This document shows, one piece after another, positions 1 to 53,811 of a stretch of 53,811 nt of DNA. A program made the position numbers and the translations under genes. The DNA lies in contig JBAXJR010000014.1 of the NCBI GenBank assembly GCA_037137755.1, forward strand, positions 1 through 53,811. The letters run 5' to 3'. Source of the stretch: Methanomicrobiales archaeon (lineage in GTDB: Archaea > Halobacteriota > Methanomicrobia > Methanomicrobiales > Methanospirillaceae). Below the pieces are notes generated by a model. That model searched no databases. It was not told where the DNA came from and worked only from the letters and a program-made list of their open reading frames with translations. The first letter of the stretch is position 1; each line of letters opens with the position of its first letter.

Positions 1-1
1 G

Positions 2-451
2 GTTGCGAGTGAGGTAAAATCTCTTGCACAGGGATCCCGGCAGTCAGCAGAGAATATCGGGCAAATGATAACGAGTCTCCAGAAGAAAAGCCAGGATGCT
101 GCAAATGCCATGGCACAGGCGGGGATAGCGGTAAAAGAGGGAAATACAGCACTTGTTGACACACTGCGGATATTTAATGAACTCACCGGTTCGGTGGCAG
201 ATATCAGTAAGAAGATGGTCGCTGTCGCCGGGGCTACCGAGACACAGGCGGCATCATTTGAAGAGATCACTGCAAGCGTGAATGAAATGTCAGGACTTGT
301 ACGCCAGACCGCCAAGGATGCACTGAATTCCTCAACCACAAGCGAGGAAGCCCTTTCCGTGGTGCATAATATTACCCAGGTTATCAAGGAAATTAATGCG
401 GCAATAACGACGATCAACAAAGAAATGGGCAAGTTTAAGCTGAAGTCATAA
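2..451 (+). CDS. Methyl-accepting chemotaxis protein, C-terminal part (5'-truncated by window)
   Basis: Open frame from base 2 reads VASEVKSLAQGSRQSAENIGQMITSLQ..., the MCP signalling hairpin, followed by methylation helices (QAASFEEITASVNE). Confidence 0.9.
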   Translation, partial: VASEVKSLAQGSRQSAENIGQMITSLQKKSQDAANAMAQAGIAVKEGNTALVDTLRIFNELTGSVADISKKMVAVAGATETQAASFEEITASVNEMSGLVRQTAKDALNSSTTSEEALSVVHNITQVIKEINAAITTINKEMGKFKLKS

Positions 452-460
452 AAAAAGAAA

Positions 461-1087
461 TTACTTTTTTTCCCTGGCAGGGGTCTCTGTGGATAACTGA
501 GATGATTGTGTCCCATCCTGCCCGAATTTGTTGATCATGCTGGCGATCGCACCTGGAGGGAGAATATATTCCACTGAACCAGTGGCGATCGCCGCGAGCG
601 GCATGCTCCTGATGGCACATGTTACGGGATCCTGCACTATCGTAACACCCCCGAGTTTCCTGATGTGGTCAATTCCTGTTGCACCATCCTCCCCCATTCC
701 GGTGAGCAGGATACCCATCAGCAGGTTGCCTGTTCCAGGGTGGATCGATCCCATGGTAATATCGATGGATGGCCTGACCCCATGAAGCTTTTCGGCATCA
801 GAGAACCTGAAAACCCGGTTGTTCCTGAGTAGAAGGTGCCGTCCTCCCGGGGCGAGATATACGGTCCCCGTATGAATTGAATCTCCTTCAGAAGGGATAA
901 CGACGGGCGCACCACATCTCTGGTGAATGTGGGCGCCGAGCAGGGGCACAAAAGACGGAGAAAGGTGCTGGACGACAATGATTGCTGCAGGAACCCGTAC
1001 CACCCCGGAGAAGATCTCTTCAAGGATCTGTGGCCCTCCTGTAGAGGATCCAATAACGATAATCGGACAGAGATCGCCTGCTTTCAT
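461..1087 (-). CDS. cheB: CheB-type methylesterase lacking a receiver domain
   Basis: Catalytic triad motifs GSSTGG, VQH, LTGMGEDG; RPSID; only 208 aa, no REC domain. Confidence 0.88.
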   Translation of the reverse strand: MKAGDLCPIIVIGSSTGGPQILEEIFSGVVRVPAAIIVVQHLSPSFVPLLGAHIHQRCGAPVVIPSEGDSIHTGTVYLAPGGRHLLLRNNRVFRFSDAEKLHGVRPSIDITMGSIHPGTGNLLMGILLTGMGEDGATGIDHIRKLGGVTIVQDPVTCAIRSMPLAAIATGSVEYILPPGAIASMINKFGQDGTQSSQLSTETPAREKK

Positions 1088-1106
1088 GATGTGAGATCCA
1101 CGACGG

Positions 1107-1532
1107 TTATCGACTCAGGTATTTACTATATAGCCGGACCTTGTTTACCAGTTCTTCAGGTTCAAACGGCTTGGTAATATAGTCAAATACATACTCCTGG
1201 AGGCCAATCATCTTTTCATCTGGTGAATTTTTTGCGGTCAGCATCGCTATGAGAATGTTATCTCCCAGACCCTCGTTGTTAATAGCACGGATTGTATCCC
1301 ACCCGTCCACCTCGGGCATCATGATGTCAAGAAGGACAACTCCTGTGAACCCTGCTTTCAGGAGATGGATGCATTCATGACCACTCTCCGCCATTTCTAC
1401 CGGAAAGCCCGCTTCATTGAGTACCGTTTTTACTGCAACCAGAATATGCCGGTCATCGTCGACAATCATAACTCTTTCCTTTGTATCTGAACTGACAGAA
1501 GAAGCAGTATCTTTGCCGGGATGTCCTATCAT
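1107..1532 (-). CDS. Single-domain response regulator (REC)
   Basis: VMIVDDD, LLDIMMP, LTA, KPF; ATG at 1532 follows a GGGGTG RBS (GTG 1538 is an alternative start). Confidence 0.9.
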   Translation of the reverse strand: MIGHPGKDTASSVSSDTKERVMIVDDDRHILVAVKTVLNEAGFPVEMAESGHECIHLLKAGFTGVVLLDIMMPEVDGWDTIRAINNEGLGDNILIAMLTAKNSPDEKMIGLQEYVFDYITKPFEPEELVNKVRLYSKYLSR

Positions 1533-1610
1533 ATACACCCCTTCTTATCCTATGATATTAAAGATTCCCCGGGAATGTGCACCAGGGTCTCTCGTGGCGC
1601 AAATTTTTGC

Positions 1611-4600
1611 TCAGATACGCCTTGGAAGGGTAATGGTAAAAGTAGAACCACACCCTTTCCCGGGGCTTTCAGCTGTTACGTTTCCCCCGTACAGGTGAGC
1701 AATGCGGCTCACGATGGTAAGGCCAAGACCTGATGAATCCCTGTCGTGCCGGGACATATCAGCCTTGAAAAATTCATCAAATATCCGGGTTGTCTCTTCG
1801 GGGTTCAGGCCGATCCCGGTATCAGTGACAGAGATCGATATAAACCCTTCAGCCATCCTGGAAGAAATCGTAACCTTTCCCCCTTCTGGTGTATACCTGA
1901 TTGAATTACTGATGAGGTTATCAAGGATACTCTCGAGATGAAGTGGCGTAATCCATATCCTGGTATCCGGACCAGCAGTACTTTCAATGAAAATCCCCCT
2001 TTTTTCAGCCATCCATGCGTGTTTAATGACGCCCTTTTCTATTTCATCAGCGAGGACCATCTCCCTGGTATCTGGTGTGGTATATGGCCTGTTAAGCTGT
2101 GCGAGGGTGAGAATATCAGCAATAAGATGTTTCATCGATGCTGCGTCGCTCATCACCATTGCAAGGAGTTCGCGGAGTTCCGGATCCTGTTCCTTTTTAT
2201 AAATATGGGGAAGGAGTGCGATGATCGGTGTGAGCGGTGTTTTAAGGTCATGACCCGCCTGGGCGATGAACTCATCTTTCTGGCGGAGGAGTTGCTCAAC
2301 CTGGTCAGTTCTCTCCTTCACCTGCCGGTCAAGTTTTTTAAGTTCCGTAATGTCACGGAGTGACACAACACTCTTTTTTGTGCCGGGAATTATGGCGACG
2401 CTCAGGGCGGCATCCCTTATTTCACCGTTTTTATGGATAAATCTGAATTCATAGTCCCTGGGCGTGGCGCTGGGATCTTTCCACCGGATCATCTGGTATT
2501 TCTGCATCTTCTCAAGGTCTTCAGGTGCAACCAGGGTCGACCATTTTACCAGGCCTTCGATCTCTTCCCTTGAATAGCCCCAGATTTTTTCCATCTCTTC
2601 ATTGACATGTGAAATTACTGAATTTTCTTCAACGAAAATCATCGCAGTCCCGGTATTTTCAAAGATCGTCTTGTACAATTCCTCCGCCTGTTTCCGTTCG
2701 GTAATATCCAGCAGGGAAGCGATGCTCTTCTTCGTCCCCGGAATTACATCAATGAAGAGGTAGATGAAGCGTATATCCCTGGATTTTGTGATAAAACGAA
2801 ATTCATACCGGGTGAGCGCCTTCTCCCGTTCCTGCCTGCGCAGCAGGTGTTGTGCACGCATACGTTCCATGTCATCCGGGATCACAAATTCAGTCCAGCT
2901 TTTCTTTCCTTCGATCTCATCCTTGGATAAACCGCTGAGTTGAGCGAACCCGTTATTGGCCAGTTCAATGATACTGTCCTCATTAAGAACAACGGTTGCT
3001 GTGCCTGTATTTTCGAAAACAGTGCGATATTTCCCCTCACTTTCTCTCAGATCCTGTTCATTCCGGGTGAGTTGATCGAGGGTCTGCTTCAGTGCATTCT
3101 CCGCCTGTTTAAGCCCGGTGATATCAACAACTGATGCGACACTCTGGGTCGTTCCGGGAATCAGCCGCACATTATTCAGGCAATTCCTTATTTCCCCGTA
3201 CCTGTTGACAAACCGGAACTCATACACCACCGGGGCTCCCGATGGATCATCACGGCGGTCATGATGATACTGTTTCATCCGTTCCAGGTCTTCAGGGACT
3301 ACAAATTCAGTCCAGCTTTTCTTCCCTTCCAGTTCATCGATGGAAAAGCCGGATAATTTAGCAAATCCCGAATTTGCAAGGGTGATTGTAGTGTCCTCGC
3401 TAATAATTATCGTGGCTGCCCCGGTCGTTTCAAAAATAGCCTTGTAAACATTCCGTGATTTTTCAAGGTCAATTTCAACCTTTTTTCGATCGGTGATATC
3501 CCGGACAATCGACCCGATGCGGAAGCCCTTTGCTGTGCGGATGGGAAACGCAAACTGCTGGATATATCGGCGCTCCCCGTCCCTCCGGATAATCTCATCT
3601 TCCAGGGGACGTGAAAAGGACTCTGAAATGCCGGTCCGGAGCTCTTTATCGATTCTTGTTCTGATCCTCCCGATCCGGTCATGCTCCGCGTGTTCAGGGA
3701 CTACCGTTGACACCACAAGATCGGCATACAACCTGCCGAGCGCTTCATTTCCGGGTATGCCGGTTATCAGGGCTGCAGCATTGTTCCATACAATCACCGT
3801 TCCTTCTTCGTCAGCTATAACAATACCGTCAGATGATTCCTGGACCAACGAGCGGAACGTCTCCTCTCTCTCACGGAGCGCCTCCTCGGTAACTTTACGT
3901 TGGGTGATATCCCGGATTGACTCAATCGCCCCGACCACCTCACCATGGGAGTTTTTAAACAGGACTGACTTCCCCCAGAGAAAGACCTCTTTCCCGCCAA
4001 CAGTTGCACGATCGGTCTCAGCGGTAAGGGCATTGCCTTCCTTTTTCACGGACAAGTAGTTATTTAAAATCCTCTGGTCCTCCACCATGACAAGATCAAT
4101 AAGTATCGGGCGACGATCACCATAGAACGGAATTGAATACTCATAGTTACCTTTCCCAAGCATATCTTCCGCTCTGACACCGGTCATTTCTTCGATAGCC
4201 TGGTTCCATGCAATCACCCTGCCCTCATAATCAATTGCGAACGTGGCGTCAGGAAGGAAGTTGATGATATCTTCAAGTCGCCGTTCTGTTTCACGTAGTG
4301 ACTCTTCCGCCCGTTTGCGTTCGGTTATATCCCTGCCTTCAGGTATGAGATATACGATACGGCCTGATTCGTCAGTGACCGGTTTTAGGGAAAAATCTAT
4401 TGCACGGATGCTTCCGTCGATTGCGGGATGTGTGGCCTCAAACCGTATGAACTCACCCTGCGCTGCCAAATGCACGGCAGATTTCAGTTCCTCCTGGAGC
4501 TCCGGTGAATGTGTCCACCAGGCGGTTTCCCAGAATGGTTTCCCGATGACATCATCCCGGGGGATACCGAGGGACGATAGGGCGCTCTGGTTTGCATCGA

Positions 4601-6419
4601 TAAGAATGCCCTCCAGCGTTATAAGGCCGATAAACTGGAAACTCTGGTTGAAAATTGCCCGGAACTTCTGTTCGCTCTCCCTTTGTGCCTGCTGTGCAGC
4701 GGTGATCGCTTCAACCTGGTGCCGGAGTTGCTCCTCATCGAGAGCTATATGCTCATATGATGCCAGCAGTTCCTCATTTTTCAGTTTCAGAGCCATCTCC
4801 CTTTCTTTGAGCTCTGTAATGTCCCGTCCCACAGACTGGAACTCTTCTAATTTACCCTCTGAATTAAAGATCGCGCGGTCAACCCATCGCTGCCATCTGA
4901 TATTACCATCAGGCATGATGATCCGCTGCTCGATTGTCTCAACCGGGTGTTCGGGTGTACGGGTGGAAAGGACCCGGGCAACCATCTCCCTGTCTTCCCG
5001 GGGGAGGTCAGGGCTGAACCGACTACCTATAATATTCTCACGGGCAAGTCCGAAATAACGGCAATATGCTTCATTAACGAAAACATGTGTTCCATCCGGA
5101 AGAAAACGGCAGATAAACTCGGTCTGGTCCTCGATAACATTCCTGAACCGTGCCTCACTCGCCTCCAGCGCCTTCCGGGAACGGATACGGACAAGGGCTG
5201 TACCTACCTGCAATGCCATCGTCTCAAGTGTCTGGCGGGTTGATATCGGGATCTCAGCCATAGTGTGTGATGCCAGGTTCAGGATAGAAATCAGTTCTCC
5301 TTCATGCATGAACGGTATGGAGGCGAGGGCGTTCACCTGTTCCATGTCACGGATCTCGTCTTTGCCAGGTTGGCGAATTTCAGAATATCGCCCATAAAAC
5401 GGAATGCCCGTGCAAGCACGTTGTACCTGCGCAGATGTGGCGTCAAAGTGTGACGTGTGTGCAATAAACTGCGGAGATAGCCCGCGATGAGCCACGATAT
5501 CGAGGTCTCCGGTTGCCGGGTCCGCCATATAGATCCCACCTGCATCAAGCCCTTCGATTTGCAGGGCTGCGGAGAGGATCTGCTTTAAGGCATCATCGAG
5601 GTTGGTGCAATGATTCAGTGCAAGGCTCAGGTCATGCTGAATTTTGAGCGCTTCCTCCGCCTGCCTGCGTTCGGTAATATCGGTAAAGAAATTCAGCGTT
5701 GCAGGGCGTCCTTCCCAGTCGATCATGACGATACTTATCTCAACCCAGCTGATGCTTCCGTCTTTTGAGTTCACCCGGAAGCTGTAGGAGGAGGGGGTTT
5801 CCTCGGTATTCAGCCGTTTCCGGAACCGTTCTATCACCATGCTACGGTCATCAGGGTGGATAATCGCAGAAAATGGCATGGACATCAGCTCCTGTTCAGA
5901 ATATCCTGTCAATTCAACAGCCCGATGATTGAACAACCGCAGCATCCCATCCTGCGCCACGAGGATGACCTCATTCGCGTGTTCAATCAGGTTACGGTAC
6001 TTTTCTTCACTTGCCCGGAACGCGAGTTCAACCCTGCGCTGGTCGACTGCCCGTCGTACTTTATGTGCAAGTTCCGTAAACTGTGACTTTGGATCCCCGC
6101 CTTTCTGGATATAAAAATCCGCACCGTTGTTGAGCGCTTCAATGACCACCTCTTCACGCCCCCGGCCAGTGAAGATAATAAACGGGGTGGCATCCCCGCT
6201 TGCTTTCAGCTTTTTGAGAAACGTGATGCCATCCATCTCTGGCATCTGGTAATCGGAAATTATGGCATCGAATGTTCCCGGATGGAGAAGATCCAGTGCC
6301 GCGGTTGCCGAATCAATTGTTGTTATAGAAAAATCCCCGGATTGCTCAAGGAACCGCTTTCCTAACTGCAGAAGAACAGGCTCGTCATCCACATAGAGCA
6401 CCCGGATCATATCTGGCAT
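1611..6419 (-). CDS. Hybrid sensor histidine kinase: REC-PAS-GAF-multiple PAS-HisKA-HATPase
   Basis: N-terminal VLYVDDE/SDYQMP; repeated PAS/PAC ends (DITERK); H-box GHDLKTPL; N box NLISNSIRY; G boxes DTGIG and GLGL; start chosen after a GGGAG RBS. Confidence 0.93.
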   Translation of the reverse strand: MPDMIRVLYVDDEPVLLQLGKRFLEQSGDFSITTIDSATAALDLLHPGTFDAIISDYQMPEMDGITFLKKLKASGDATPFIIFTGRGREEVVIEALNNGADFYIQKGGDPKSQFTELAHKVRRAVDQRRVELAFRASEEKYRNLIEHANEVILVAQDGMLRLFNHRAVELTGYSEQELMSMPFSAIIHPDDRSMVIERFRKRLNTEETPSSYSFRVNSKDGSISWVEISIVMIDWEGRPATLNFFTDITERRQAEEALKIQHDLSLALNHCTNLDDALKQILSAALQIEGLDAGGIYMADPATGDLDIVAHRGLSPQFIAHTSHFDATSAQVQRACTGIPFYGRYSEIRQPGKDEIRDMEQVNALASIPFMHEGELISILNLASHTMAEIPISTRQTLETMALQVGTALVRIRSRKALEASEARFRNVIEDQTEFICRFLPDGTHVFVNEAYCRYFGLARENIIGSRFSPDLPREDREMVARVLSTRTPEHPVETIEQRIIMPDGNIRWQRWVDRAIFNSEGKLEEFQSVGRDITELKEREMALKLKNEELLASYEHIALDEEQLRHQVEAITAAQQAQRESEQKFRAIFNQSFQFIGLITLEGILIDANQSALSSLGIPRDDVIGKPFWETAWWTHSPELQEELKSAVHLAAQGEFIRFEATHPAIDGSIRAIDFSLKPVTDESGRIVYLIPEGRDITERKRAEESLRETERRLEDIINFLPDATFAIDYEGRVIAWNQAIEEMTGVRAEDMLGKGNYEYSIPFYGDRRPILIDLVMVEDQRILNNYLSVKKEGNALTAETDRATVGGKEVFLWGKSVLFKNSHGEVVGAIESIRDITQRKVTEEALREREETFRSLVQESSDGIVIADEEGTVIVWNNAAALITGIPGNEALGRLYADLVVSTVVPEHAEHDRIGRIRTRIDKELRTGISESFSRPLEDEIIRRDGERRYIQQFAFPIRTAKGFRIGSIVRDITDRKKVEIDLEKSRNVYKAIFETTGAATIIISEDTTITLANSGFAKLSGFSIDELEGKKSWTEFVVPEDLERMKQYHHDRRDDPSGAPVVYEFRFVNRYGEIRNCLNNVRLIPGTTQSVASVVDITGLKQAENALKQTLDQLTRNEQDLRESEGKYRTVFENTGTATVVLNEDSIIELANNGFAQLSGLSKDEIEGKKSWTEFVIPDDMERMRAQHLLRRQEREKALTRYEFRFITKSRDIRFIYLFIDVIPGTKKSIASLLDITERKQAEELYKTIFENTGTAMIFVEENSVISHVNEEMEKIWGYSREEIEGLVKWSTLVAPEDLEKMQKYQMIRWKDPSATPRDYEFRFIHKNGEIRDAALSVAIIPGTKKSVVSLRDITELKKLDRQVKERTDQVEQLLRQKDEFIAQAGHDLKTPLTPIIALLPHIYKKEQDPELRELLAMVMSDAASMKHLIADILTLAQLNRPYTTPDTREMVLADEIEKGVIKHAWMAEKRGIFIESTAGPDTRIWITPLHLESILDNLISNSIRYTPEGGKVTISSRMAEGFISISVTDTGIGLNPEETTRIFDEFFKADMSRHDRDSSGLGLTIVSRIAHLYGGNVTAESPGKGCGSTFTITLPRRI

Positions 6420-6524
6420 TACACTCCCTTGTCTGTCTGCTAACTCATATACTTCGCGCTTATGTTTCATGGATGGAATGATGCCCCGGGCAGAAGAGGG
6501 ATAAAGACCCGGATTCCATCATAA

Positions 6525-7232
6525 TTACCGTCCGGCCGTGATCAGGTCTTTCCTGACATTTGCCCTTACAAGCGGGGGTAAATGACCATAGCTGTTGGTC
6601 CACTCACCTATTACCGAAAAAACTCCGGTGACCTCTACCGGGTTGGTACGCAGTAAGACCGATCTATCATCCGGGCGTATCTCGTTGCAGATAGCTGTCG
6701 CCCATGCATCAGAAAGCGCAACATCACGGGAGAAGACGGTTACTGCATCGGCGATGCCAAAAGAGATTGATGGTCCTACGGTCCCCGAAGAGGTACATAT
6801 TCCGAGGATTTCGCTCGTAGGTGGGACAGCGAATGCCACCCGGTCACTCACGGGTGAATTTCCGGCATGCACCCCGATGAGGAGCTCCCGGTCAGAAAAG
6901 AGTGCGACATCCCCGCCATTATCCACGACACCGATCTCTGCACCGGCTTCCTGCATCGCCTCGGTCCCGGACCAGGCAATTGCCCCTGCAACCGCAGCCA
7001 TAGGTCCGACACCGGCCTTCTTTGCAGCCGAAACCATCCGTAATATGACGGGTTCATCAGATTCCGGGGTGTAAGGTTCGAATGTTGCCCCAAAAAATGG
7101 ATCACCTGCAATACAGCGCTCTACGGCCTGCCGTGCCTTAATAATCCCTTCCACTGCTGCATCGATATGGGACGACTCCTCTGCGAGGATCGTGGTTATT
7201 GTCTCACGCAGTTCGAAGTGGTGGCGGATCAT
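6525..7232 (-). CDS. UPF0280/COG2122 ApbE-like protein (MA1715-type sulfide assimilation factor)
   Basis: GPMAAVAGAIA, VDNGGD, GICTSSGTVGPSISFGIADAVTV, DAWATAICN; start MIRHHF at 7232 is typical for the family. Confidence 0.88.
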   Translation of the reverse strand: MIRHHFELRETITTILAEESSHIDAAVEGIIKARQAVERCIAGDPFFGATFEPYTPESDEPVILRMVSAAKKAGVGPMAAVAGAIAWSGTEAMQEAGAEIGVVDNGGDVALFSDRELLIGVHAGNSPVSDRVAFAVPPTSEILGICTSSGTVGPSISFGIADAVTVFSRDVALSDAWATAICNEIRPDDRSVLLRTNPVEVTGVFSVIGEWTNSYGHLPPLVRANVRKDLITAGR

Positions 7233-7419
7233 GTTCATTCCAGCACGTACCCGTATGCAATCGGCATTATTGTAGGTTTGGGAGATACGGATACCAGGGC
7301 CCTGGTGCATGGTGGAAAAGAACACCAGGGTGTTACCGGCTATAACGCCCCGGTCACCACACCCGGTTACACAGGCTGTACATGTATATAGCTGAAAGAT
7401 GAAGGACTTCTGAACAGCG

Positions 7420-8793
7420 ATGGTGAAAGGAGGAAGGTGGCGCCGGCTGAAGAAATGGGGGCACTTGTACAGGGAGCATGACCTGTACATGCTCATGCTC
7501 CGGGTCGATGACTGGAAACTTGGCCAGAAAACAGAGGTCTTCCGTTCACTAGTGCCGGATATCTATCCATTCCCCCCTTTTCAACACATCACCTTGTACG
7601 GGCCGTTCCTGACAAGTGCCGGGAAGGACCCGGTTGCCGTATACAACGCCATAGAATTCGCTTCAGAAGGAATACCCGGCCTTTCATTCAACCTTTCCGG
7701 GTATCTCCGCCTTAAAGGCCGCAGAGGACAGGCGGTTACCCACCGGGTTATTCCATCCGAAGAATTTACCAGGTTTCATCATGTGCTCCTGCACTCACTC
7801 GCCACCATTGCCCACAGCCTGAGCTGGATAGACCGCGATCCCGGGATCCGGCAGTTCCACATCACCCATGCGTATAACCTTCGGACCCGTGATGCAGACC
7901 TGATCTGTACTACTGTGCAAACATGCCAGGCTAACGCAATGGATAGAAATGTTCCGGGTGATCAGTCTGAAAATAACAAAGGAAATCTTCCATCAGAGGT
8001 GAAAAAACCAGTTGTGCTTCCCGACTATGCACCGCTTACCTCACTTCGGATCATTGTCCTGAAAAATGGTGTTATCGAGAGGGAATTCGATCTTCCTGCC
8101 CGTGAATGGCTTAACCGGCAACTGGTATTTAACCAGAGCAGAACTGCGGTATCCCAAATGCAGTACCGCAAGCTAACCGGGCTGGAACTTGCTTCGCAGC
8201 CGGTACCTTTTGAAAAACCCCCGTTCATTTCTTCAGACCTGCACCTCGGTCACCAGAACATTATCAGGAACTGCAGGAGACCATTTAATAATGCGGGGGA
8301 AATGGACCGTGTTCTGATCAGCAACTGGAACCTGGTTGTTGGAGAACCTGATGAGGTCATCTATCTTGGGGATTTCCGCTACGGGAGCGAGGCATCCCCG
8401 TCATCGGAATACCTGGGTCATATGAATGGCAGGATCACGTTCATCCGTGGAAACCATGATACCGATATCCCTGATGCAATACCCTCGCTGCGGGTAAACT
8501 ATAAAGGGGACGAATTACTTTTCATCCATGACCCGGACGATGTACCGGCAGGGTTTACCGGATGGGTAATACATGGTCATTACCATAATAATGACCTGGA
8601 ACGTTTCCCATTCATCAACGTTGAGAAACGGCGGGTCAATGTAAGTTGTGAGCTGACGAGGTACCGTCCTGTCAGCCTTGAAACAATACACTCCCTGATA
8701 AGGGAATATTCAGGCCGGAAGAACCTGGAAATAATGCCAGGGACGAAAGAGATGGACACAACCATGGCTGCACATCGTGACCGCTGGTACTAA
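7420..8793 (+). CDS. Fusion of an N-terminal 2H phosphoesterase (2'-5' RNA ligase-like) and a C-terminal calcineurin-like metallophosphoesterase
   Basis: Two HxT motifs (QHITL, FHITH) ~90 aa apart; then SDLHLGH, GDF, GNHD, HGHYH; true start uncertain (7420-7489). Confidence 0.82.
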   Translation: MVKGGRWRRLKKWGHLYREHDLYMLMLRVDDWKLGQKTEVFRSLVPDIYPFPPFQHITLYGPFLTSAGKDPVAVYNAIEFASEGIPGLSFNLSGYLRLKGRRGQAVTHRVIPSEEFTRFHHVLLHSLATIAHSLSWIDRDPGIRQFHITHAYNLRTRDADLICTTVQTCQANAMDRNVPGDQSENNKGNLPSEVKKPVVLPDYAPLTSLRIIVLKNGVIEREFDLPAREWLNRQLVFNQSRTAVSQMQYRKLTGLELASQPVPFEKPPFISSDLHLGHQNIIRNCRRPFNNAGEMDRVLISNWNLVVGEPDEVIYLGDFRYGSEASPSSEYLGHMNGRITFIRGNHDTDIPDAIPSLRVNYKGDELLFIHDPDDVPAGFTGWVIHGHYHNNDLERFPFINVEKRRVNVSCELTRYRPVSLETIHSLIREYSGRKNLEIMPGTKEMDTTMAAHRDRWY

Positions 8794-8885
8794 TTACCTG
8801 TGAAATCTGAATGTTCCAGCTTTTAAAGGATAATCCTGCAGGTTAAGGTATTCCCTGCCAGTAATAAAAAAGGAGACCGGATTTT

Positions 8886-9278
8886 TCAAAACTCGTCTTT
8901 ACGGTAGAGGGCCTGGTGAGGACATGCATCCATGCACCTTCCACAAAGTACACAACGCCCTTCCCTGACGCGGACTACCCATTGATCGTCGAGGTAGAAT
9001 ACTTCATGGGGGCAGATACTGATACAGGCACCACAGTCAACGCACTCGGTCTCATCCAGAATGATCCCATGCTCCAGGACTCTGACTGTCGCCCCAAGGC
9101 TTGCCATCTTTTCCTTGACGATCTTGCATGATTCGTCCGGGATGTCAATAAGTGCCTCACCTTCGGATGAATCAATGATTGCCCGCTCCACGTTGATCAG
9201 CACCCCTGTTTCCTTTACTACCTGTGCAATTATCGGTTTCTGGCCTGCTTTTCTGGAAAAATTTACAAGGAGTTTCAT
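8886..9278 (-). CDS. NIL domain-2[4Fe-4S] ferredoxin (MA1822-type partner of DUF39-CBS)
   Basis: CVDCGACISICP and CVLCGRCMDACP; NIL-like N-terminus (PIIAQVVKETGVLINV); ATGA overlap with the upstream gene. Confidence 0.88.
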   Translation of the reverse strand: MKLLVNFSRKAGQKPIIAQVVKETGVLINVERAIIDSSEGEALIDIPDESCKIVKEKMASLGATVRVLEHGIILDETECVDCGACISICPHEVFYLDDQWVVRVREGRCVLCGRCMDACPHQALYRKDEF

Positions 9279-10783
9279 TTCAGCCACCTCCCACCGATCA
9301 GTTTTCCTAAATCAATAGCGGTGAGCATGGCAACCACGTGCATATCTTTGTCAACAACCGGCATTGCACTGATATTATGTCGTTCCAGTTTCTGGACTGC
9401 AATGTCTACCGGTTCATCCTCCGTGGTCGTCACTACTTTCTTTTTCATGATATCACGCACAAGTGTAGCTTTTCCCGGGTTAGCCACCGCTTTCGAGATA
9501 TCGTAGGTTGTTACTATCCCGACAAGCAGCCCGTTATTGTTGATCACGGGGAGGTGGTTTGTCTCACCCTTCAGAAGTTTCTGCGCTGCGGCCCTGATCT
9601 CCTCCGTCTCCCCGACAGAGACTACCCGTTTGTCCATGATATCCAGCACACGCGGTCCGTGTACTGATTCATGCATTGGTTTCACCCTTTTTTCAGGGTT
9701 GATTGGACGAGTCGGAAGTACAAGGGTCATCTTCCCCTGCTCCACCCACGATTTGAGCGTTCTGGCAACTTCTTTCGCTTTCCGGTAACTGGAGAGCGAG
9801 GACGTCCGAATTTCCTCACCATTTACCTCGACGATGCCACTCCGGAGTTCCGCATAATTTACTTTTCTCACAGCCGGCCGGTTCCTGCTCGGAACACCGT
9901 AATCAAGGAGGTCGACGGTGATATCCTCGTCCCTGACAGCGGTACTCCGCACAACCTCAAGGTCAACCACCGGGATGGGAATCCCAACTCCCATGTACAG
10001 GGTTACCCCGTACCCCTGCATCGTTGCGGCCCGGACATAGTCCTGTGACATCTCTTTCATGTTACCGGTAACCATCAGTGTACCATACCCGCCGGCAGGT
10101 GAGTGCTGGGTCCCTTCCCCGACGACCATCCCCTGTGCACCCCCGAGAAATATCGGCACCCCGCTCCCGATCATGCGGAGTTTGGGGTCATTCGAAAGGG
10201 GGTTTAACACTCCTGCCCCTGAAAATGTAATATTCCCTGAATTCGGGAGGAGCATCCCCATGTAGGTATGGAGGAGACGGTCGGTGGTATTAATCGCCGC
10301 GTTATACCGCTGGTATGCATTCCGGGGGTTGCACATGATCGCCTGGTTCAGGTGTTCGAGAAGCAGGTCAGTCGTGATCGTCCTCCGCGGGTAACAGTCT
10401 GTCCCCCGTGACATTGCCCTGAGCTCAACAGATTTACCGGCGATAAAGTCCTCGATTACATGGGCCCCGCCATACTGGTCCTCCCGTGTTGTTGACTGCT
10501 GGGTAGCCCCGATATAGGTATCAACCGCCGCCAGCCCCCCGTATGCCTCAACATCGTTTAACCATATCCGCTCCATGCGGATGGGTGGTTCTGCATGGCC
10601 AAAATTAAAAAAAGCGCCTGATGAACACATCGCACCGAAGGTCCCGGTGGTCACGACATCCACTTCACGGAGCGCTTCATCCTCCCCTAGTTCGGCGACA
10701 ATTCCGGGCATCGCATCCGCAGTGACCACCCGTGCATTGCCATCCCGTACCCGTTCATTGATCAGGTCGATGGACTTCTTCAT
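9275..10783 (-). CDS. L-aspartate semialdehyde sulfurtransferase (DUF39-CBS, homocysteine biosynthesis; MA1821-type)
   Basis: VDVVTTGTFGAMCSSGA, GTDCYPR, NPRNAYQRY; C-terminal CBS pair. Confidence 0.92.
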   Translation of the reverse strand: MKKSIDLINERVRDGNARVVTADAMPGIVAELGEDEALREVDVVTTGTFGAMCSSGAFFNFGHAEPPIRMERIWLNDVEAYGGLAAVDTYIGATQQSTTREDQYGGAHVIEDFIAGKSVELRAMSRGTDCYPRRTITTDLLLEHLNQAIMCNPRNAYQRYNAAINTTDRLLHTYMGMLLPNSGNITFSGAGVLNPLSNDPKLRMIGSGVPIFLGGAQGMVVGEGTQHSPAGGYGTLMVTGNMKEMSQDYVRAATMQGYGVTLYMGVGIPIPVVDLEVVRSTAVRDEDITVDLLDYGVPSRNRPAVRKVNYAELRSGIVEVNGEEIRTSSLSSYRKAKEVARTLKSWVEQGKMTLVLPTRPINPEKRVKPMHESVHGPRVLDIMDKRVVSVGETEEIRAAAQKLLKGETNHLPVINNNGLLVGIVTTYDISKAVANPGKATLVRDIMKKKVVTTTEDEPVDIAVQKLERHNISAMPVVDKDMHVVAMLTAIDLGKLIGGRWLK

Positions 10784-10875
10784 ACCTGTACGTATCATTT
10801 TCAAGAATATTTATAGGTTAAGTATATTACCCACAGTAATATAGAGTATTTAAACTCCCCGGACTAAACCGGAGT

Positions 10876-11583
10876 ATGGATATTCGCGAGTTCGTTTCCA
10901 GGATGGAGATTGTCGCACCTGCCAGCCTTGCAGAAGAATTCGATACGGGTCGTATTGGCCTTATTATTGAAGGAAAAACAGATATTAACAGGATCTTCTG
11001 TGCTCTTGATGCCAGTCCAGGGGTAGTTGGAGAAGCAGTACGGCAGCAGGCGGATATGCTTGTGGTGCATCACACCCCGATCTTTCACCCGGTAACGGCA
11101 GTCACGGGACCGCTGGTATCGTTGCTCCGGTCCGTGCTCGCTTCCGGTATGAATATTTTTGTCATGCATACAAACTTCGACCATGCACCACAGGGTGTTA
11201 ACGATTCACTTGCCGGACTCCTCGGGCTTACGAATACCACTCCGATGGCCCTCGGCCTTGTCGGGGACTGTCTGCTGGTACCTGAACAGATAGGGAACGT
11301 CCTCCATTCACCGCTCCGGATATGGGGGGAACTGCCATCCATCAACCGCCTTGCCATTGTCGGAGGGAGCGGGTTCGATATTGATCTGATACGGGAGGCC
11401 CATGGTCTCGGGGCCGATGCCTTCCTTTCGGCCGAGGCAAAACATTCAGTCATCAGGGCATCGCCACTGCCCCTGGTTGAGGCAACGCACTATGCGCTTG
11501 AAGCACCTGCCATGCAGATACTTTCGGCACGTATGGGATGGCACTATATTGATGACCCGCCTCATATGATTGCAATTCCATGA
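10876..11583 (+). CDS. Nif3-like dinuclear metal-centre protein (GTP cyclohydrolase 1 type 2 homolog)
   Basis: VVHHTP, MHTNFD, GGSG, THYALE motifs. Confidence 0.9.
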   Translation: MDIREFVSRMEIVAPASLAEEFDTGRIGLIIEGKTDINRIFCALDASPGVVGEAVRQQADMLVVHHTPIFHPVTAVTGPLVSLLRSVLASGMNIFVMHTNFDHAPQGVNDSLAGLLGLTNTTPMALGLVGDCLLVPEQIGNVLHSPLRIWGELPSINRLAIVGGSGFDIDLIREAHGLGADAFLSAEAKHSVIRASPLPLVEATHYALEAPAMQILSARMGWHYIDDPPHMIAIP

Positions 11584-11918
11584 GCGGTACACCGGAACAG
11601 GAAGAGCAGGAACTCTGGGACACCCTGGAAATAGACCATGCACTTTCTATCGACCTGCAGGAAGTGATCCTCAGGATATATGGTGAACGGGGCAGGAAGG
11701 CGATCCTTGCAGTGAATGAAGCCCATGTAAAAAAATACCTCGATTTTTTCGTCGTCGTGGGGACCAGTGATGAATACGTGGTGGAAGATGAGTTCTGCAC
11801 CTGCCGCGCCCAGGTGTTTCGCAGCGGTTCATGCTGGCATGTACTGGCTGCAAGGATTGCGGAGCTTACCGGCCAGTACGAGGTGGTCGATGAATGGTAT
11901 ATGGAGACGCTGAAATGA
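11580..11918 (+). CDS. SWIM zinc-finger protein
   Basis: CTC...CWHVLA SWIM motif; ATGA overlap with nif3. Confidence 0.85.
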   Translation: MSGTPEQEEQELWDTLEIDHALSIDLQEVILRIYGERGRKAILAVNEAHVKKYLDFFVVVGTSDEYVVEDEFCTCRAQVFRSGSCWHVLAARIAELTGQYEVVDEWYMETLK

Positions 11919-11986
11919 TCGCTATCAGGCGTCCCAACAATATTTATCGGAAAAACTCCAATATTTAAAGAGAAACGTGGTTTTTG

Positions 11987-14734
11987 ATGCTCGAAGAAGA
12001 ATACCAGCTCGATTATTTTAAACAGAACGGGCTTGTCAGGAAGGTCTGTACGAAGTGCGGTTCTGCGTTCTGGACACGTGACCCGGCCCGCGATATCTGC
12101 GGTGATGCCCCCTGCGAACCGTATAGTTTTATAGGAAACCCGGTATTCCGGCGGCATTCCCTGGATGAGATGAGGGAGGCATTCCTCTCGTTCTTCGAAA
12201 GAAACGGGCATACCCGGATTGAACGGTACCCGGTTGTAGCACGATGGAGGGATGATATCTACCTCACCATCGCATCAATTGCTGATTTCCAGCCATATGT
12301 TACCGCAGGGATCGTCCCCCCGCCGGCAAACCCGCTCACCATTTCGCAGCCATGTATCAGGTTAAATGACCTTGATTCAGTGGGAAGGTCGGGGAGGCAC
12401 CTTACCCAGTTCGAGATGATGGCGCACCACGCATTCAACAGCCAGGACACGGAGATATACTGGAAAGACCGCACGGTCGAACTCTGTGACGAATTTATAA
12501 AATCAATAGGTGGCGACCTGCAGAAGGTCACCTACAAGGAACACCCGTGGATAGGCGGAGGCAACGCCGGTCCCAGTGTCGAAGTGCTGATCGGTGGCCT
12601 TGAAGTCGCTACCCTTGTGTTCATGAACCTCGGGCGGCAAAAGACGGATGCCTCCGGGATCGACATGAACGGGGAAATGTACTACCCGATGAATAACAGG
12701 ATCGTGGATACCGGTTACGGGCTTGAGCGTTTTGTCTGGGCGTCCCGTGGTTCCCCTACCATCTACGATGCCGTATTCCCGGAAATGGTCTCAAGGGTCA
12801 TGGAAGCGGCAGGAATGGAACACCTGCTCGACGATGCCGAGTATACAAAAATCCTCTCCCTCAATGCCAGATATGCCGGCCTCCTCGGGGATATATCGGG
12901 AGCAAACCTGTTCCAGCTCAGGAACAAGGTCGCTTCTGCGATTAATGTCCCTCCTGACAAGCTCGACCGCATGATCGCCCCGATCGAGAAGGTCTATGCA
13001 ATCGTGGACCATACACGCTGTCTTGCCTACATGCTCGGTGACTGCATAGTCCCATCCAATGTCCGTGAAGGGTACCTCGCACGACTTGTCATCAGGCGGA
13101 CGCTGCGGATGATGAGCGACCTCGGCATACAAGACAGTCTTGCCGACCTGGTCGAGGAACAGATTAAAATTATCGGTCCCCGGCAGTTCGAACAGGACGT
13201 CCTGGTCACCAGGGAGATCATCGACCGCGAGGTGGAGAAATATGCCCAGACCCTTGAACGCGGTTCAAAGATTGTCCAGAGGGTGGCCCGGACCTATAAA
13301 GCAAAATCAGAACGGGTTCCCCTCAAAGAGGTCATCACGCTCTACGATTCCCATGGTATCCCGCCTGACATGATCAAGGAGATTGCACAGAAAGAGGGAG
13401 CTGTGGTTGACCTGCCCGACAATTTTTACTCCCATATTGCGGACATGCACTCCGAATCAGAGGTGCAGGTCGCAGAAGACCCGTATGCAAAATACCATGC
13501 CCGTATCAGGGGCCTGCCTGCCACCGGGAAACTCTACTATGCCCAGCCATGCAATACAGAATTCGAGGCAGTGGTAATCGATTTCTTTGACGGATTTGTC
13601 GTCATGGACCAGACGCTCTTCTACCCCGAGGGTGGCGGCCAGCCTGCCGATAGCGGGATGTTAATTACCCAGGAAAACATGGTCAGGGTCAACGGGGTTG
13701 TCAAAATCGGCGATGTTATCCTCCATCAACTGGAAGGGGGTATCCTCAGGCGGGGTGACCGCGTAAAAGGGATTGTCGATGAAGAGCGACGCTGGTCGCT
13801 GATGCGCCACCACACTGCAACCCACCTGCTGCTCAGGGCATCAAAAGATGTGCTCGGAGCCCATATCCACCAGGCAGGTGCACAGAAGGGAGTTGAAAGT
13901 TCGAGGATCGATATCCGTCATTTCAGGCATATCACAGCCGATGAACTGCATAAAATTGAGATGGCTGCAAACAGGATGGTCCTTGCCGATACCTGTATCG
14001 ATATTAAGTTCGAGGACCGGGTCAGGGCCGAGCAGTTGCACGGGTTCTCCCTCTACCAGGGCGGTGTCCCTCCCGGAAGGGAGCTCCGGATCGTTTCTGT
14101 CGCCGGAGATATCGAAGCATGTGCAGGGACACACTGCATGAGTACGGGCCAGATAGGCATGATCAAGATCATGCGGGTCGAACATATCCAGGACGGGATC
14201 GAACGCCTGGAGTTCTCGGCCGGGCTTGCAGCCCTTGCATGGATGCATCACCTCGAGGAGATTGTAAACAGTTCAGCAGAGGTATTCTCAGTCCAGCAGG
14301 ATAACCTGCCGGCCACCTCGCAGCGGTTCTTTAACGAGTGGAAAGACCAGAAAAAGGAGAATGAAAAACTCTCTCAAAAACTCGTTGAACTCGAGATCGC
14401 ACAAATCAGGCCGGAGATGATGAAAGGAGTACCGGTCGTTGTGAAGCGCCTTGACCTGCCGGCAAAAGACCTGATGACAATTGCAGCGCAGATCTCCGGG
14501 AAGGGGGGCGTAGCCTTCTTATTGTCGAGAAATGGTGAACGTGTGGATGCGGTAATTACTTCCGGGATCGCAGCGGTGAATGCCGGGGAGATTATCGGGC
14601 AGGTCACAGGACTTCTCGGGGGGAAAGGCGGGGGTACCCCGGCTCTCGGACGAGGGGGAGGACCTGCGGTCGAACAGATGGAGCTTGCCATCAAGGTCGG
14701 ACGTGAGAGGATCACGGCCGCACTCAACAGCTGA
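11987..14734 (+). CDS. alaS: Alanyl-tRNA synthetase (archaeal type)
   Basis: Zn ribbon CTKCG; LTIASIADFQ, SQPCIRLND, DTGYGLER; editing domain HHTATH and ACAGTH; C-Ala GGKGGG. Confidence 0.98.
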   Translation: MLEEEYQLDYFKQNGLVRKVCTKCGSAFWTRDPARDICGDAPCEPYSFIGNPVFRRHSLDEMREAFLSFFERNGHTRIERYPVVARWRDDIYLTIASIADFQPYVTAGIVPPPANPLTISQPCIRLNDLDSVGRSGRHLTQFEMMAHHAFNSQDTEIYWKDRTVELCDEFIKSIGGDLQKVTYKEHPWIGGGNAGPSVEVLIGGLEVATLVFMNLGRQKTDASGIDMNGEMYYPMNNRIVDTGYGLERFVWASRGSPTIYDAVFPEMVSRVMEAAGMEHLLDDAEYTKILSLNARYAGLLGDISGANLFQLRNKVASAINVPPDKLDRMIAPIEKVYAIVDHTRCLAYMLGDCIVPSNVREGYLARLVIRRTLRMMSDLGIQDSLADLVEEQIKIIGPRQFEQDVLVTREIIDREVEKYAQTLERGSKIVQRVARTYKAKSERVPLKEVITLYDSHGIPPDMIKEIAQKEGAVVDLPDNFYSHIADMHSESEVQVAEDPYAKYHARIRGLPATGKLYYAQPCNTEFEAVVIDFFDGFVVMDQTLFYPEGGGQPADSGMLITQENMVRVNGVVKIGDVILHQLEGGILRRGDRVKGIVDEERRWSLMRHHTATHLLLRASKDVLGAHIHQAGAQKGVESSRIDIRHFRHITADELHKIEMAANRMVLADTCIDIKFEDRVRAEQLHGFSLYQGGVPPGRELRIVSVAGDIEACAGTHCMSTGQIGMIKIMRVEHIQDGIERLEFSAGLAALAWMHHLEEIVNSSAEVFSVQQDNLPATSQRFFNEWKDQKKENEKLSQKLVELEIAQIRPEMMKGVPVVVKRLDLPAKDLMTIAAQISGKGGVAFLLSRNGERVDAVITSGIAAVNAGEIIGQVTGLLGGKGGGTPALGRGGGPAVEQMELAIKVGRERITAALNS

Positions 14735-14744
14735 AATGTACCTT

Positions 14745-15542
14745 ATGCCAGACGACACGGTGCCGGGAGCAGAAGGTCAGGGCGGGACTGGAACAGGCCC
14801 GCTTCCGGATGCAAGGGACGTGATTGTCCTTGAACCAGGCGGTGAACAGGCGCAGAAGATCGCGAAGGCGATGGGGAGCCAGACGGCGGGCGATATCCTC
14901 CAGCTCTTAAATACAGGCCCGAAAACGTCCACCGAGGTGACAGACCAGCTCGGAATTCCCATGGGTACGGCGAAGTACCATATTGAAAACCTCCTCGATG
15001 CCGGCCTGATAGAGGTTACAAAGACAAAATATAGCGTGAAAGGGAGGGAAGTTAAGGTATACGGCCTCAAGGACCAGCTCCTCATCGTCACGCCACGGGT
15101 AACAAATGTGAGGGCACTGCTCCTGAAGTATGCATCGCTCTTTGGAGTTGTTGTAGTTGCAACAGTGGTAATAGGGGCTGCCCTGCAGGTACTGACGCTT
15201 GGTGGGACCACGGCATCACTAGATCTTGATATGAAAAAGTCAGCAATTAATGCGGTGCCTGCCCCATCAGCCCCGTTATTATCAGGGAATACCGGAGTGC
15301 AGGGGATGGGGCTGGTTACAGAAAACGCGTCACGGGTTACGGATAGTAAAGATATTGTTACAACAGTAGTACCCACGTACAGTCCTGAAACAGTCTATTC
15401 CCAGGTCCAGTTCCCGGCTACTCCACCAGCAGTATTCCCACACCAGGATGTCCTTCTCGCTTTTTTCCTCGGTGGATGCCTGGTTATCGTAGCGATTGTC
15501 CTCTATGATAGAATCCAGCGGAGAAAAAACCAGGGAAACTAA
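14745..15542 (+). CDS. ArsR-family winged-helix regulator with two transmembrane segments
   Basis: KIAKAMGSQTAGDIL...YHIENLLDAGLI wHTH, hydrophobic LFGVVVVATVVIGAAL, S/T/P-rich loop, C-terminal TM followed by RRKN. Confidence 0.8.
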   Translation: MPDDTVPGAEGQGGTGTGPLPDARDVIVLEPGGEQAQKIAKAMGSQTAGDILQLLNTGPKTSTEVTDQLGIPMGTAKYHIENLLDAGLIEVTKTKYSVKGREVKVYGLKDQLLIVTPRVTNVRALLLKYASLFGVVVVATVVIGAALQVLTLGGTTASLDLDMKKSAINAVPAPSAPLLSGNTGVQGMGLVTENASRVTDSKDIVTTVVPTYSPETVYSQVQFPATPPAVFPHQDVLLAFFLGGCLVIVAIVLYDRIQRRKNQGN

Positions 15543-15595
15543 AAACGAAGAATTTTAAAAAAAAAAGTCCCGGTTTTTTTGGGTATCTCTCTTTT
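15540..15595. terminator. Convergent oligo-T/oligo-A terminator region
   Basis: Long A-run followed by TTTTTTT and TCTCTCTTTT between two convergent genes. Confidence 0.55.
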
Positions 15596-16431
15596 CAACG
15601 GTTATATTTGCGGAGCGTCAGGAACCCGGCAACTCCAAGGCCTGCTATAATCCCTACCACGGGGGCCCCGGATTTAGTCGGGGTTGGTACCGGTGTTTTT
15701 GTCTGCACAGGTCGGGGTGTGGTCGGAGTCGGCGTGAACATGAGTGTTCCTTCCGTAGTGACGACCGGGACGGGAGTCACCGCGGCTTTTACAGCAAACG
15801 TCTTTTCCCCGATATACCCGGTTAAGTCTGCAAAACGTACATTATAGTTACCCGGTTCATCTACGGGAATATTTTGTGAGAAGTACCCGTCCTGGTTTCC
15901 ACCCCGGGTCGCCGTTGCAATATACGCCGGCCCGAATACCCTCCCAAGAGGGCCGATTACATCAATTTTCACACCTGAGTTACCTGCCTGTGAAATATAC
16001 CCTTCAATAAGGAGTGCATTTGGAATGACCTGGTTGACCGGGCTGGTGATATGGAGCAGATCTGAGCGGTCAACCAGCTCGACTACCTTGATTGTCACGG
16101 AATCTGAACTGAGTTTGTCCTGGTAATCCCCGCGGGGGACTGCTTCCACTTTATACATGCCACCTTTTAAGCCGGTTGTTTCGAAAACGATGTTAAAGTT
16201 TTTATCCTCCCCAATCGTCACCGGAACATTGCTAACCAGGTTTGAGGTCTGACCCGAACTGGAAAATGACAGGTCAAGTGTTGTCCCTGCCGGAAACGTG
16301 GTCGTCCCCGTTACCGGGAGGGGGGCACCAACCGGGAGTTTCGCGGGACAATCAATGGTAAGCACATATGCAGATGCCGTACCGACAATGCAGGCCATCA
16401 CGAGTAATACAATTATTGCAATCTTTTTCAT
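15595..16431 (-). CDS. Secreted cell-surface protein with a C-terminal archaeal sorting/TM anchor
   Basis: Signal peptide MKKIAIIVLLVMACIVGTASA, beta-rich domains, P/T linker, TPTKSG + TM + RK tail. Confidence 0.8.
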   Translation of the reverse strand: MKKIAIIVLLVMACIVGTASAYVLTIDCPAKLPVGAPLPVTGTTTFPAGTTLDLSFSSSGQTSNLVSNVPVTIGEDKNFNIVFETTGLKGGMYKVEAVPRGDYQDKLSSDSVTIKVVELVDRSDLLHITSPVNQVIPNALLIEGYISQAGNSGVKIDVIGPLGRVFGPAYIATATRGGNQDGYFSQNIPVDEPGNYNVRFADLTGYIGEKTFAVKAAVTPVPVVTTEGTLMFTPTPTTPRPVQTKTPVPTPTKSGAPVVGIIAGLGVAGFLTLRKYNR

Positions 16432-16591
16432 AGTAATCAGGTGGCATTACGAGGGTAAATGGTTTCTGGAAGTTTTCATTCACCGTTTTTATTGTCCTCA
16501 TATAGGGGGTAAATTTTGCAGGCCAGCCAGGCTGGGTATTATAAATGAACTCCGTAAAAAATGGAGCAGGCCTTGGGGCCTATAATCAGGA

Positions 16592-17197
16592 TCAGCACAT
16601 CCCGATATAATTGGACAGAAGCCGGAGCCCTTTAATACCGCTCTTTTCCGGGTGGAACTGGACCCCAAAGACATTGCCGTTATGGATCGTCGAGGCAAAA
16701 CCGCATATGTATTCCGTCGTCGTCAGGGTGTATTCAGGGAGGGTGTCCGCGTAATAGGAGTGGACAAAATACATGAACTCCTCCGTTGGAAAGCCGGCAA
16801 AGAGGGGATGATCAGGTTGTTCCAGGTGCACCTGGTTCCAGCCCATGTGGGGTACCTTGTACCCGGGCCGGTGTGGAAATTTCCTGACGGTCCCGGGAAC
16901 AAGGGAAAGCCCCTTGTGAAGCCCGTGTTCCTCGGAAAATTCCATCAGCATCTGCATTCCAAGGCATATCCCGAGCAGCGGTACATCCCTGGAACTTCCG
17001 ACAACTGCATCACGGAGCTCACCGAGCTGGTCCATACCCTCACGGAAAGCCCCGACCCCGGGGAGGACTATCCCGTCAGCTGAGGCAATCTCGCCTGCAT
17101 CTGCCGTGATAACCGGTGAAGCACCCGCCTTCTCAAGGCCTTTCATAACACTTCTCAGGTTACCAAGCCCGTAATCAACAATTGCTATCTTCTTCAT
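16592..17197 (-). CDS. hisH: Imidazole glycerol phosphate synthase glutaminase subunit
   Basis: DYGLGNL, LPGVGAF, GICLGMQ, PHMGWN, YFVHSY, QFHPEKS. Confidence 0.97.
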   Translation of the reverse strand: MKKIAIVDYGLGNLRSVMKGLEKAGASPVITADAGEIASADGIVLPGVGAFREGMDQLGELRDAVVGSSRDVPLLGICLGMQMLMEFSEEHGLHKGLSLVPGTVRKFPHRPGYKVPHMGWNQVHLEQPDHPLFAGFPTEEFMYFVHSYYADTLPEYTLTTTEYICGFASTIHNGNVFGVQFHPEKSGIKGLRLLSNYIGMC

Positions 17198-18623
17198 CAG
17201 GCATTTCTCCTTCGCCGTCCATGCCGGAGGCCGGTACAACGATCCCCTGGTCTTTTTTTCGCCACCTGCTCTCCGTAATCCACTCAGGGGGCAGACCGTG
17301 GTTGTTTCGCCATTCCTCGAGACGGTTATTCCATGACTGCATCAGTGCAGGATGGTTGTTCCCTATCTCTTCAAGCACTGCAATATCACTGGACGGGCAC
17401 ATAAAGCAGCCGATCCGGTCCAGGCCCTGCTCGTAGAGGACATTGTAAGGCCCTTTCTCCCGGAAAATGTATAACCATACATGCATGGCAGTCCAGTTCT
17501 GGATCGGTGCCGCAGAGAGCTGGTTCCGGACATTGCTGTTCCGCCAGACACGGCCTGATGTTGCCCGCTTAAATGACTCGTATTTCCGCTGGCCAATGAA
17601 TGAGAGGCATTCACCCCATTTCTCTGATATCGCACGTTTAACCGGTTTCAGCTTGCAGACACCACAGCACCAGCGGTAGTCAACTGCAGGCGGCCCCTGC
17701 CGGGCAAACGTCTCCCAGAACTCCTTCTCACCGGAGCACCTGACCGCTGTAAGCCCGTAATGTTCAATCGTCTTCTCCACGCACTCGTAGGTCTCGGGGA
17801 ACTCAAGGCCCGTGTCAGCAAACAGGATTGGCACGTTACCAATCGCTTTCATTACCACGAGAAGCGTGGCAAGGCTGTCCTTGCCACCTGAGAACGAGAC
17901 ATTGACCGGGAGAGGGTTTCTCTCCATGACCTCGTGGATAAACTGAACAGATGCAGCCTCGGCTTTTTCAAGTACAACTGCGTTCGCCCTGACCGCTTCT
18001 TCCCAGGTCGCAACCCCTGGTATTACATCAGACCGTACATTTCTTCGCATCCGGACAATTGCACCACGGTCCATCGATTCTGCCGTAGCGGCATCTACCT
18101 TCGCCCTTCCGACACCGGCACACTCACCTGAACGGGTGAAGACAAAGACCTCGTCACCTGCACTCACCGAAGGATCAATATGTACAAGTCCCGGCCGGAG
18201 CACACTTGCTCCTTCCCGGAGTGATGTGAGGGCACCGTCATCGACAATTACAAAACGCTTCGTTGGTTTTAACAATTCTGCAGCTTCAGGCCGGGGTATC
18301 GGTTCCCATGCCCGGATTTTTGGCATATACCGAATTGACCCGACAACTGCACCCGCCACTACGATCTCCTCCATCCGGTCCGGGTCAGGTACTTTATTGA
18401 GGAGGGCAATGTGACCAGGCGGGATTAATGGGGCCCCGAAATGGTCCGAAAAAACCCGGTTAACGAGATCGATATCATAGGTAAACGCCGGCCGGGCATC
18501 CCCAGGTGGTGTAACCGGCACTTCGCGGGTAAATGCCCCGCAGGCACACTGGCGCGACATGACCGGTGTATGGCATGAATCACACCAGCGGAGGAGGATC
18601 TTTCCAAGGTAAGACGAGGGCAT
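17175..18623 (-). CDS. PAPS/APS-reductase-family protein with Zn ribbon and PUA domain
   Basis: WCDSC..CACG; PUA (VDDGA..SLREGASVLRPG); PP-loop SFSGGKDS; WCCGVCK; RIGCFMCP. Confidence 0.88.
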   Translation of the reverse strand: MPSSYLGKILLRWCDSCHTPVMSRQCACGAFTREVPVTPPGDARPAFTYDIDLVNRVFSDHFGAPLIPPGHIALLNKVPDPDRMEEIVVAGAVVGSIRYMPKIRAWEPIPRPEAAELLKPTKRFVIVDDGALTSLREGASVLRPGLVHIDPSVSAGDEVFVFTRSGECAGVGRAKVDAATAESMDRGAIVRMRRNVRSDVIPGVATWEEAVRANAVVLEKAEAASVQFIHEVMERNPLPVNVSFSGGKDSLATLLVVMKAIGNVPILFADTGLEFPETYECVEKTIEHYGLTAVRCSGEKEFWETFARQGPPAVDYRWCCGVCKLKPVKRAISEKWGECLSFIGQRKYESFKRATSGRVWRNSNVRNQLSAAPIQNWTAMHVWLYIFREKGPYNVLYEQGLDRIGCFMCPSSDIAVLEEIGNNHPALMQSWNNRLEEWRNNHGLPPEWITESRWRKKDQGIVVPASGMDGEGEMPDEEDSNC

Positions 18624-18744
18624 TCTCGCGTAATATTCGAAGCAGGAGGATAAATATGGAGAGGATCCTGCAATTAAAACGGGGTAGGGCCAGAAGAAAG
18701 GGTCGCGGTTATTCTTATCTCTTCACCGGCCAACATTACCTTTT

Positions 18745-19602
18745 ATGTTTGAATCCGTGTCAAGGAGTTTTTCCCTCATTAAGGAAAGCTGGAAGGTCCT
18801 TTCCCTGGATAAGGAGATCCTCCTCTTCCCGGTGCTTTCCGGGATCGCATTATTATTCATCCTGCTGTCATTTGTGATACCCGCCCTGTTCCTGGGTTAT
18901 TTCCAGGAAGGGGTACCGGCCCTTTCGGGGGGTGTCCTCCTCGTGGGTCTCTTCCTCTTCTACCTGCTCTGTTACTTCGTCGTGATTTATTTCAATACCG
19001 CATTGATCACCTGCGCAAGAATGCGCCTGACAGGTGGAAACCCGGTGTTTATGGATGGTATCAGGAACGCAAACGCTCATCTCGTACCCATATTTATCTG
19101 GGCGATGATCTCAGCAACAATCGGGCTTGTCCTTAATTTACTCCAGGAACGGGCAGGTTTTATCGGGCAGATAGTATTCGGGCTTATCGGGGCTGCGTGG
19201 AGCCTGATCACGTACTTTGCAATCCCGGTGATGATTTTTGAGGAAAAAGGGCCTGTGGAGGCGATAAAGCAATCCGCCTCGCTGTTCCGCAAGACCTGGG
19301 GGGAGACCCTTGTCGGCCAGGTGTCAATCACGATCGTATTTGTACTTCTCGGTATTGCTGGCTTAATCCCGGTTTTCCTTGCCCTGATGTCCGGAATTTT
19401 CCCATTGTTCCTCGTTTTGCTTGCGGTTTTCATAGTCTACCTTGCAATACTGATGGTGATCGGATCGAGCCTGCAGGGCGTATTTAATACTGCACTCTAT
19501 CTCTATGCAACAACAGGGAATGTACCGGAGGCCTATACAAAAGAACTGATTGAAAATGCATTTGCCCCAAAACCGGTTGGCGGCATGAGAGGAAATATTT
19601 AA
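18745..19602 (+). CDS. Multi-pass membrane protein (DUF6159-like)
   Basis: About 6 hydrophobic helices; SWKVL, PVMIFE.KGP.EAIK.S..LFRKTWGE, LYLYA motifs. Confidence 0.7.
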   Translation: MFESVSRSFSLIKESWKVLSLDKEILLFPVLSGIALLFILLSFVIPALFLGYFQEGVPALSGGVLLVGLFLFYLLCYFVVIYFNTALITCARMRLTGGNPVFMDGIRNANAHLVPIFIWAMISATIGLVLNLLQERAGFIGQIVFGLIGAAWSLITYFAIPVMIFEEKGPVEAIKQSASLFRKTWGETLVGQVSITIVFVLLGIAGLIPVFLALMSGIFPLFLVLLAVFIVYLAILMVIGSSLQGVFNTALYLYATTGNVPEAYTKELIENAFAPKPVGGMRGNI

Positions 19603-19670
19603 AAAAAACTGGTTTCCCCTGTTACAGGGGACTCTTCATTTTTCTCCAGATTTTTTTTATTTTAATCCCC

Positions 19671-19988
19671 CTAACGGTTCCGGCACCGTGTCAGGTTCCA
19701 GCGGACGAATGAGTAGAGGGCTATCACAATGATGGCAATGGATATCACCGAGATTATATAAGCCCCGGGCTCGATTCCACAGGTAATATTTCCGTTCGAC
19801 CGGGCAGCAAGGTCCGCACACCCGGATGGTATTGCAATGAGGAGATACCATACGATGTAAATATTCACCGCAACAACCGCGGTAAGGGCCAGTGATACCG
19901 GGACCAGCCAGTCAGTCTCGCCCCCCCGGGGTGAGACGCCACAGAGGGGCTCCTTCGTGGGATCATCCGTTCTATCGGGATCTGTCAT
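19671..19988 (-). CDS. Small hypothetical two-TM membrane protein
   Basis: Two hydrophobic helices flanking a Cys-containing loop; start at MTDPD inferred. Confidence 0.55.
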   Translation of the reverse strand: MTDPDRTDDPTKEPLCGVSPRGGETDWLVPVSLALTAVVAVNIYIVWYLLIAIPSGCADLAARSNGNITCGIEPGAYIISVISIAIIVIALYSFVRWNLTRCRNR

Positions 19989-20308
19989 CAGGCATATATC
20001 ATCAGGCAAGACGGATAAATATCGTGGGGTCACTTCAGAACATTCAGGGCGGTGATAAACCCGCCGGAGTATCCCCTGTCTGGCAGGACGTGATAGTACA
20101 ATTCCCTGTATCACATTCAAATCACATACCCAGATGTTAAGAAAGGAAAATATCCGATTAAATGAGGTCCACCCCATTCTGGCATTTTATCCTCACTTTA
20201 TTGAAAAAAATCAGGTAATGGAAATGCTTTTTTTTAATCCTGCTATCAGGGCACTAAACGGGAATCAGGTGCGTATTTCAAGTTAAAACGGTTGCAATGC
20301 AAGTAATG

Positions 20309-20316
20309 TTTATATA
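20309..20316 (+). promoter_or_regulatory. TATA box of the micro-ORF
   Basis: TTTATATA in an AT-rich tract ~55 bp upstream of ATG 20368. Confidence 0.6.
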
Positions 20317-20367
20317 GATATAAAATAACAAATTTTAAATATAGAAATAAAAGGAGGTGGACTGACA

Positions 20368-20457
20368 ATGGCTGGGATAGCAAAAAAACCCGAGGCAAAG
20401 AAACCTTCGGCAAAAAAGCCGGAGGCCAAGAAACCTGCCGCGAAAGCCAAAAAATAA
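20368..20457 (+). CDS. 29-aa Lys/Ala/Pro-rich histone-H1-like micro-protein MAGIAKKPEAKKPSAKKPEAKKPAAKAKK
   Basis: Strong RBS AAGGAGGTG 8 nt upstream, TATA box, downstream T-rich terminator; AKKPx repeats with synonymous third-position variation; below the ORF-track cutoff. Confidence 0.8.
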   Translation: MAGIAKKPEAKKPSAKKPEAKKPAAKAKK

Positions 20458-21170
20458 CGAATATTTCATTCTCTCTCTATTTTTTCGTCGCTTTTTTCAG
20501 GTTTTACCGTTGTTATAAGCTGTTTTCCCGGAGATGGTTACATTACGGGCGATGCTGTTTTAACAAAGATTAAGATCATGGCAGAAAAAATGGGGAAGTC
20601 CCGGGAAAGCATGGCGTTATGGATTTTTTATTATTGGCCTGAAGAATCGATCTTTTCAGCGGATCCCGACAGCGGGCTGGATAAGCGGATTAGGGGGGGA
20701 TAACTGCAGTAAATATAAAAAAGGGTTACATAACCCCCAACCGCTCCAACAATAGCCGGGTGATCCCGGGGAGTTGTTATTCCCCTGCCTTGGAATGCTA
20801 CTCCAATAATCCGGCCGGTTTTTACCTATCGACGTAACATGATTTCCTCATGAGAAGGGATCCACTGTGCCTGTGGAACAGGAATTAGCTGTAAGTCAAA
20901 ATGCATCGGTGCACCCCGCTGCAAGCAACGCGGCATGATTCGCACCGCTGCCTTGTGGTATGGTTGGTTGTGATAGTCTATGGGTTCACCCACAGTTACA
21001 TTGCCTTCCTTTTCCCCGCAGTAAGCTGCGGAGTATACGGATAAAATAAAAAACGGCAGATCGTATCTGGTTAGGTATTAAATCTCATAATTATCCACAT
21101 TTCATCTGTCGGAGCACAATAATCTATTTATAATCCTGCCGCACAATTGCACCTTATTATTGGTGAAATT

Positions 21171-21719
21171 ATGTCTGAAACATATTCTTCAAATCCCATG
21201 TTGCCAACGGGTGCTATGCTCCCCTGGTGGCTCGTTCTTATCCAGGGTATTGTTGCCCTTATCCTTGGTTGTTCATTCCTCGCATTCCCATACCAGACAT
21301 TGTTCGTCTTTGTTGTTTTCGTGGGTGCATACTGGTTTATAAGTGGGATTTTCGCATTGATCAGTCTCGCGTACGACAAGAGTAACATGGGCTGGAAGAT
21401 CGTGGTCGGGCTGCTTGGTATCGTCGCAGGTATCCTCATAATGATGTACCCTTATTACAGCACGATCCTGTTACCTGCCATGCTGATCATCATCATCGGC
21501 GTCCTGGGGCTGATCATCGGTGGTATTACCCTTGCTCACGGGATTCGTGGAGGGGGATGGGGTGAGATCATCCTCGGCATCATGGGAATTATCTTCGGCA
21601 TAGTCCTGCTTGCAAAACCGCTCGTCGGCGCCCTTTTGCTTCCATACGTGCTCGGAATATTCGGTGTTATCCTTGGTATTGGTGCGATTGTCGCTGCATT
21701 CATGTGCCGGGGTAAATAA
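21171..21719 (+). CDS. HdeD/DUF308 family membrane protein
   Basis: WWLVLIQGIVALILG...P; six Gly-rich TMs; GGTGA RBS and TATTTATAA promoter upstream. Confidence 0.85.
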   Translation: MSETYSSNPMLPTGAMLPWWLVLIQGIVALILGCSFLAFPYQTLFVFVVFVGAYWFISGIFALISLAYDKSNMGWKIVVGLLGIVAGILIMMYPYYSTILLPAMLIIIIGVLGLIIGGITLAHGIRGGGWGEIILGIMGIIFGIVLLAKPLVGALLLPYVLGIFGVILGIGAIVAAFMCRGK

Positions 21720-21917
21720 CAAGTAACCATTTTTAAGAAAATGGAAAGCCGGACTCATTACGCAGATTCGAACTATCTGTCCGGGCAGATACCACAAAAG
21801 AGGTTCTACCTGATTGTAAGGTGTTCCGGATTAGAGAAGTAGTACTTATACCAATTGAGACATTTTTCGGGTTTTCCAATCGTCCTTTTAAAAATATAAT
21901 CTTTCGTGGTTGCCACG

Positions 21918-22160
21918 CTAGCTGGTAAGCCAGTCCGGGTTTTCAGATAAAAATACTTTTTCTTTCTGCTCCAGCTCTTCCGGGCTCAACGAAGCCGACA
22001 TACAGATACAGAGGTGTTCAATATAACACCCCGATGAAAAATGGCCAGGCCGTTCATTTTTCATACAGGTACCATACATTTGCTTTTCAAAATCGTGATA
22101 TACCTGCTCTTTGCCCTCTTTCCGGGCAATCTCCACTGCTTCCCTCCATGATTCAGCCAT
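21918..22160 (-). CDS. Hypothetical protein, 80 aa
   Basis: Isolated ORF with a GAGGG RBS; four Cys; no recognised family. Confidence 0.7.
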   Translation of the reverse strand: MAESWREAVEIARKEGKEQVYHDFEKQMYGTCMKNERPGHFSSGCYIEHLCICMSASLSPEELEQKEKVFLSENPDWLTS

Positions 22161-22381
22161 GTAATTCCCTCGTATACCTAAATGGGATGTACGGGATAAA
22201 AAAACAGCAGTAACTACCCATCACTATAATTTTTGAAGGGGTTGTTAACAGGGTTCCTGTTTTCCCATTGTTTATACGTAATAATGCCCCGTATCCACGA
22301 GGATAAAACCAAAATATTACAACCTGAAAACATCATACGGATAGTGATTCATCTGATATCGTTAAACCGGGGAGCTGTGAA

Positions 22382-23428
22382 ATGAAACTATCATCCCGGA
22401 GCTGGTTTGCTCTCTCGATCCTTTTCAGCCTGACAGTTATTGTCATCGTATTTATTACAACGTTTAACGAAGAAACGATAAGTTCTATCCTCAATTTCAA
22501 TGTCTTCTTCCTGCTCCTTGCCATCGCATTCCGTCTTTTGGCCCTGTTAATCTGGGGATTACGGATCCAGGTGATGTCGGGGTCACTTGGCTACCGTGTA
22601 CCCCTCCCCCATTGTATAAACATGGTCCTTGCCGGGCTGCTCGCCGGTACTATCACCCCCGGACAAGCGGGCGGAGAGCCGGTGAGGGTACATGAGTTGT
22701 ACAGATCAGGGGTTAAACTGGGGGACGCCGCGGCTGTAGTTATTATGGAAAGGGTCCTGGACGGGGTGATTCTGACCGTCATGGGTATCATTCTCATGAC
22801 CCTGATGACCCGGTTTTTCTGGAACTCCTTCAGCCCGGGATTGTACTTACTGGTTATTATAGCCTGGATTCTGATGATCAGTTTCCTCGTCATTCCGGTT
22901 CTTGCAATCAGGTATCCTGAAATGACAAAGAAAGTACTGATGAAACTGGTAAACTGGCTGGTCCCAAAACTCTCCTGGTGGTCTTCATCACCCCAGACTC
23001 TCATAGAACTGGCAGACAGGGAGATTGATAACCTTTTCATGAGTATGGCCCGGTTTACCGGGAATGCACGAGTGGGCCTGCTTGGAGGTGGGATCACAAC
23101 CGGACTTTTCTGGGTCACGGAATTTCTGGTCGCTTCATTTATTCTGATGGGCCTTGGGCTCGGCCCGGCTGTTGTCGAATCATTTTTCTTCCAGATCCTC
23201 ATCGCGATCATTAATATGGTACCTCTCACCCCGGGATCTTCGGGGATCACCGAGCTCTCAACCACGTCATTGTATGCATTAATCATCCCTACCGGTATGA
23301 TTGGTATTTTTGTCCTGTTATGGCGATCTATCACATTTTATCTCAATATCATTCTCGGCGCCGTGGCGGGCCTCGCCATTTTCAAGAGGGAGATAGATCT
23401 GAGGAACATCGATGAAGGGGACCCATGA
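22382..23428 (+). CDS. Flippase-like / lysylphosphatidylglycerol synthase TM domain protein (UPF0104)
   Basis: ITPGQAGGEP, ERVLD, PLTPGSSGITE, LWRSITFY. Confidence 0.88.
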   Translation: MKLSSRSWFALSILFSLTVIVIVFITTFNEETISSILNFNVFFLLLAIAFRLLALLIWGLRIQVMSGSLGYRVPLPHCINMVLAGLLAGTITPGQAGGEPVRVHELYRSGVKLGDAAAVVIMERVLDGVILTVMGIILMTLMTRFFWNSFSPGLYLLVIIAWILMISFLVIPVLAIRYPEMTKKVLMKLVNWLVPKLSWWSSSPQTLIELADREIDNLFMSMARFTGNARVGLLGGGITTGLFWVTEFLVASFILMGLGLGPAVVESFFFQILIAIINMVPLTPGSSGITELSTTSLYALIIPTGMIGIFVLLWRSITFYLNIILGAVAGLAIFKREIDLRNIDEGDP

Positions 23429-23516
23429 AAAGGTATAAACTGCCGACAGTTACTGATCAGAAAAGAGCTTGTGCATGTGAATCAATACCACCAAAAAAAA
23501 AACGTTGAAATTTTTG

Positions 23517-24347
23517 TTACCTATCTTCCTCGGTTACGCTATAACTTTCAGAAATGCAGGTTATGGTTGATAAACCTCCTTGGTATTGCCATTTATTATT
23601 GGATTTTCCCGAAGGTGCGGGTGATACTGGTAGTACCCCTGGATCTGGTTTCTGATAGACCCGCTGTGTATAGGTAAACCTTTTAGAGACTCCTCCCTTG
23701 AGGACTATCCAGTACCATTCGTAGAGTGTTTTCCAGAATCCGAACTGCTCATATCTCCGGAAATCGAACCCGACTTGTAACCTTCGATTGAATACAACCT
23801 TCCCCTCTTTCCGCATCCGTGTCGCTACTTCCAGATCATCTCCGGCATCCATGATCCTGTACATACCTGCACGTTCAAGGGCATCATGCCGAAAAACGGT
23901 GTTGCAACCGAGTGTGTAGTAATAAAGCCGGGTAGTAGCCCCGAAACGCATGAGGGTATTAAAAAGCAGTACATATCGCCGGTTTTTAGGGGTTCGTTCA
24001 ATCGGTGTAACAGGGCCAAAGGCAAGGACAACGCGCTGGTCCTTAAACGAATGCATGATCTGTTCAACCCAGTCCGGTGCAACTACGCAGTCGGCATCGG
24101 TTGTAGCAACAATATCATACATTGCCCTGGCAAATCCATCGTTCCGTGCGCCAGGAACCCGCTCTGATTCCTGGATAAAAACATGATCTGCGTATTCTGC
24201 CGCGATCTCACGGGTGTTGTCTTTTGAATTTCCATCAACGACAATCAGCTCGTATGAGCTCCGCGGGAGGGTCTGATGAGACAGGGCCTCAAGACACCTC
24301 CGAATCGTTGCACCTTCATTGTAAGCCGGGATAATTATTGATATCAT
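23517..24347 (-). CDS. Glycosyltransferase family 2
   Basis: SIIIPAYNE, VVDGNSKDNT, GARN, TDAD, DDLE, RR motifs. Confidence 0.92.
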   Translation of the reverse strand: MISIIIPAYNEGATIRRCLEALSHQTLPRSSYELIVVDGNSKDNTREIAAEYADHVFIQESERVPGARNDGFARAMYDIVATTDADCVVAPDWVEQIMHSFKDQRVVLAFGPVTPIERTPKNRRYVLLFNTLMRFGATTRLYYYTLGCNTVFRHDALERAGMYRIMDAGDDLEVATRMRKEGKVVFNRRLQVGFDFRRYEQFGFWKTLYEWYWIVLKGGVSKRFTYTQRVYQKPDPGVLPVSPAPSGKSNNKWQYQGGLSTITCISESYSVTEEDR

Positions 24348-24688
24348 GGTCGCCAGGAGAATCACGGGAAGAACCCGGGAGATTATCAGTCCTAAAACTC
24401 TATGAAACTCAATATTTAAGAGATTTTCTAAATAATCCAGAATAAATGCAAAAATGGAAGTCGGATCACCATGCCGTTAAGCGGGGACCGGGGTAGTTGA
24501 GGTGTGTTTCGGAGTCCTGGGCTACAGAGGGGCTGTAATTAAGCAGCTATTTCATTATTGCGTCTTTTAACGCAGATGAACATCCCTTCCGGTATGGGTA
24601 CCAGGCCAGATGCATGGGTAGATCTGGAAAGCCGAACCGCATTCTTATTCAACTCCTCGTCCTATCTCTTCATACTCAGCTGACTGCC

Positions 24689-25750
24689 ATGTCACGACAA
24701 CGTCACAAGCTCTCGAACCGTGCAGGACAGCCCCCGGGAACTCTTCGCGTCAAGGGTGAAACGGGGGACGTTCCGGTTAAGATCACCGTTATAGACTACG
24801 ATGCCGCCCACTTCCAGGAAAAACAGGTACACCAGATAACTGAATGTTTCCCATTCAAGGACACTGACACAGTAACCTGGATCAATGTCGACGGTCTGGG
24901 AAACACGAATGTCATCGAAGAGTTAGGGAAATGCTTTACCATTCACCCGCTCATCCTGGAAGATCTCTTAAATACCGAGCAGCGCCCCAAGATGGAGGAC
25001 CTGGAGACCTACATCTACCTGAACCTGAAGATGCTTTCGTACCTCGAATCAGATATTGAGGTCAAGGTCGAGCACGTCAGCATGATTATCGGGTCGAATT
25101 TCCTGATTTCATTCCAGGAAGATATTGGAGATATCTTTGACCCCGTGCGGGAACGGATCCGGAAAGATGGCAGGATTCGTAAGTTTGGCCCGGATTACCT
25201 TGCGTACGCTCTGATCGACAGTATCGTTGACAATTATTTTGTAGTAATGGAAAAGCTCGAGGGCCGGGTTGAGGACCTGGAGGAAGAACTGGTCATCAAC
25301 CCGACACAGGACTCCCTCCATAAAATCAACCATCTGAAGAAGGATATGATATTTCTCAGGAAATCAGTCTGGCCGCTCCGTGAGGTCATCAATAACCTTG
25401 AAAGGTCAGAATCAGCGCTCATTAAAGAATCTACCACGATCTACCTGCGTGACGTCTATGATCACACGATCCAGGTGATCGATACCCTTGAGACATTCCG
25501 GGACATGGTATCCGGGATGATCGATATCTACCCTTCAGGCCTGAGCTATAAAATGAACGAAATTATGAAGGTGCTCACGCTGATTGCAACAATCTTCATC
25601 CCTCTCACCTTCGTAGTCGGGTTATATGGCATGAACTTCCGGAATATGCCTGAGATTGAATGGGAATATGGCTATTATTCGGTGCTGGTTATCATGGTGA
25701 TAATGGTAACAGTGATGCTTGCCTACTTCCGGAGAAAGAAGTGGATCTGA
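24689..25750 (+). CDS. corA: Magnesium/cobalt transporter CorA
   Basis: IHPLILED, QRPK, MNEIMKVLT, YGMNF, MPE, two C-terminal TMs, KKWI. Confidence 0.96.
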   Translation: MSRQRHKLSNRAGQPPGTLRVKGETGDVPVKITVIDYDAAHFQEKQVHQITECFPFKDTDTVTWINVDGLGNTNVIEELGKCFTIHPLILEDLLNTEQRPKMEDLETYIYLNLKMLSYLESDIEVKVEHVSMIIGSNFLISFQEDIGDIFDPVRERIRKDGRIRKFGPDYLAYALIDSIVDNYFVVMEKLEGRVEDLEEELVINPTQDSLHKINHLKKDMIFLRKSVWPLREVINNLERSESALIKESTTIYLRDVYDHTIQVIDTLETFRDMVSGMIDIYPSGLSYKMNEIMKVLTLIATIFIPLTFVVGLYGMNFRNMPEIEWEYGYYSVLVIMVIMVTVMLAYFRRKKWI

Positions 25751-26008
25751 TAATCAATTGTGTGGGTTCATTACGGTGGGCGTGAGTTTTTGGCCCAACC
25801 CCGGGTAATAGGGGAAGAACAAAATTCCTGTACTTTCTTCATTCCATGGTTTTTACCCACCGCACTCTGACACGTGTCAGTCAACATTGCGAATAGGTTG
25901 GTTTTGTCTGGAATGCCGGTAGTTCGCGATTTTATTGCTGCCAACGTATGCGACGTGAATTGAAGGTTAAAAACAGAATATGCGACAAAATGAGAATCTT
26001 TTAAAAAG

Positions 26009-26080
26009 TGCGCGGACCGGGACTCGAACCCGGGTTTAGGCGTTGGCAACGCCTAGTGATAACCACTACACTATCCGCGC
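26009..26080 (-). tRNA. tRNA-Gly(GCC), no intron, CCA not encoded
   Basis: Reverse complement gcgcgga-ta-gtgtagtggttatcac-t-aggcg-ttGCCaa-cgcct-aaac-ccggg-ttcgagt-cccgg-tccgcgc-a folds to a cloverleaf. Confidence 0.97.
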
Positions 26081-26119
26081 AGTCGGGCCGATTCGTGCTC
26101 TACTAGATGCGTATGCAAA

Positions 26120-26127
26120 TATTATAA
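26120..26127 (-). promoter_or_regulatory. TATA box of the tRNA-Gly gene
   Basis: TTATAATA on the minus strand ~40 bp upstream of the tRNA 5' end. Confidence 0.6.
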
Positions 26128-26345
26128 GCGTATCGGATTTAGAACTGGCAGGGGATCAGGAAATATAATATTACGCGATGGACTCAGGAAGTCATCAGAT
26201 AAAAACAGCAATATTGTGGTTAAATGCGTAAAACGCAAAAATATTTTCAAATGCTACAAAACTTTCCCATGATACCCCATAGATATATATCAGACCTGGA
26301 TAGTAGAGATCACTATACGATTAAAGAATAAGGTGGCCTTATCCC

Positions 26346-29300
26346 ATGAATTTACGGGGTAAAACGTTAATTACTTTAAGCTTGGCTTTTATTATCATCA
26401 TTTTTATACTCCTTATTTTTTCTTCCGGGATTTTCATAAAAAGTTACCAGGATCTCGAAGCCAACCAGGTACGGGAAACGGTCCACCTGGTTAATAAAAA
26501 TGTTGATAATGAAATAACGAATTTAAACGGCATCGTGCGGGACTGGGGACCGTGGGACGAGCTGTATACATATGCAGAAGGAAACAATACCGGTTTTGTC
26601 GCTTTAAATCTCGTTGGAGAGACATATAAAACGCTCAGGCTTAATTTTATCGTAATTACTGATAAAGACGGGAAGATATTGTACGCCCGGGGGTTTAACC
26701 TGGAAACAAATGATTTTACCGCCCCACCCCCCGGATTAATGAACGAACTGGCTAACAAATCCTCTCTGTTCCTGGCAGTTGACGAAAACACGCAATATTC
26801 CGGTTTCCTGAATTCTCCTGAAGTTCCGGTCATTCTTTCCAGCTATCCCGTCATGCATTCAGATTACTCAGGTCCCCCGGCAGGAATTGTATTCATGGGG
26901 AGAAACCTGGACGCGTATGAAATTGACAAGCTGGCCATGAACACGGTCCCTTCCCTCGAAATAATTCCCTTTGACCAGTCTTCTGTTTCTTCAGCAGACA
27001 GCGCGATCCTTCATGCCGCACCAGGATCATCAGTCCTTGTCGTTCCGGACAGCGACCAGACTATTGAAGGTTCAGTTCTGCTCAGGGATGTCTTCGGGAA
27101 CGATGCTCTCATCCTCCGGTTACAGGTACCCCGTGATATATTCCAGCAGGGGAAAAAAAGCCTGCTCGCTTTTATACTGATTCTGGGCCTTGTGGCAATG
27201 ATCATCGGCATTGTGGTCATCCTGATCATTGACCGGTTTGTCCTTGCACGTCTGACCAGGTTAAGCCATGAAGTGGATGAAATTGGAACCCGGGGTGATA
27301 TCTCCTCCCGCGTAACGGTCGAAGGTGATGATGAGATCACACACCTCGCAGATGCGATGAACAAAACTCTTCTAAAACTCGAATCTTCCCAGTCAACACT
27401 TCAGAAGAGCGAAGAACGCTATCGTTCCCTTGTCGAGACTTCCCCTGTAGGTATCATAGTAACCAGACCTGACGGGCTTATTACTTTTTGCAACCCCCGG
27501 ACATCCAGGTTCCTTGGGTACGAATCAGTCAATAACATCATTGGTAAAAATGTGCTTGACCTGATACCCCCTGCCGAACATTGTTACGCATTGCAGTGGA
27601 TGGGGGAGGTAATAGAATCGGGTTCAATATGGAATGTTGAATTTTCCGCACTTAAATCGGATGGAACACCGTTTAAACTGGAAATAAATGCATCTGTTAT
27701 CAGAAACTCCAAGGGTGAGCCGGAATCAATAATTATCGTTACACAGGACGTGACAAAACGCGCTGAGAATGATGCATTAATTAAAAAATCTGAGAATTAT
27801 TACCGCGCAATTTTTGAAAATACAGGCAATGCGACTATCATTGTGAACAAAGCTTCCATAATCACCCGTGCAAATTCAGAATTTGAACGGTTATCAGGTT
27901 TCTCAAGGGATGAAACAGAGAAAAAGAAGAGCTGGATGGAGTTCGTTCACAAAGATGACCTTGAGAAGGTAATAAAATACAACGATTTACGAAAAACAAA
28001 CCCGGAAATTGTTCCAGTTACCTATGAAATTCGACTTGTTCACAAAAACGGTGGTATCCACTACGCGATCAATACCGTGGAAGTAATTCCAGGTACAACA
28101 GATATCGTCGCCTCCCTCCTCGACATTACTGAAAGAAAGGAGATCCACGATGCCCTGGCTGAAAATGAAAATTACCTGAAGGTCCTTCTTTCAACTATAC
28201 AGGTTGGAATCTTTGTTATTGATGCCGGGACGCACGACATTATCGATGCCAACCCTGCGGCTCTCGCCATGATTGGGGTCAACTCAAAAGACCGTGTCCT
28301 GAATAAAAAATGTCATTATTTTGTATGTCCCGCATTGGAGGGACACTGCCCGATTACCGATCTCGGTCTGAACGTGGATAACGCAGAGCGAGAACTGATC
28401 ACCTGCGACGGGAGGGTTATCCACATCATCAAGCACGTTGTCCCGGTCATGCTCGGGGGTAAACGGTGCCTCCTTGAGACGTTCATCGATAACACCGAAC
28501 GTAATAAAATGCAAAGGGCTCTTCAGGAGAGCGAAGAGAAATACCGCAATATTCTCGAACGGATCCAGGATGGATATTACCGAAGCGATGCAGAGGGCAA
28601 CCTTATTCTTGCAAGTCCATCGGTTGCCAGGACGCTTGGGTATGACTCACTGCATGAGATATACGGGAAAAATATCGCAAATTTCATGTACCTGGACCCG
28701 GAGAAGAGAAAAGACTTCCTTAAAACAATTAAAGAGACTGGTAAGGTCACCAATTATGAAGTGGCACTTAAAACACGGGATGGTTCACAGTTAATAGTTT
28801 CAACAAGCAGCCATACGATCTACGATCCTCACGGGAATTATCTGGGCATTGAGGGATTGTGCAGGGATATCACCAGTGTCCGGAAAACCGAGGCAGCCCT
28901 TCGCGAAAGTGAAACAAGGTACAGGGAACTTGTTGAGCTCCTGCCGCAGACTATCTTTGAAACAGATCTCTCGGGACAAGTCGTTTCAACCAACCGTGTC
29001 GGGTTCGATATGTTTGGTTATGAACGCGGGGATATGCACCTGGGGGTTAATGCACTGGACCTCCTTGTAACTGAAGATCGGGAGAGGGCGGCGGGTAATC
29101 TTATGAGAGTTATCATGGGTGAAAATATTGGCGGGATCGAATACACCGTGCAGAAAAAAGACGGGACCAGGTTCCCGGTCATTGTCTATGCATCCCCGGT
29201 TACCCATGATAACAGGATTACCGGGATGATTGGTATCATTGTCGATATCACGGAACGTAAGAAAATTGAGGAGGCACTGAAAAAGAGCGAGGAGAAATAC

Positions 29301-30692
29301 AGGTTCATGTCAGAAAATTCCAATGATTTGACCTATACTCTTGACCTTGAGGGCCGCTTTACCCATATCAGCGCCCAGATCAGGCAGTATGGGTTTACAC
29401 CTGAGGATTTCACAGGTCACTCGTTCACTGAATTTGTCGAGGAGGAAGACCTCGAAAAAGTCGCAGGGGATGCTGTGAAGACAATCATAACCGGGGAGAA
29501 ATCACTTACCGTATTCCGGGCGAGGGACAACCGGGGAGAAATTCACTGGATAGAGGATAACAGTAACCCGATGTTTGACACAGCAGGTACAATCATCGGA
29601 ATAGTGGGGGTAATGCGCGAAATCAGTGAGCGCAAGAAAGCCGAGGAAGCGATAAAAGAGCGGGAACAATTTCTCAACCGCCTTATAGAAGCCATCTCGA
29701 ACCCGATTTTTTACAAGGATACCCAGGGGAGGTTTACGGGATGCAATGCAGCGTATGAGAAATTTATCGGACTTTCGAAGGACCGGATCCTCGGAAAGAC
29801 CGTCTATGACATCGCACCGGCTGACCTTGCTGATATCTATTCAGCCAAGGAAACGGAACTCCTTGAGCACCAGGGCATCCAGAATTTTGAAGCCAAGGTC
29901 AGGCATGCTGATGGGACACTGCACGATGTGATCTTCAACAAGGTGTCACTGAGTGATGTGAATGGCGATATTGAGGGTATTGTCGGCTTTATCGTTGACA
30001 TCACTGAACACCGGCAGATGGAAGATGCGATCCGGCTCGCCAATAAGAAACTAAACCTCCTGAACAATATCACCCGTCATGATATCCTGAATACCATTAC
30101 AGGATTATTCGGTCTTGAGGCGATTGCAGCCGATATGGCTGGTACGAAGGAGCTTAAAGAATTAATCGGGGAAATCAGAGACAGTACCAGACGAATGCAG
30201 CAACAGATAACCTTCACACGGGATTACCAGGATATCGGGATACGTTCTCCTACGTGGCAGAATATCGGGAGTACTATTCTCCGTGCGACCGATATTATCA
30301 ACCTCGGGGGTGTCGGGCTGATCATGGAAATCGGGGATTACGAAGTCTATGCAGATCCCCTGCTTGAGCGGGTGTTCTATAACCTGGTTGAAAATTCGTT
30401 AAAATATGGAGGGACCCTCTCAAAAATTACATTCTCATCGTTCCTCTCATTTAACGGGCTGGTTATCTCCTGTGAAGATGATGGTGCTGGGATCAGGGCC
30501 GGTGAAAAGGACCTGATTTTTGAACATGGATATGGCAAGCATACCGGCCTCGGTTTGTTCCTTTCACGGGAAATCCTCGGGATAACAGGTATTTCAATCA
30601 GGGAAACAGGGGTCCAGGAGAGAGGTGCACGGTTCGAGATCCTTGTCCCGGCAGGTAAATACCGGGTGCCAAAGGGGCAGAAGGAGAGATAG
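26346..30692 (+). CDS. Membrane sensor kinase: TM-CHASE4-TM-HAMP-multiple PAS-HisKA-HATPase
   Basis: CHASE4 DWGPWDELY; HAMP DDEITHLA.AMN; about 7 PAS/PAC; H-box ITRHDILN; NLVENSLKYG, DDGAGI, GLGLF. Confidence 0.93.
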   Translation: MNLRGKTLITLSLAFIIIIFILLIFSSGIFIKSYQDLEANQVRETVHLVNKNVDNEITNLNGIVRDWGPWDELYTYAEGNNTGFVALNLVGETYKTLRLNFIVITDKDGKILYARGFNLETNDFTAPPPGLMNELANKSSLFLAVDENTQYSGFLNSPEVPVILSSYPVMHSDYSGPPAGIVFMGRNLDAYEIDKLAMNTVPSLEIIPFDQSSVSSADSAILHAAPGSSVLVVPDSDQTIEGSVLLRDVFGNDALILRLQVPRDIFQQGKKSLLAFILILGLVAMIIGIVVILIIDRFVLARLTRLSHEVDEIGTRGDISSRVTVEGDDEITHLADAMNKTLLKLESSQSTLQKSEERYRSLVETSPVGIIVTRPDGLITFCNPRTSRFLGYESVNNIIGKNVLDLIPPAEHCYALQWMGEVIESGSIWNVEFSALKSDGTPFKLEINASVIRNSKGEPESIIIVTQDVTKRAENDALIKKSENYYRAIFENTGNATIIVNKASIITRANSEFERLSGFSRDETEKKKSWMEFVHKDDLEKVIKYNDLRKTNPEIVPVTYEIRLVHKNGGIHYAINTVEVIPGTTDIVASLLDITERKEIHDALAENENYLKVLLSTIQVGIFVIDAGTHDIIDANPAALAMIGVNSKDRVLNKKCHYFVCPALEGHCPITDLGLNVDNAERELITCDGRVIHIIKHVVPVMLGGKRCLLETFIDNTERNKMQRALQESEEKYRNILERIQDGYYRSDAEGNLILASPSVARTLGYDSLHEIYGKNIANFMYLDPEKRKDFLKTIKETGKVTNYEVALKTRDGSQLIVSTSSHTIYDPHGNYLGIEGLCRDITSVRKTEAALRESETRYRELVELLPQTIFETDLSGQVVSTNRVGFDMFGYERGDMHLGVNALDLLVTEDRERAAGNLMRVIMGENIGGIEYTVQKKDGTRFPVIVYASPVTHDNRITGMIGIIVDITERKKIEEALKKSEEKYRFMSENSNDLTYTLDLEGRFTHISAQIRQYGFTPEDFTGHSFTEFVEEEDLEKVAGDAVKTIITGEKSLTVFRARDNRGEIHWIEDNSNPMFDTAGTIIGIVGVMREISERKKAEEAIKEREQFLNRLIEAISNPIFYKDTQGRFTGCNAAYEKFIGLSKDRILGKTVYDIAPADLADIYSAKETELLEHQGIQNFEAKVRHADGTLHDVIFNKVSLSDVNGDIEGIVGFIVDITEHRQMEDAIRLANKKLNLLNNITRHDILNTITGLFGLEAIAADMAGTKELKELIGEIRDSTRRMQQQITFTRDYQDIGIRSPTWQNIGSTILRATDIINLGGVGLIMEIGDYEVYADPLLERVFYNLVENSLKYGGTLSKITFSSFLSFNGLVISCEDDGAGIRAGEKDLIFEHGYGKHTGLGLFLSREILGITGISIRETGVQERGARFEILVPAGKYRVPKGQKER

Positions 30693-30811
30693 GAGGGGAG
30701 ATGTATTTCATGATACAGCAACAGGTATACCTTACCCGGTTCATATTCGAAGAGTATATCCTGATGAAACAGTCAATAGATTATTATTGTTTCAACCTGG
30801 GGGAATGAATA

Positions 30812-31927
30812 ACGATATCGGTACTTCTTGTGGACGATGAAATGGACCTTCTTGAAATAGGGAAGATCTTTCTTGAAGACACCGGGGAATTTACGATTGA
30901 CCCGGTAATTTCAGCATCTCTGGCACTCGAGAACCTGAAAACGAAACATTATGACGCAATTGTCTCTGATTACGAGATGCCGGTAATTGATGGCATCGCA
31001 TTTCTCAAGACATTAAAATCACAGGGCTCGGACATACCGTTCATTATATTTACAGGAAGAGGCAGGGAACATGTAGCGATGGAAGCACTGAATAACGGGG
31101 CGGCCTTTTACCTCCAGAAAGGAATGGACACAAAGTCCCAGTTTGCCGAACTCAAAAACATGATTGCCCAGGCCGTTAAAAGGAAAAGTGTTGAGGAGGA
31201 ACTGTTAAAAAGCGAAGAACGTTACCGGGCAGTCGTTGAGACCCAGACCGAACTAATTACACGATTTCTCCCTGATATGACGCATATATTTGTAAATGAC
31301 GCCTACTGCCGGTACTTCGGCCTTAAAAACGAGGATATTGTAGGGTACAAATTCACACCAGATATCCCGGCAGAGGACTTGCCACAGGTCAGGGAACATT
31401 TCCGCTCGCTTACGCGGGAAAACCCGGCAGGTACCATTGAACACCGCATTATTCTGCCCGGTGGAAAGGTCCGCTGGCACGAATACACTGACAGGGCGAT
31501 ATTCAACGGTAACGGTACCATTATTGAGTACCAGTCAGTAGGGAGGGACATTACCGAGCGCAGGTGGGGTGAAGAGAAGGTATCATACCTTGCCTCTTTC
31601 ACCGATATGAACCCGAACCCTGTCGTCGAACTGGGGAGAGACAGGAAAATACGCTATGTGAACCCGGCAACTGCCACGTTTTTCCCGGATTACCATAAAC
31701 TCGGTTTAAATCACCCGTTATTTAATAATCTGCCGGAACTGCTTGAGCAGGCAAATGCGCGGGGTATGAAATCCCTGGTAAGAACGTTGAAAATCGGAAA
31801 GGACTGGTTTGAAGAAACGGTTTTATGGTCAGATTCCTCAAAAGAAAAGCAGCGAATGGCAATTTATGTGACCAAAATTTCCCAAGTCCCTGATGGCGAA
31901 CTTGTATCAATGCCCGTGGCAGATTGA
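30812..31927 (+). CDS. REC-PAS-PAS signal transduction protein; the predicted start codon reads ACG
   Basis: ACG ATA TCG GTA CTT CTT GTG GAC GAT GAA = (M)ISVLLVDDE after GGGGGA; SDYEMP; FIIFTGRGRE; PAS domains; no kinase domain. Confidence 0.8.
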   Translation, partial: TISVLLVDDEMDLLEIGKIFLEDTGEFTIDPVISASLALENLKTKHYDAIVSDYEMPVIDGIAFLKTLKSQGSDIPFIIFTGRGREHVAMEALNNGAAFYLQKGMDTKSQFAELKNMIAQAVKRKSVEEELLKSEERYRAVVETQTELITRFLPDMTHIFVNDAYCRYFGLKNEDIVGYKFTPDIPAEDLPQVREHFRSLTRENPAGTIEHRIILPGGKVRWHEYTDRAIFNGNGTIIEYQSVGRDITERRWGEEKVSYLASFTDMNPNPVVELGRDRKIRYVNPATATFFPDYHKLGLNHPLFNNLPELLEQANARGMKSLVRTLKIGKDWFEETVLWSDSSKEKQRMAIYVTKISQVPDGELVSMPVAD

Positions 31928-32067
31928 AAAACGTGTAAGAATTTCTCCGGATATTAATACCAGGTTTTTCACTCCGGGCACAGGCATAAACAGGGTTATT
32001 AAATAACAATTCAGGACAATTGTTCAATTACCTGATAACGGGAACATATATCGCAACGGGTACTACC

Positions 32068-32436
32068 ATGACAAAAGCGAGCATTTTCATTGTGGAAGAT
32101 GATGATATCATCGCCAAGACCACCGAATGGCGATTAAAAAAACTGGGATACGAGGTCGCCGGAAGGGCAACCAACGGCAAGGATGCAATCGATGGGGTCA
32201 CCAGGAATCATCCGGACCTTGTACTGATGGACATTAATCTTCCTGGTGATATTGACGGCATCACCACGGCAGATATTATCAGGAAGACTCTTGACATCTC
32301 GGTTATCTATATGACCGCCCGTTCTGACGATGAGACCCTGCACCTTGCAAAAGCCACCCGTCCGGCAGGGTACCTTGTAAAACCATTTGAAGACAAGGAC
32401 CTCAGGGTAGCGATCGAGATGGCGCTTAAGGAATGA
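32068..32436 (+). CDS. Single-domain response regulator (REC)
   Basis: IVEDD, LMDINL, YMTA, YLVKPF. Confidence 0.92.
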   Translation: MTKASIFIVEDDDIIAKTTEWRLKKLGYEVAGRATNGKDAIDGVTRNHPDLVLMDINLPGDIDGITTADIIRKTLDISVIYMTARSDDETLHLAKATRPAGYLVKPFEDKDLRVAIEMALKE

Positions 32437-32543
32437 AGAATTCCGGTAATTGATCGTCACGTGCACCGGGCATTGGTGAACCAATAAGCCGGCGTCACAC
32501 CAATTCAACATCTTAAAGTAACGAAATAACTCACATAGTAGTG

Positions 32544-33167
32544 ATGATCCCCCTCATGATCGATTTTTCAGGCAAACGCATTGTGATATTCGGAGGGGGG
32601 GATATTGGTGCACGGAAAGCTGCCTATTTTTGTGAAGAGACAGAAGTGACCGTAATAAGCCGTTCGTTTTCGCCGGCATTCAACGATTTAACGGTCAGGA
32701 GAGTCGAGATGAACCTGGCCGGAATTGGGGATTATGAACTGGACAGCCTTGTAAAGGAGGCCTTCCTCGTAATCGCTGCAACGCAGGACACAACCCTGAA
32801 CGATCGGATCGGGCGATACTGCCTGATCAGGAATGTGCTGTTCAATAATGCGGACGGGAAGGCAGGAGACGTGACCCTGCCCTCGCAACTGAAAGGGGAG
32901 CATTATAACATCGCTATCAGTACCAATGGGGAAAGCCCGGGTGTATCGCGGTTTCTCCGCGAGCATATCGGGCAATCATACCCCCATCTTGACAGGATGA
33001 TCGAAGTCCAGAACCAGCTCCGCACAAGTTTGAAACAGAAAATACCAGACCAGGACAGGAGGAGCAGGATCCTGCACGAGGTACTTGATGATGAAAACAT
33101 CTGGAAAGCCCTGGAATCCGGAACCGGCCCTGCGTGGGAGATTATTGAGCGGAGGTACCTTAATTGA
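32544..33167 (+). CDS. sirC: Precorrin-2 dehydrogenase (SirC/CysG N-terminal-like)
   Basis: MIPLMID, GGGDIGARK Rossmann motif, IAAT, ISTNGESP; first gene of the hem cluster. Confidence 0.9.
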   Translation: MIPLMIDFSGKRIVIFGGGDIGARKAAYFCEETEVTVISRSFSPAFNDLTVRRVEMNLAGIGDYELDSLVKEAFLVIAATQDTTLNDRIGRYCLIRNVLFNNADGKAGDVTLPSQLKGEHYNIAISTNGESPGVSRFLREHIGQSYPHLDRMIEVQNQLRTSLKQKIPDQDRRSRILHEVLDDENIWKALESGTGPAWEIIERRYLN

Positions 33168-33184
33168 CGGGAAGGCAGGGGAAC

Positions 33185-34456
33185 ATGGAACTCTGTTTCA
33201 CCCGGTTCGCCATCGCGGGGATCAATCATCATACAGCCGATGTCGCCGCTATCGAGGCCTTCCGGTTTTCTGACGAACCAGCGTTCCTCATGGATGCCAA
33301 GGAACACTTTAAGGGTGTCATGCTCCTCCAGACGTGCAACAGGGTTGAGATTGTTGTGCATGGGGATGCAGAGGCCCTTCGGGCATTCCTGTTTGAAAAT
33401 GGCCGTAGTGAGTTCGCGGTATATAATGGGAAAGACGCACTCGGGCACCTCCTTGAAGTGGCATGTGGAATAGACTCCATGATTGTCGGTGAAGACCAGA
33501 TCATCGGCCAGCTGAAGAAGGCACTCGGCGATGCACAGGAGGCAGGTTCCTGCAGCAGCGTGCTCGAACTCTGTATCAACAAGGCCGTGCATGTGGGTGT
33601 CGAATGCCGGAGACGGACCCAGATTAACCGTGGAGCGGTCTCTGTCGGCTCTGCTGCAGTCCAGCTCGCCGAGGAGCAGCTCGGGAGCCTGAAGGGAAAA
33701 CACATCCTTGTTATCGGAAGCGGGGAAATGGGACTTCTGGTTGCCCAGGCTCTTGCGGCGAAAGACCTTACCGCCATCTATGTCGCCAACCGGACCTACG
33801 AGCGGGCGGTGATTCTCGCAAAGAAAATAGGGGGGCGGGCGGTGAAATTTGACGAGATGAACCGGTACCTCACCCTTTCGGACGTCGTTATCTCCTGCAC
33901 CTCGGCACCCCACCCGGTTATTAAGAAAAGCGACCTGCACGAAGTTATGAAAGGCCGTTGCTGGCCTCTGGACGGGCACCCAAGGCCCCTGATCCTGGTC
34001 GATATAGCGCAGCCACGGGATGTCGAGGAAGCAGCCGGCACTCTTGACGGGGTACATCTTTTCACCATCGATAACCTCAGGGAGGTAAACGAGTGCACGA
34101 TGAATAACCGCCAGCTTGAGGCTGAAAAGGCAAGAGATTTCCTCGTAGAGGAACTCGGGCAATTCGTGTTCCTCCTCAACAGGAAAGCAGCTGACGACAC
34201 CCTTGCCACCCTCCATACATGGGCCGAGGCAATACGGGTCAGGGAACGTGACAGGGCATTGGGCAGGTTCCCGGTTAAGGATGAAAAGACCGTGGCGATC
34301 GTGGAGGACCTTTCCCGTGTGCTTGTAACCAAAATCTTAAACGATGCAACATTTTCCATCAGGTCATGCGCCGAATCAGGTGACATGGCAACGGCCGAGG
34401 CACTTGTTGCAGCTATAATCAGAGGTGATCGGATATGTACCCGCAACGAAGAATGA
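33185..34456 (+). CDS. hemA: Glutamyl-tRNA reductase
   Basis: LQTCNRVE, GIDSMIVGEDQI, GSGEMG, ANRT, DIAQPRDV. Confidence 0.97.
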   Translation: MELCFTRFAIAGINHHTADVAAIEAFRFSDEPAFLMDAKEHFKGVMLLQTCNRVEIVVHGDAEALRAFLFENGRSEFAVYNGKDALGHLLEVACGIDSMIVGEDQIIGQLKKALGDAQEAGSCSSVLELCINKAVHVGVECRRRTQINRGAVSVGSAAVQLAEEQLGSLKGKHILVIGSGEMGLLVAQALAAKDLTAIYVANRTYERAVILAKKIGGRAVKFDEMNRYLTLSDVVISCTSAPHPVIKKSDLHEVMKGRCWPLDGHPRPLILVDIAQPRDVEEAAGTLDGVHLFTIDNLREVNECTMNNRQLEAEKARDFLVEELGQFVFLLNRKAADDTLATLHTWAEAIRVRERDRALGRFPVKDEKTVAIVEDLSRVLVTKILNDATFSIRSCAESGDMATAEALVAAIIRGDRICTRNEE

Positions 34457-35430
34457 GACGGCTGCGAAAGCGAACGCTCCAGCCACTGTTCAGGGAGACG
34501 ATACTTCATGCAACAGACCTTGTAGCACCGCTATTCATCGACGAGAACACAACAGGTAAAATTCCAATCGGTTCAATGCCAGGGCAGTACCGTTACCCGC
34601 CCGGGGAAATCGCGCTTCACGTCCAGTCCCTCTATAATGCCGGGATCAGGGCAGTCCTCCTTTTCGGCATCCCGGCAATAAAAAACGAAGATGCAACAGG
34701 GTCTTATGACAGGTCAGGGGTTGTCCAGAACGCGGTCCGTTCGATAAAGGGGCTGGTACCGGATATTACGGTAATCACAGACGTCTGCGCGTGTGAATAT
34801 ACATCGCATGGGCATTGCGGGATCCTCCACCATGGACGGTGCGGGACAGACCTCGATAATGATGCCTCCCTTCTCCTGATGAACCGTATCGCGGTCAGCC
34901 ATGCAGAGGCAGGGGCAGATATCATTGCCCCTTCCTGCATGCTGGATGGCATGGTCCATTCGATCAGGAAGGCACTGGACGAGGCAGGATACCAGGATAT
35001 CGCGTTGATGTCGTACTCAACCAAGTTTGCAAGTGCCCTTTATGGACCGTTCCGGGAAGCTGCAGACTCGGGTTTTTCCTTCGGGGACCGGAGCACCTAC
35101 CAGATGGACCCGGCCAATGCCCGCGAGGCGTTTCTCGAATCGCAACTTGATGCAAAAGAAGGTGCTGACATCCTGATGGTAAAACCTGCCGGTAACTACC
35201 TGGATATACTTTCTGCTATCTGCACTATCGGGCTCCCGGTCGCTGCCTACCAGGTAAGCGGGGAATACTCCCAGATCAAAGCAGCGGCAGAAAGGGGATG
35301 GATAAATGAAAAAGCGGCTGTACTAGAGTCTCTTATCTGTATCAAGCGGGCCGGGGCAGACCTGATCATCACCTATTTTGCCATGGATGCAACCCGGTGG
35401 CTATCTGAAAAGGCAGAAGATCACTACTGA
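34435..35430 (+). CDS. hemB: Porphobilinogen synthase (Zn-type)
   Basis: RMRRLR, DVCACEYTSHGHCG, YGPFREAA, MVKP, AYQVSGEY. Confidence 0.98.
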   Translation: MYPQRRMRRLRKRTLQPLFRETILHATDLVAPLFIDENTTGKIPIGSMPGQYRYPPGEIALHVQSLYNAGIRAVLLFGIPAIKNEDATGSYDRSGVVQNAVRSIKGLVPDITVITDVCACEYTSHGHCGILHHGRCGTDLDNDASLLLMNRIAVSHAEAGADIIAPSCMLDGMVHSIRKALDEAGYQDIALMSYSTKFASALYGPFREAADSGFSFGDRSTYQMDPANAREAFLESQLDAKEGADILMVKPAGNYLDILSAICTIGLPVAAYQVSGEYSQIKAAAERGWINEKAAVLESLICIKRAGADLIITYFAMDATRWLSEKAEDHY

Positions 35431-35504
35431 TGAAGGACGAACGATTCCATCCCGGGTAAATGACGACCTCCGAATCCAGAAATGATACACACGGAAATGA
35501 CAAT

Positions 35505-36752
35505 ATGAAGAGCAATGAAATTTTCGAGACGGCAAAAACCCTTATGCCGGGTGGTGTAAGCAGCCCGGTCAGGGCAATAAAACCCTACCCGTTCTACACG
35601 GAGTCTGCCCACGGGGCACACTTAAAAACAGTGGATGGTAAAGATCTGACTGACTGCTGCATGGCATATGGCCCGTTAATCCTCGGCCATTGCCACCCTG
35701 ATATACGGACGGCAATCGAACTGCAGGTTGAACTGGGCTGGCTGTATGGCACACCAAGTCCCCTTGAGCCGGAAATGGCCCGGAGGGTCACGGGTGCCCA
35801 CCCCGGCATGGACATGGTCAGGTTTGTTTCAAGCGGGTCAGAAGCGACGATGGCCGCAATCCGCCTGGCCCGGGGATTTAGCGGGAAGGAGGATATTGTC
35901 AAGATCGAAGGGGGGTTCCACGGGGCGCATGATGGTGTCCTCGTGAAAGCCGGTTCAGGGGCTACCACGCACGGCGTCCCGGACTCTGCCGGAGTCCTCC
36001 CCGACCTCGTCTCCCACACCCGCCAGGTGCCGTATAATGATCCTGAGGCACTCGAAGAGGTCATTTCCCGGGACGACAACGTTGCGGCGTTCATCCTCGA
36101 ACCGGTGCTTGGTAACATAGGACCGGTCCTCCCCGAATTCAATTACCTCAGGGAGGTCCGTGAGATCACAAAGGCCCATGACGTCCTCCTGATTTTCGAT
36201 GAAGTGATCACCGGTTACCGGATCTGCATGGGTGGTGCACAGGCGTACTTTGGCATCCGCCCCGATATCATGACATTAGGGAAGATCGTGGGAGGGGGGC
36301 TGCCAATCGGGATGTTTGCAGGACGACGGGAGATCATGGAACTGGTCTCACCGTCCGGCCCGGTATACCAGGCAGGCACGTTCTCCGGAAACCCGCTCTC
36401 CCTTTCGGCAGGTATTGCAACAATCGACTGGCTCGATACCCACCCTGAAGTATATACACTGATGAGGCTTGGAGCCGAGGCGATCCGGGACGCCATCCCT
36501 GAAGATTCAGGGGGTAATTTTGTGATGCTCGGCTCTATGTTCAAGTATTTCTTCAGGCCTGAGGCACCACTCAATTACAGCCAGGTAAAGGAATGCGATA
36601 CTGAAGCGTTTGGCAGGTTCTGGAAGGAGATGTATCGTGCAGGTGTTTTCCTGCCTCCTTCGCAGTTTGAGACCAATTTTCTCTCCGCTGCGCATACGGA
36701 AGAGGATATTGAACTGATATCCGATGCGTACCGGCGATCACTCGGACCATAA
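35505..36752 (+). CDS. hemL: Glutamate-1-semialdehyde 2,1-aminomutase
   Basis: [40 protein letters not shown]. Confidence 0.98.
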
Positions 36753-36754
36753 CA

Positions 36755-37666
36755 ATGACATTGAAAATCGGTACACGGGGGAGCAAACTGGCACTGGTAC
36801 AGGCCGATCGGGTCTGTGCAATGCTCAAATCTAAAGGGATCGAGGTAGAGAAGCAGATAATCACGACTGAAGGGGACGCTAATACGGGGATGCCACTCCA
36901 TGAGATCGGTGGCCAGGGGCTTTTTGTACGGGCCCTTGATGATGCAATCCTGCGGGGAGAAATTGATGCAGCGGTGCACTCCATGAAGGATATCCCGGCA
37001 ATCCGGCCACCGGGTGTCCTGACGAGTGCCGTGCTGCCAAGGGACTCTCCAGCCGACTTTCTTGCACATGACAAGAGCATTGACCAGGTAAAGGTTGTAG
37101 GGACATCGAGCACGAGGAGAAAGGCACAACTCCTGCGTCATGACCCCTCGGTCATCGTTGCAGCACTCAGGGGAAATGTCGATACAAGAATGAGAAAACT
37201 TGCCGCCGGTGAATATGATGCAATCGTACTGGCAGAGGCAGGTCTTGAACGGCTCTCCATAAAACTCCCCGGGGAACGCCTGCCTCCGGAAAAATTTGTC
37301 CCATCACCGAACCAGGGGACCATTGCCATCGTCAGCCGTCTTGAGCCATCGCTTACAGAAATAATGAGCCTGCTCGATGACCCGGTTACCCGCTCGGATG
37401 TTGTAATTGAACGGGTCGTAATGGAAGAGGTTGGCGGGGGGTGCTTCACGCCCCTCGGTATCTATTGCCTTAACGGGCACCTGATCGCCTCAGTACTGTC
37501 ACTTGACGGTACACGCGAGGTCAGGGTAGAATATGATATTGCGACAGTTGCTGAAGCCCGGGACCGTGGTCGTGAGCTCCATAACGAGGCCAGTGAACTG
37601 ATTAAAGAGGCTTATACCCTGCTGGGTATCAGCACGCGGAACGATGGGACAGGAGGGAGCAAATGA
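36755..37666 (+). CDS. hemC: Hydroxymethylbilane synthase
   Basis: IGTRGSKLA, AVHSMKD, GTSSTRR, RGNVDTR, GGGCFTP. Confidence 0.98.
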   Translation: MTLKIGTRGSKLALVQADRVCAMLKSKGIEVEKQIITTEGDANTGMPLHEIGGQGLFVRALDDAILRGEIDAAVHSMKDIPAIRPPGVLTSAVLPRDSPADFLAHDKSIDQVKVVGTSSTRRKAQLLRHDPSVIVAALRGNVDTRMRKLAAGEYDAIVLAEAGLERLSIKLPGERLPPEKFVPSPNQGTIAIVSRLEPSLTEIMSLLDDPVTRSDVVIERVVMEEVGGGCFTPLGIYCLNGHLIASVLSLDGTREVRVEYDIATVAEARDRGRELHNEASELIKEAYTLLGISTRNDGTGGSK

Positions 37667-37763
37667 AGCAGAATAAGAAATTCACTGCAGGATCCACAGG
37701 TATCAGGAAGAATGGCATTGTTCCATGTGGACGAATTTTTCAGGAAACATACGGGGAGTATCC

Positions 37764-38519
37764 ATGACGGGAATGGTTTATCTGGTTGGGTCAGGTCCCG
37801 GTGGCACCGGTCTCCTGACATTACGGGCACGGGAAGTAATAGATTCGGCTGAAGTCGTCCTTTACGACCAGCTTCCGGGAGAGGAGATCCTGAATTCACT
37901 CCCGGCTGCCGCAGAAAAGATCGACTGTGGCAAATATGGAAGCGATCACACTCTCGAACAGGACGAGATCGAGGCGCTCATGGTCGCCCGGGCACAGGCA
38001 GGAAAACGGGTCGTCAGGCTGAAGGGTGGAGACCCGTTTGTATTCGGCCGTGGAGGAGAAGAACTCGAAGTCCTCATTACACACGGGATTCCCGTGGAAG
38101 TAGTGCCTGGTGTCACAAGCGCGGTTGCGGTTCCTGCGGCAGTCGGTATCCCACTCACCCACCGTAAGTATGCATCCCAGGTCACCATCCTCACCGGCCA
38201 CGAGGACCCGAAAAAAGCCGGGACTGCACTGGACTGGGAACTCCTTGCAAAAGGGAGGGGGACAATTGTGGTCCTGATGGGAGTTAAAAATCTCCCTAAT
38301 ATTGCAGAATCACTGCTCACTCACGGAAAAAGTCCCGAAACACCGGTAGCGATCATCGAGCGGGGCCTCCGTAAAGACCAGCGTGTCACCGTTGCCCCTT
38401 TAAAGGATATCAGTAGCAGGGCAAAGGCAATTGGCGTCACTCCCCCGGCGATTATCGTCATCGGGGACGTCGTGCGGCTCTACCATGAAGACCGGCAGTC
38501 CTTCGTTGCAACGGAATGA
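37764..38519 (+). CDS. cobA: Uroporphyrinogen-III C-methyltransferase
   Basis: VYLVGSGPG, RLKGGDPFVFGRGGEE, VPGVTS, TGHE; no fused HemD. Confidence 0.95.
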   Translation: MTGMVYLVGSGPGGTGLLTLRAREVIDSAEVVLYDQLPGEEILNSLPAAAEKIDCGKYGSDHTLEQDEIEALMVARAQAGKRVVRLKGGDPFVFGRGGEELEVLITHGIPVEVVPGVTSAVAVPAAVGIPLTHRKYASQVTILTGHEDPKKAGTALDWELLAKGRGTIVVLMGVKNLPNIAESLLTHGKSPETPVAIIERGLRKDQRVTVAPLKDISSRAKAIGVTPPAIIVIGDVVRLYHEDRQSFVATE

Positions 38520-38541
38520 CCCGGCAGAGGTAGCGGGTCAT
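38516..38541 (+). terminator. Stem-loop at the end of cobA
   Basis: ATGACCCG ... CGGGTCAT perfect 8-bp inverted repeat overlapping the stop codon. Confidence 0.4.
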
Positions 38542-38671
38542 CAAAATAGCCCCTGCAGAAAAGAATGGGGGGTCCACCCGTTAATCCTACCCTTATTTGA
38601 GCCCCTTAACCCGAATCCCATCGCAAAACAAGCATTAATACCTTTACGCAACCTTATTTTATTACAATACC

Positions 38672-39205
38672 ATGGAACTTTCCGGCGGACCAACAAAGGA
38701 CGAGGTGATGGCGATTTCGCTGTTCAAACTCGGGCTTCTCGAGGGGGATAGTTTTGCCGATATCGGGTGTGGGACCGGTAAAATTTCACTTGCCGTCTCA
38801 CACCGGACCTCGAAAATTTATGCCATAGACCGGCGGAAAGAGGCGATCGATCTCACCAGGGAAAAAGCAGAAAGGGCCGGTGCAAATAATATCAGGTTCT
38901 TCCAGGGTGAAGCCGTTGATTTCCTCCCGACCATTGACCAGCTGGACTGTGCGTTCATCGGGGGCTCGGGTAACCTTGAACGGGTGCTGCGGATCCTTCA
39001 TACACTTGGCACACGCTCAATTGTGGTAAATGCAGTAAAAGTCGAGACATTATATCTTGCGATCAGCACCATGGAACAACTGGGAATTTTTAAGGAGGCA
39101 GTCCATGTACAGGTCTCCCGCTCCTCCCCGCTTGCCGGCGGTACCATGTTCAAGCCGATAGACCCGGTCTATATCATCGTCGGAGGCACACAGGCATGCT
39201 TGTAG
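38672..39205 (+). CDS. cbiT: Cobalt-precorrin-6B C15-methyltransferase (decarboxylating)
   Basis: GPTKDEV, DIGCGTG, FIGGSG. Confidence 0.93.
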   Translation: MELSGGPTKDEVMAISLFKLGLLEGDSFADIGCGTGKISLAVSHRTSKIYAIDRRKEAIDLTREKAERAGANNIRFFQGEAVDFLPTIDQLDCAFIGGSGNLERVLRILHTLGTRSIVVNAVKVETLYLAISTMEQLGIFKEAVHVQVSRSSPLAGGTMFKPIDPVYIIVGGTQACL

Positions 39206-39801
39206 GCCTGGGTCTCGGGCCCGGTGATCCCGAACTCCTCACGCTGAAAGCAGTCAGACTCATCAGGGATGCAAATGAAGTGTATGTCCCGGGATCGATT
39301 GCGAAAGAGCTGGTGGCCCCATACCGGGATGCAAGGGTGCTTGAATTTCCGATGACCGATGATGAGGAGGAGATCAGCAGGTGCATGGTTCGGAACGCTG
39401 ACATTATCGCACCTGTTGCAGCGGATGGTCTTGCAGTCCTCGGTATCCTCGGCGACCCGAATTTTTTCTCCACGTATTCGAGGCTCTGCCGGACCATGGC
39501 GGAACGGCATCCGGGAATAATATGTACGAGTGAACCTGGTGTCAGTGCAATTACGGCTTTTGCCGCGGTATCAGGGGTATCACTGTCGGGAGGATTTCTT
39601 GTCACCGATGGTGGTGAACCGGATGGCCGTATCCTCCTGAAAGTGAAACGGCCGAGAGACATGGTAAGAACCCTTCAAACCGAAGGATACACGGAATTTG
39701 TCCTTGTTGAGCGGATGTTCCTCCCTGATATGCGGGTCTGCCGCGGGGATGATATCCCGGAAAAGAGTGATTACTTAAGCATCCTTTATGCAGGGCGGTG
39801 A
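39196..39801 (+). CDS. cbiL: Cobalt-factor II C20-methyltransferase
   Basis: GLGPGDPELLTLKA, FPMT, LGDPNFFSTY, PGVSA. Confidence 0.92.
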   Translation: MLVGLGLGPGDPELLTLKAVRLIRDANEVYVPGSIAKELVAPYRDARVLEFPMTDDEEEISRCMVRNADIIAPVAADGLAVLGILGDPNFFSTYSRLCRTMAERHPGIICTSEPGVSAITAFAAVSGVSLSGGFLVTDGGEPDGRILLKVKRPRDMVRTLQTEGYTEFVLVERMFLPDMRVCRGDDIPEKSDYLSILYAGR

Positions 39802-39804
39802 GCT

Positions 39805-40527
39805 ATGAACGGACCAGTAGTATACTTTGTCGGCGCCGGACCCGGGGACCCGGAACTGATCACGGTAAAGGGTCAGAACCTCCTTCTGAGCGCCGACGTC
39901 CTGATCTATGCAGGCTCACTCGTGAACCCTGCCCTCGTAGCAGAGTCCCCGGCACCGGTAAAACTTGACAGCTGGGGGATGTCGCTCGAACAGTTGATCC
40001 CTGCAATGGTCGTTCCTGCCAAAGAAGGTAAACTTGTGGTGCGGCTGCATTCAGGTGATCCATCCCTCTACGGTGCCATTGTCGAGCAGATGGAACTCCT
40101 TAACAATGAAGGGATCAGCACGAAGGTAGTTCCGGGTGTCTCCTCGATGTTTGGCGGTGCTGCCGCATTACAGGCCCAGCTGACGCTGAAGGGGATCTCT
40201 GAAAGTGTAATTATTACAAGGCCGGCAGGAAAAACCCTGGAACATGACCAGATACGCGAGCTCTCTTCCCACCTGACCACCATGGTCATCTTCCTCGGGA
40301 CGGAGCAACTCGAGGAGGTGCTCGCAAAGGTCTCTCATCCACCGGGAACACCGGCCGCGGTGGTCTACCATGCCACATGGCCTGACCAGAAGATTGTAAG
40401 GGGGACGATAGCCGATATTGCCGCGAAAGCCAGGGCAGAAGGGATCCAGCGTTCCGCACTCCTGTATATCGGAGGGGTTATAGACCCCGGGACCCGCGGT
40501 GACAGGAGGTCTTTTCTCTATTCATGA
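39805..40527 (+). CDS. cbiF: Cobalt-precorrin-4 C11-methyltransferase
   Basis: GAGPGDPELITVKG, YAGSLV, RLHSGDPSLYGA, ATWPDQ, LYS end. Confidence 0.95.
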   Translation: MNGPVVYFVGAGPGDPELITVKGQNLLLSADVLIYAGSLVNPALVAESPAPVKLDSWGMSLEQLIPAMVVPAKEGKLVVRLHSGDPSLYGAIVEQMELLNNEGISTKVVPGVSSMFGGAAALQAQLTLKGISESVIITRPAGKTLEHDQIRELSSHLTTMVIFLGTEQLEEVLAKVSHPPGTPAAVVYHATWPDQKIVRGTIADIAAKARAEGIQRSALLYIGGVIDPGTRGDRRSFLYS

Positions 40528-41396
40528 GCGACACGGTAGTTATTTCACTCGCACGGTTCGGACCTCTTGCCGAGCATATCGCCTATAAACTCGACGCCGA
40601 TCTGCTCGGTTACGAACCTGATGTCTTTTGCACCGCCTTTTCCCAGTACCGGAGAATTGTTGCGGTCATGTCAGCCGGTATCGTGGTACGGAAAGTGGCA
40701 CCCCTGCTTGTTGATAAGTGGACTGATCCCGCGGTCGTGGTAGTAAGCCCTGATATGGCCTACGCAATACCCGTTGTCGGAGGGCACCACGGGGCAAATG
40801 ACCTTGCACAAGAGCTTGCTGCACTTGGTATCCAGCCGGTCATCACCACGGCGACCGAGACGCAGGGACTCGAATCAGTTGAAGGAATTGCCACCCGGTT
40901 TGGGCGTCACGTGGCAAACAGGGATACGACCCGCGAAGTGAATGCTGGGATACTGGACAGCCGGACACGGGTATATACCGTGCAGGGGCCGGCTATTGTG
41001 CTGGCTAGTCCGGGGGTCTCGTTCCTGTCCCGTCCGGGAATCTATACGGTCGGTCTCGGGTGCAGACTGGGAGTGACCAGCGAGGAGGTCATTACCGCAG
41101 TACGCCAGGCACTCGGCGATTCCGGGATTATGCCTGATGAGGTGATGATATATGCAACGACAGAGAAGAAGATCGGAGAAACAGGGCTTGTCCAGGCAGT
41201 TGAACTGCTTGGTGGATGCCTCATATTCCTCGACGATGAAACAATTAAGGCCCAGGTGCCGGAATCCCCCTCTGCGGCCGGCCGGATTGGGCTGCCAGGG
41301 GTTGCAGAACCTGCGGCCCTTGCGGTCTCGAGGAAACGGGAGCTTGTTATGAAGAAACGAGTGTCAGGAAGGGTAACTATTGCCATCGCACGCTGA
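40524..41396 (+). CDS. cbiG: Cobalt-precorrin-5A hydrolase
   Basis: GIVVR, DKWTDPAVV, GGHHGAN, VITTAT, GLGCR, GVAEPAAL. Confidence 0.95.
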   Translation: MSDTVVISLARFGPLAEHIAYKLDADLLGYEPDVFCTAFSQYRRIVAVMSAGIVVRKVAPLLVDKWTDPAVVVVSPDMAYAIPVVGGHHGANDLAQELAALGIQPVITTATETQGLESVEGIATRFGRHVANRDTTREVNAGILDSRTRVYTVQGPAIVLASPGVSFLSRPGIYTVGLGCRLGVTSEEVITAVRQALGDSGIMPDEVMIYATTEKKIGETGLVQAVELLGGCLIFLDDETIKAQVPESPSAAGRIGLPGVAEPAALAVSRKRELVMKKRVSGRVTIAIAR

Positions 41397-42159
41397 AAAA
41401 GGGGCATTGTATATCGTGGGGACGGGACCCGGGTCACCCGGCCAGATGACCGGCGACGCGATTCAGGCAATCGAATCGGCAGATTATATCATCGGAAATT
41501 CATCGTACCTCACGGCTCTTGCACCTTTTCTCGAAGGAAAAGAGGTAATACGGAGTTCTATGGGAAAAGAGGTCGAACGTGCGCAGCAGGCTGTTGACCT
41601 CGCCCGTAGCCATGTGGTCGCGATGGTCAGCGGCGGAGACCCTGGCGTGTACGGGATGGCAAGCATTGTCCTCGAAGTACTTGAACGGAGCGGCAGCGAG
41701 ATCGAGGTGAAGATTTTGCCGGGGGTGACAGCAGCAAATGCAGCGGCATCGCGGGTCGGCTCCCCTCTTTCCGGTGATTTCTGTGTAATCAGTCTCTCTG
41801 ATCTCTTGACACCGCTTCCGGTCATCGAACAACGGCTGAGGGCGGCATTCTCAATGGGGATTCCCGTCGTTCTTTACAATCCGAAAAGCAGGGGAAGGCC
41901 CCATAACCTGTCATTGGCGCTTGGAATTGCACAGGAACATCATGCACCCGGCACCCCGGTAGCGATTGTAAAAAATGCATACCGGGAAGGGGAAGAAGTA
42001 ATTCTTACAACGCTTGGCGAGGCACCAGGCAAAGAAGACGTAGTGGATATGCACTCCACCGTTATTATCGGGGGGAGTGAGAGCAGGCTCTGGAGGATGG
42101 GCGACCATGTCAAAGGAATCATCACACCGCGGGGATACCATAGAAAATACGTATACTGA
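41380..42159 (+). CDS. cbiH: Cobalt-factor III C17-methyltransferase
   Basis: SGGDPGVYGMA, ISLSDLLTP, LYNPKS, TPRGY. Confidence 0.95.
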   Translation: MPSHAEKGALYIVGTGPGSPGQMTGDAIQAIESADYIIGNSSYLTALAPFLEGKEVIRSSMGKEVERAQQAVDLARSHVVAMVSGGDPGVYGMASIVLEVLERSGSEIEVKILPGVTAANAAASRVGSPLSGDFCVISLSDLLTPLPVIEQRLRAAFSMGIPVVLYNPKSRGRPHNLSLALGIAQEHHAPGTPVAIVKNAYREGEEVILTTLGEAPGKEDVVDMHSTVIIGGSESRLWRMGDHVKGIITPRGYHRKYVY

Positions 42160-42778
42160 CCTTGGGGCAACAACCAGGGAAGCCTTCGAGATCTCAGAAA
42201 AGAGCAGGAAACTTGCAAGGGCTACCATAGGGAATGCAACACCGGAAGACCGTATACGACAGCGGTGTTCAGTTGCAGTAGGGGATTTTTCAATGGCTGA
42301 CCTGATCAGGTTCCAGTCAGGCCCGGTACAGGCAGGCCTCGCTGCATTGGCTGCCGGTGCACCAATAATCACCGATATCAGGATGGTACAGGTTGGCGTG
42401 CAGAAAAAAGGGCACCAGAGCGAGGTGTCCTGTGCACTCGACTCCGATGAGGGGGCAGCAGAACAAGGTATTACAAGGACCTCGAAGGGATTTCAGAACC
42501 TAGGGGATACGATCAGCGGGGCAGTTATTGTGATCGGGAACGCTCCCTCCGCACTGCTGACCGTATGCCGGATGATCAGCGAGGGTCATGTGCCATCGCT
42601 CGTCATCGGAACCCCGGTCGGATTTGTTAACGCAGCTGAATCAAAGGAAATGCTCCGGACCATTGATATCCCGTCCATTTCTACCGAAGGCACGCGTGGG
42701 GGGACCCCGGTTGCCGTCGCGGCAATAAACGAGATTATTACCATGTATGCTGAGCAGCAGGACAGGAAAAAAGGCTGA
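42107..42778 (+). CDS. cbiC: Cobalt-precorrin-8 methylmutase
   Basis: TDIRMV, IGNAPSAL, PVGFVNAAESKE, RGGTPVA; ATG 42107 follows GGAGG. Confidence 0.93.
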   Translation: MSKESSHRGDTIENTYTDLGATTREAFEISEKSRKLARATIGNATPEDRIRQRCSVAVGDFSMADLIRFQSGPVQAGLAALAAGAPIITDIRMVQVGVQKKGHQSEVSCALDSDEGAAEQGITRTSKGFQNLGDTISGAVIVIGNAPSALLTVCRMISEGHVPSLVIGTPVGFVNAAESKEMLRTIDIPSISTEGTRGGTPVAVAAINEIITMYAEQQDRKKG

Positions 42779-42810
42779 TCCCAAAAATCAGGGCTACTCT
42801 TGGGTCAGGT

Positions 42811-43863
42811 ATGGAGTTTTCAACCGGTAATTCAGCAAAGGTATTAACAGACCCGGTCAGCGGTTATGAATACCCGCAGGACTGGGTAGCAGGATGCCAG
42901 AAACCGGAGCTGTTGCCACTTGTTGCCCGGGGCCTCGCCATACTTACCTCCGATGGCTCCGTTCTGATAAGAGGATATACAACGGGCACTACGGCGGCGG
43001 CTGCCTGCAAGGCTGCAGTCCTCTCGTTACAGTCCCCCGTAACTTCAGTGAAGATAACGACCCCCAGTGGTATCGTGGTGGAAATTCCGGTGAATATTGC
43101 GGAGACGGGGTCTGCAGAATGCAGGAAATATGCGGGTGATTACCCGGGTGATGTCACGGCAGGTATCCTCTTCAGGGCTGTTGCAGCACCGGCACCCGCC
43201 GGGATTACGATCCATTCCGGAAAGGGGATCGGGCGGTTTTCATACGATACACCCCGCTACGCCATGGGTGAACCGGCTATCGGCGCCCCTTCGATGGCCT
43301 GTATCACCAGTTCTGTACAGGAAGCCCTTTCCATAACTGGACACCCTGGGGTCCTGATTGAATTATCAGTCCCTGATGGGGAACAGGTAGCAAAAAAAAC
43401 GCTCAATCCACGGCTTGGCATTAACGGGGGTATTTCGGTGCTCGGTACCACCGGCCTTGTTGAGCCATGGGACGATCACCTGGAGGAGACAGTCCTCTCA
43501 AGGGTACGAAAAGCTCCCCGGGTAGTGCTCACGACCGGCCGCACCGGGCTGCGGTATGCACGGTTGTTTTTCCCGGACCACGAGGCGGTCCTCGTCGGCA
43601 GTAACATCGGAGAGTCACTCTCAGCGGCCATGGGAGAAGTTACCCTGTTCGGGCTCCCGGGCCTGGTCCTGCGTTATATTAACCCAGCTATTATTGATGG
43701 GACCGGATGCAGAACGGTTGAGGAACTCATGACAAAGCAGGAATATGATACCCGGGTCAGATGTGCTCTTGAACAGTACAAAGGGGAGTACCCTGACCTC
43801 CGTATTGTGCTTATCAGCAGAGAGGGTACAGTGACCCATGATACAGCCCGGATTTTTGTGTGA
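42811..43863 (+). CDS. cbiD: Cobalt-precorrin-5B C1-methyltransferase
   Basis: RGYTTGTTAAAA, KYAGD..DVT, TLNPRLGINGGISVLGTTG. Confidence 0.96.
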   Translation: MEFSTGNSAKVLTDPVSGYEYPQDWVAGCQKPELLPLVARGLAILTSDGSVLIRGYTTGTTAAAACKAAVLSLQSPVTSVKITTPSGIVVEIPVNIAETGSAECRKYAGDYPGDVTAGILFRAVAAPAPAGITIHSGKGIGRFSYDTPRYAMGEPAIGAPSMACITSSVQEALSITGHPGVLIELSVPDGEQVAKKTLNPRLGINGGISVLGTTGLVEPWDDHLEETVLSRVRKAPRVVLTTGRTGLRYARLFFPDHEAVLVGSNIGESLSAAMGEVTLFGLPGLVLRYINPAIIDGTGCRTVEELMTKQEYDTRVRCALEQYKGEYPDLRIVLISREGTVTHDTARIFV

Positions 43864-43996
43864 TCTCACACCGGATACCATGGATCAGGTCTGTCTATAC
43901 CAGGATACAGGAACGACGTCCCATGGAGAATCACCGTTATATTGTTCATGCAATAATCCAAGTACTAGTACAATAAGAACCAGGAGAGTGCCATTC

Positions 43997-44578
43997 ATGA
44001 AAATCGTCGGGGTCGGTTGTGGTCCGGGTATGCTTACCGAAACGGCAATCGGGGTGATATCCGGGGCTGACCTCATTTATGGTTCTAAACGGGCAATTGA
44101 AACCGTCAGGACTTATATCAGGGAAGGGTGCAGGGTCGAGGAGATCAGGGATTACCGGGGCCTTGGTTCGCTACCTGACCATGCCGTCATCCTTTCCACC
44201 GGTGACCCGATGCTTGCAGGACTCGGTTACCTGCCCGGCGAGGTAATTCCGGGGATCTCTTCGCTCCAGCTGGCTGCTGCACGACTCCACCTCTCCCTTG
44301 CACAGGTATCGGTCGTCCTGGCCCACGGTCGTGACCACTCGCACGCGACGGAAAAGACGCTGCTTGAACTTTCCCGCGGAAAAGTTGTTTTCCTTGTTCC
44401 CGACCCGAAATTCAGCGTACCTGACCTTGCAAAAGAGCTTGTACCCCGCTACCTAGAGATTACCATGGTGGTCCTTGAAAATCTCGGTTACCCGGATGAA
44501 CGTGTCCTGATGGGTACACCTGATAACCCGCCACGCCCGGCATCTGACCTTTTCTCGCTGGTAATCGGTGACCTCTGA
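43997..44578 (+). CDS. cbiE: Cobalt-precorrin-7 C5-methyltransferase
   Basis: VGVGCGP, STGDPMLAGLG, PGISSLQLA, HGR, ENLGYPDE; GGAG RBS upstream. Confidence 0.92.
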   Translation: MKIVGVGCGPGMLTETAIGVISGADLIYGSKRAIETVRTYIREGCRVEEIRDYRGLGSLPDHAVILSTGDPMLAGLGYLPGEVIPGISSLQLAAARLHLSLAQVSVVLAHGRDHSHATEKTLLELSRGKVVFLVPDPKFSVPDLAKELVPRYLEITMVVLENLGYPDERVLMGTPDNPPRPASDLFSLVIGDL

Positions 44579-44775
44579 CCAGTAGTACCTGCGGTTACGG
44601 TTCCTGATGTCCCTGCAGGTTTAATACCGTTTTTCCCGGGACACTTCCCGGATTATGGCCCGTTCAGATTGCAGAGGAGAGGAATTTTTGGTGAATCGTA
44701 ATTCCTTCTTCATTTCAGGGCGAAATACATATAGGGGGCAATGCAAATATCTAATATCCAATCCGGAGGTAATGA

Positions 44776-44955
44776 ATGGATAAAAAGATGAAAAGTGATA
44801 TCAGCCTCATTTGTTTTATTGCGGGATTTATTCTTGTCCTTCTACAGGACTTAAAAGGTCTTTCAACAATCCAACTCGGATTTGCATGGCCATGGGCTAT
44901 CATGTTCTATTCCGGGCTCCTGCTTATCCTGATCGGGTATTATTTGCGAGGGTAG
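44776..44955 (+). CDS. 59-aa two-TM small membrane protein (not in the ORF track)
   Basis: MDKKMKSDISLICFIAGFILVLLQDLKGLSTIQLGFAWPWAIMFYSGLLLILIGYYLRG; GGAGGT RBS; TACATATA promoter-like box at ~44726. Confidence 0.72.
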   Translation: MDKKMKSDISLICFIAGFILVLLQDLKGLSTIQLGFAWPWAIMFYSGLLLILIGYYLRG

Positions 44956-45056
44956 TAATGAGGGGTTTACCCGGGGTTCCCACCTTATAAATAACGGGTA
45001 TCTACCTGTTTTTTAAAAGCATAAGATAGTGGAAGCCCGGGACCAGGGCCATATCA

Positions 45057-45953
45057 ATGACGGGGACAGGCACGCCGGGACAAGGAGGGGATCCAGATAA
45101 AGCCCTGAGCCGCGTCCATTTTACAAACTTAAAAAAAATTCTCTATCCAGTCCCGGGTATAACCAAGCAGCAGGTCATCGAATATTATATTCGTGCAGCC
45201 CCAAAAATCCTTCCGTTTCTTAAAAACCGTCCGCTTACGATGCACAGGTACCCTGATGGAGTAGGGAACTTTGACTTCTATGAAAAGGACGCACCGGAAG
45301 GTACACCGGGGTATGTTGAAATATTTCCCCGGTATTCGGATACCGCAAACAGGCAGGTGGATTTTGTTGTCTGCAATAACCTCGATACGCTCCTCTGGCT
45401 TGCAAACCTCGCATCGCTGGAACTGCATATGACGCTCTCAACAACCGGATCTTATGAAAGCCCTGATATTCTCCTGTTTGATATCGATCCCGAACCACCA
45501 CTTACATTCGACGAGGTTATTCGGGTGGCACATATAGTCCGTGAACACCTTGGAAACGAAGGTCTCGTTCCCTACGTGAAGACATCAGGGAAAAAAGGCC
45601 TCCACATAGTAGTCCCACTCGCTCCCGGACACCGCTTTGACACGGTACGGGCGTTTGCCCACGGTGTCGGGAAAGCCCTGGCGAAAAATACGCCTCACGT
45701 GGTCTCGGAATTCCCGCATTCCCGCGATCCGGGAACAATATTTATCGATTACCTGCAGAACGCACACGGAAAGACAATGGTTGCCCCCTACAGCCTCCGG
45801 GGTTCCCCGATGGCAACCGTGTCGGCCCCGCTCAATTGGGAAGAACTGGTACCCGGACGCATTGCCGAAGACTTTACTATTATGACCATGCTATCGAGAG
45901 ATACCGAACCATGGAGGGGAATATTTGACAACAGGCAGAAAATCAGCATCTAA
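45057..45953 (+). CDS. ligD: Stand-alone LigD primase-polymerase (NHEJ PolDom)
   Basis: TNLKKILYP, HRYPDG, FYEK, FDIDP, KTSGKKGLH, FIDYLQN..GKT..APYSLR. Confidence 0.93.
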   Translation: MTGTGTPGQGGDPDKALSRVHFTNLKKILYPVPGITKQQVIEYYIRAAPKILPFLKNRPLTMHRYPDGVGNFDFYEKDAPEGTPGYVEIFPRYSDTANRQVDFVVCNNLDTLLWLANLASLELHMTLSTTGSYESPDILLFDIDPEPPLTFDEVIRVAHIVREHLGNEGLVPYVKTSGKKGLHIVVPLAPGHRFDTVRAFAHGVGKALAKNTPHVVSEFPHSRDPGTIFIDYLQNAHGKTMVAPYSLRGSPMATVSAPLNWEELVPGRIAEDFTIMTMLSRDTEPWRGIFDNRQKISI

Positions 45954-46890
45954 AATTGCCGGATCTGTTAAGAAAGCCGAAAACCGGAAAGGGGATGTCC
46001 TGCAACTAGTACAGGCAGAACCCAGGCCTGCTTCAACCGATCATGAGGTAACAACCGTTCCGGACACGACAGGTCAGCAGGGCGACAACGATAAGTCCGG
46101 CAGCGACCTGCAGGGAACAGCCGGAAGGCCATTCTGGAGCGGGAGCATCACAATAGGGCTTGTGAACGTCCCGGTACACCTTCACACCATGGTCAGGGAC
46201 AAATCATTTTCCTTCAGGCTGCTTCATCGCGAAGACGGTCAGCCGCTCCGGTATGACCGGGTCTGTACAAGGGATGGAAGAGTGGTACCATGGTCGGAGA
46301 CCGTGAAGGGATTCGAGGTACAAAAAGGAGAATACATTGTCATCGAACCATCTGACTTAAAGGCGATTGCACCCGTTTCTGACCGGAAAATCAGGATAGA
46401 GAAATTTGTGTATTCACTCTCCCTCGACCCGGTGCATTTCGGTACCCCGTATATCCTTACCCCGGACCGGAGTGAGGAAGCATACAGCCTCCTCCGCACG
46501 GCACTCGTTGACCTTGCCCGGGCTGCCGTAGGGACAATAACACTGCGTACAAAGGAGTATCCGGTAGTTGTACATGGATACCGGGGAGGTCTCATCCTGA
46601 CCACGCTCCGGTATGCAAACGAGGTGACATCTCCGGAAGCTTTTGAGGCCATTATCAAACTGCCAGTGCCCCGGGAAGCCGAACTTGGACTTGCAAAGCG
46701 GATCATTACTGACCTCTCGGGGGACTTCTCGATTGCTGATTACCATGACACATACAGGGATGCAGTTGAACAGCTGGTGAAGAAAAAACTTGCAGGTGAA
46801 AAGATAGTGTACGAGATCCCTCACCCAGAAGAGGCAAAAGAACTGATGCAGGCGTTGAAGGAGACTCTGGCAGCATTATCGGAAAAATAA
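45925..46890 (+). CDS. ku: Ku DNA end-binding protein (prokaryotic NHEJ)
   Basis: WSGSITIGLVNVPV, VKGFE, PYILTP, YSLLR.AL, LRYANEV, YHDTY, LMQALKETL; TTG start after GGAGGGG, start uncertain. Confidence 0.95.
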   Translation: MTTGRKSASKIAGSVKKAENRKGDVLQLVQAEPRPASTDHEVTTVPDTTGQQGDNDKSGSDLQGTAGRPFWSGSITIGLVNVPVHLHTMVRDKSFSFRLLHREDGQPLRYDRVCTRDGRVVPWSETVKGFEVQKGEYIVIEPSDLKAIAPVSDRKIRIEKFVYSLSLDPVHFGTPYILTPDRSEEAYSLLRTALVDLARAAVGTITLRTKEYPVVVHGYRGGLILTTLRYANEVTSPEAFEAIIKLPVPREAELGLAKRIITDLSGDFSIADYHDTYRDAVEQLVKKKLAGEKIVYEIPHPEEAKELMQALKETLAALSEK

Positions 46891-46909
46891 AACCCGGGTT
46901 TTTCAGACG

Positions 46910-48475
46910 ATGACACATTATTACCTCCCGATGAGTTCAAAACCTGCGGATAAACCATTCTCAAGCGAAGAATGGCTTTTCGAGATCAAATGGGACGGAA
47001 TCCGTGCGATCGCCTATGTAAATGACAGGCTGTCAGTCAGGAGCCGTAATGGAAAGGAACTCGCCGGCAGTTTCCCGGAACTGTCAGACCTCCTGGAACT
47101 GGCCCCCCATACCGTTCTTGACGGGGAGATCGTGGCAATGTCAGGAGGGCGGCCCGATATACAGGAGATCCTGCCGAGGATTACTTCCCAGGGACTGACG
47201 CATCAGCCTGCACGATTCAGCCCGGTTACCTACATTGTTTTTGACATCCTCGAACAGGATGCTATCCCGCTGGTTGGCCTTCCCCTTACCGAACGAAGAA
47301 GGATACTCCTGGAACGGGTGAAGGAGGGGCCACATGTCGTAATTTCCGACCCTGTCGACTCCCGGGGGATTGAATATTACGAGGCAGCCGTCCGGAAAGG
47401 GCTCGAAGGAGTAATGGCAAAACGTAAGGACAGCGTTTATGAACCAGGTGTCAGGAGCAACAGCTGGCTGAAAATCAAGCAGCAAAAAACCTGTGATTGT
47501 GTGATTGCGGGGTATACAAGGGGACAGGGGGGTCGTTCCCCACAGTTCGGTGCGCTTATGCTTGCCCTTTATAAGAATGGAACCGGAAAGCGCGTCGATG
47601 GAAACGATCATGGAAATGGCAGCTCAAAAGGTGCCCCTGATAACAATCACAACGACCTGATCTACATCGGTAAGGTTGGTTCCGGATTTAAAGACCGGGA
47701 CCTGACATTTTTAAAAGACCTGTTCGTACAGTACGAAACAGACACCCCTCATATCAACAGGGTGGTGCAAACAGGGGGAGTTGTATGGCTGACACCAGTC
47801 CTCGTATGCGAAGTTACCTACCAGTCGGTTACAAAAGACGGGAAATTGCGTATACCAGGGTTTATCCGTCTCCGTTCAGATAAAAGCCCGGGGGAGTGCA
47901 CAATCGATCAGCTTGACACCATGGGAGTGCAAGGTGCTGACAAGCTGGTTCCTGAAAAAGGCACATCCGGCACAAAGAAGCATTCCATTCCGGTAACGCG
48001 GGAAACAGTAGTATCCGAAGAAGCAACATTAAAAAAATACCGCACTATCAGAAATTTTCCCATAACACCGGAACCAGAAGGTGATAACGTTACAGGGGAA
48101 GAGGGAAATTACTTTGTTATCCATGAACACCACGCAAGGAACCTTCATTTTGATCTGCGGCTCGAACGTGATGGGGTGCTGAAGAGCTGGGCGGTACCGA
48201 AAGGGGTGCCGCTTGTCCCGGGTGAAAAGCACCTGGCCGTGGCAGTTGAAGACCACCCGCTGGATTATGGGCATTTCGAAGGGACGATCCCTGAGGGTGA
48301 ATATGGTGCCGGGACGGTCTCAATCTGGGACAACGGTACCTATGAAACCAAACACTGGAATCATGAAAAGATCGAGATAACGTTCCACGGAAAGAAACTC
48401 GGGGGGTTGTATGTGCTGGTCAGGTTCAAACGAGCAGGAAACAATGACTGGCTGTTATTCATGGCAGGTACTTAG
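46910..48475 (+). CDS. ligD: LigD ATP-dependent ligase fused to a C-terminal 3'-phosphoesterase (LIG-PE)
   Basis: Ligase motifs EIKWDG, LDGEI, FDIL, EGVMAK, WLKIK, RLRSDK; PE from ~48029: TPEP, HEHHARNLHFDLRLE, SWAVPKG, EDHPLDY, YGAGTV.IWD. Confidence 0.93.
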   Translation: MTHYYLPMSSKPADKPFSSEEWLFEIKWDGIRAIAYVNDRLSVRSRNGKELAGSFPELSDLLELAPHTVLDGEIVAMSGGRPDIQEILPRITSQGLTHQPARFSPVTYIVFDILEQDAIPLVGLPLTERRRILLERVKEGPHVVISDPVDSRGIEYYEAAVRKGLEGVMAKRKDSVYEPGVRSNSWLKIKQQKTCDCVIAGYTRGQGGRSPQFGALMLALYKNGTGKRVDGNDHGNGSSKGAPDNNHNDLIYIGKVGSGFKDRDLTFLKDLFVQYETDTPHINRVVQTGGVVWLTPVLVCEVTYQSVTKDGKLRIPGFIRLRSDKSPGECTIDQLDTMGVQGADKLVPEKGTSGTKKHSIPVTRETVVSEEATLKKYRTIRNFPITPEPEGDNVTGEEGNYFVIHEHHARNLHFDLRLERDGVLKSWAVPKGVPLVPGEKHLAVAVEDHPLDYGHFEGTIPEGEYGAGTVSIWDNGTYETKHWNHEKIEITFHGKKLGGLYVLVRFKRAGNNDWLLFMAGT

Positions 48476-48623
48476 AGACTCCGCCCGCATAACCTGACAT
48501 GACAACCGTCCTGCCGGCTGACTGGTGGTTTGGATTTATTTTTAACAGCGTGGAATTTCCCACGTTATGAAAACGGAATATTATCTTCAGACGACACACT
48601 CTTTAAAAAAGTTGATCTTTTTA

Positions 48624-49289
48624 TTACAACACCTTCAGCGTGACCGGCTGTTCCCTTGTCTGACCGGCCCCACTTGCAGTGAGGACCCCGTTAATCGTGA
48701 TTCCTGAGGGAATATTTCCAGGGATTGTGAACTGGTAGACAGATGTCTTCGGGAACGGAGGACTTTCATCTCCTATTTCGTATGTCTGGGTAAAAAAGAG
48801 CGCACTGGCCTTTAGCGTAAAGTGTATCGGCTCAGTCTGTCCTTCACCACCGTCTATCCGGAGAGTATAGGAAATGGTATCGCCGGGTTTTCCACTGGCC
48901 GATGCCGGACTCACCGAGAGAGTGAACGGTCTCGGAACAACAGGGCCTGAAGAATCCGGGAGGCCTGTGGGGGTCGGTTGCAGGGTTATAACAGTAGAGG
49001 GGGTTGGATTTTGTCCGGCTTTCACTGCGCTCCCTGGCGTGGGGGTCTGAATTTCTGTTGTGGCCGGGGACAGCACTGCTTTTCCTGCACTAACGGGTGT
49101 AGAAATATCCTGCGGCCAGATTGTCACGGTATGCACCGGCGTCGCTTCCGGAGCAGAGGTAGATCTACCGGGTCCGGAGGGCTCCGGGCTCGACATAATT
49201 ACAAAAATAATTAGACCTATCATGAGAATTCCGGCGAAACCCAGCACAATAAGGATTTTTTTGTTTTTGGGATCAATTGTTGACGGCAT
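48624..49289 (-). CDS. Membrane-anchored protein with a P/T/S-rich stalk and a C-terminal Ig-like domain
   Basis: KNKK + N-terminal TM, low-complexity linker, FTLSVSPAS...PGDTISYTL beta-sandwich pattern. Confidence 0.7.
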   Translation of the reverse strand: MPSTIDPKNKKILIVLGFAGILMIGLIIFVIMSSPEPSGPGRSTSAPEATPVHTVTIWPQDISTPVSAGKAVLSPATTEIQTPTPGSAVKAGQNPTPSTVITLQPTPTGLPDSSGPVVPRPFTLSVSPASASGKPGDTISYTLRIDGGEGQTEPIHFTLKASALFFTQTYEIGDESPPFPKTSVYQFTIPGNIPSGITINGVLTASGAGQTREQPVTLKVL

Positions 49290-49520
49290 ACATCATTCCC
49301 CATGGATATTTTTTACATACTACAATGCAGGATGAATAAAAACAATTATCTGCTTTTTTTTAAAAAAATAGACTTTGTTGAAACACGCGTGAACAGTGAG
49401 TACGCACCCGAACCTTGAAAATGCCCTTTAAAATTCTCGTCATATTGGGGTTCTTTCAGACGGCTTCATGGGAAATGCTTCCTAAATTATCATATAGTCC
49501 CGGGTCATCCTAAAATTTAA

Positions 49521-49693
49521 TCACGCTCCCCGGGGCGGCACTCCTGCCACTTTAGCGACCACGGTTGGGATAGAAGACCAGTCCCAAATATTCCGGACTG
49601 ATGAAGCTCATGGAAACCCTGCCCGAAAGTTTATGCTATTGGAGATTGGGCAGGAAAGGGTGAAACCACCTCCCGTCAGCGTATTCCCTTTTT
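49521..49693 (+). ncRNA. Candidate structured non-coding RNA (unassigned family)
   Basis: End-to-end pairing ACGCT/AGCGT and CGGGG/TCCCG enclosing three hairpins; upstream TATA-like box; downstream T-run. Confidence 0.5.
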
Positions 49694-49761
49694 CAATATG
49701 CAGGGTCTTTAACGAAACTAAAAAAATAAAAGGCCCTTGAAAAAACCCTTTCATTGAGGTC

Positions 49762-50610
49762 TTAGTTCTGAAACCTGACGGTATCATGTTCCAGGGTGAC
49801 AAATCCTTCCCGGGAAAGTGCCAGGAGGATTTCTCCTGTCCGCTCCGCCCCTTCACCGATAAGGCTGATAAGGTCGTCGTTCTCCAATGTGCCTTTTAGT
49901 AAAAGTGTTTTTAGGATTCTGCCTCGTATCTGCCGGTCAGATCCTTCAAATGAAGGCTGCCGGTGGTAATGGGTGCTCCTGCGGTTTGGATTCGGGATAC
50001 GCCGCCCAAGTACTGCGCCATAGTCCATCAATGCATAATACCACTCACGCGGGTGCTTAACGTCGAGTGTCCTGGCCACCAGGGGACGGATTTCCCGGTC
50101 TGAAACAGGCACCTGGTCGCCAAAAAAGCAATGAATAAACACTCTCCTGATATTTGTCTCGATAAAAACCGTGGGGCGATCAAAGGCAAACGCCACGATT
50201 GAACCGGCAGTTGCCTTTCCAATACCGGGAAACCCTGAAAGGACTGTTTCATCATCAGGGATTATCCCGGAAAACTCCGAGATTACAAGTCCTGCAATTG
50301 TGCGGAGTGCAATTGCCCTCCGGTTGTATCCCATCCCTTTCCAGACACCGAGGACTTCAGCCAGCGATGCCTCTCCAAGCGAGCCTACATCAGGAAACGC
50401 AGAAATAAACTGGGGATATTTTATTGTCACCCGCGGCACCTGGGTCTGCTGGAGCATGATCTCAGATACAAGGATATGGTAGGGGTCGGTCGTCTTTCGC
50501 CAGAGGAGGTCATGCCGCCCGTTTCTCTGATAGAAGTCCAGTATTTTTTCCTGGAAGCGGGAACTATCAGGTTCTTCCGGCAGGTCGTTCCTCTTTTTTG
50601 TACCCGGCAT
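49762..50610 (-). CDS. mutY: MutY-like HhH-GPD adenine glycosylase, short form without an Fe-S cluster
   Basis: LLWR, PYHILVSEIMLQQT, WKGMGYNRRA, HhH FPGIGKATA; no CX6CX2CX5C motif; QPSFEGSDRQIRG C-terminal domain. Confidence 0.85.
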   Translation of the reverse strand: MPGTKKRNDLPEEPDSSRFQEKILDFYQRNGRHDLLWRKTTDPYHILVSEIMLQQTQVPRVTIKYPQFISAFPDVGSLGEASLAEVLGVWKGMGYNRRAIALRTIAGLVISEFSGIIPDDETVLSGFPGIGKATAGSIVAFAFDRPTVFIETNIRRVFIHCFFGDQVPVSDREIRPLVARTLDVKHPREWYYALMDYGAVLGRRIPNPNRRSTHYHRQPSFEGSDRQIRGRILKTLLLKGTLENDDLISLIGEGAERTGEILLALSREGFVTLEHDTVRFQN

Positions 50611-50709
50611 GTCTTCTCCTTTCATCGCGGTTGTTACAGAGGGATTACTCCGGTCCTCTCAAAACCACTCATATGGAGGCTGGAGCACAGGAGTAATCGA
50701 AACGGTGAA

Positions 50710-51198
50710 TTATGCCTGGATATTGCCATCCGGTCTCCAGCTGCTGAGTGTTGTCATGCCGTTATAGTCCCCGTGCCCGCTTCGAACGGAAAACATCCGT
50801 TCAATGTATACATGGTCCACCAGGCCCGCGACAGAACCTGGCGGCCGGTACCAGGTCCCCCCCGAATTCACAATGCCCCCTATCTCGTACCTGCCATCGC
50901 CGGTATCACGGATGACCATCACGGCAATATCAGGGTCATACAGGGGGGAGTCCTTTGGTGGCTGAAGGATGTCCCCGGGGAGATAGAATCCAGGGACCCC
51001 GTCATCGGCCTGCACCTGCCCGGGTGACGGGTAATTAAATAACGGGGGCAGGTCTTTTTCACTGGCACCGGGGGTCCCGTCAGGGAATGGGTCACTCTGC
51101 ACCATCGCAGATCCCATGCAACCGGCGGTATAAACCGTTATTAAAACCAGGAGAACCAGAACAACTGCACCATGTACCTTTTTTTTCATCTCTGTCAC
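50710..51198 (-). CDS. Putative lipoprotein, hypothetical
   Basis: MKKK + hydrophobic stretch + lipobox TAGC. Confidence 0.7.
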   Translation of the reverse strand: MTEMKKKVHGAVVLVLLVLITVYTAGCMGSAMVQSDPFPDGTPGASEKDLPPLFNYPSPGQVQADDGVPGFYLPGDILQPPKDSPLYDPDIAVMVIRDTGDGRYEIGGIVNSGGTWYRPPGSVAGLVDHVYIERMFSVRSGHGDYNGMTTLSSWRPDGNIQA

Positions 51199-51342
51199 CT
51201 CTCTTTGCCGGTCCTGTAGCGGAAATACTATGACTGGGAATTAATTAAAAAATATCGGTCCCGGCCAGAAAGTACCCTTCCGGTTCAGGAAAACTCTGAT
51301 ACCTGTAGAAAAGAGCACCTGGGAAACCCTGATTTATTACCG

Positions 51343-53127
51343 TTACGTTCGTTTGAAAAGGACATCAAGCCGTTCCCGTGTGAACGAAATCATTACGGGC
51401 CTTCCATGGGGGCAGGTCCATGGTTCATTTGTGCGGGAGAGCTGGTCAAGAAGTCTCTGGCACTGGCCGGAGGTAAGCACATTTCCTGCTTTAACCGCAC
51501 CATGGCATGCAATGGTCCGCGCGAGTTGTTCGCCGGAGTCTGCCCCGTGCTTTCTTGGCAAGGAGATGAGGTCTCCTATGATGTCCCGCACCATCTCCCC
51601 GTCACCGGGTTTCCCAAGGATTACCGGGACCATGCGGACTGCGTACGTATCCTTACCGAATTCCTCAAGAGAGAATCCCTTCTCCATGAGAAGCGGGAGG
51701 TACTCCCGCAGGATGCCGGATTCTGCAGGGGACAGCGTAAGTATCGTAGGTACGAGCAGTTCCTGGGCTTCCTGGCCCAGGTCCCGGAATGCAGTTACCT
51801 GCTCGTACAGGACCCGTTCATGTGCCGCATGCTGGTCGATCAGCAGGAGTTCCCCGAACGGGGCCTGTGCAATGATATACGCCCCGGCATACTGACCAAG
51901 ATAGGTGAATTCCGGCACCCCATCGCCGCTGCTGGTTGTTCCAGGGGATAGTTCTGACTGCCGCAGTCTCCGGTCTGACAGGAGGACCGCCCCATGTCCG
52001 GCCTCGGCAACGACCGGTGCGGACCTTGCCCGGTGATCATATCCCTGTGAAACGCTACCGGAAGGACCGGACTTCCGGATACTATGAAACCCACCAGGTA
52101 CCCGCGGTACAAGGTCAGCCCCTTTCAATGCCCGGGATACTGCCCCGGTCACCATTGCACAGATGTCCCGTTCGCGGGAGATATGCACGATGCGTTTTGC
52201 AGGGTGGACATTGACGTCAATATAGGAAGGGTCAAGCCCGAGATCCAGAAACGCCACGGGATAGCGGTTGTCAGGGAGCAGGGTACCGTATCCTGCCCTT
52301 ACCGCGTCAACGACAGCCCGGGCATACACCTGGCGGTTGTTGATGCTCACGAAAACCTGGTAGATGTTCTGTCGTGAAAGTGATGGTTTCGATATGTAAC
52401 CGCCCAGGTTCAGCGGACCCTCCGTTATGGACACCGGGATAAGTTCTTCTGCCACGCCACTCCCGTAGAGGGCAACAATGGTATCGAACAGGTCTCCGCT
52501 CCCTTCGGTTGAAACCCGTTCATTCCCGTTACTGGAGAATAAAAATGCAATCCCGGGGTTCGCCACCGCAAACGCCTCCATAACCCGTGTAATTGCGGCA
52601 ACCTCGGAACCAACAGACTTCTGGAACTTTTTCCTCGCGGGGGTGTTGAAAAAGAGGTCGCGTACCGTGATGCTCGTTCCGGCAGGGGCCCCTGTCTCGG
52701 TTACCTTCTCAATGTCCCCGCCCCGGATTATTACCTCAGTCGCACTCTCTCCGCCATCCCGTTCCATGGTGACCAGGATAACGTGGGAAACAGCTGCAAT
52801 ACTCGCCAGGGCTTCCCCGCGGAACCCGAGTGTCCGGCAGCGGTCCAGGTCACCGATGCTCGTGATCTTGCTTGTAGCATGTGGGGTAAACGAAATACAG
52901 GCATCTTCCGCCCCCATCCCACACCCGTTATCAGTGATCCTGACAGACGTGATACCTTCGCGGCCAGACTCAAGCAGCACAGTTATCCGGGTGGCGCCGG
53001 CATCAATGGAATTCTCTACCAGCTCTTTGACGACAGAAGCAGGGCGCTCCACGACCTCTCCCGCTGCAATCTGGTTCACCGTGGCCTGATCAAGGAGCCT
53101 GATCCGGTGACTCTGTGGCTCCGCCAT
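51343..53127 (-). CDS. mutL: DNA mismatch repair endonuclease MutL
   Basis: IAAGEVVERPASVVKELVENS, GFRGEAL, DVNVHPAK; endonuclease motifs DQHAAHERVLYE, ACH, CPHGRP; clamp motif QELLVP. Confidence 0.98.
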   Translation of the reverse strand: MAEPQSHRIRLLDQATVNQIAAGEVVERPASVVKELVENSIDAGATRITVLLESGREGITSVRITDNGCGMGAEDACISFTPHATSKITSIGDLDRCRTLGFRGEALASIAAVSHVILVTMERDGGESATEVIIRGGDIEKVTETGAPAGTSITVRDLFFNTPARKKFQKSVGSEVAAITRVMEAFAVANPGIAFLFSSNGNERVSTEGSGDLFDTIVALYGSGVAEELIPVSITEGPLNLGGYISKPSLSRQNIYQVFVSINNRQVYARAVVDAVRAGYGTLLPDNRYPVAFLDLGLDPSYIDVNVHPAKRIVHISRERDICAMVTGAVSRALKGADLVPRVPGGFHSIRKSGPSGSVSQGYDHRARSAPVVAEAGHGAVLLSDRRLRQSELSPGTTSSGDGVPEFTYLGQYAGAYIIAQAPFGELLLIDQHAAHERVLYEQVTAFRDLGQEAQELLVPTILTLSPAESGILREYLPLLMEKGFSLEEFGKDTYAVRMVPVILGKPGDGEMVRDIIGDLISLPRKHGADSGEQLARTIACHGAVKAGNVLTSGQCQRLLDQLSRTNEPWTCPHGRPVMISFTRERLDVLFKRT

Positions 53128-53811
53128 TTACCCGCTCCCCTGCCCGGCACTATCCGGATCCCCATCCTGCTTACCATCCTGGCTGATGCCAGCTGAATGC
53201 CGGGGCATAGAGGGATTCTCCATATTCCGGAACTTTTCAGGGCTCCCGGAATTCCCACCTTTAACCCTTTTCCGGAGGTCATTGAGCCACGTGAGTGCTT
53301 CAAGAGGGGTCATGGTATCTACCGAAAGCCCCTCTATCTCCAGCAATACGGGGTCCCTTGGAGCCACCGGTGCATCGACGAGGAGCATCTGGGTATACCT
53401 CCTTACTTTTCCACCGGGATTTGTATCCCTGTCTTCGACATCGTTCATGATCGTGTTCGCACGGTCGATCACTTTCCTTGGGACCCCTGCTATCTGGGCA
53501 ACATGAATCCCGTAACTCTTATCGGTCGCACCAGGGATGATCTTTCTGAGGAATACCACCTCTTTGCCGGTATCCCGCACTGCAAAGTGGTAATTTCTTA
53601 CCCTCGGGAGGTCGGATTCAATCCCTACGATCTCGTGGAAATGCGTGGCAAAAAGTGTCCTCGGGCCGGAACCACCTTTCCCGTGGAGAAATTCCAGCAC
53701 CGCTTTTGCGATGCAGAACCCGTCGAGCGTTGAGGTTCCCCTCCCAATCTCGTCGAGGATCACCAGGCTCTTTTTTGTCACGTTGTTTAAGATATTCGCG
53801 AGTTCTATCAT
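53128..53811 (-). CDS. mutS: DNA mismatch repair protein MutS, C-terminal part (5'-truncated by window)
   Basis: ILDEIGRGTSTLDG, FATHFHE, SYGIHVAQIAG, MTPLEAL; stop codon abuts the mutL ATG. Confidence 0.96.
   Translation of the reverse strand: MIELANILNNVTKKSLVILDEIGRGTSTLDGFCIAKAVLEFLHGKGGSGPRTLFATHFHEIVGIESDLPRVRNYHFAVRDTGKEVVFLRKIIPGATDKSYGIHVAQIAGVPRKVIDRANTIMNDVEDRDTNPGGKVRRYTQMLLVDAPVAPRDPVLLEIEGLSVDTMTPLEALTWLNDLRKRVKGGNSGSPEKFRNMENPSMPRHSAGISQDGKQDGDPDSAGQGSG

Follow-up and report, generated by a model that had tools for sequence, protein, structure and literature searches.

Lysine-rich polycationic micro-proteins in Methanoregula and neighbouring methanogens, a possible archaeal counterpart of histone H1-like tails

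Short lysine-rich repeats have been described in several nucleic acid- and polyphosphate-associated proteins. The PAKKA repeats of mycobacterial Ku and Hlp are reported to interact with DNA and to promote end-joining (PMC3553676). Pseudomonas AlgP is reported to be an H1-like KPAA-repeat protein localised to polyphosphate (polyP) granules, with a KPAA tail that is needed for granule spacing and that may tether the granules to the chromosome (PMC9239181). In kinetoplastids the linker histones are described as the lysine-rich C-terminal part only, and a Toxoplasma H1-like protein (TgH1-like) as chromatin-associated, with ribosomal proteins as further partners (PMC9769792). Reported here is a micro-gene from a methanogen genome that encodes an apparently undescribed archaeal micro-version of these histone-H1-like polycations. 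In a full-text literature search no account of an archaeal micro-protein of this type came up, and the words "lysine", "basic" and "disordered" are absent from the main text of the Methanosarcina mazei small-proteome paper.

The micro-gene and its signals

The window (the whole stretch of DNA that was analysed, 53,811 nt) is contig C14 of source genome G000, which comprises 2.64 Mb in 106 contigs and is 90.6% complete. The coding sequence, read directly on the + strand at 20368..20457 with its stop included (ATG 20368-20370, TAA 20455-20457), specifies the polycationic micro-protein MAGIAKKPEAKKPSAKKPEAKKPAAKAKK, of 29 residues with 11 Lys, 2 Glu and a net charge of +9. Upstream, the putative TATA box TTTATATA lies at 20309..20316 (+), preceded by an A-rich BRE-like stretch, and orthologues have TATA-like boxes that align with it at equal distance, about -60 from the ATG. 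Between this box and the predicted transcription start is the block AAAATAACAAA (20322..20332, +), whose columns are mostly invariant in an alignment of 6 species; ATAAC recurs in upstream regions of the family. From the usual archaeal TATA-to-start distance, transcription would be expected to begin at about 20338-20342. The Shine-Dalgarno (SD) sequence AAGGAGGTG at 20351..20359 (+) leaves 8 nt from GGAGGTG to the ATG, and two T6 runs downstream (20480-20485 and 20492-20497, together 20480..20497, +) are likely an oligo-T terminator. Archaeal RNA polymerase is known to terminate at oligo-T, and the predicted transcript is about 145-160 nt long. An earlier sequence-only reading of this DNA had proposed the promoter, ribosome-binding site, ATG at 20368, TAA and T-rich terminator, and each was recovered in place on re-reading. 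Translation bore out the 29-residue product with its 11 Lys and net charge of about +9, and the synonymous codon differences that had been noted between repeats are indeed present.

Within the coding sequence, Tandem Repeats Finder resolves 20380-20436 into 3.7 copies of a 15-nt period with 70% matches, or into 1.9 copies of a 30-nt period with 88% matches. Few places in the genome combine such signals: 48 sites of the form GGAGGTG-N5-9-ATG occur in the whole 2.64 Mb of G000, and only 2 of these 48, the micro-gene included, have TTTAWATA within 90 nt before the ATG. Its frame is also the sole stop-to-stop frame of at least 40 aa in G000 with a Lys/Ala/Pro-rich 25-aa window. The G000 genes having a perfect SD are a mixed set, so that a perfect SD alone is no proof of high expression. 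When the two small metatranscriptome contig sets X16 and X18 (53 and 61 million letters) were compared with 16000-25000, only 7 and 9 of 30 bins were covered, with 20214-20514 among the uncovered parts.

Orthologues, losses and family distribution

Protein and DNA searches of 40 relatives recovered copies in four congeners and in one other genus. The same-site copies, in G011, G008, G009 and G001, lie downstream of a gene for a DUF6159 membrane protein, which is found upstream of the micro-gene in genus g1 (18745-19602 in the window). The G011 orthologue has 29 residues and is 83% identical to the window peptide; alignment of the two coding sequences shows 6 synonymous and 5 non-synonymous changes, with 11 of 11 Lys kept. 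The G008 and G009 orthologues have 28 residues, MAGAAKKPAAKK[E/V]AAKPAAKKAAPKGKK. That of G001 is alike, with its frame broken by a 1-nt deletion that represents either a pseudogene or an assembly error, and the peptide from the other genus (G014) is MAEKKKTAAKKPEAKKPAAKKPAAKKK. A blastn comparison of window positions 18700-23500 with the loci of congeners delimited the conserved unit. Against G011, 20305-20457 aligned at 85.6% identity and 20029-20304 and 20458-21923 were unaligned; against G008, G009 and G001, 20302-20458 was the sole aligned part besides the DUF6159 gene. The suggestion of a complete, stand-alone transcription unit is upheld by these comparisons, as the signals are present and the promoter-to-stop unit is conserved in relatives and its flanks are not.

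The unit lies in a variable segment (20030..21045, no strand) that by blastn is absent at this site in close relatives. The absence is clean over about 20025-21045 in G012 and G003 and over about 20030-21919 in G010, G004 and G007, and no Lys-rich ORF was found within 1.3 kb downstream of DUF6159 in these 5 congeners, whose DUF6159 proteins are 81-91% identical to that of the window. In each of the 5 congeners examined the micro-gene has been deleted from this site, and it has evidently been lost repeatedly; because of these deletions in close relatives, and because it was not found in several genera, it is evidently also dispensable. Its surroundings differ between lineages. The upstream neighbour is the DUF6159 gene in g1, and in g6 a small divergent membrane protein gene and an MnhG-like gene; a PAPS-reductase/PUA gene is a neighbour in some genomes, and downstream there is a convergent nitroreductase gene or others that vary by lineage. 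With neighbours varying in this way, there is neither an operon partner nor a conserved downstream gene.

A profile built from five of the peptides detected 26-33-aa homologues in 30 of 49 sampled g6 genomes. Although no SD was part of this peptide-only query, GGAGGTG stands 5-9 nt before the ATG in 24 of the 24 small frames that it returned, and T-rich sequence lies 3' of all 24. The profile missed G008 and G009, both members of the profile itself, so its counts are lower bounds, and exact patterns were used instead. The census pattern GGAGGTG N5-9 ATGG N62-92 AARAAR TRR matched in 106 of 228 genomes of the family, as against 5 genomes for the reversed control. Matches fell in 86 of 108 genomes of g6, 10 of 11 of g23 and the single genome of g3 (1/1), and in 5 of 12 of g1, of which that in G005 is false (not the micro-peptide); the match in g27 (1 of 2) is a different peptide, and those in g26 (2 of 25) are not the micro-peptide. 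None occurred among the 50 genomes of g11 (0/19), g24 (0/17) and g7 (0/14), and nothing alike turned up in 5 near-complete genomes (g11, g24, g7, g26 and g5) when the pattern was relaxed by dropping the SD. Outside the family, a 401-genome sample of the phylum had similar peptides only in g15, of a sister family in which 3 of 12 genomes have them (MADKKKPAAKKPEEVKPE...). A stricter pattern was run over Bacteria and Archaea, with each species represented by one genome, and returned 62 loci: 59 are in records titled Methanoregula, Methanoregulaceae or Methanomicrobiales, from which the family is named here, 1 is false, and 2 are analogous 26-29-aa Lys/Ala ORFs in bacterial MAGs (Verrucomicrobiota and Nitrospiraceae) that are probably convergent. 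On this evidence the micro-gene encodes one of a lineage-restricted family of Lys/Ala/Pro peptides, 24-33 aa long, that occurs among the Methanoregulaceae in Methanoregula and a few neighbouring genera.

The micro-gene had also been described as unannotated, and the protein collections are consistent with that status. Exact look-ups in a collection of 15 billion proteins returned 0 of 14 family sequences, which is weak evidence for the point, since collections of this kind may leave out very short proteins altogether, and even the 112/116-aa paralogue has no exact match there. A word-index search with the 42-aa stop-to-stop frame gave no candidate among 23-74-aa proteins, low-complexity words possibly being unindexed.

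Across 84 non-identical archaeal loci, picked by a pattern that required an SD and an ATG, 56 distinct peptides of 24-33 aa were collected, and length variation among them is always in frame. They carry 10-13 Lys and a net charge of +7 to +13 (median +11), with an overall composition of 41% K, 36% A and 10% P; Arg is nearly absent and there are no aromatics. A C-terminal KKK is found in 51 of the 56, and the spacing from one KK to the next is 5 residues in 153 of 217 cases. The signals are similarly constant: 83 of the 84 loci have a TATA-like motif at -75..-40, and 81 have a run of at least 5 T within 60 nt 3' of the stop, at a median offset of 22 nt. In 47 coding sequences forming five equal-length groups, at least 24, 25 and 74 changes are required at codon positions 1, 2 and 3, respectively. 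One antisense frame, rich in Gly, Phe and Ala, shares the columns of its wobble positions with the sense frame, and the 24/25/74 pattern therefore shows coding constraint without choosing a strand. The strand is instead called from the SD, ATG, stop, promoter and terminator of the sense frame, in which TATA, leader, SD, ATG, stop and oligo-T follow one another in conserved order. In the antisense frames, the ORF from the first start ranges from 1 to 103 aa over the 84 loci, the start codon and its position vary, and in the three frames only 3, 0 and 4 of 84 loci have an SD-like sequence ahead of that start. It had been argued from the codon differences that selection acts on the peptide and not on a DNA microsatellite. 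That argument is strengthened by the orthologues, by a family present in at least 100 genomes, and by the in-frame length variation of 24-33 aa, constant Lys count and position-3 substitutions; homologous ORFs in relatives, which the sequence-only reading had named as a check, were found both as same-site orthologues and as the wider family. The frame at 20368-20457 is thus evidently a genuine gene that carries its own signals for transcription and for translation, and we are highly confident that it is real and translated.

Long forms also exist. Four Methanoregula genomes have expanded versions of 94-129 aa; the 112-aa paralogue of G255 keeps the family N-terminus (MAAAKKAAAKKPE...) and C-terminus (...KKAAPKKK) around internal KKPVAKKVVA-type repeats. 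This 112-aa paralogue (L031:1240-1575) scores 59 bits against the Pfam HC2 model, whose gathering cut-off is 40. In 116 family genomes this cut-off is exceeded by 4 loci, all of them expanded forms in Methanoregula. These HC2-like long forms are confined to Methanoregula, which also has the micro-gene, and no complementary distribution with other chromatin proteins was seen. The short peptides behave differently with the curated models: for Pfam PF07382 (HC2) the window peptide has no match at E<=10 and three relatives reach 13.8, 12.7 and 21.2 bits, below the cut-off of 40, and for NCBIfam NF038052 Hc2 (cut-off 135) and NF038053 (cut-off 80) the best scores, from a 33-aa relative, are 13.9 and 13.3 bits. 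The sole NCBIfam match of the window peptide is a chance-level one to a valine-tRNA ligase model, and no ribosomal-protein model of Pfam or NCBIfam was matched. Pfam finds no domain in the 29 residues, hence no H1/H5 winged-helix globular domain, and all of the peptide is KKxxx repeats. The family composition is nevertheless that of the Lys/Ala/Pro-rich, disordered C-terminal type of H1/H5. The likeness first drawn to the tails of H1, AlgP and HupB therefore holds for composition and does not extend to the curated models, none of which the 29-aa peptide passes. It may work like an H1, HC2 or AlgP tail, but its failure with all the curated models means that membership of those families is not demonstrable.

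Lys/Ala-rich tails in Methanoregula also occur on an aminotransferase-like protein and on an HdrA-like oxidoreductase. Their presence on metabolic enzymes indicates that the motif is not specific to chromatin proteins, and such fusions, considered as a clue to a chromatin role, were rejected for that purpose.

Candidate functions of the peptide

G000 encodes 3 tail-less histone-fold proteins and 1 Alba protein. MC1 was not found in G000 (90.6% complete) nor in any of 116 family genomes (0/116), and a SET-domain methyltransferase was not found in G000 at the same completeness. The genome also has PPK1 and four PPK2 genes with 6 PPK2 domains, so polyphosphate would be an equally available polyanion.

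The reading to which we lean, with modest conviction, is that the peptide is a polyanion-binding polycation for which DNA, or the nucleoid, is the most likely target. It rests on the composition and on the analogy with known sequences of such kind, which bind polyanions non-specifically and electrostatically. The sequence is presumably unable to fold and would form a flexible, intrinsically disordered polycation of 29 residues and net charge +9, with a charge pair at each five-residue KKxxx period. In an extended chain, at about 3.4 A per residue, these pairs would be about 17 A apart, or roughly half a turn of B-DNA. Such a chain could bind a cellular polyanion electrostatically and independently of sequence, with DNA as the first candidate; it would neutralise DNA phosphate charge and bridge or compact the nucleoid beside the tail-less histones, acting as do the C-terminal domain of histone H1 and the bacterial H1-like proteins. 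Since the micro-gene is deleted in close relatives, the more specific description "minimal archaeal chromatin protein", which the sequence-only reading had raised, is a plausible reading only.

A bolder form of this proposal, which is tentative and on balance doubtful, makes the peptide a free "histone tail", a minimal linker-histone analogue resembling the C-terminal part of H1. In Methanoregula-type methanogens with tail-less histones and without MC1, it would bridge and neutralise the DNA along the stretches wrapped by histones or between them, and might also link DNA to polyphosphate. It is a speculation that such a free tail might adapt these organisms to the peat and lake waters they inhabit, which are very dilute, poor in cations and short of inorganic counter-ions, the bearing of habitat being limited to the run labels "lake water", "freshwater" and "sediment" and to record titles.

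Among the alternatives, an RNA- or ribosome-associated polycation, serving as an rRNA neutraliser or RNA chaperone in the manner of eL41, bS22 or the nucleolar fraction of the Toxoplasma H1-like protein, fares best and is still unlikely. A strong SD and promoter and a very small, basic product would suit it, as would the reported association of TgH1-like with ribosomal proteins (PMC9769792). The patchy distribution and the deletions in close relatives, however, are unlike a core ribosomal component, and near-absence of Arg, lack of aromatics, a plastic length with expansion up to 112 aa and the failure of every ribosomal-protein model in Pfam and NCBIfam to match all point away from it.

That the peptide organises or tethers polyP granules, possibly to DNA, as does the KPAA tail of AlgP, we judge more doubtful again. 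The micro-gene neighbourhoods have no link to ppk genes, and the peptide offers no second domain by which to tether; these points weigh against the precedent of AlgP, which is reported to localise to polyP granules and to space them (PMC9239181), and against the PPK1 and four PPK2 genes of G000.

It is very improbable that the unit works in cis as a leader peptide that senses lysine or translation, or as a small RNA whose peptide has no role. The ORF is short and rich in Lys codons, and in Methanoregula its 5' leader, ATAACCCTTTCCGGTRGGAGGTG, is strongly conserved and might pair with the SD. A leader would be expected to control something beyond it, yet 81 of 84 loci have oligo-T soon after the stop, and no conserved co-directional downstream gene was found, the downstream genes varying and often being convergent. 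Peptide features are moreover kept across indels, and an Rfam search at E<=1 gave only one match, at chance level and outside the micro-gene unit.

Just as improbable, finally, is the absence of any gene on the + strand, with either a chance ORF there or a Gly/Phe/Ala-rich hydrophobic peptide encoded antisense at 20310-20450 (minus strand): 2-3 antisense frames are stop-free across the coding sequence at 84 of 84 loci, as composition accounts for, and one of them shares the 24/25/74 pattern through its wobble positions, but variable antisense starts with hardly any SD-like sequences stand against a sense SD, ATG and stop conserved in the 24 of 24 frames found without use of an SD, and against the TATA box upstream and oligo-T downstream of the sense frame.

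Significance and comparison with known systems

Should the peptide be produced and bind DNA, as the favoured reading of a polyanion-binding polycation would have it, then archaea with histone chromatin would possess a separately encoded, tunable lysine-rich partner. This would be a functional counterpart of the eukaryotic linker-histone tail, and would bear on charge neutralisation and higher-order compaction in archaea. The locus also illustrates a systematic blind spot, as a gene in some 100 or more methanogen genomes is as short as the length limits of gene callers or shorter, and trypsin in standard proteomics would shred so Lys-rich a micro-protein. Repeated loss, together with enlargement into HC2-like proteins some 100 aa long, provides a natural series for the birth and growth of a low-complexity polycation.

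The ribosomal proteins eL41, bS22 and bTHX are ultra-short and basic, with 25-35 aa and extreme positive charge, and the micro-protein shares their size class and charge. These proteins are Arg-rich and universal or clade-wide, whereas the micro-protein is built of Lys, Ala and Pro, is patchy in occurrence and evidently dispensable, and matches no ribosomal model. Another likeness is to chlamydial Hc2 (PF07382), the Burkholderia/Bordetella H1-like proteins (NF038053) and the tail of AlgP, with which it has in common Lys/Ala/Pro low complexity, short repeats and predicted disorder. Those proteins would bind DNA electrostatically, AlgP also polyP, and the same mode is proposed for the micro-protein, which in contrast is 5-8 times shorter, archaeal and without another domain; the resemblance may be one of convergent composition and not of common descent. 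The PAKKA/AKKA tails of HupB (Hlp) and Ku have the same five-residue period with a KK pair. In these mycobacterial proteins the repeats append to folded DNA-binding domains, whereas in the micro-protein the repeat is the whole protein.

In being stand-alone, lysine-rich and without a winged helix, the micro-protein resembles the linker histones reduced to a C-terminal domain (those of kinetoplastids and dinoflagellates, and TgH1-like). These are described as acting beside core histones and as chromatin-associated (PMC9769792). They are, however, eukaryotic, longer, and regulated by phosphorylation or ubiquitination, and their likeness to the archaeal micro-protein is drawn on build, not on homology.

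Variable segment around the micro-gene

The micro-gene (window 20368-20457, plus strand) lies in a segment, window 20025-21919, that shows presence/absence polymorphism among congeners, with a left breakpoint near 20029 common to them. Two of these genomes (G012 and G003) are without about 20025-21045 of the window, and about 20030-21919 is missing from three others (G010, G004 and G007), including the DUF308 gene (21147-21719). In congener G011 the micro-gene is retained and the DUF308 gene is missing. Between the micro-gene and the upstream DUF6159 membrane-protein gene there is a 168-aa ORF on the minus strand (19671-20177) that is hydrophobic in its C-terminal half and matches no Pfam family; the encoded protein has 70% identity to an ORF in G011. 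At the DNA level, 19649-20029 is 75-82% identical in G011 and three congeners, and in G010, G012 and G003 the ORF region falls within a single long match of 78-85% identity. This ORF is possibly a genuine gene for a small membrane protein.

Broken, expanded and tailed relatives

In congener G001 the orthologue of the micro-gene (locus L013, G001:C5:148084-148184) lacks 1 nt after codon 5 and reads MAGAVRNR-stop; the remaining peptide can be read in another frame, one without a start codon. Either this copy is a pseudogene, or the 5-contig assembly contains an indel error here. Expanded paralogues of 94-129 aa, found in G255 (L031:1240-1575, plus strand), G096, G265 and G346, pass the Pfam HC2 model and retain the N- and C-termini of the micro-protein with KKPVAKKVVA-type repeats between them. 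Elsewhere in the G255 genome there is a normal short copy as well.

Lysine-rich tails are also carried by larger Methanoregula proteins. A protein encoded in G284 (L196:1498-2403, minus strand) has a Lys/Ala-rich C-terminal tail of ~85 aa and, on visual inspection, resembles a class-IV (branched-chain) aminotransferase; six further Methanoregula genomes have similar frames of 324-395 aa. An HdrA-like FAD/4Fe-4S oxidoreductase in G299 (L037:1-1587, minus strand), whose gene adjoins an HdrB-like CCG-domain gene, has a Lys-rich N-terminal tail that starts MAEKKKTTTKKTETKKP... and resembles the micro-protein of G014, from another genus. Similar proteins occur in G228 and G283.

Other small ORFs and bacterial look-alikes

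A second small ORF, starting MGIAKKVVAAKAVSGRRDDKK..., is conserved behind a perfect SD in Methanoregula and G014 (G125:C2:53795, G297:C3:528738, G350:C296:1686, G367:C14:20036 and G014:C1:1033983); it is unrelated to the AKKP family. In f7, another family of the phylum, small ORFs behind an SD encode peptides with a high content of Lys, Glu and Gln (G699, G715, G739, G731, G667 and G408; for example MAPKDQKKDDKKGAVKAPAKDQ... or MAKKEEQKKGAKAPEPAK...), which possibly form a separate class of charged micro-proteins. The genome of the window itself contains a 45-aa Lys-rich ORF, MPTSKKQLVKLNQAKKVKAEELSKQ..., behind GAGGTGA on the minus strand (G000:C2, start 132417 of the reverse-complemented contig), a candidate for another small basic protein.

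Among bacteria, Lys/Ala ORFs behind GGAGGTG were found in MAGs of Verrucomicrobiota (29 aa; L137:401-505, minus strand; with a GC-rich hairpin 3' of it) and Nitrospiraceae (26 aa; L150:401-496, plus strand), and these are probably analogues of the micro-gene that arose by convergence.
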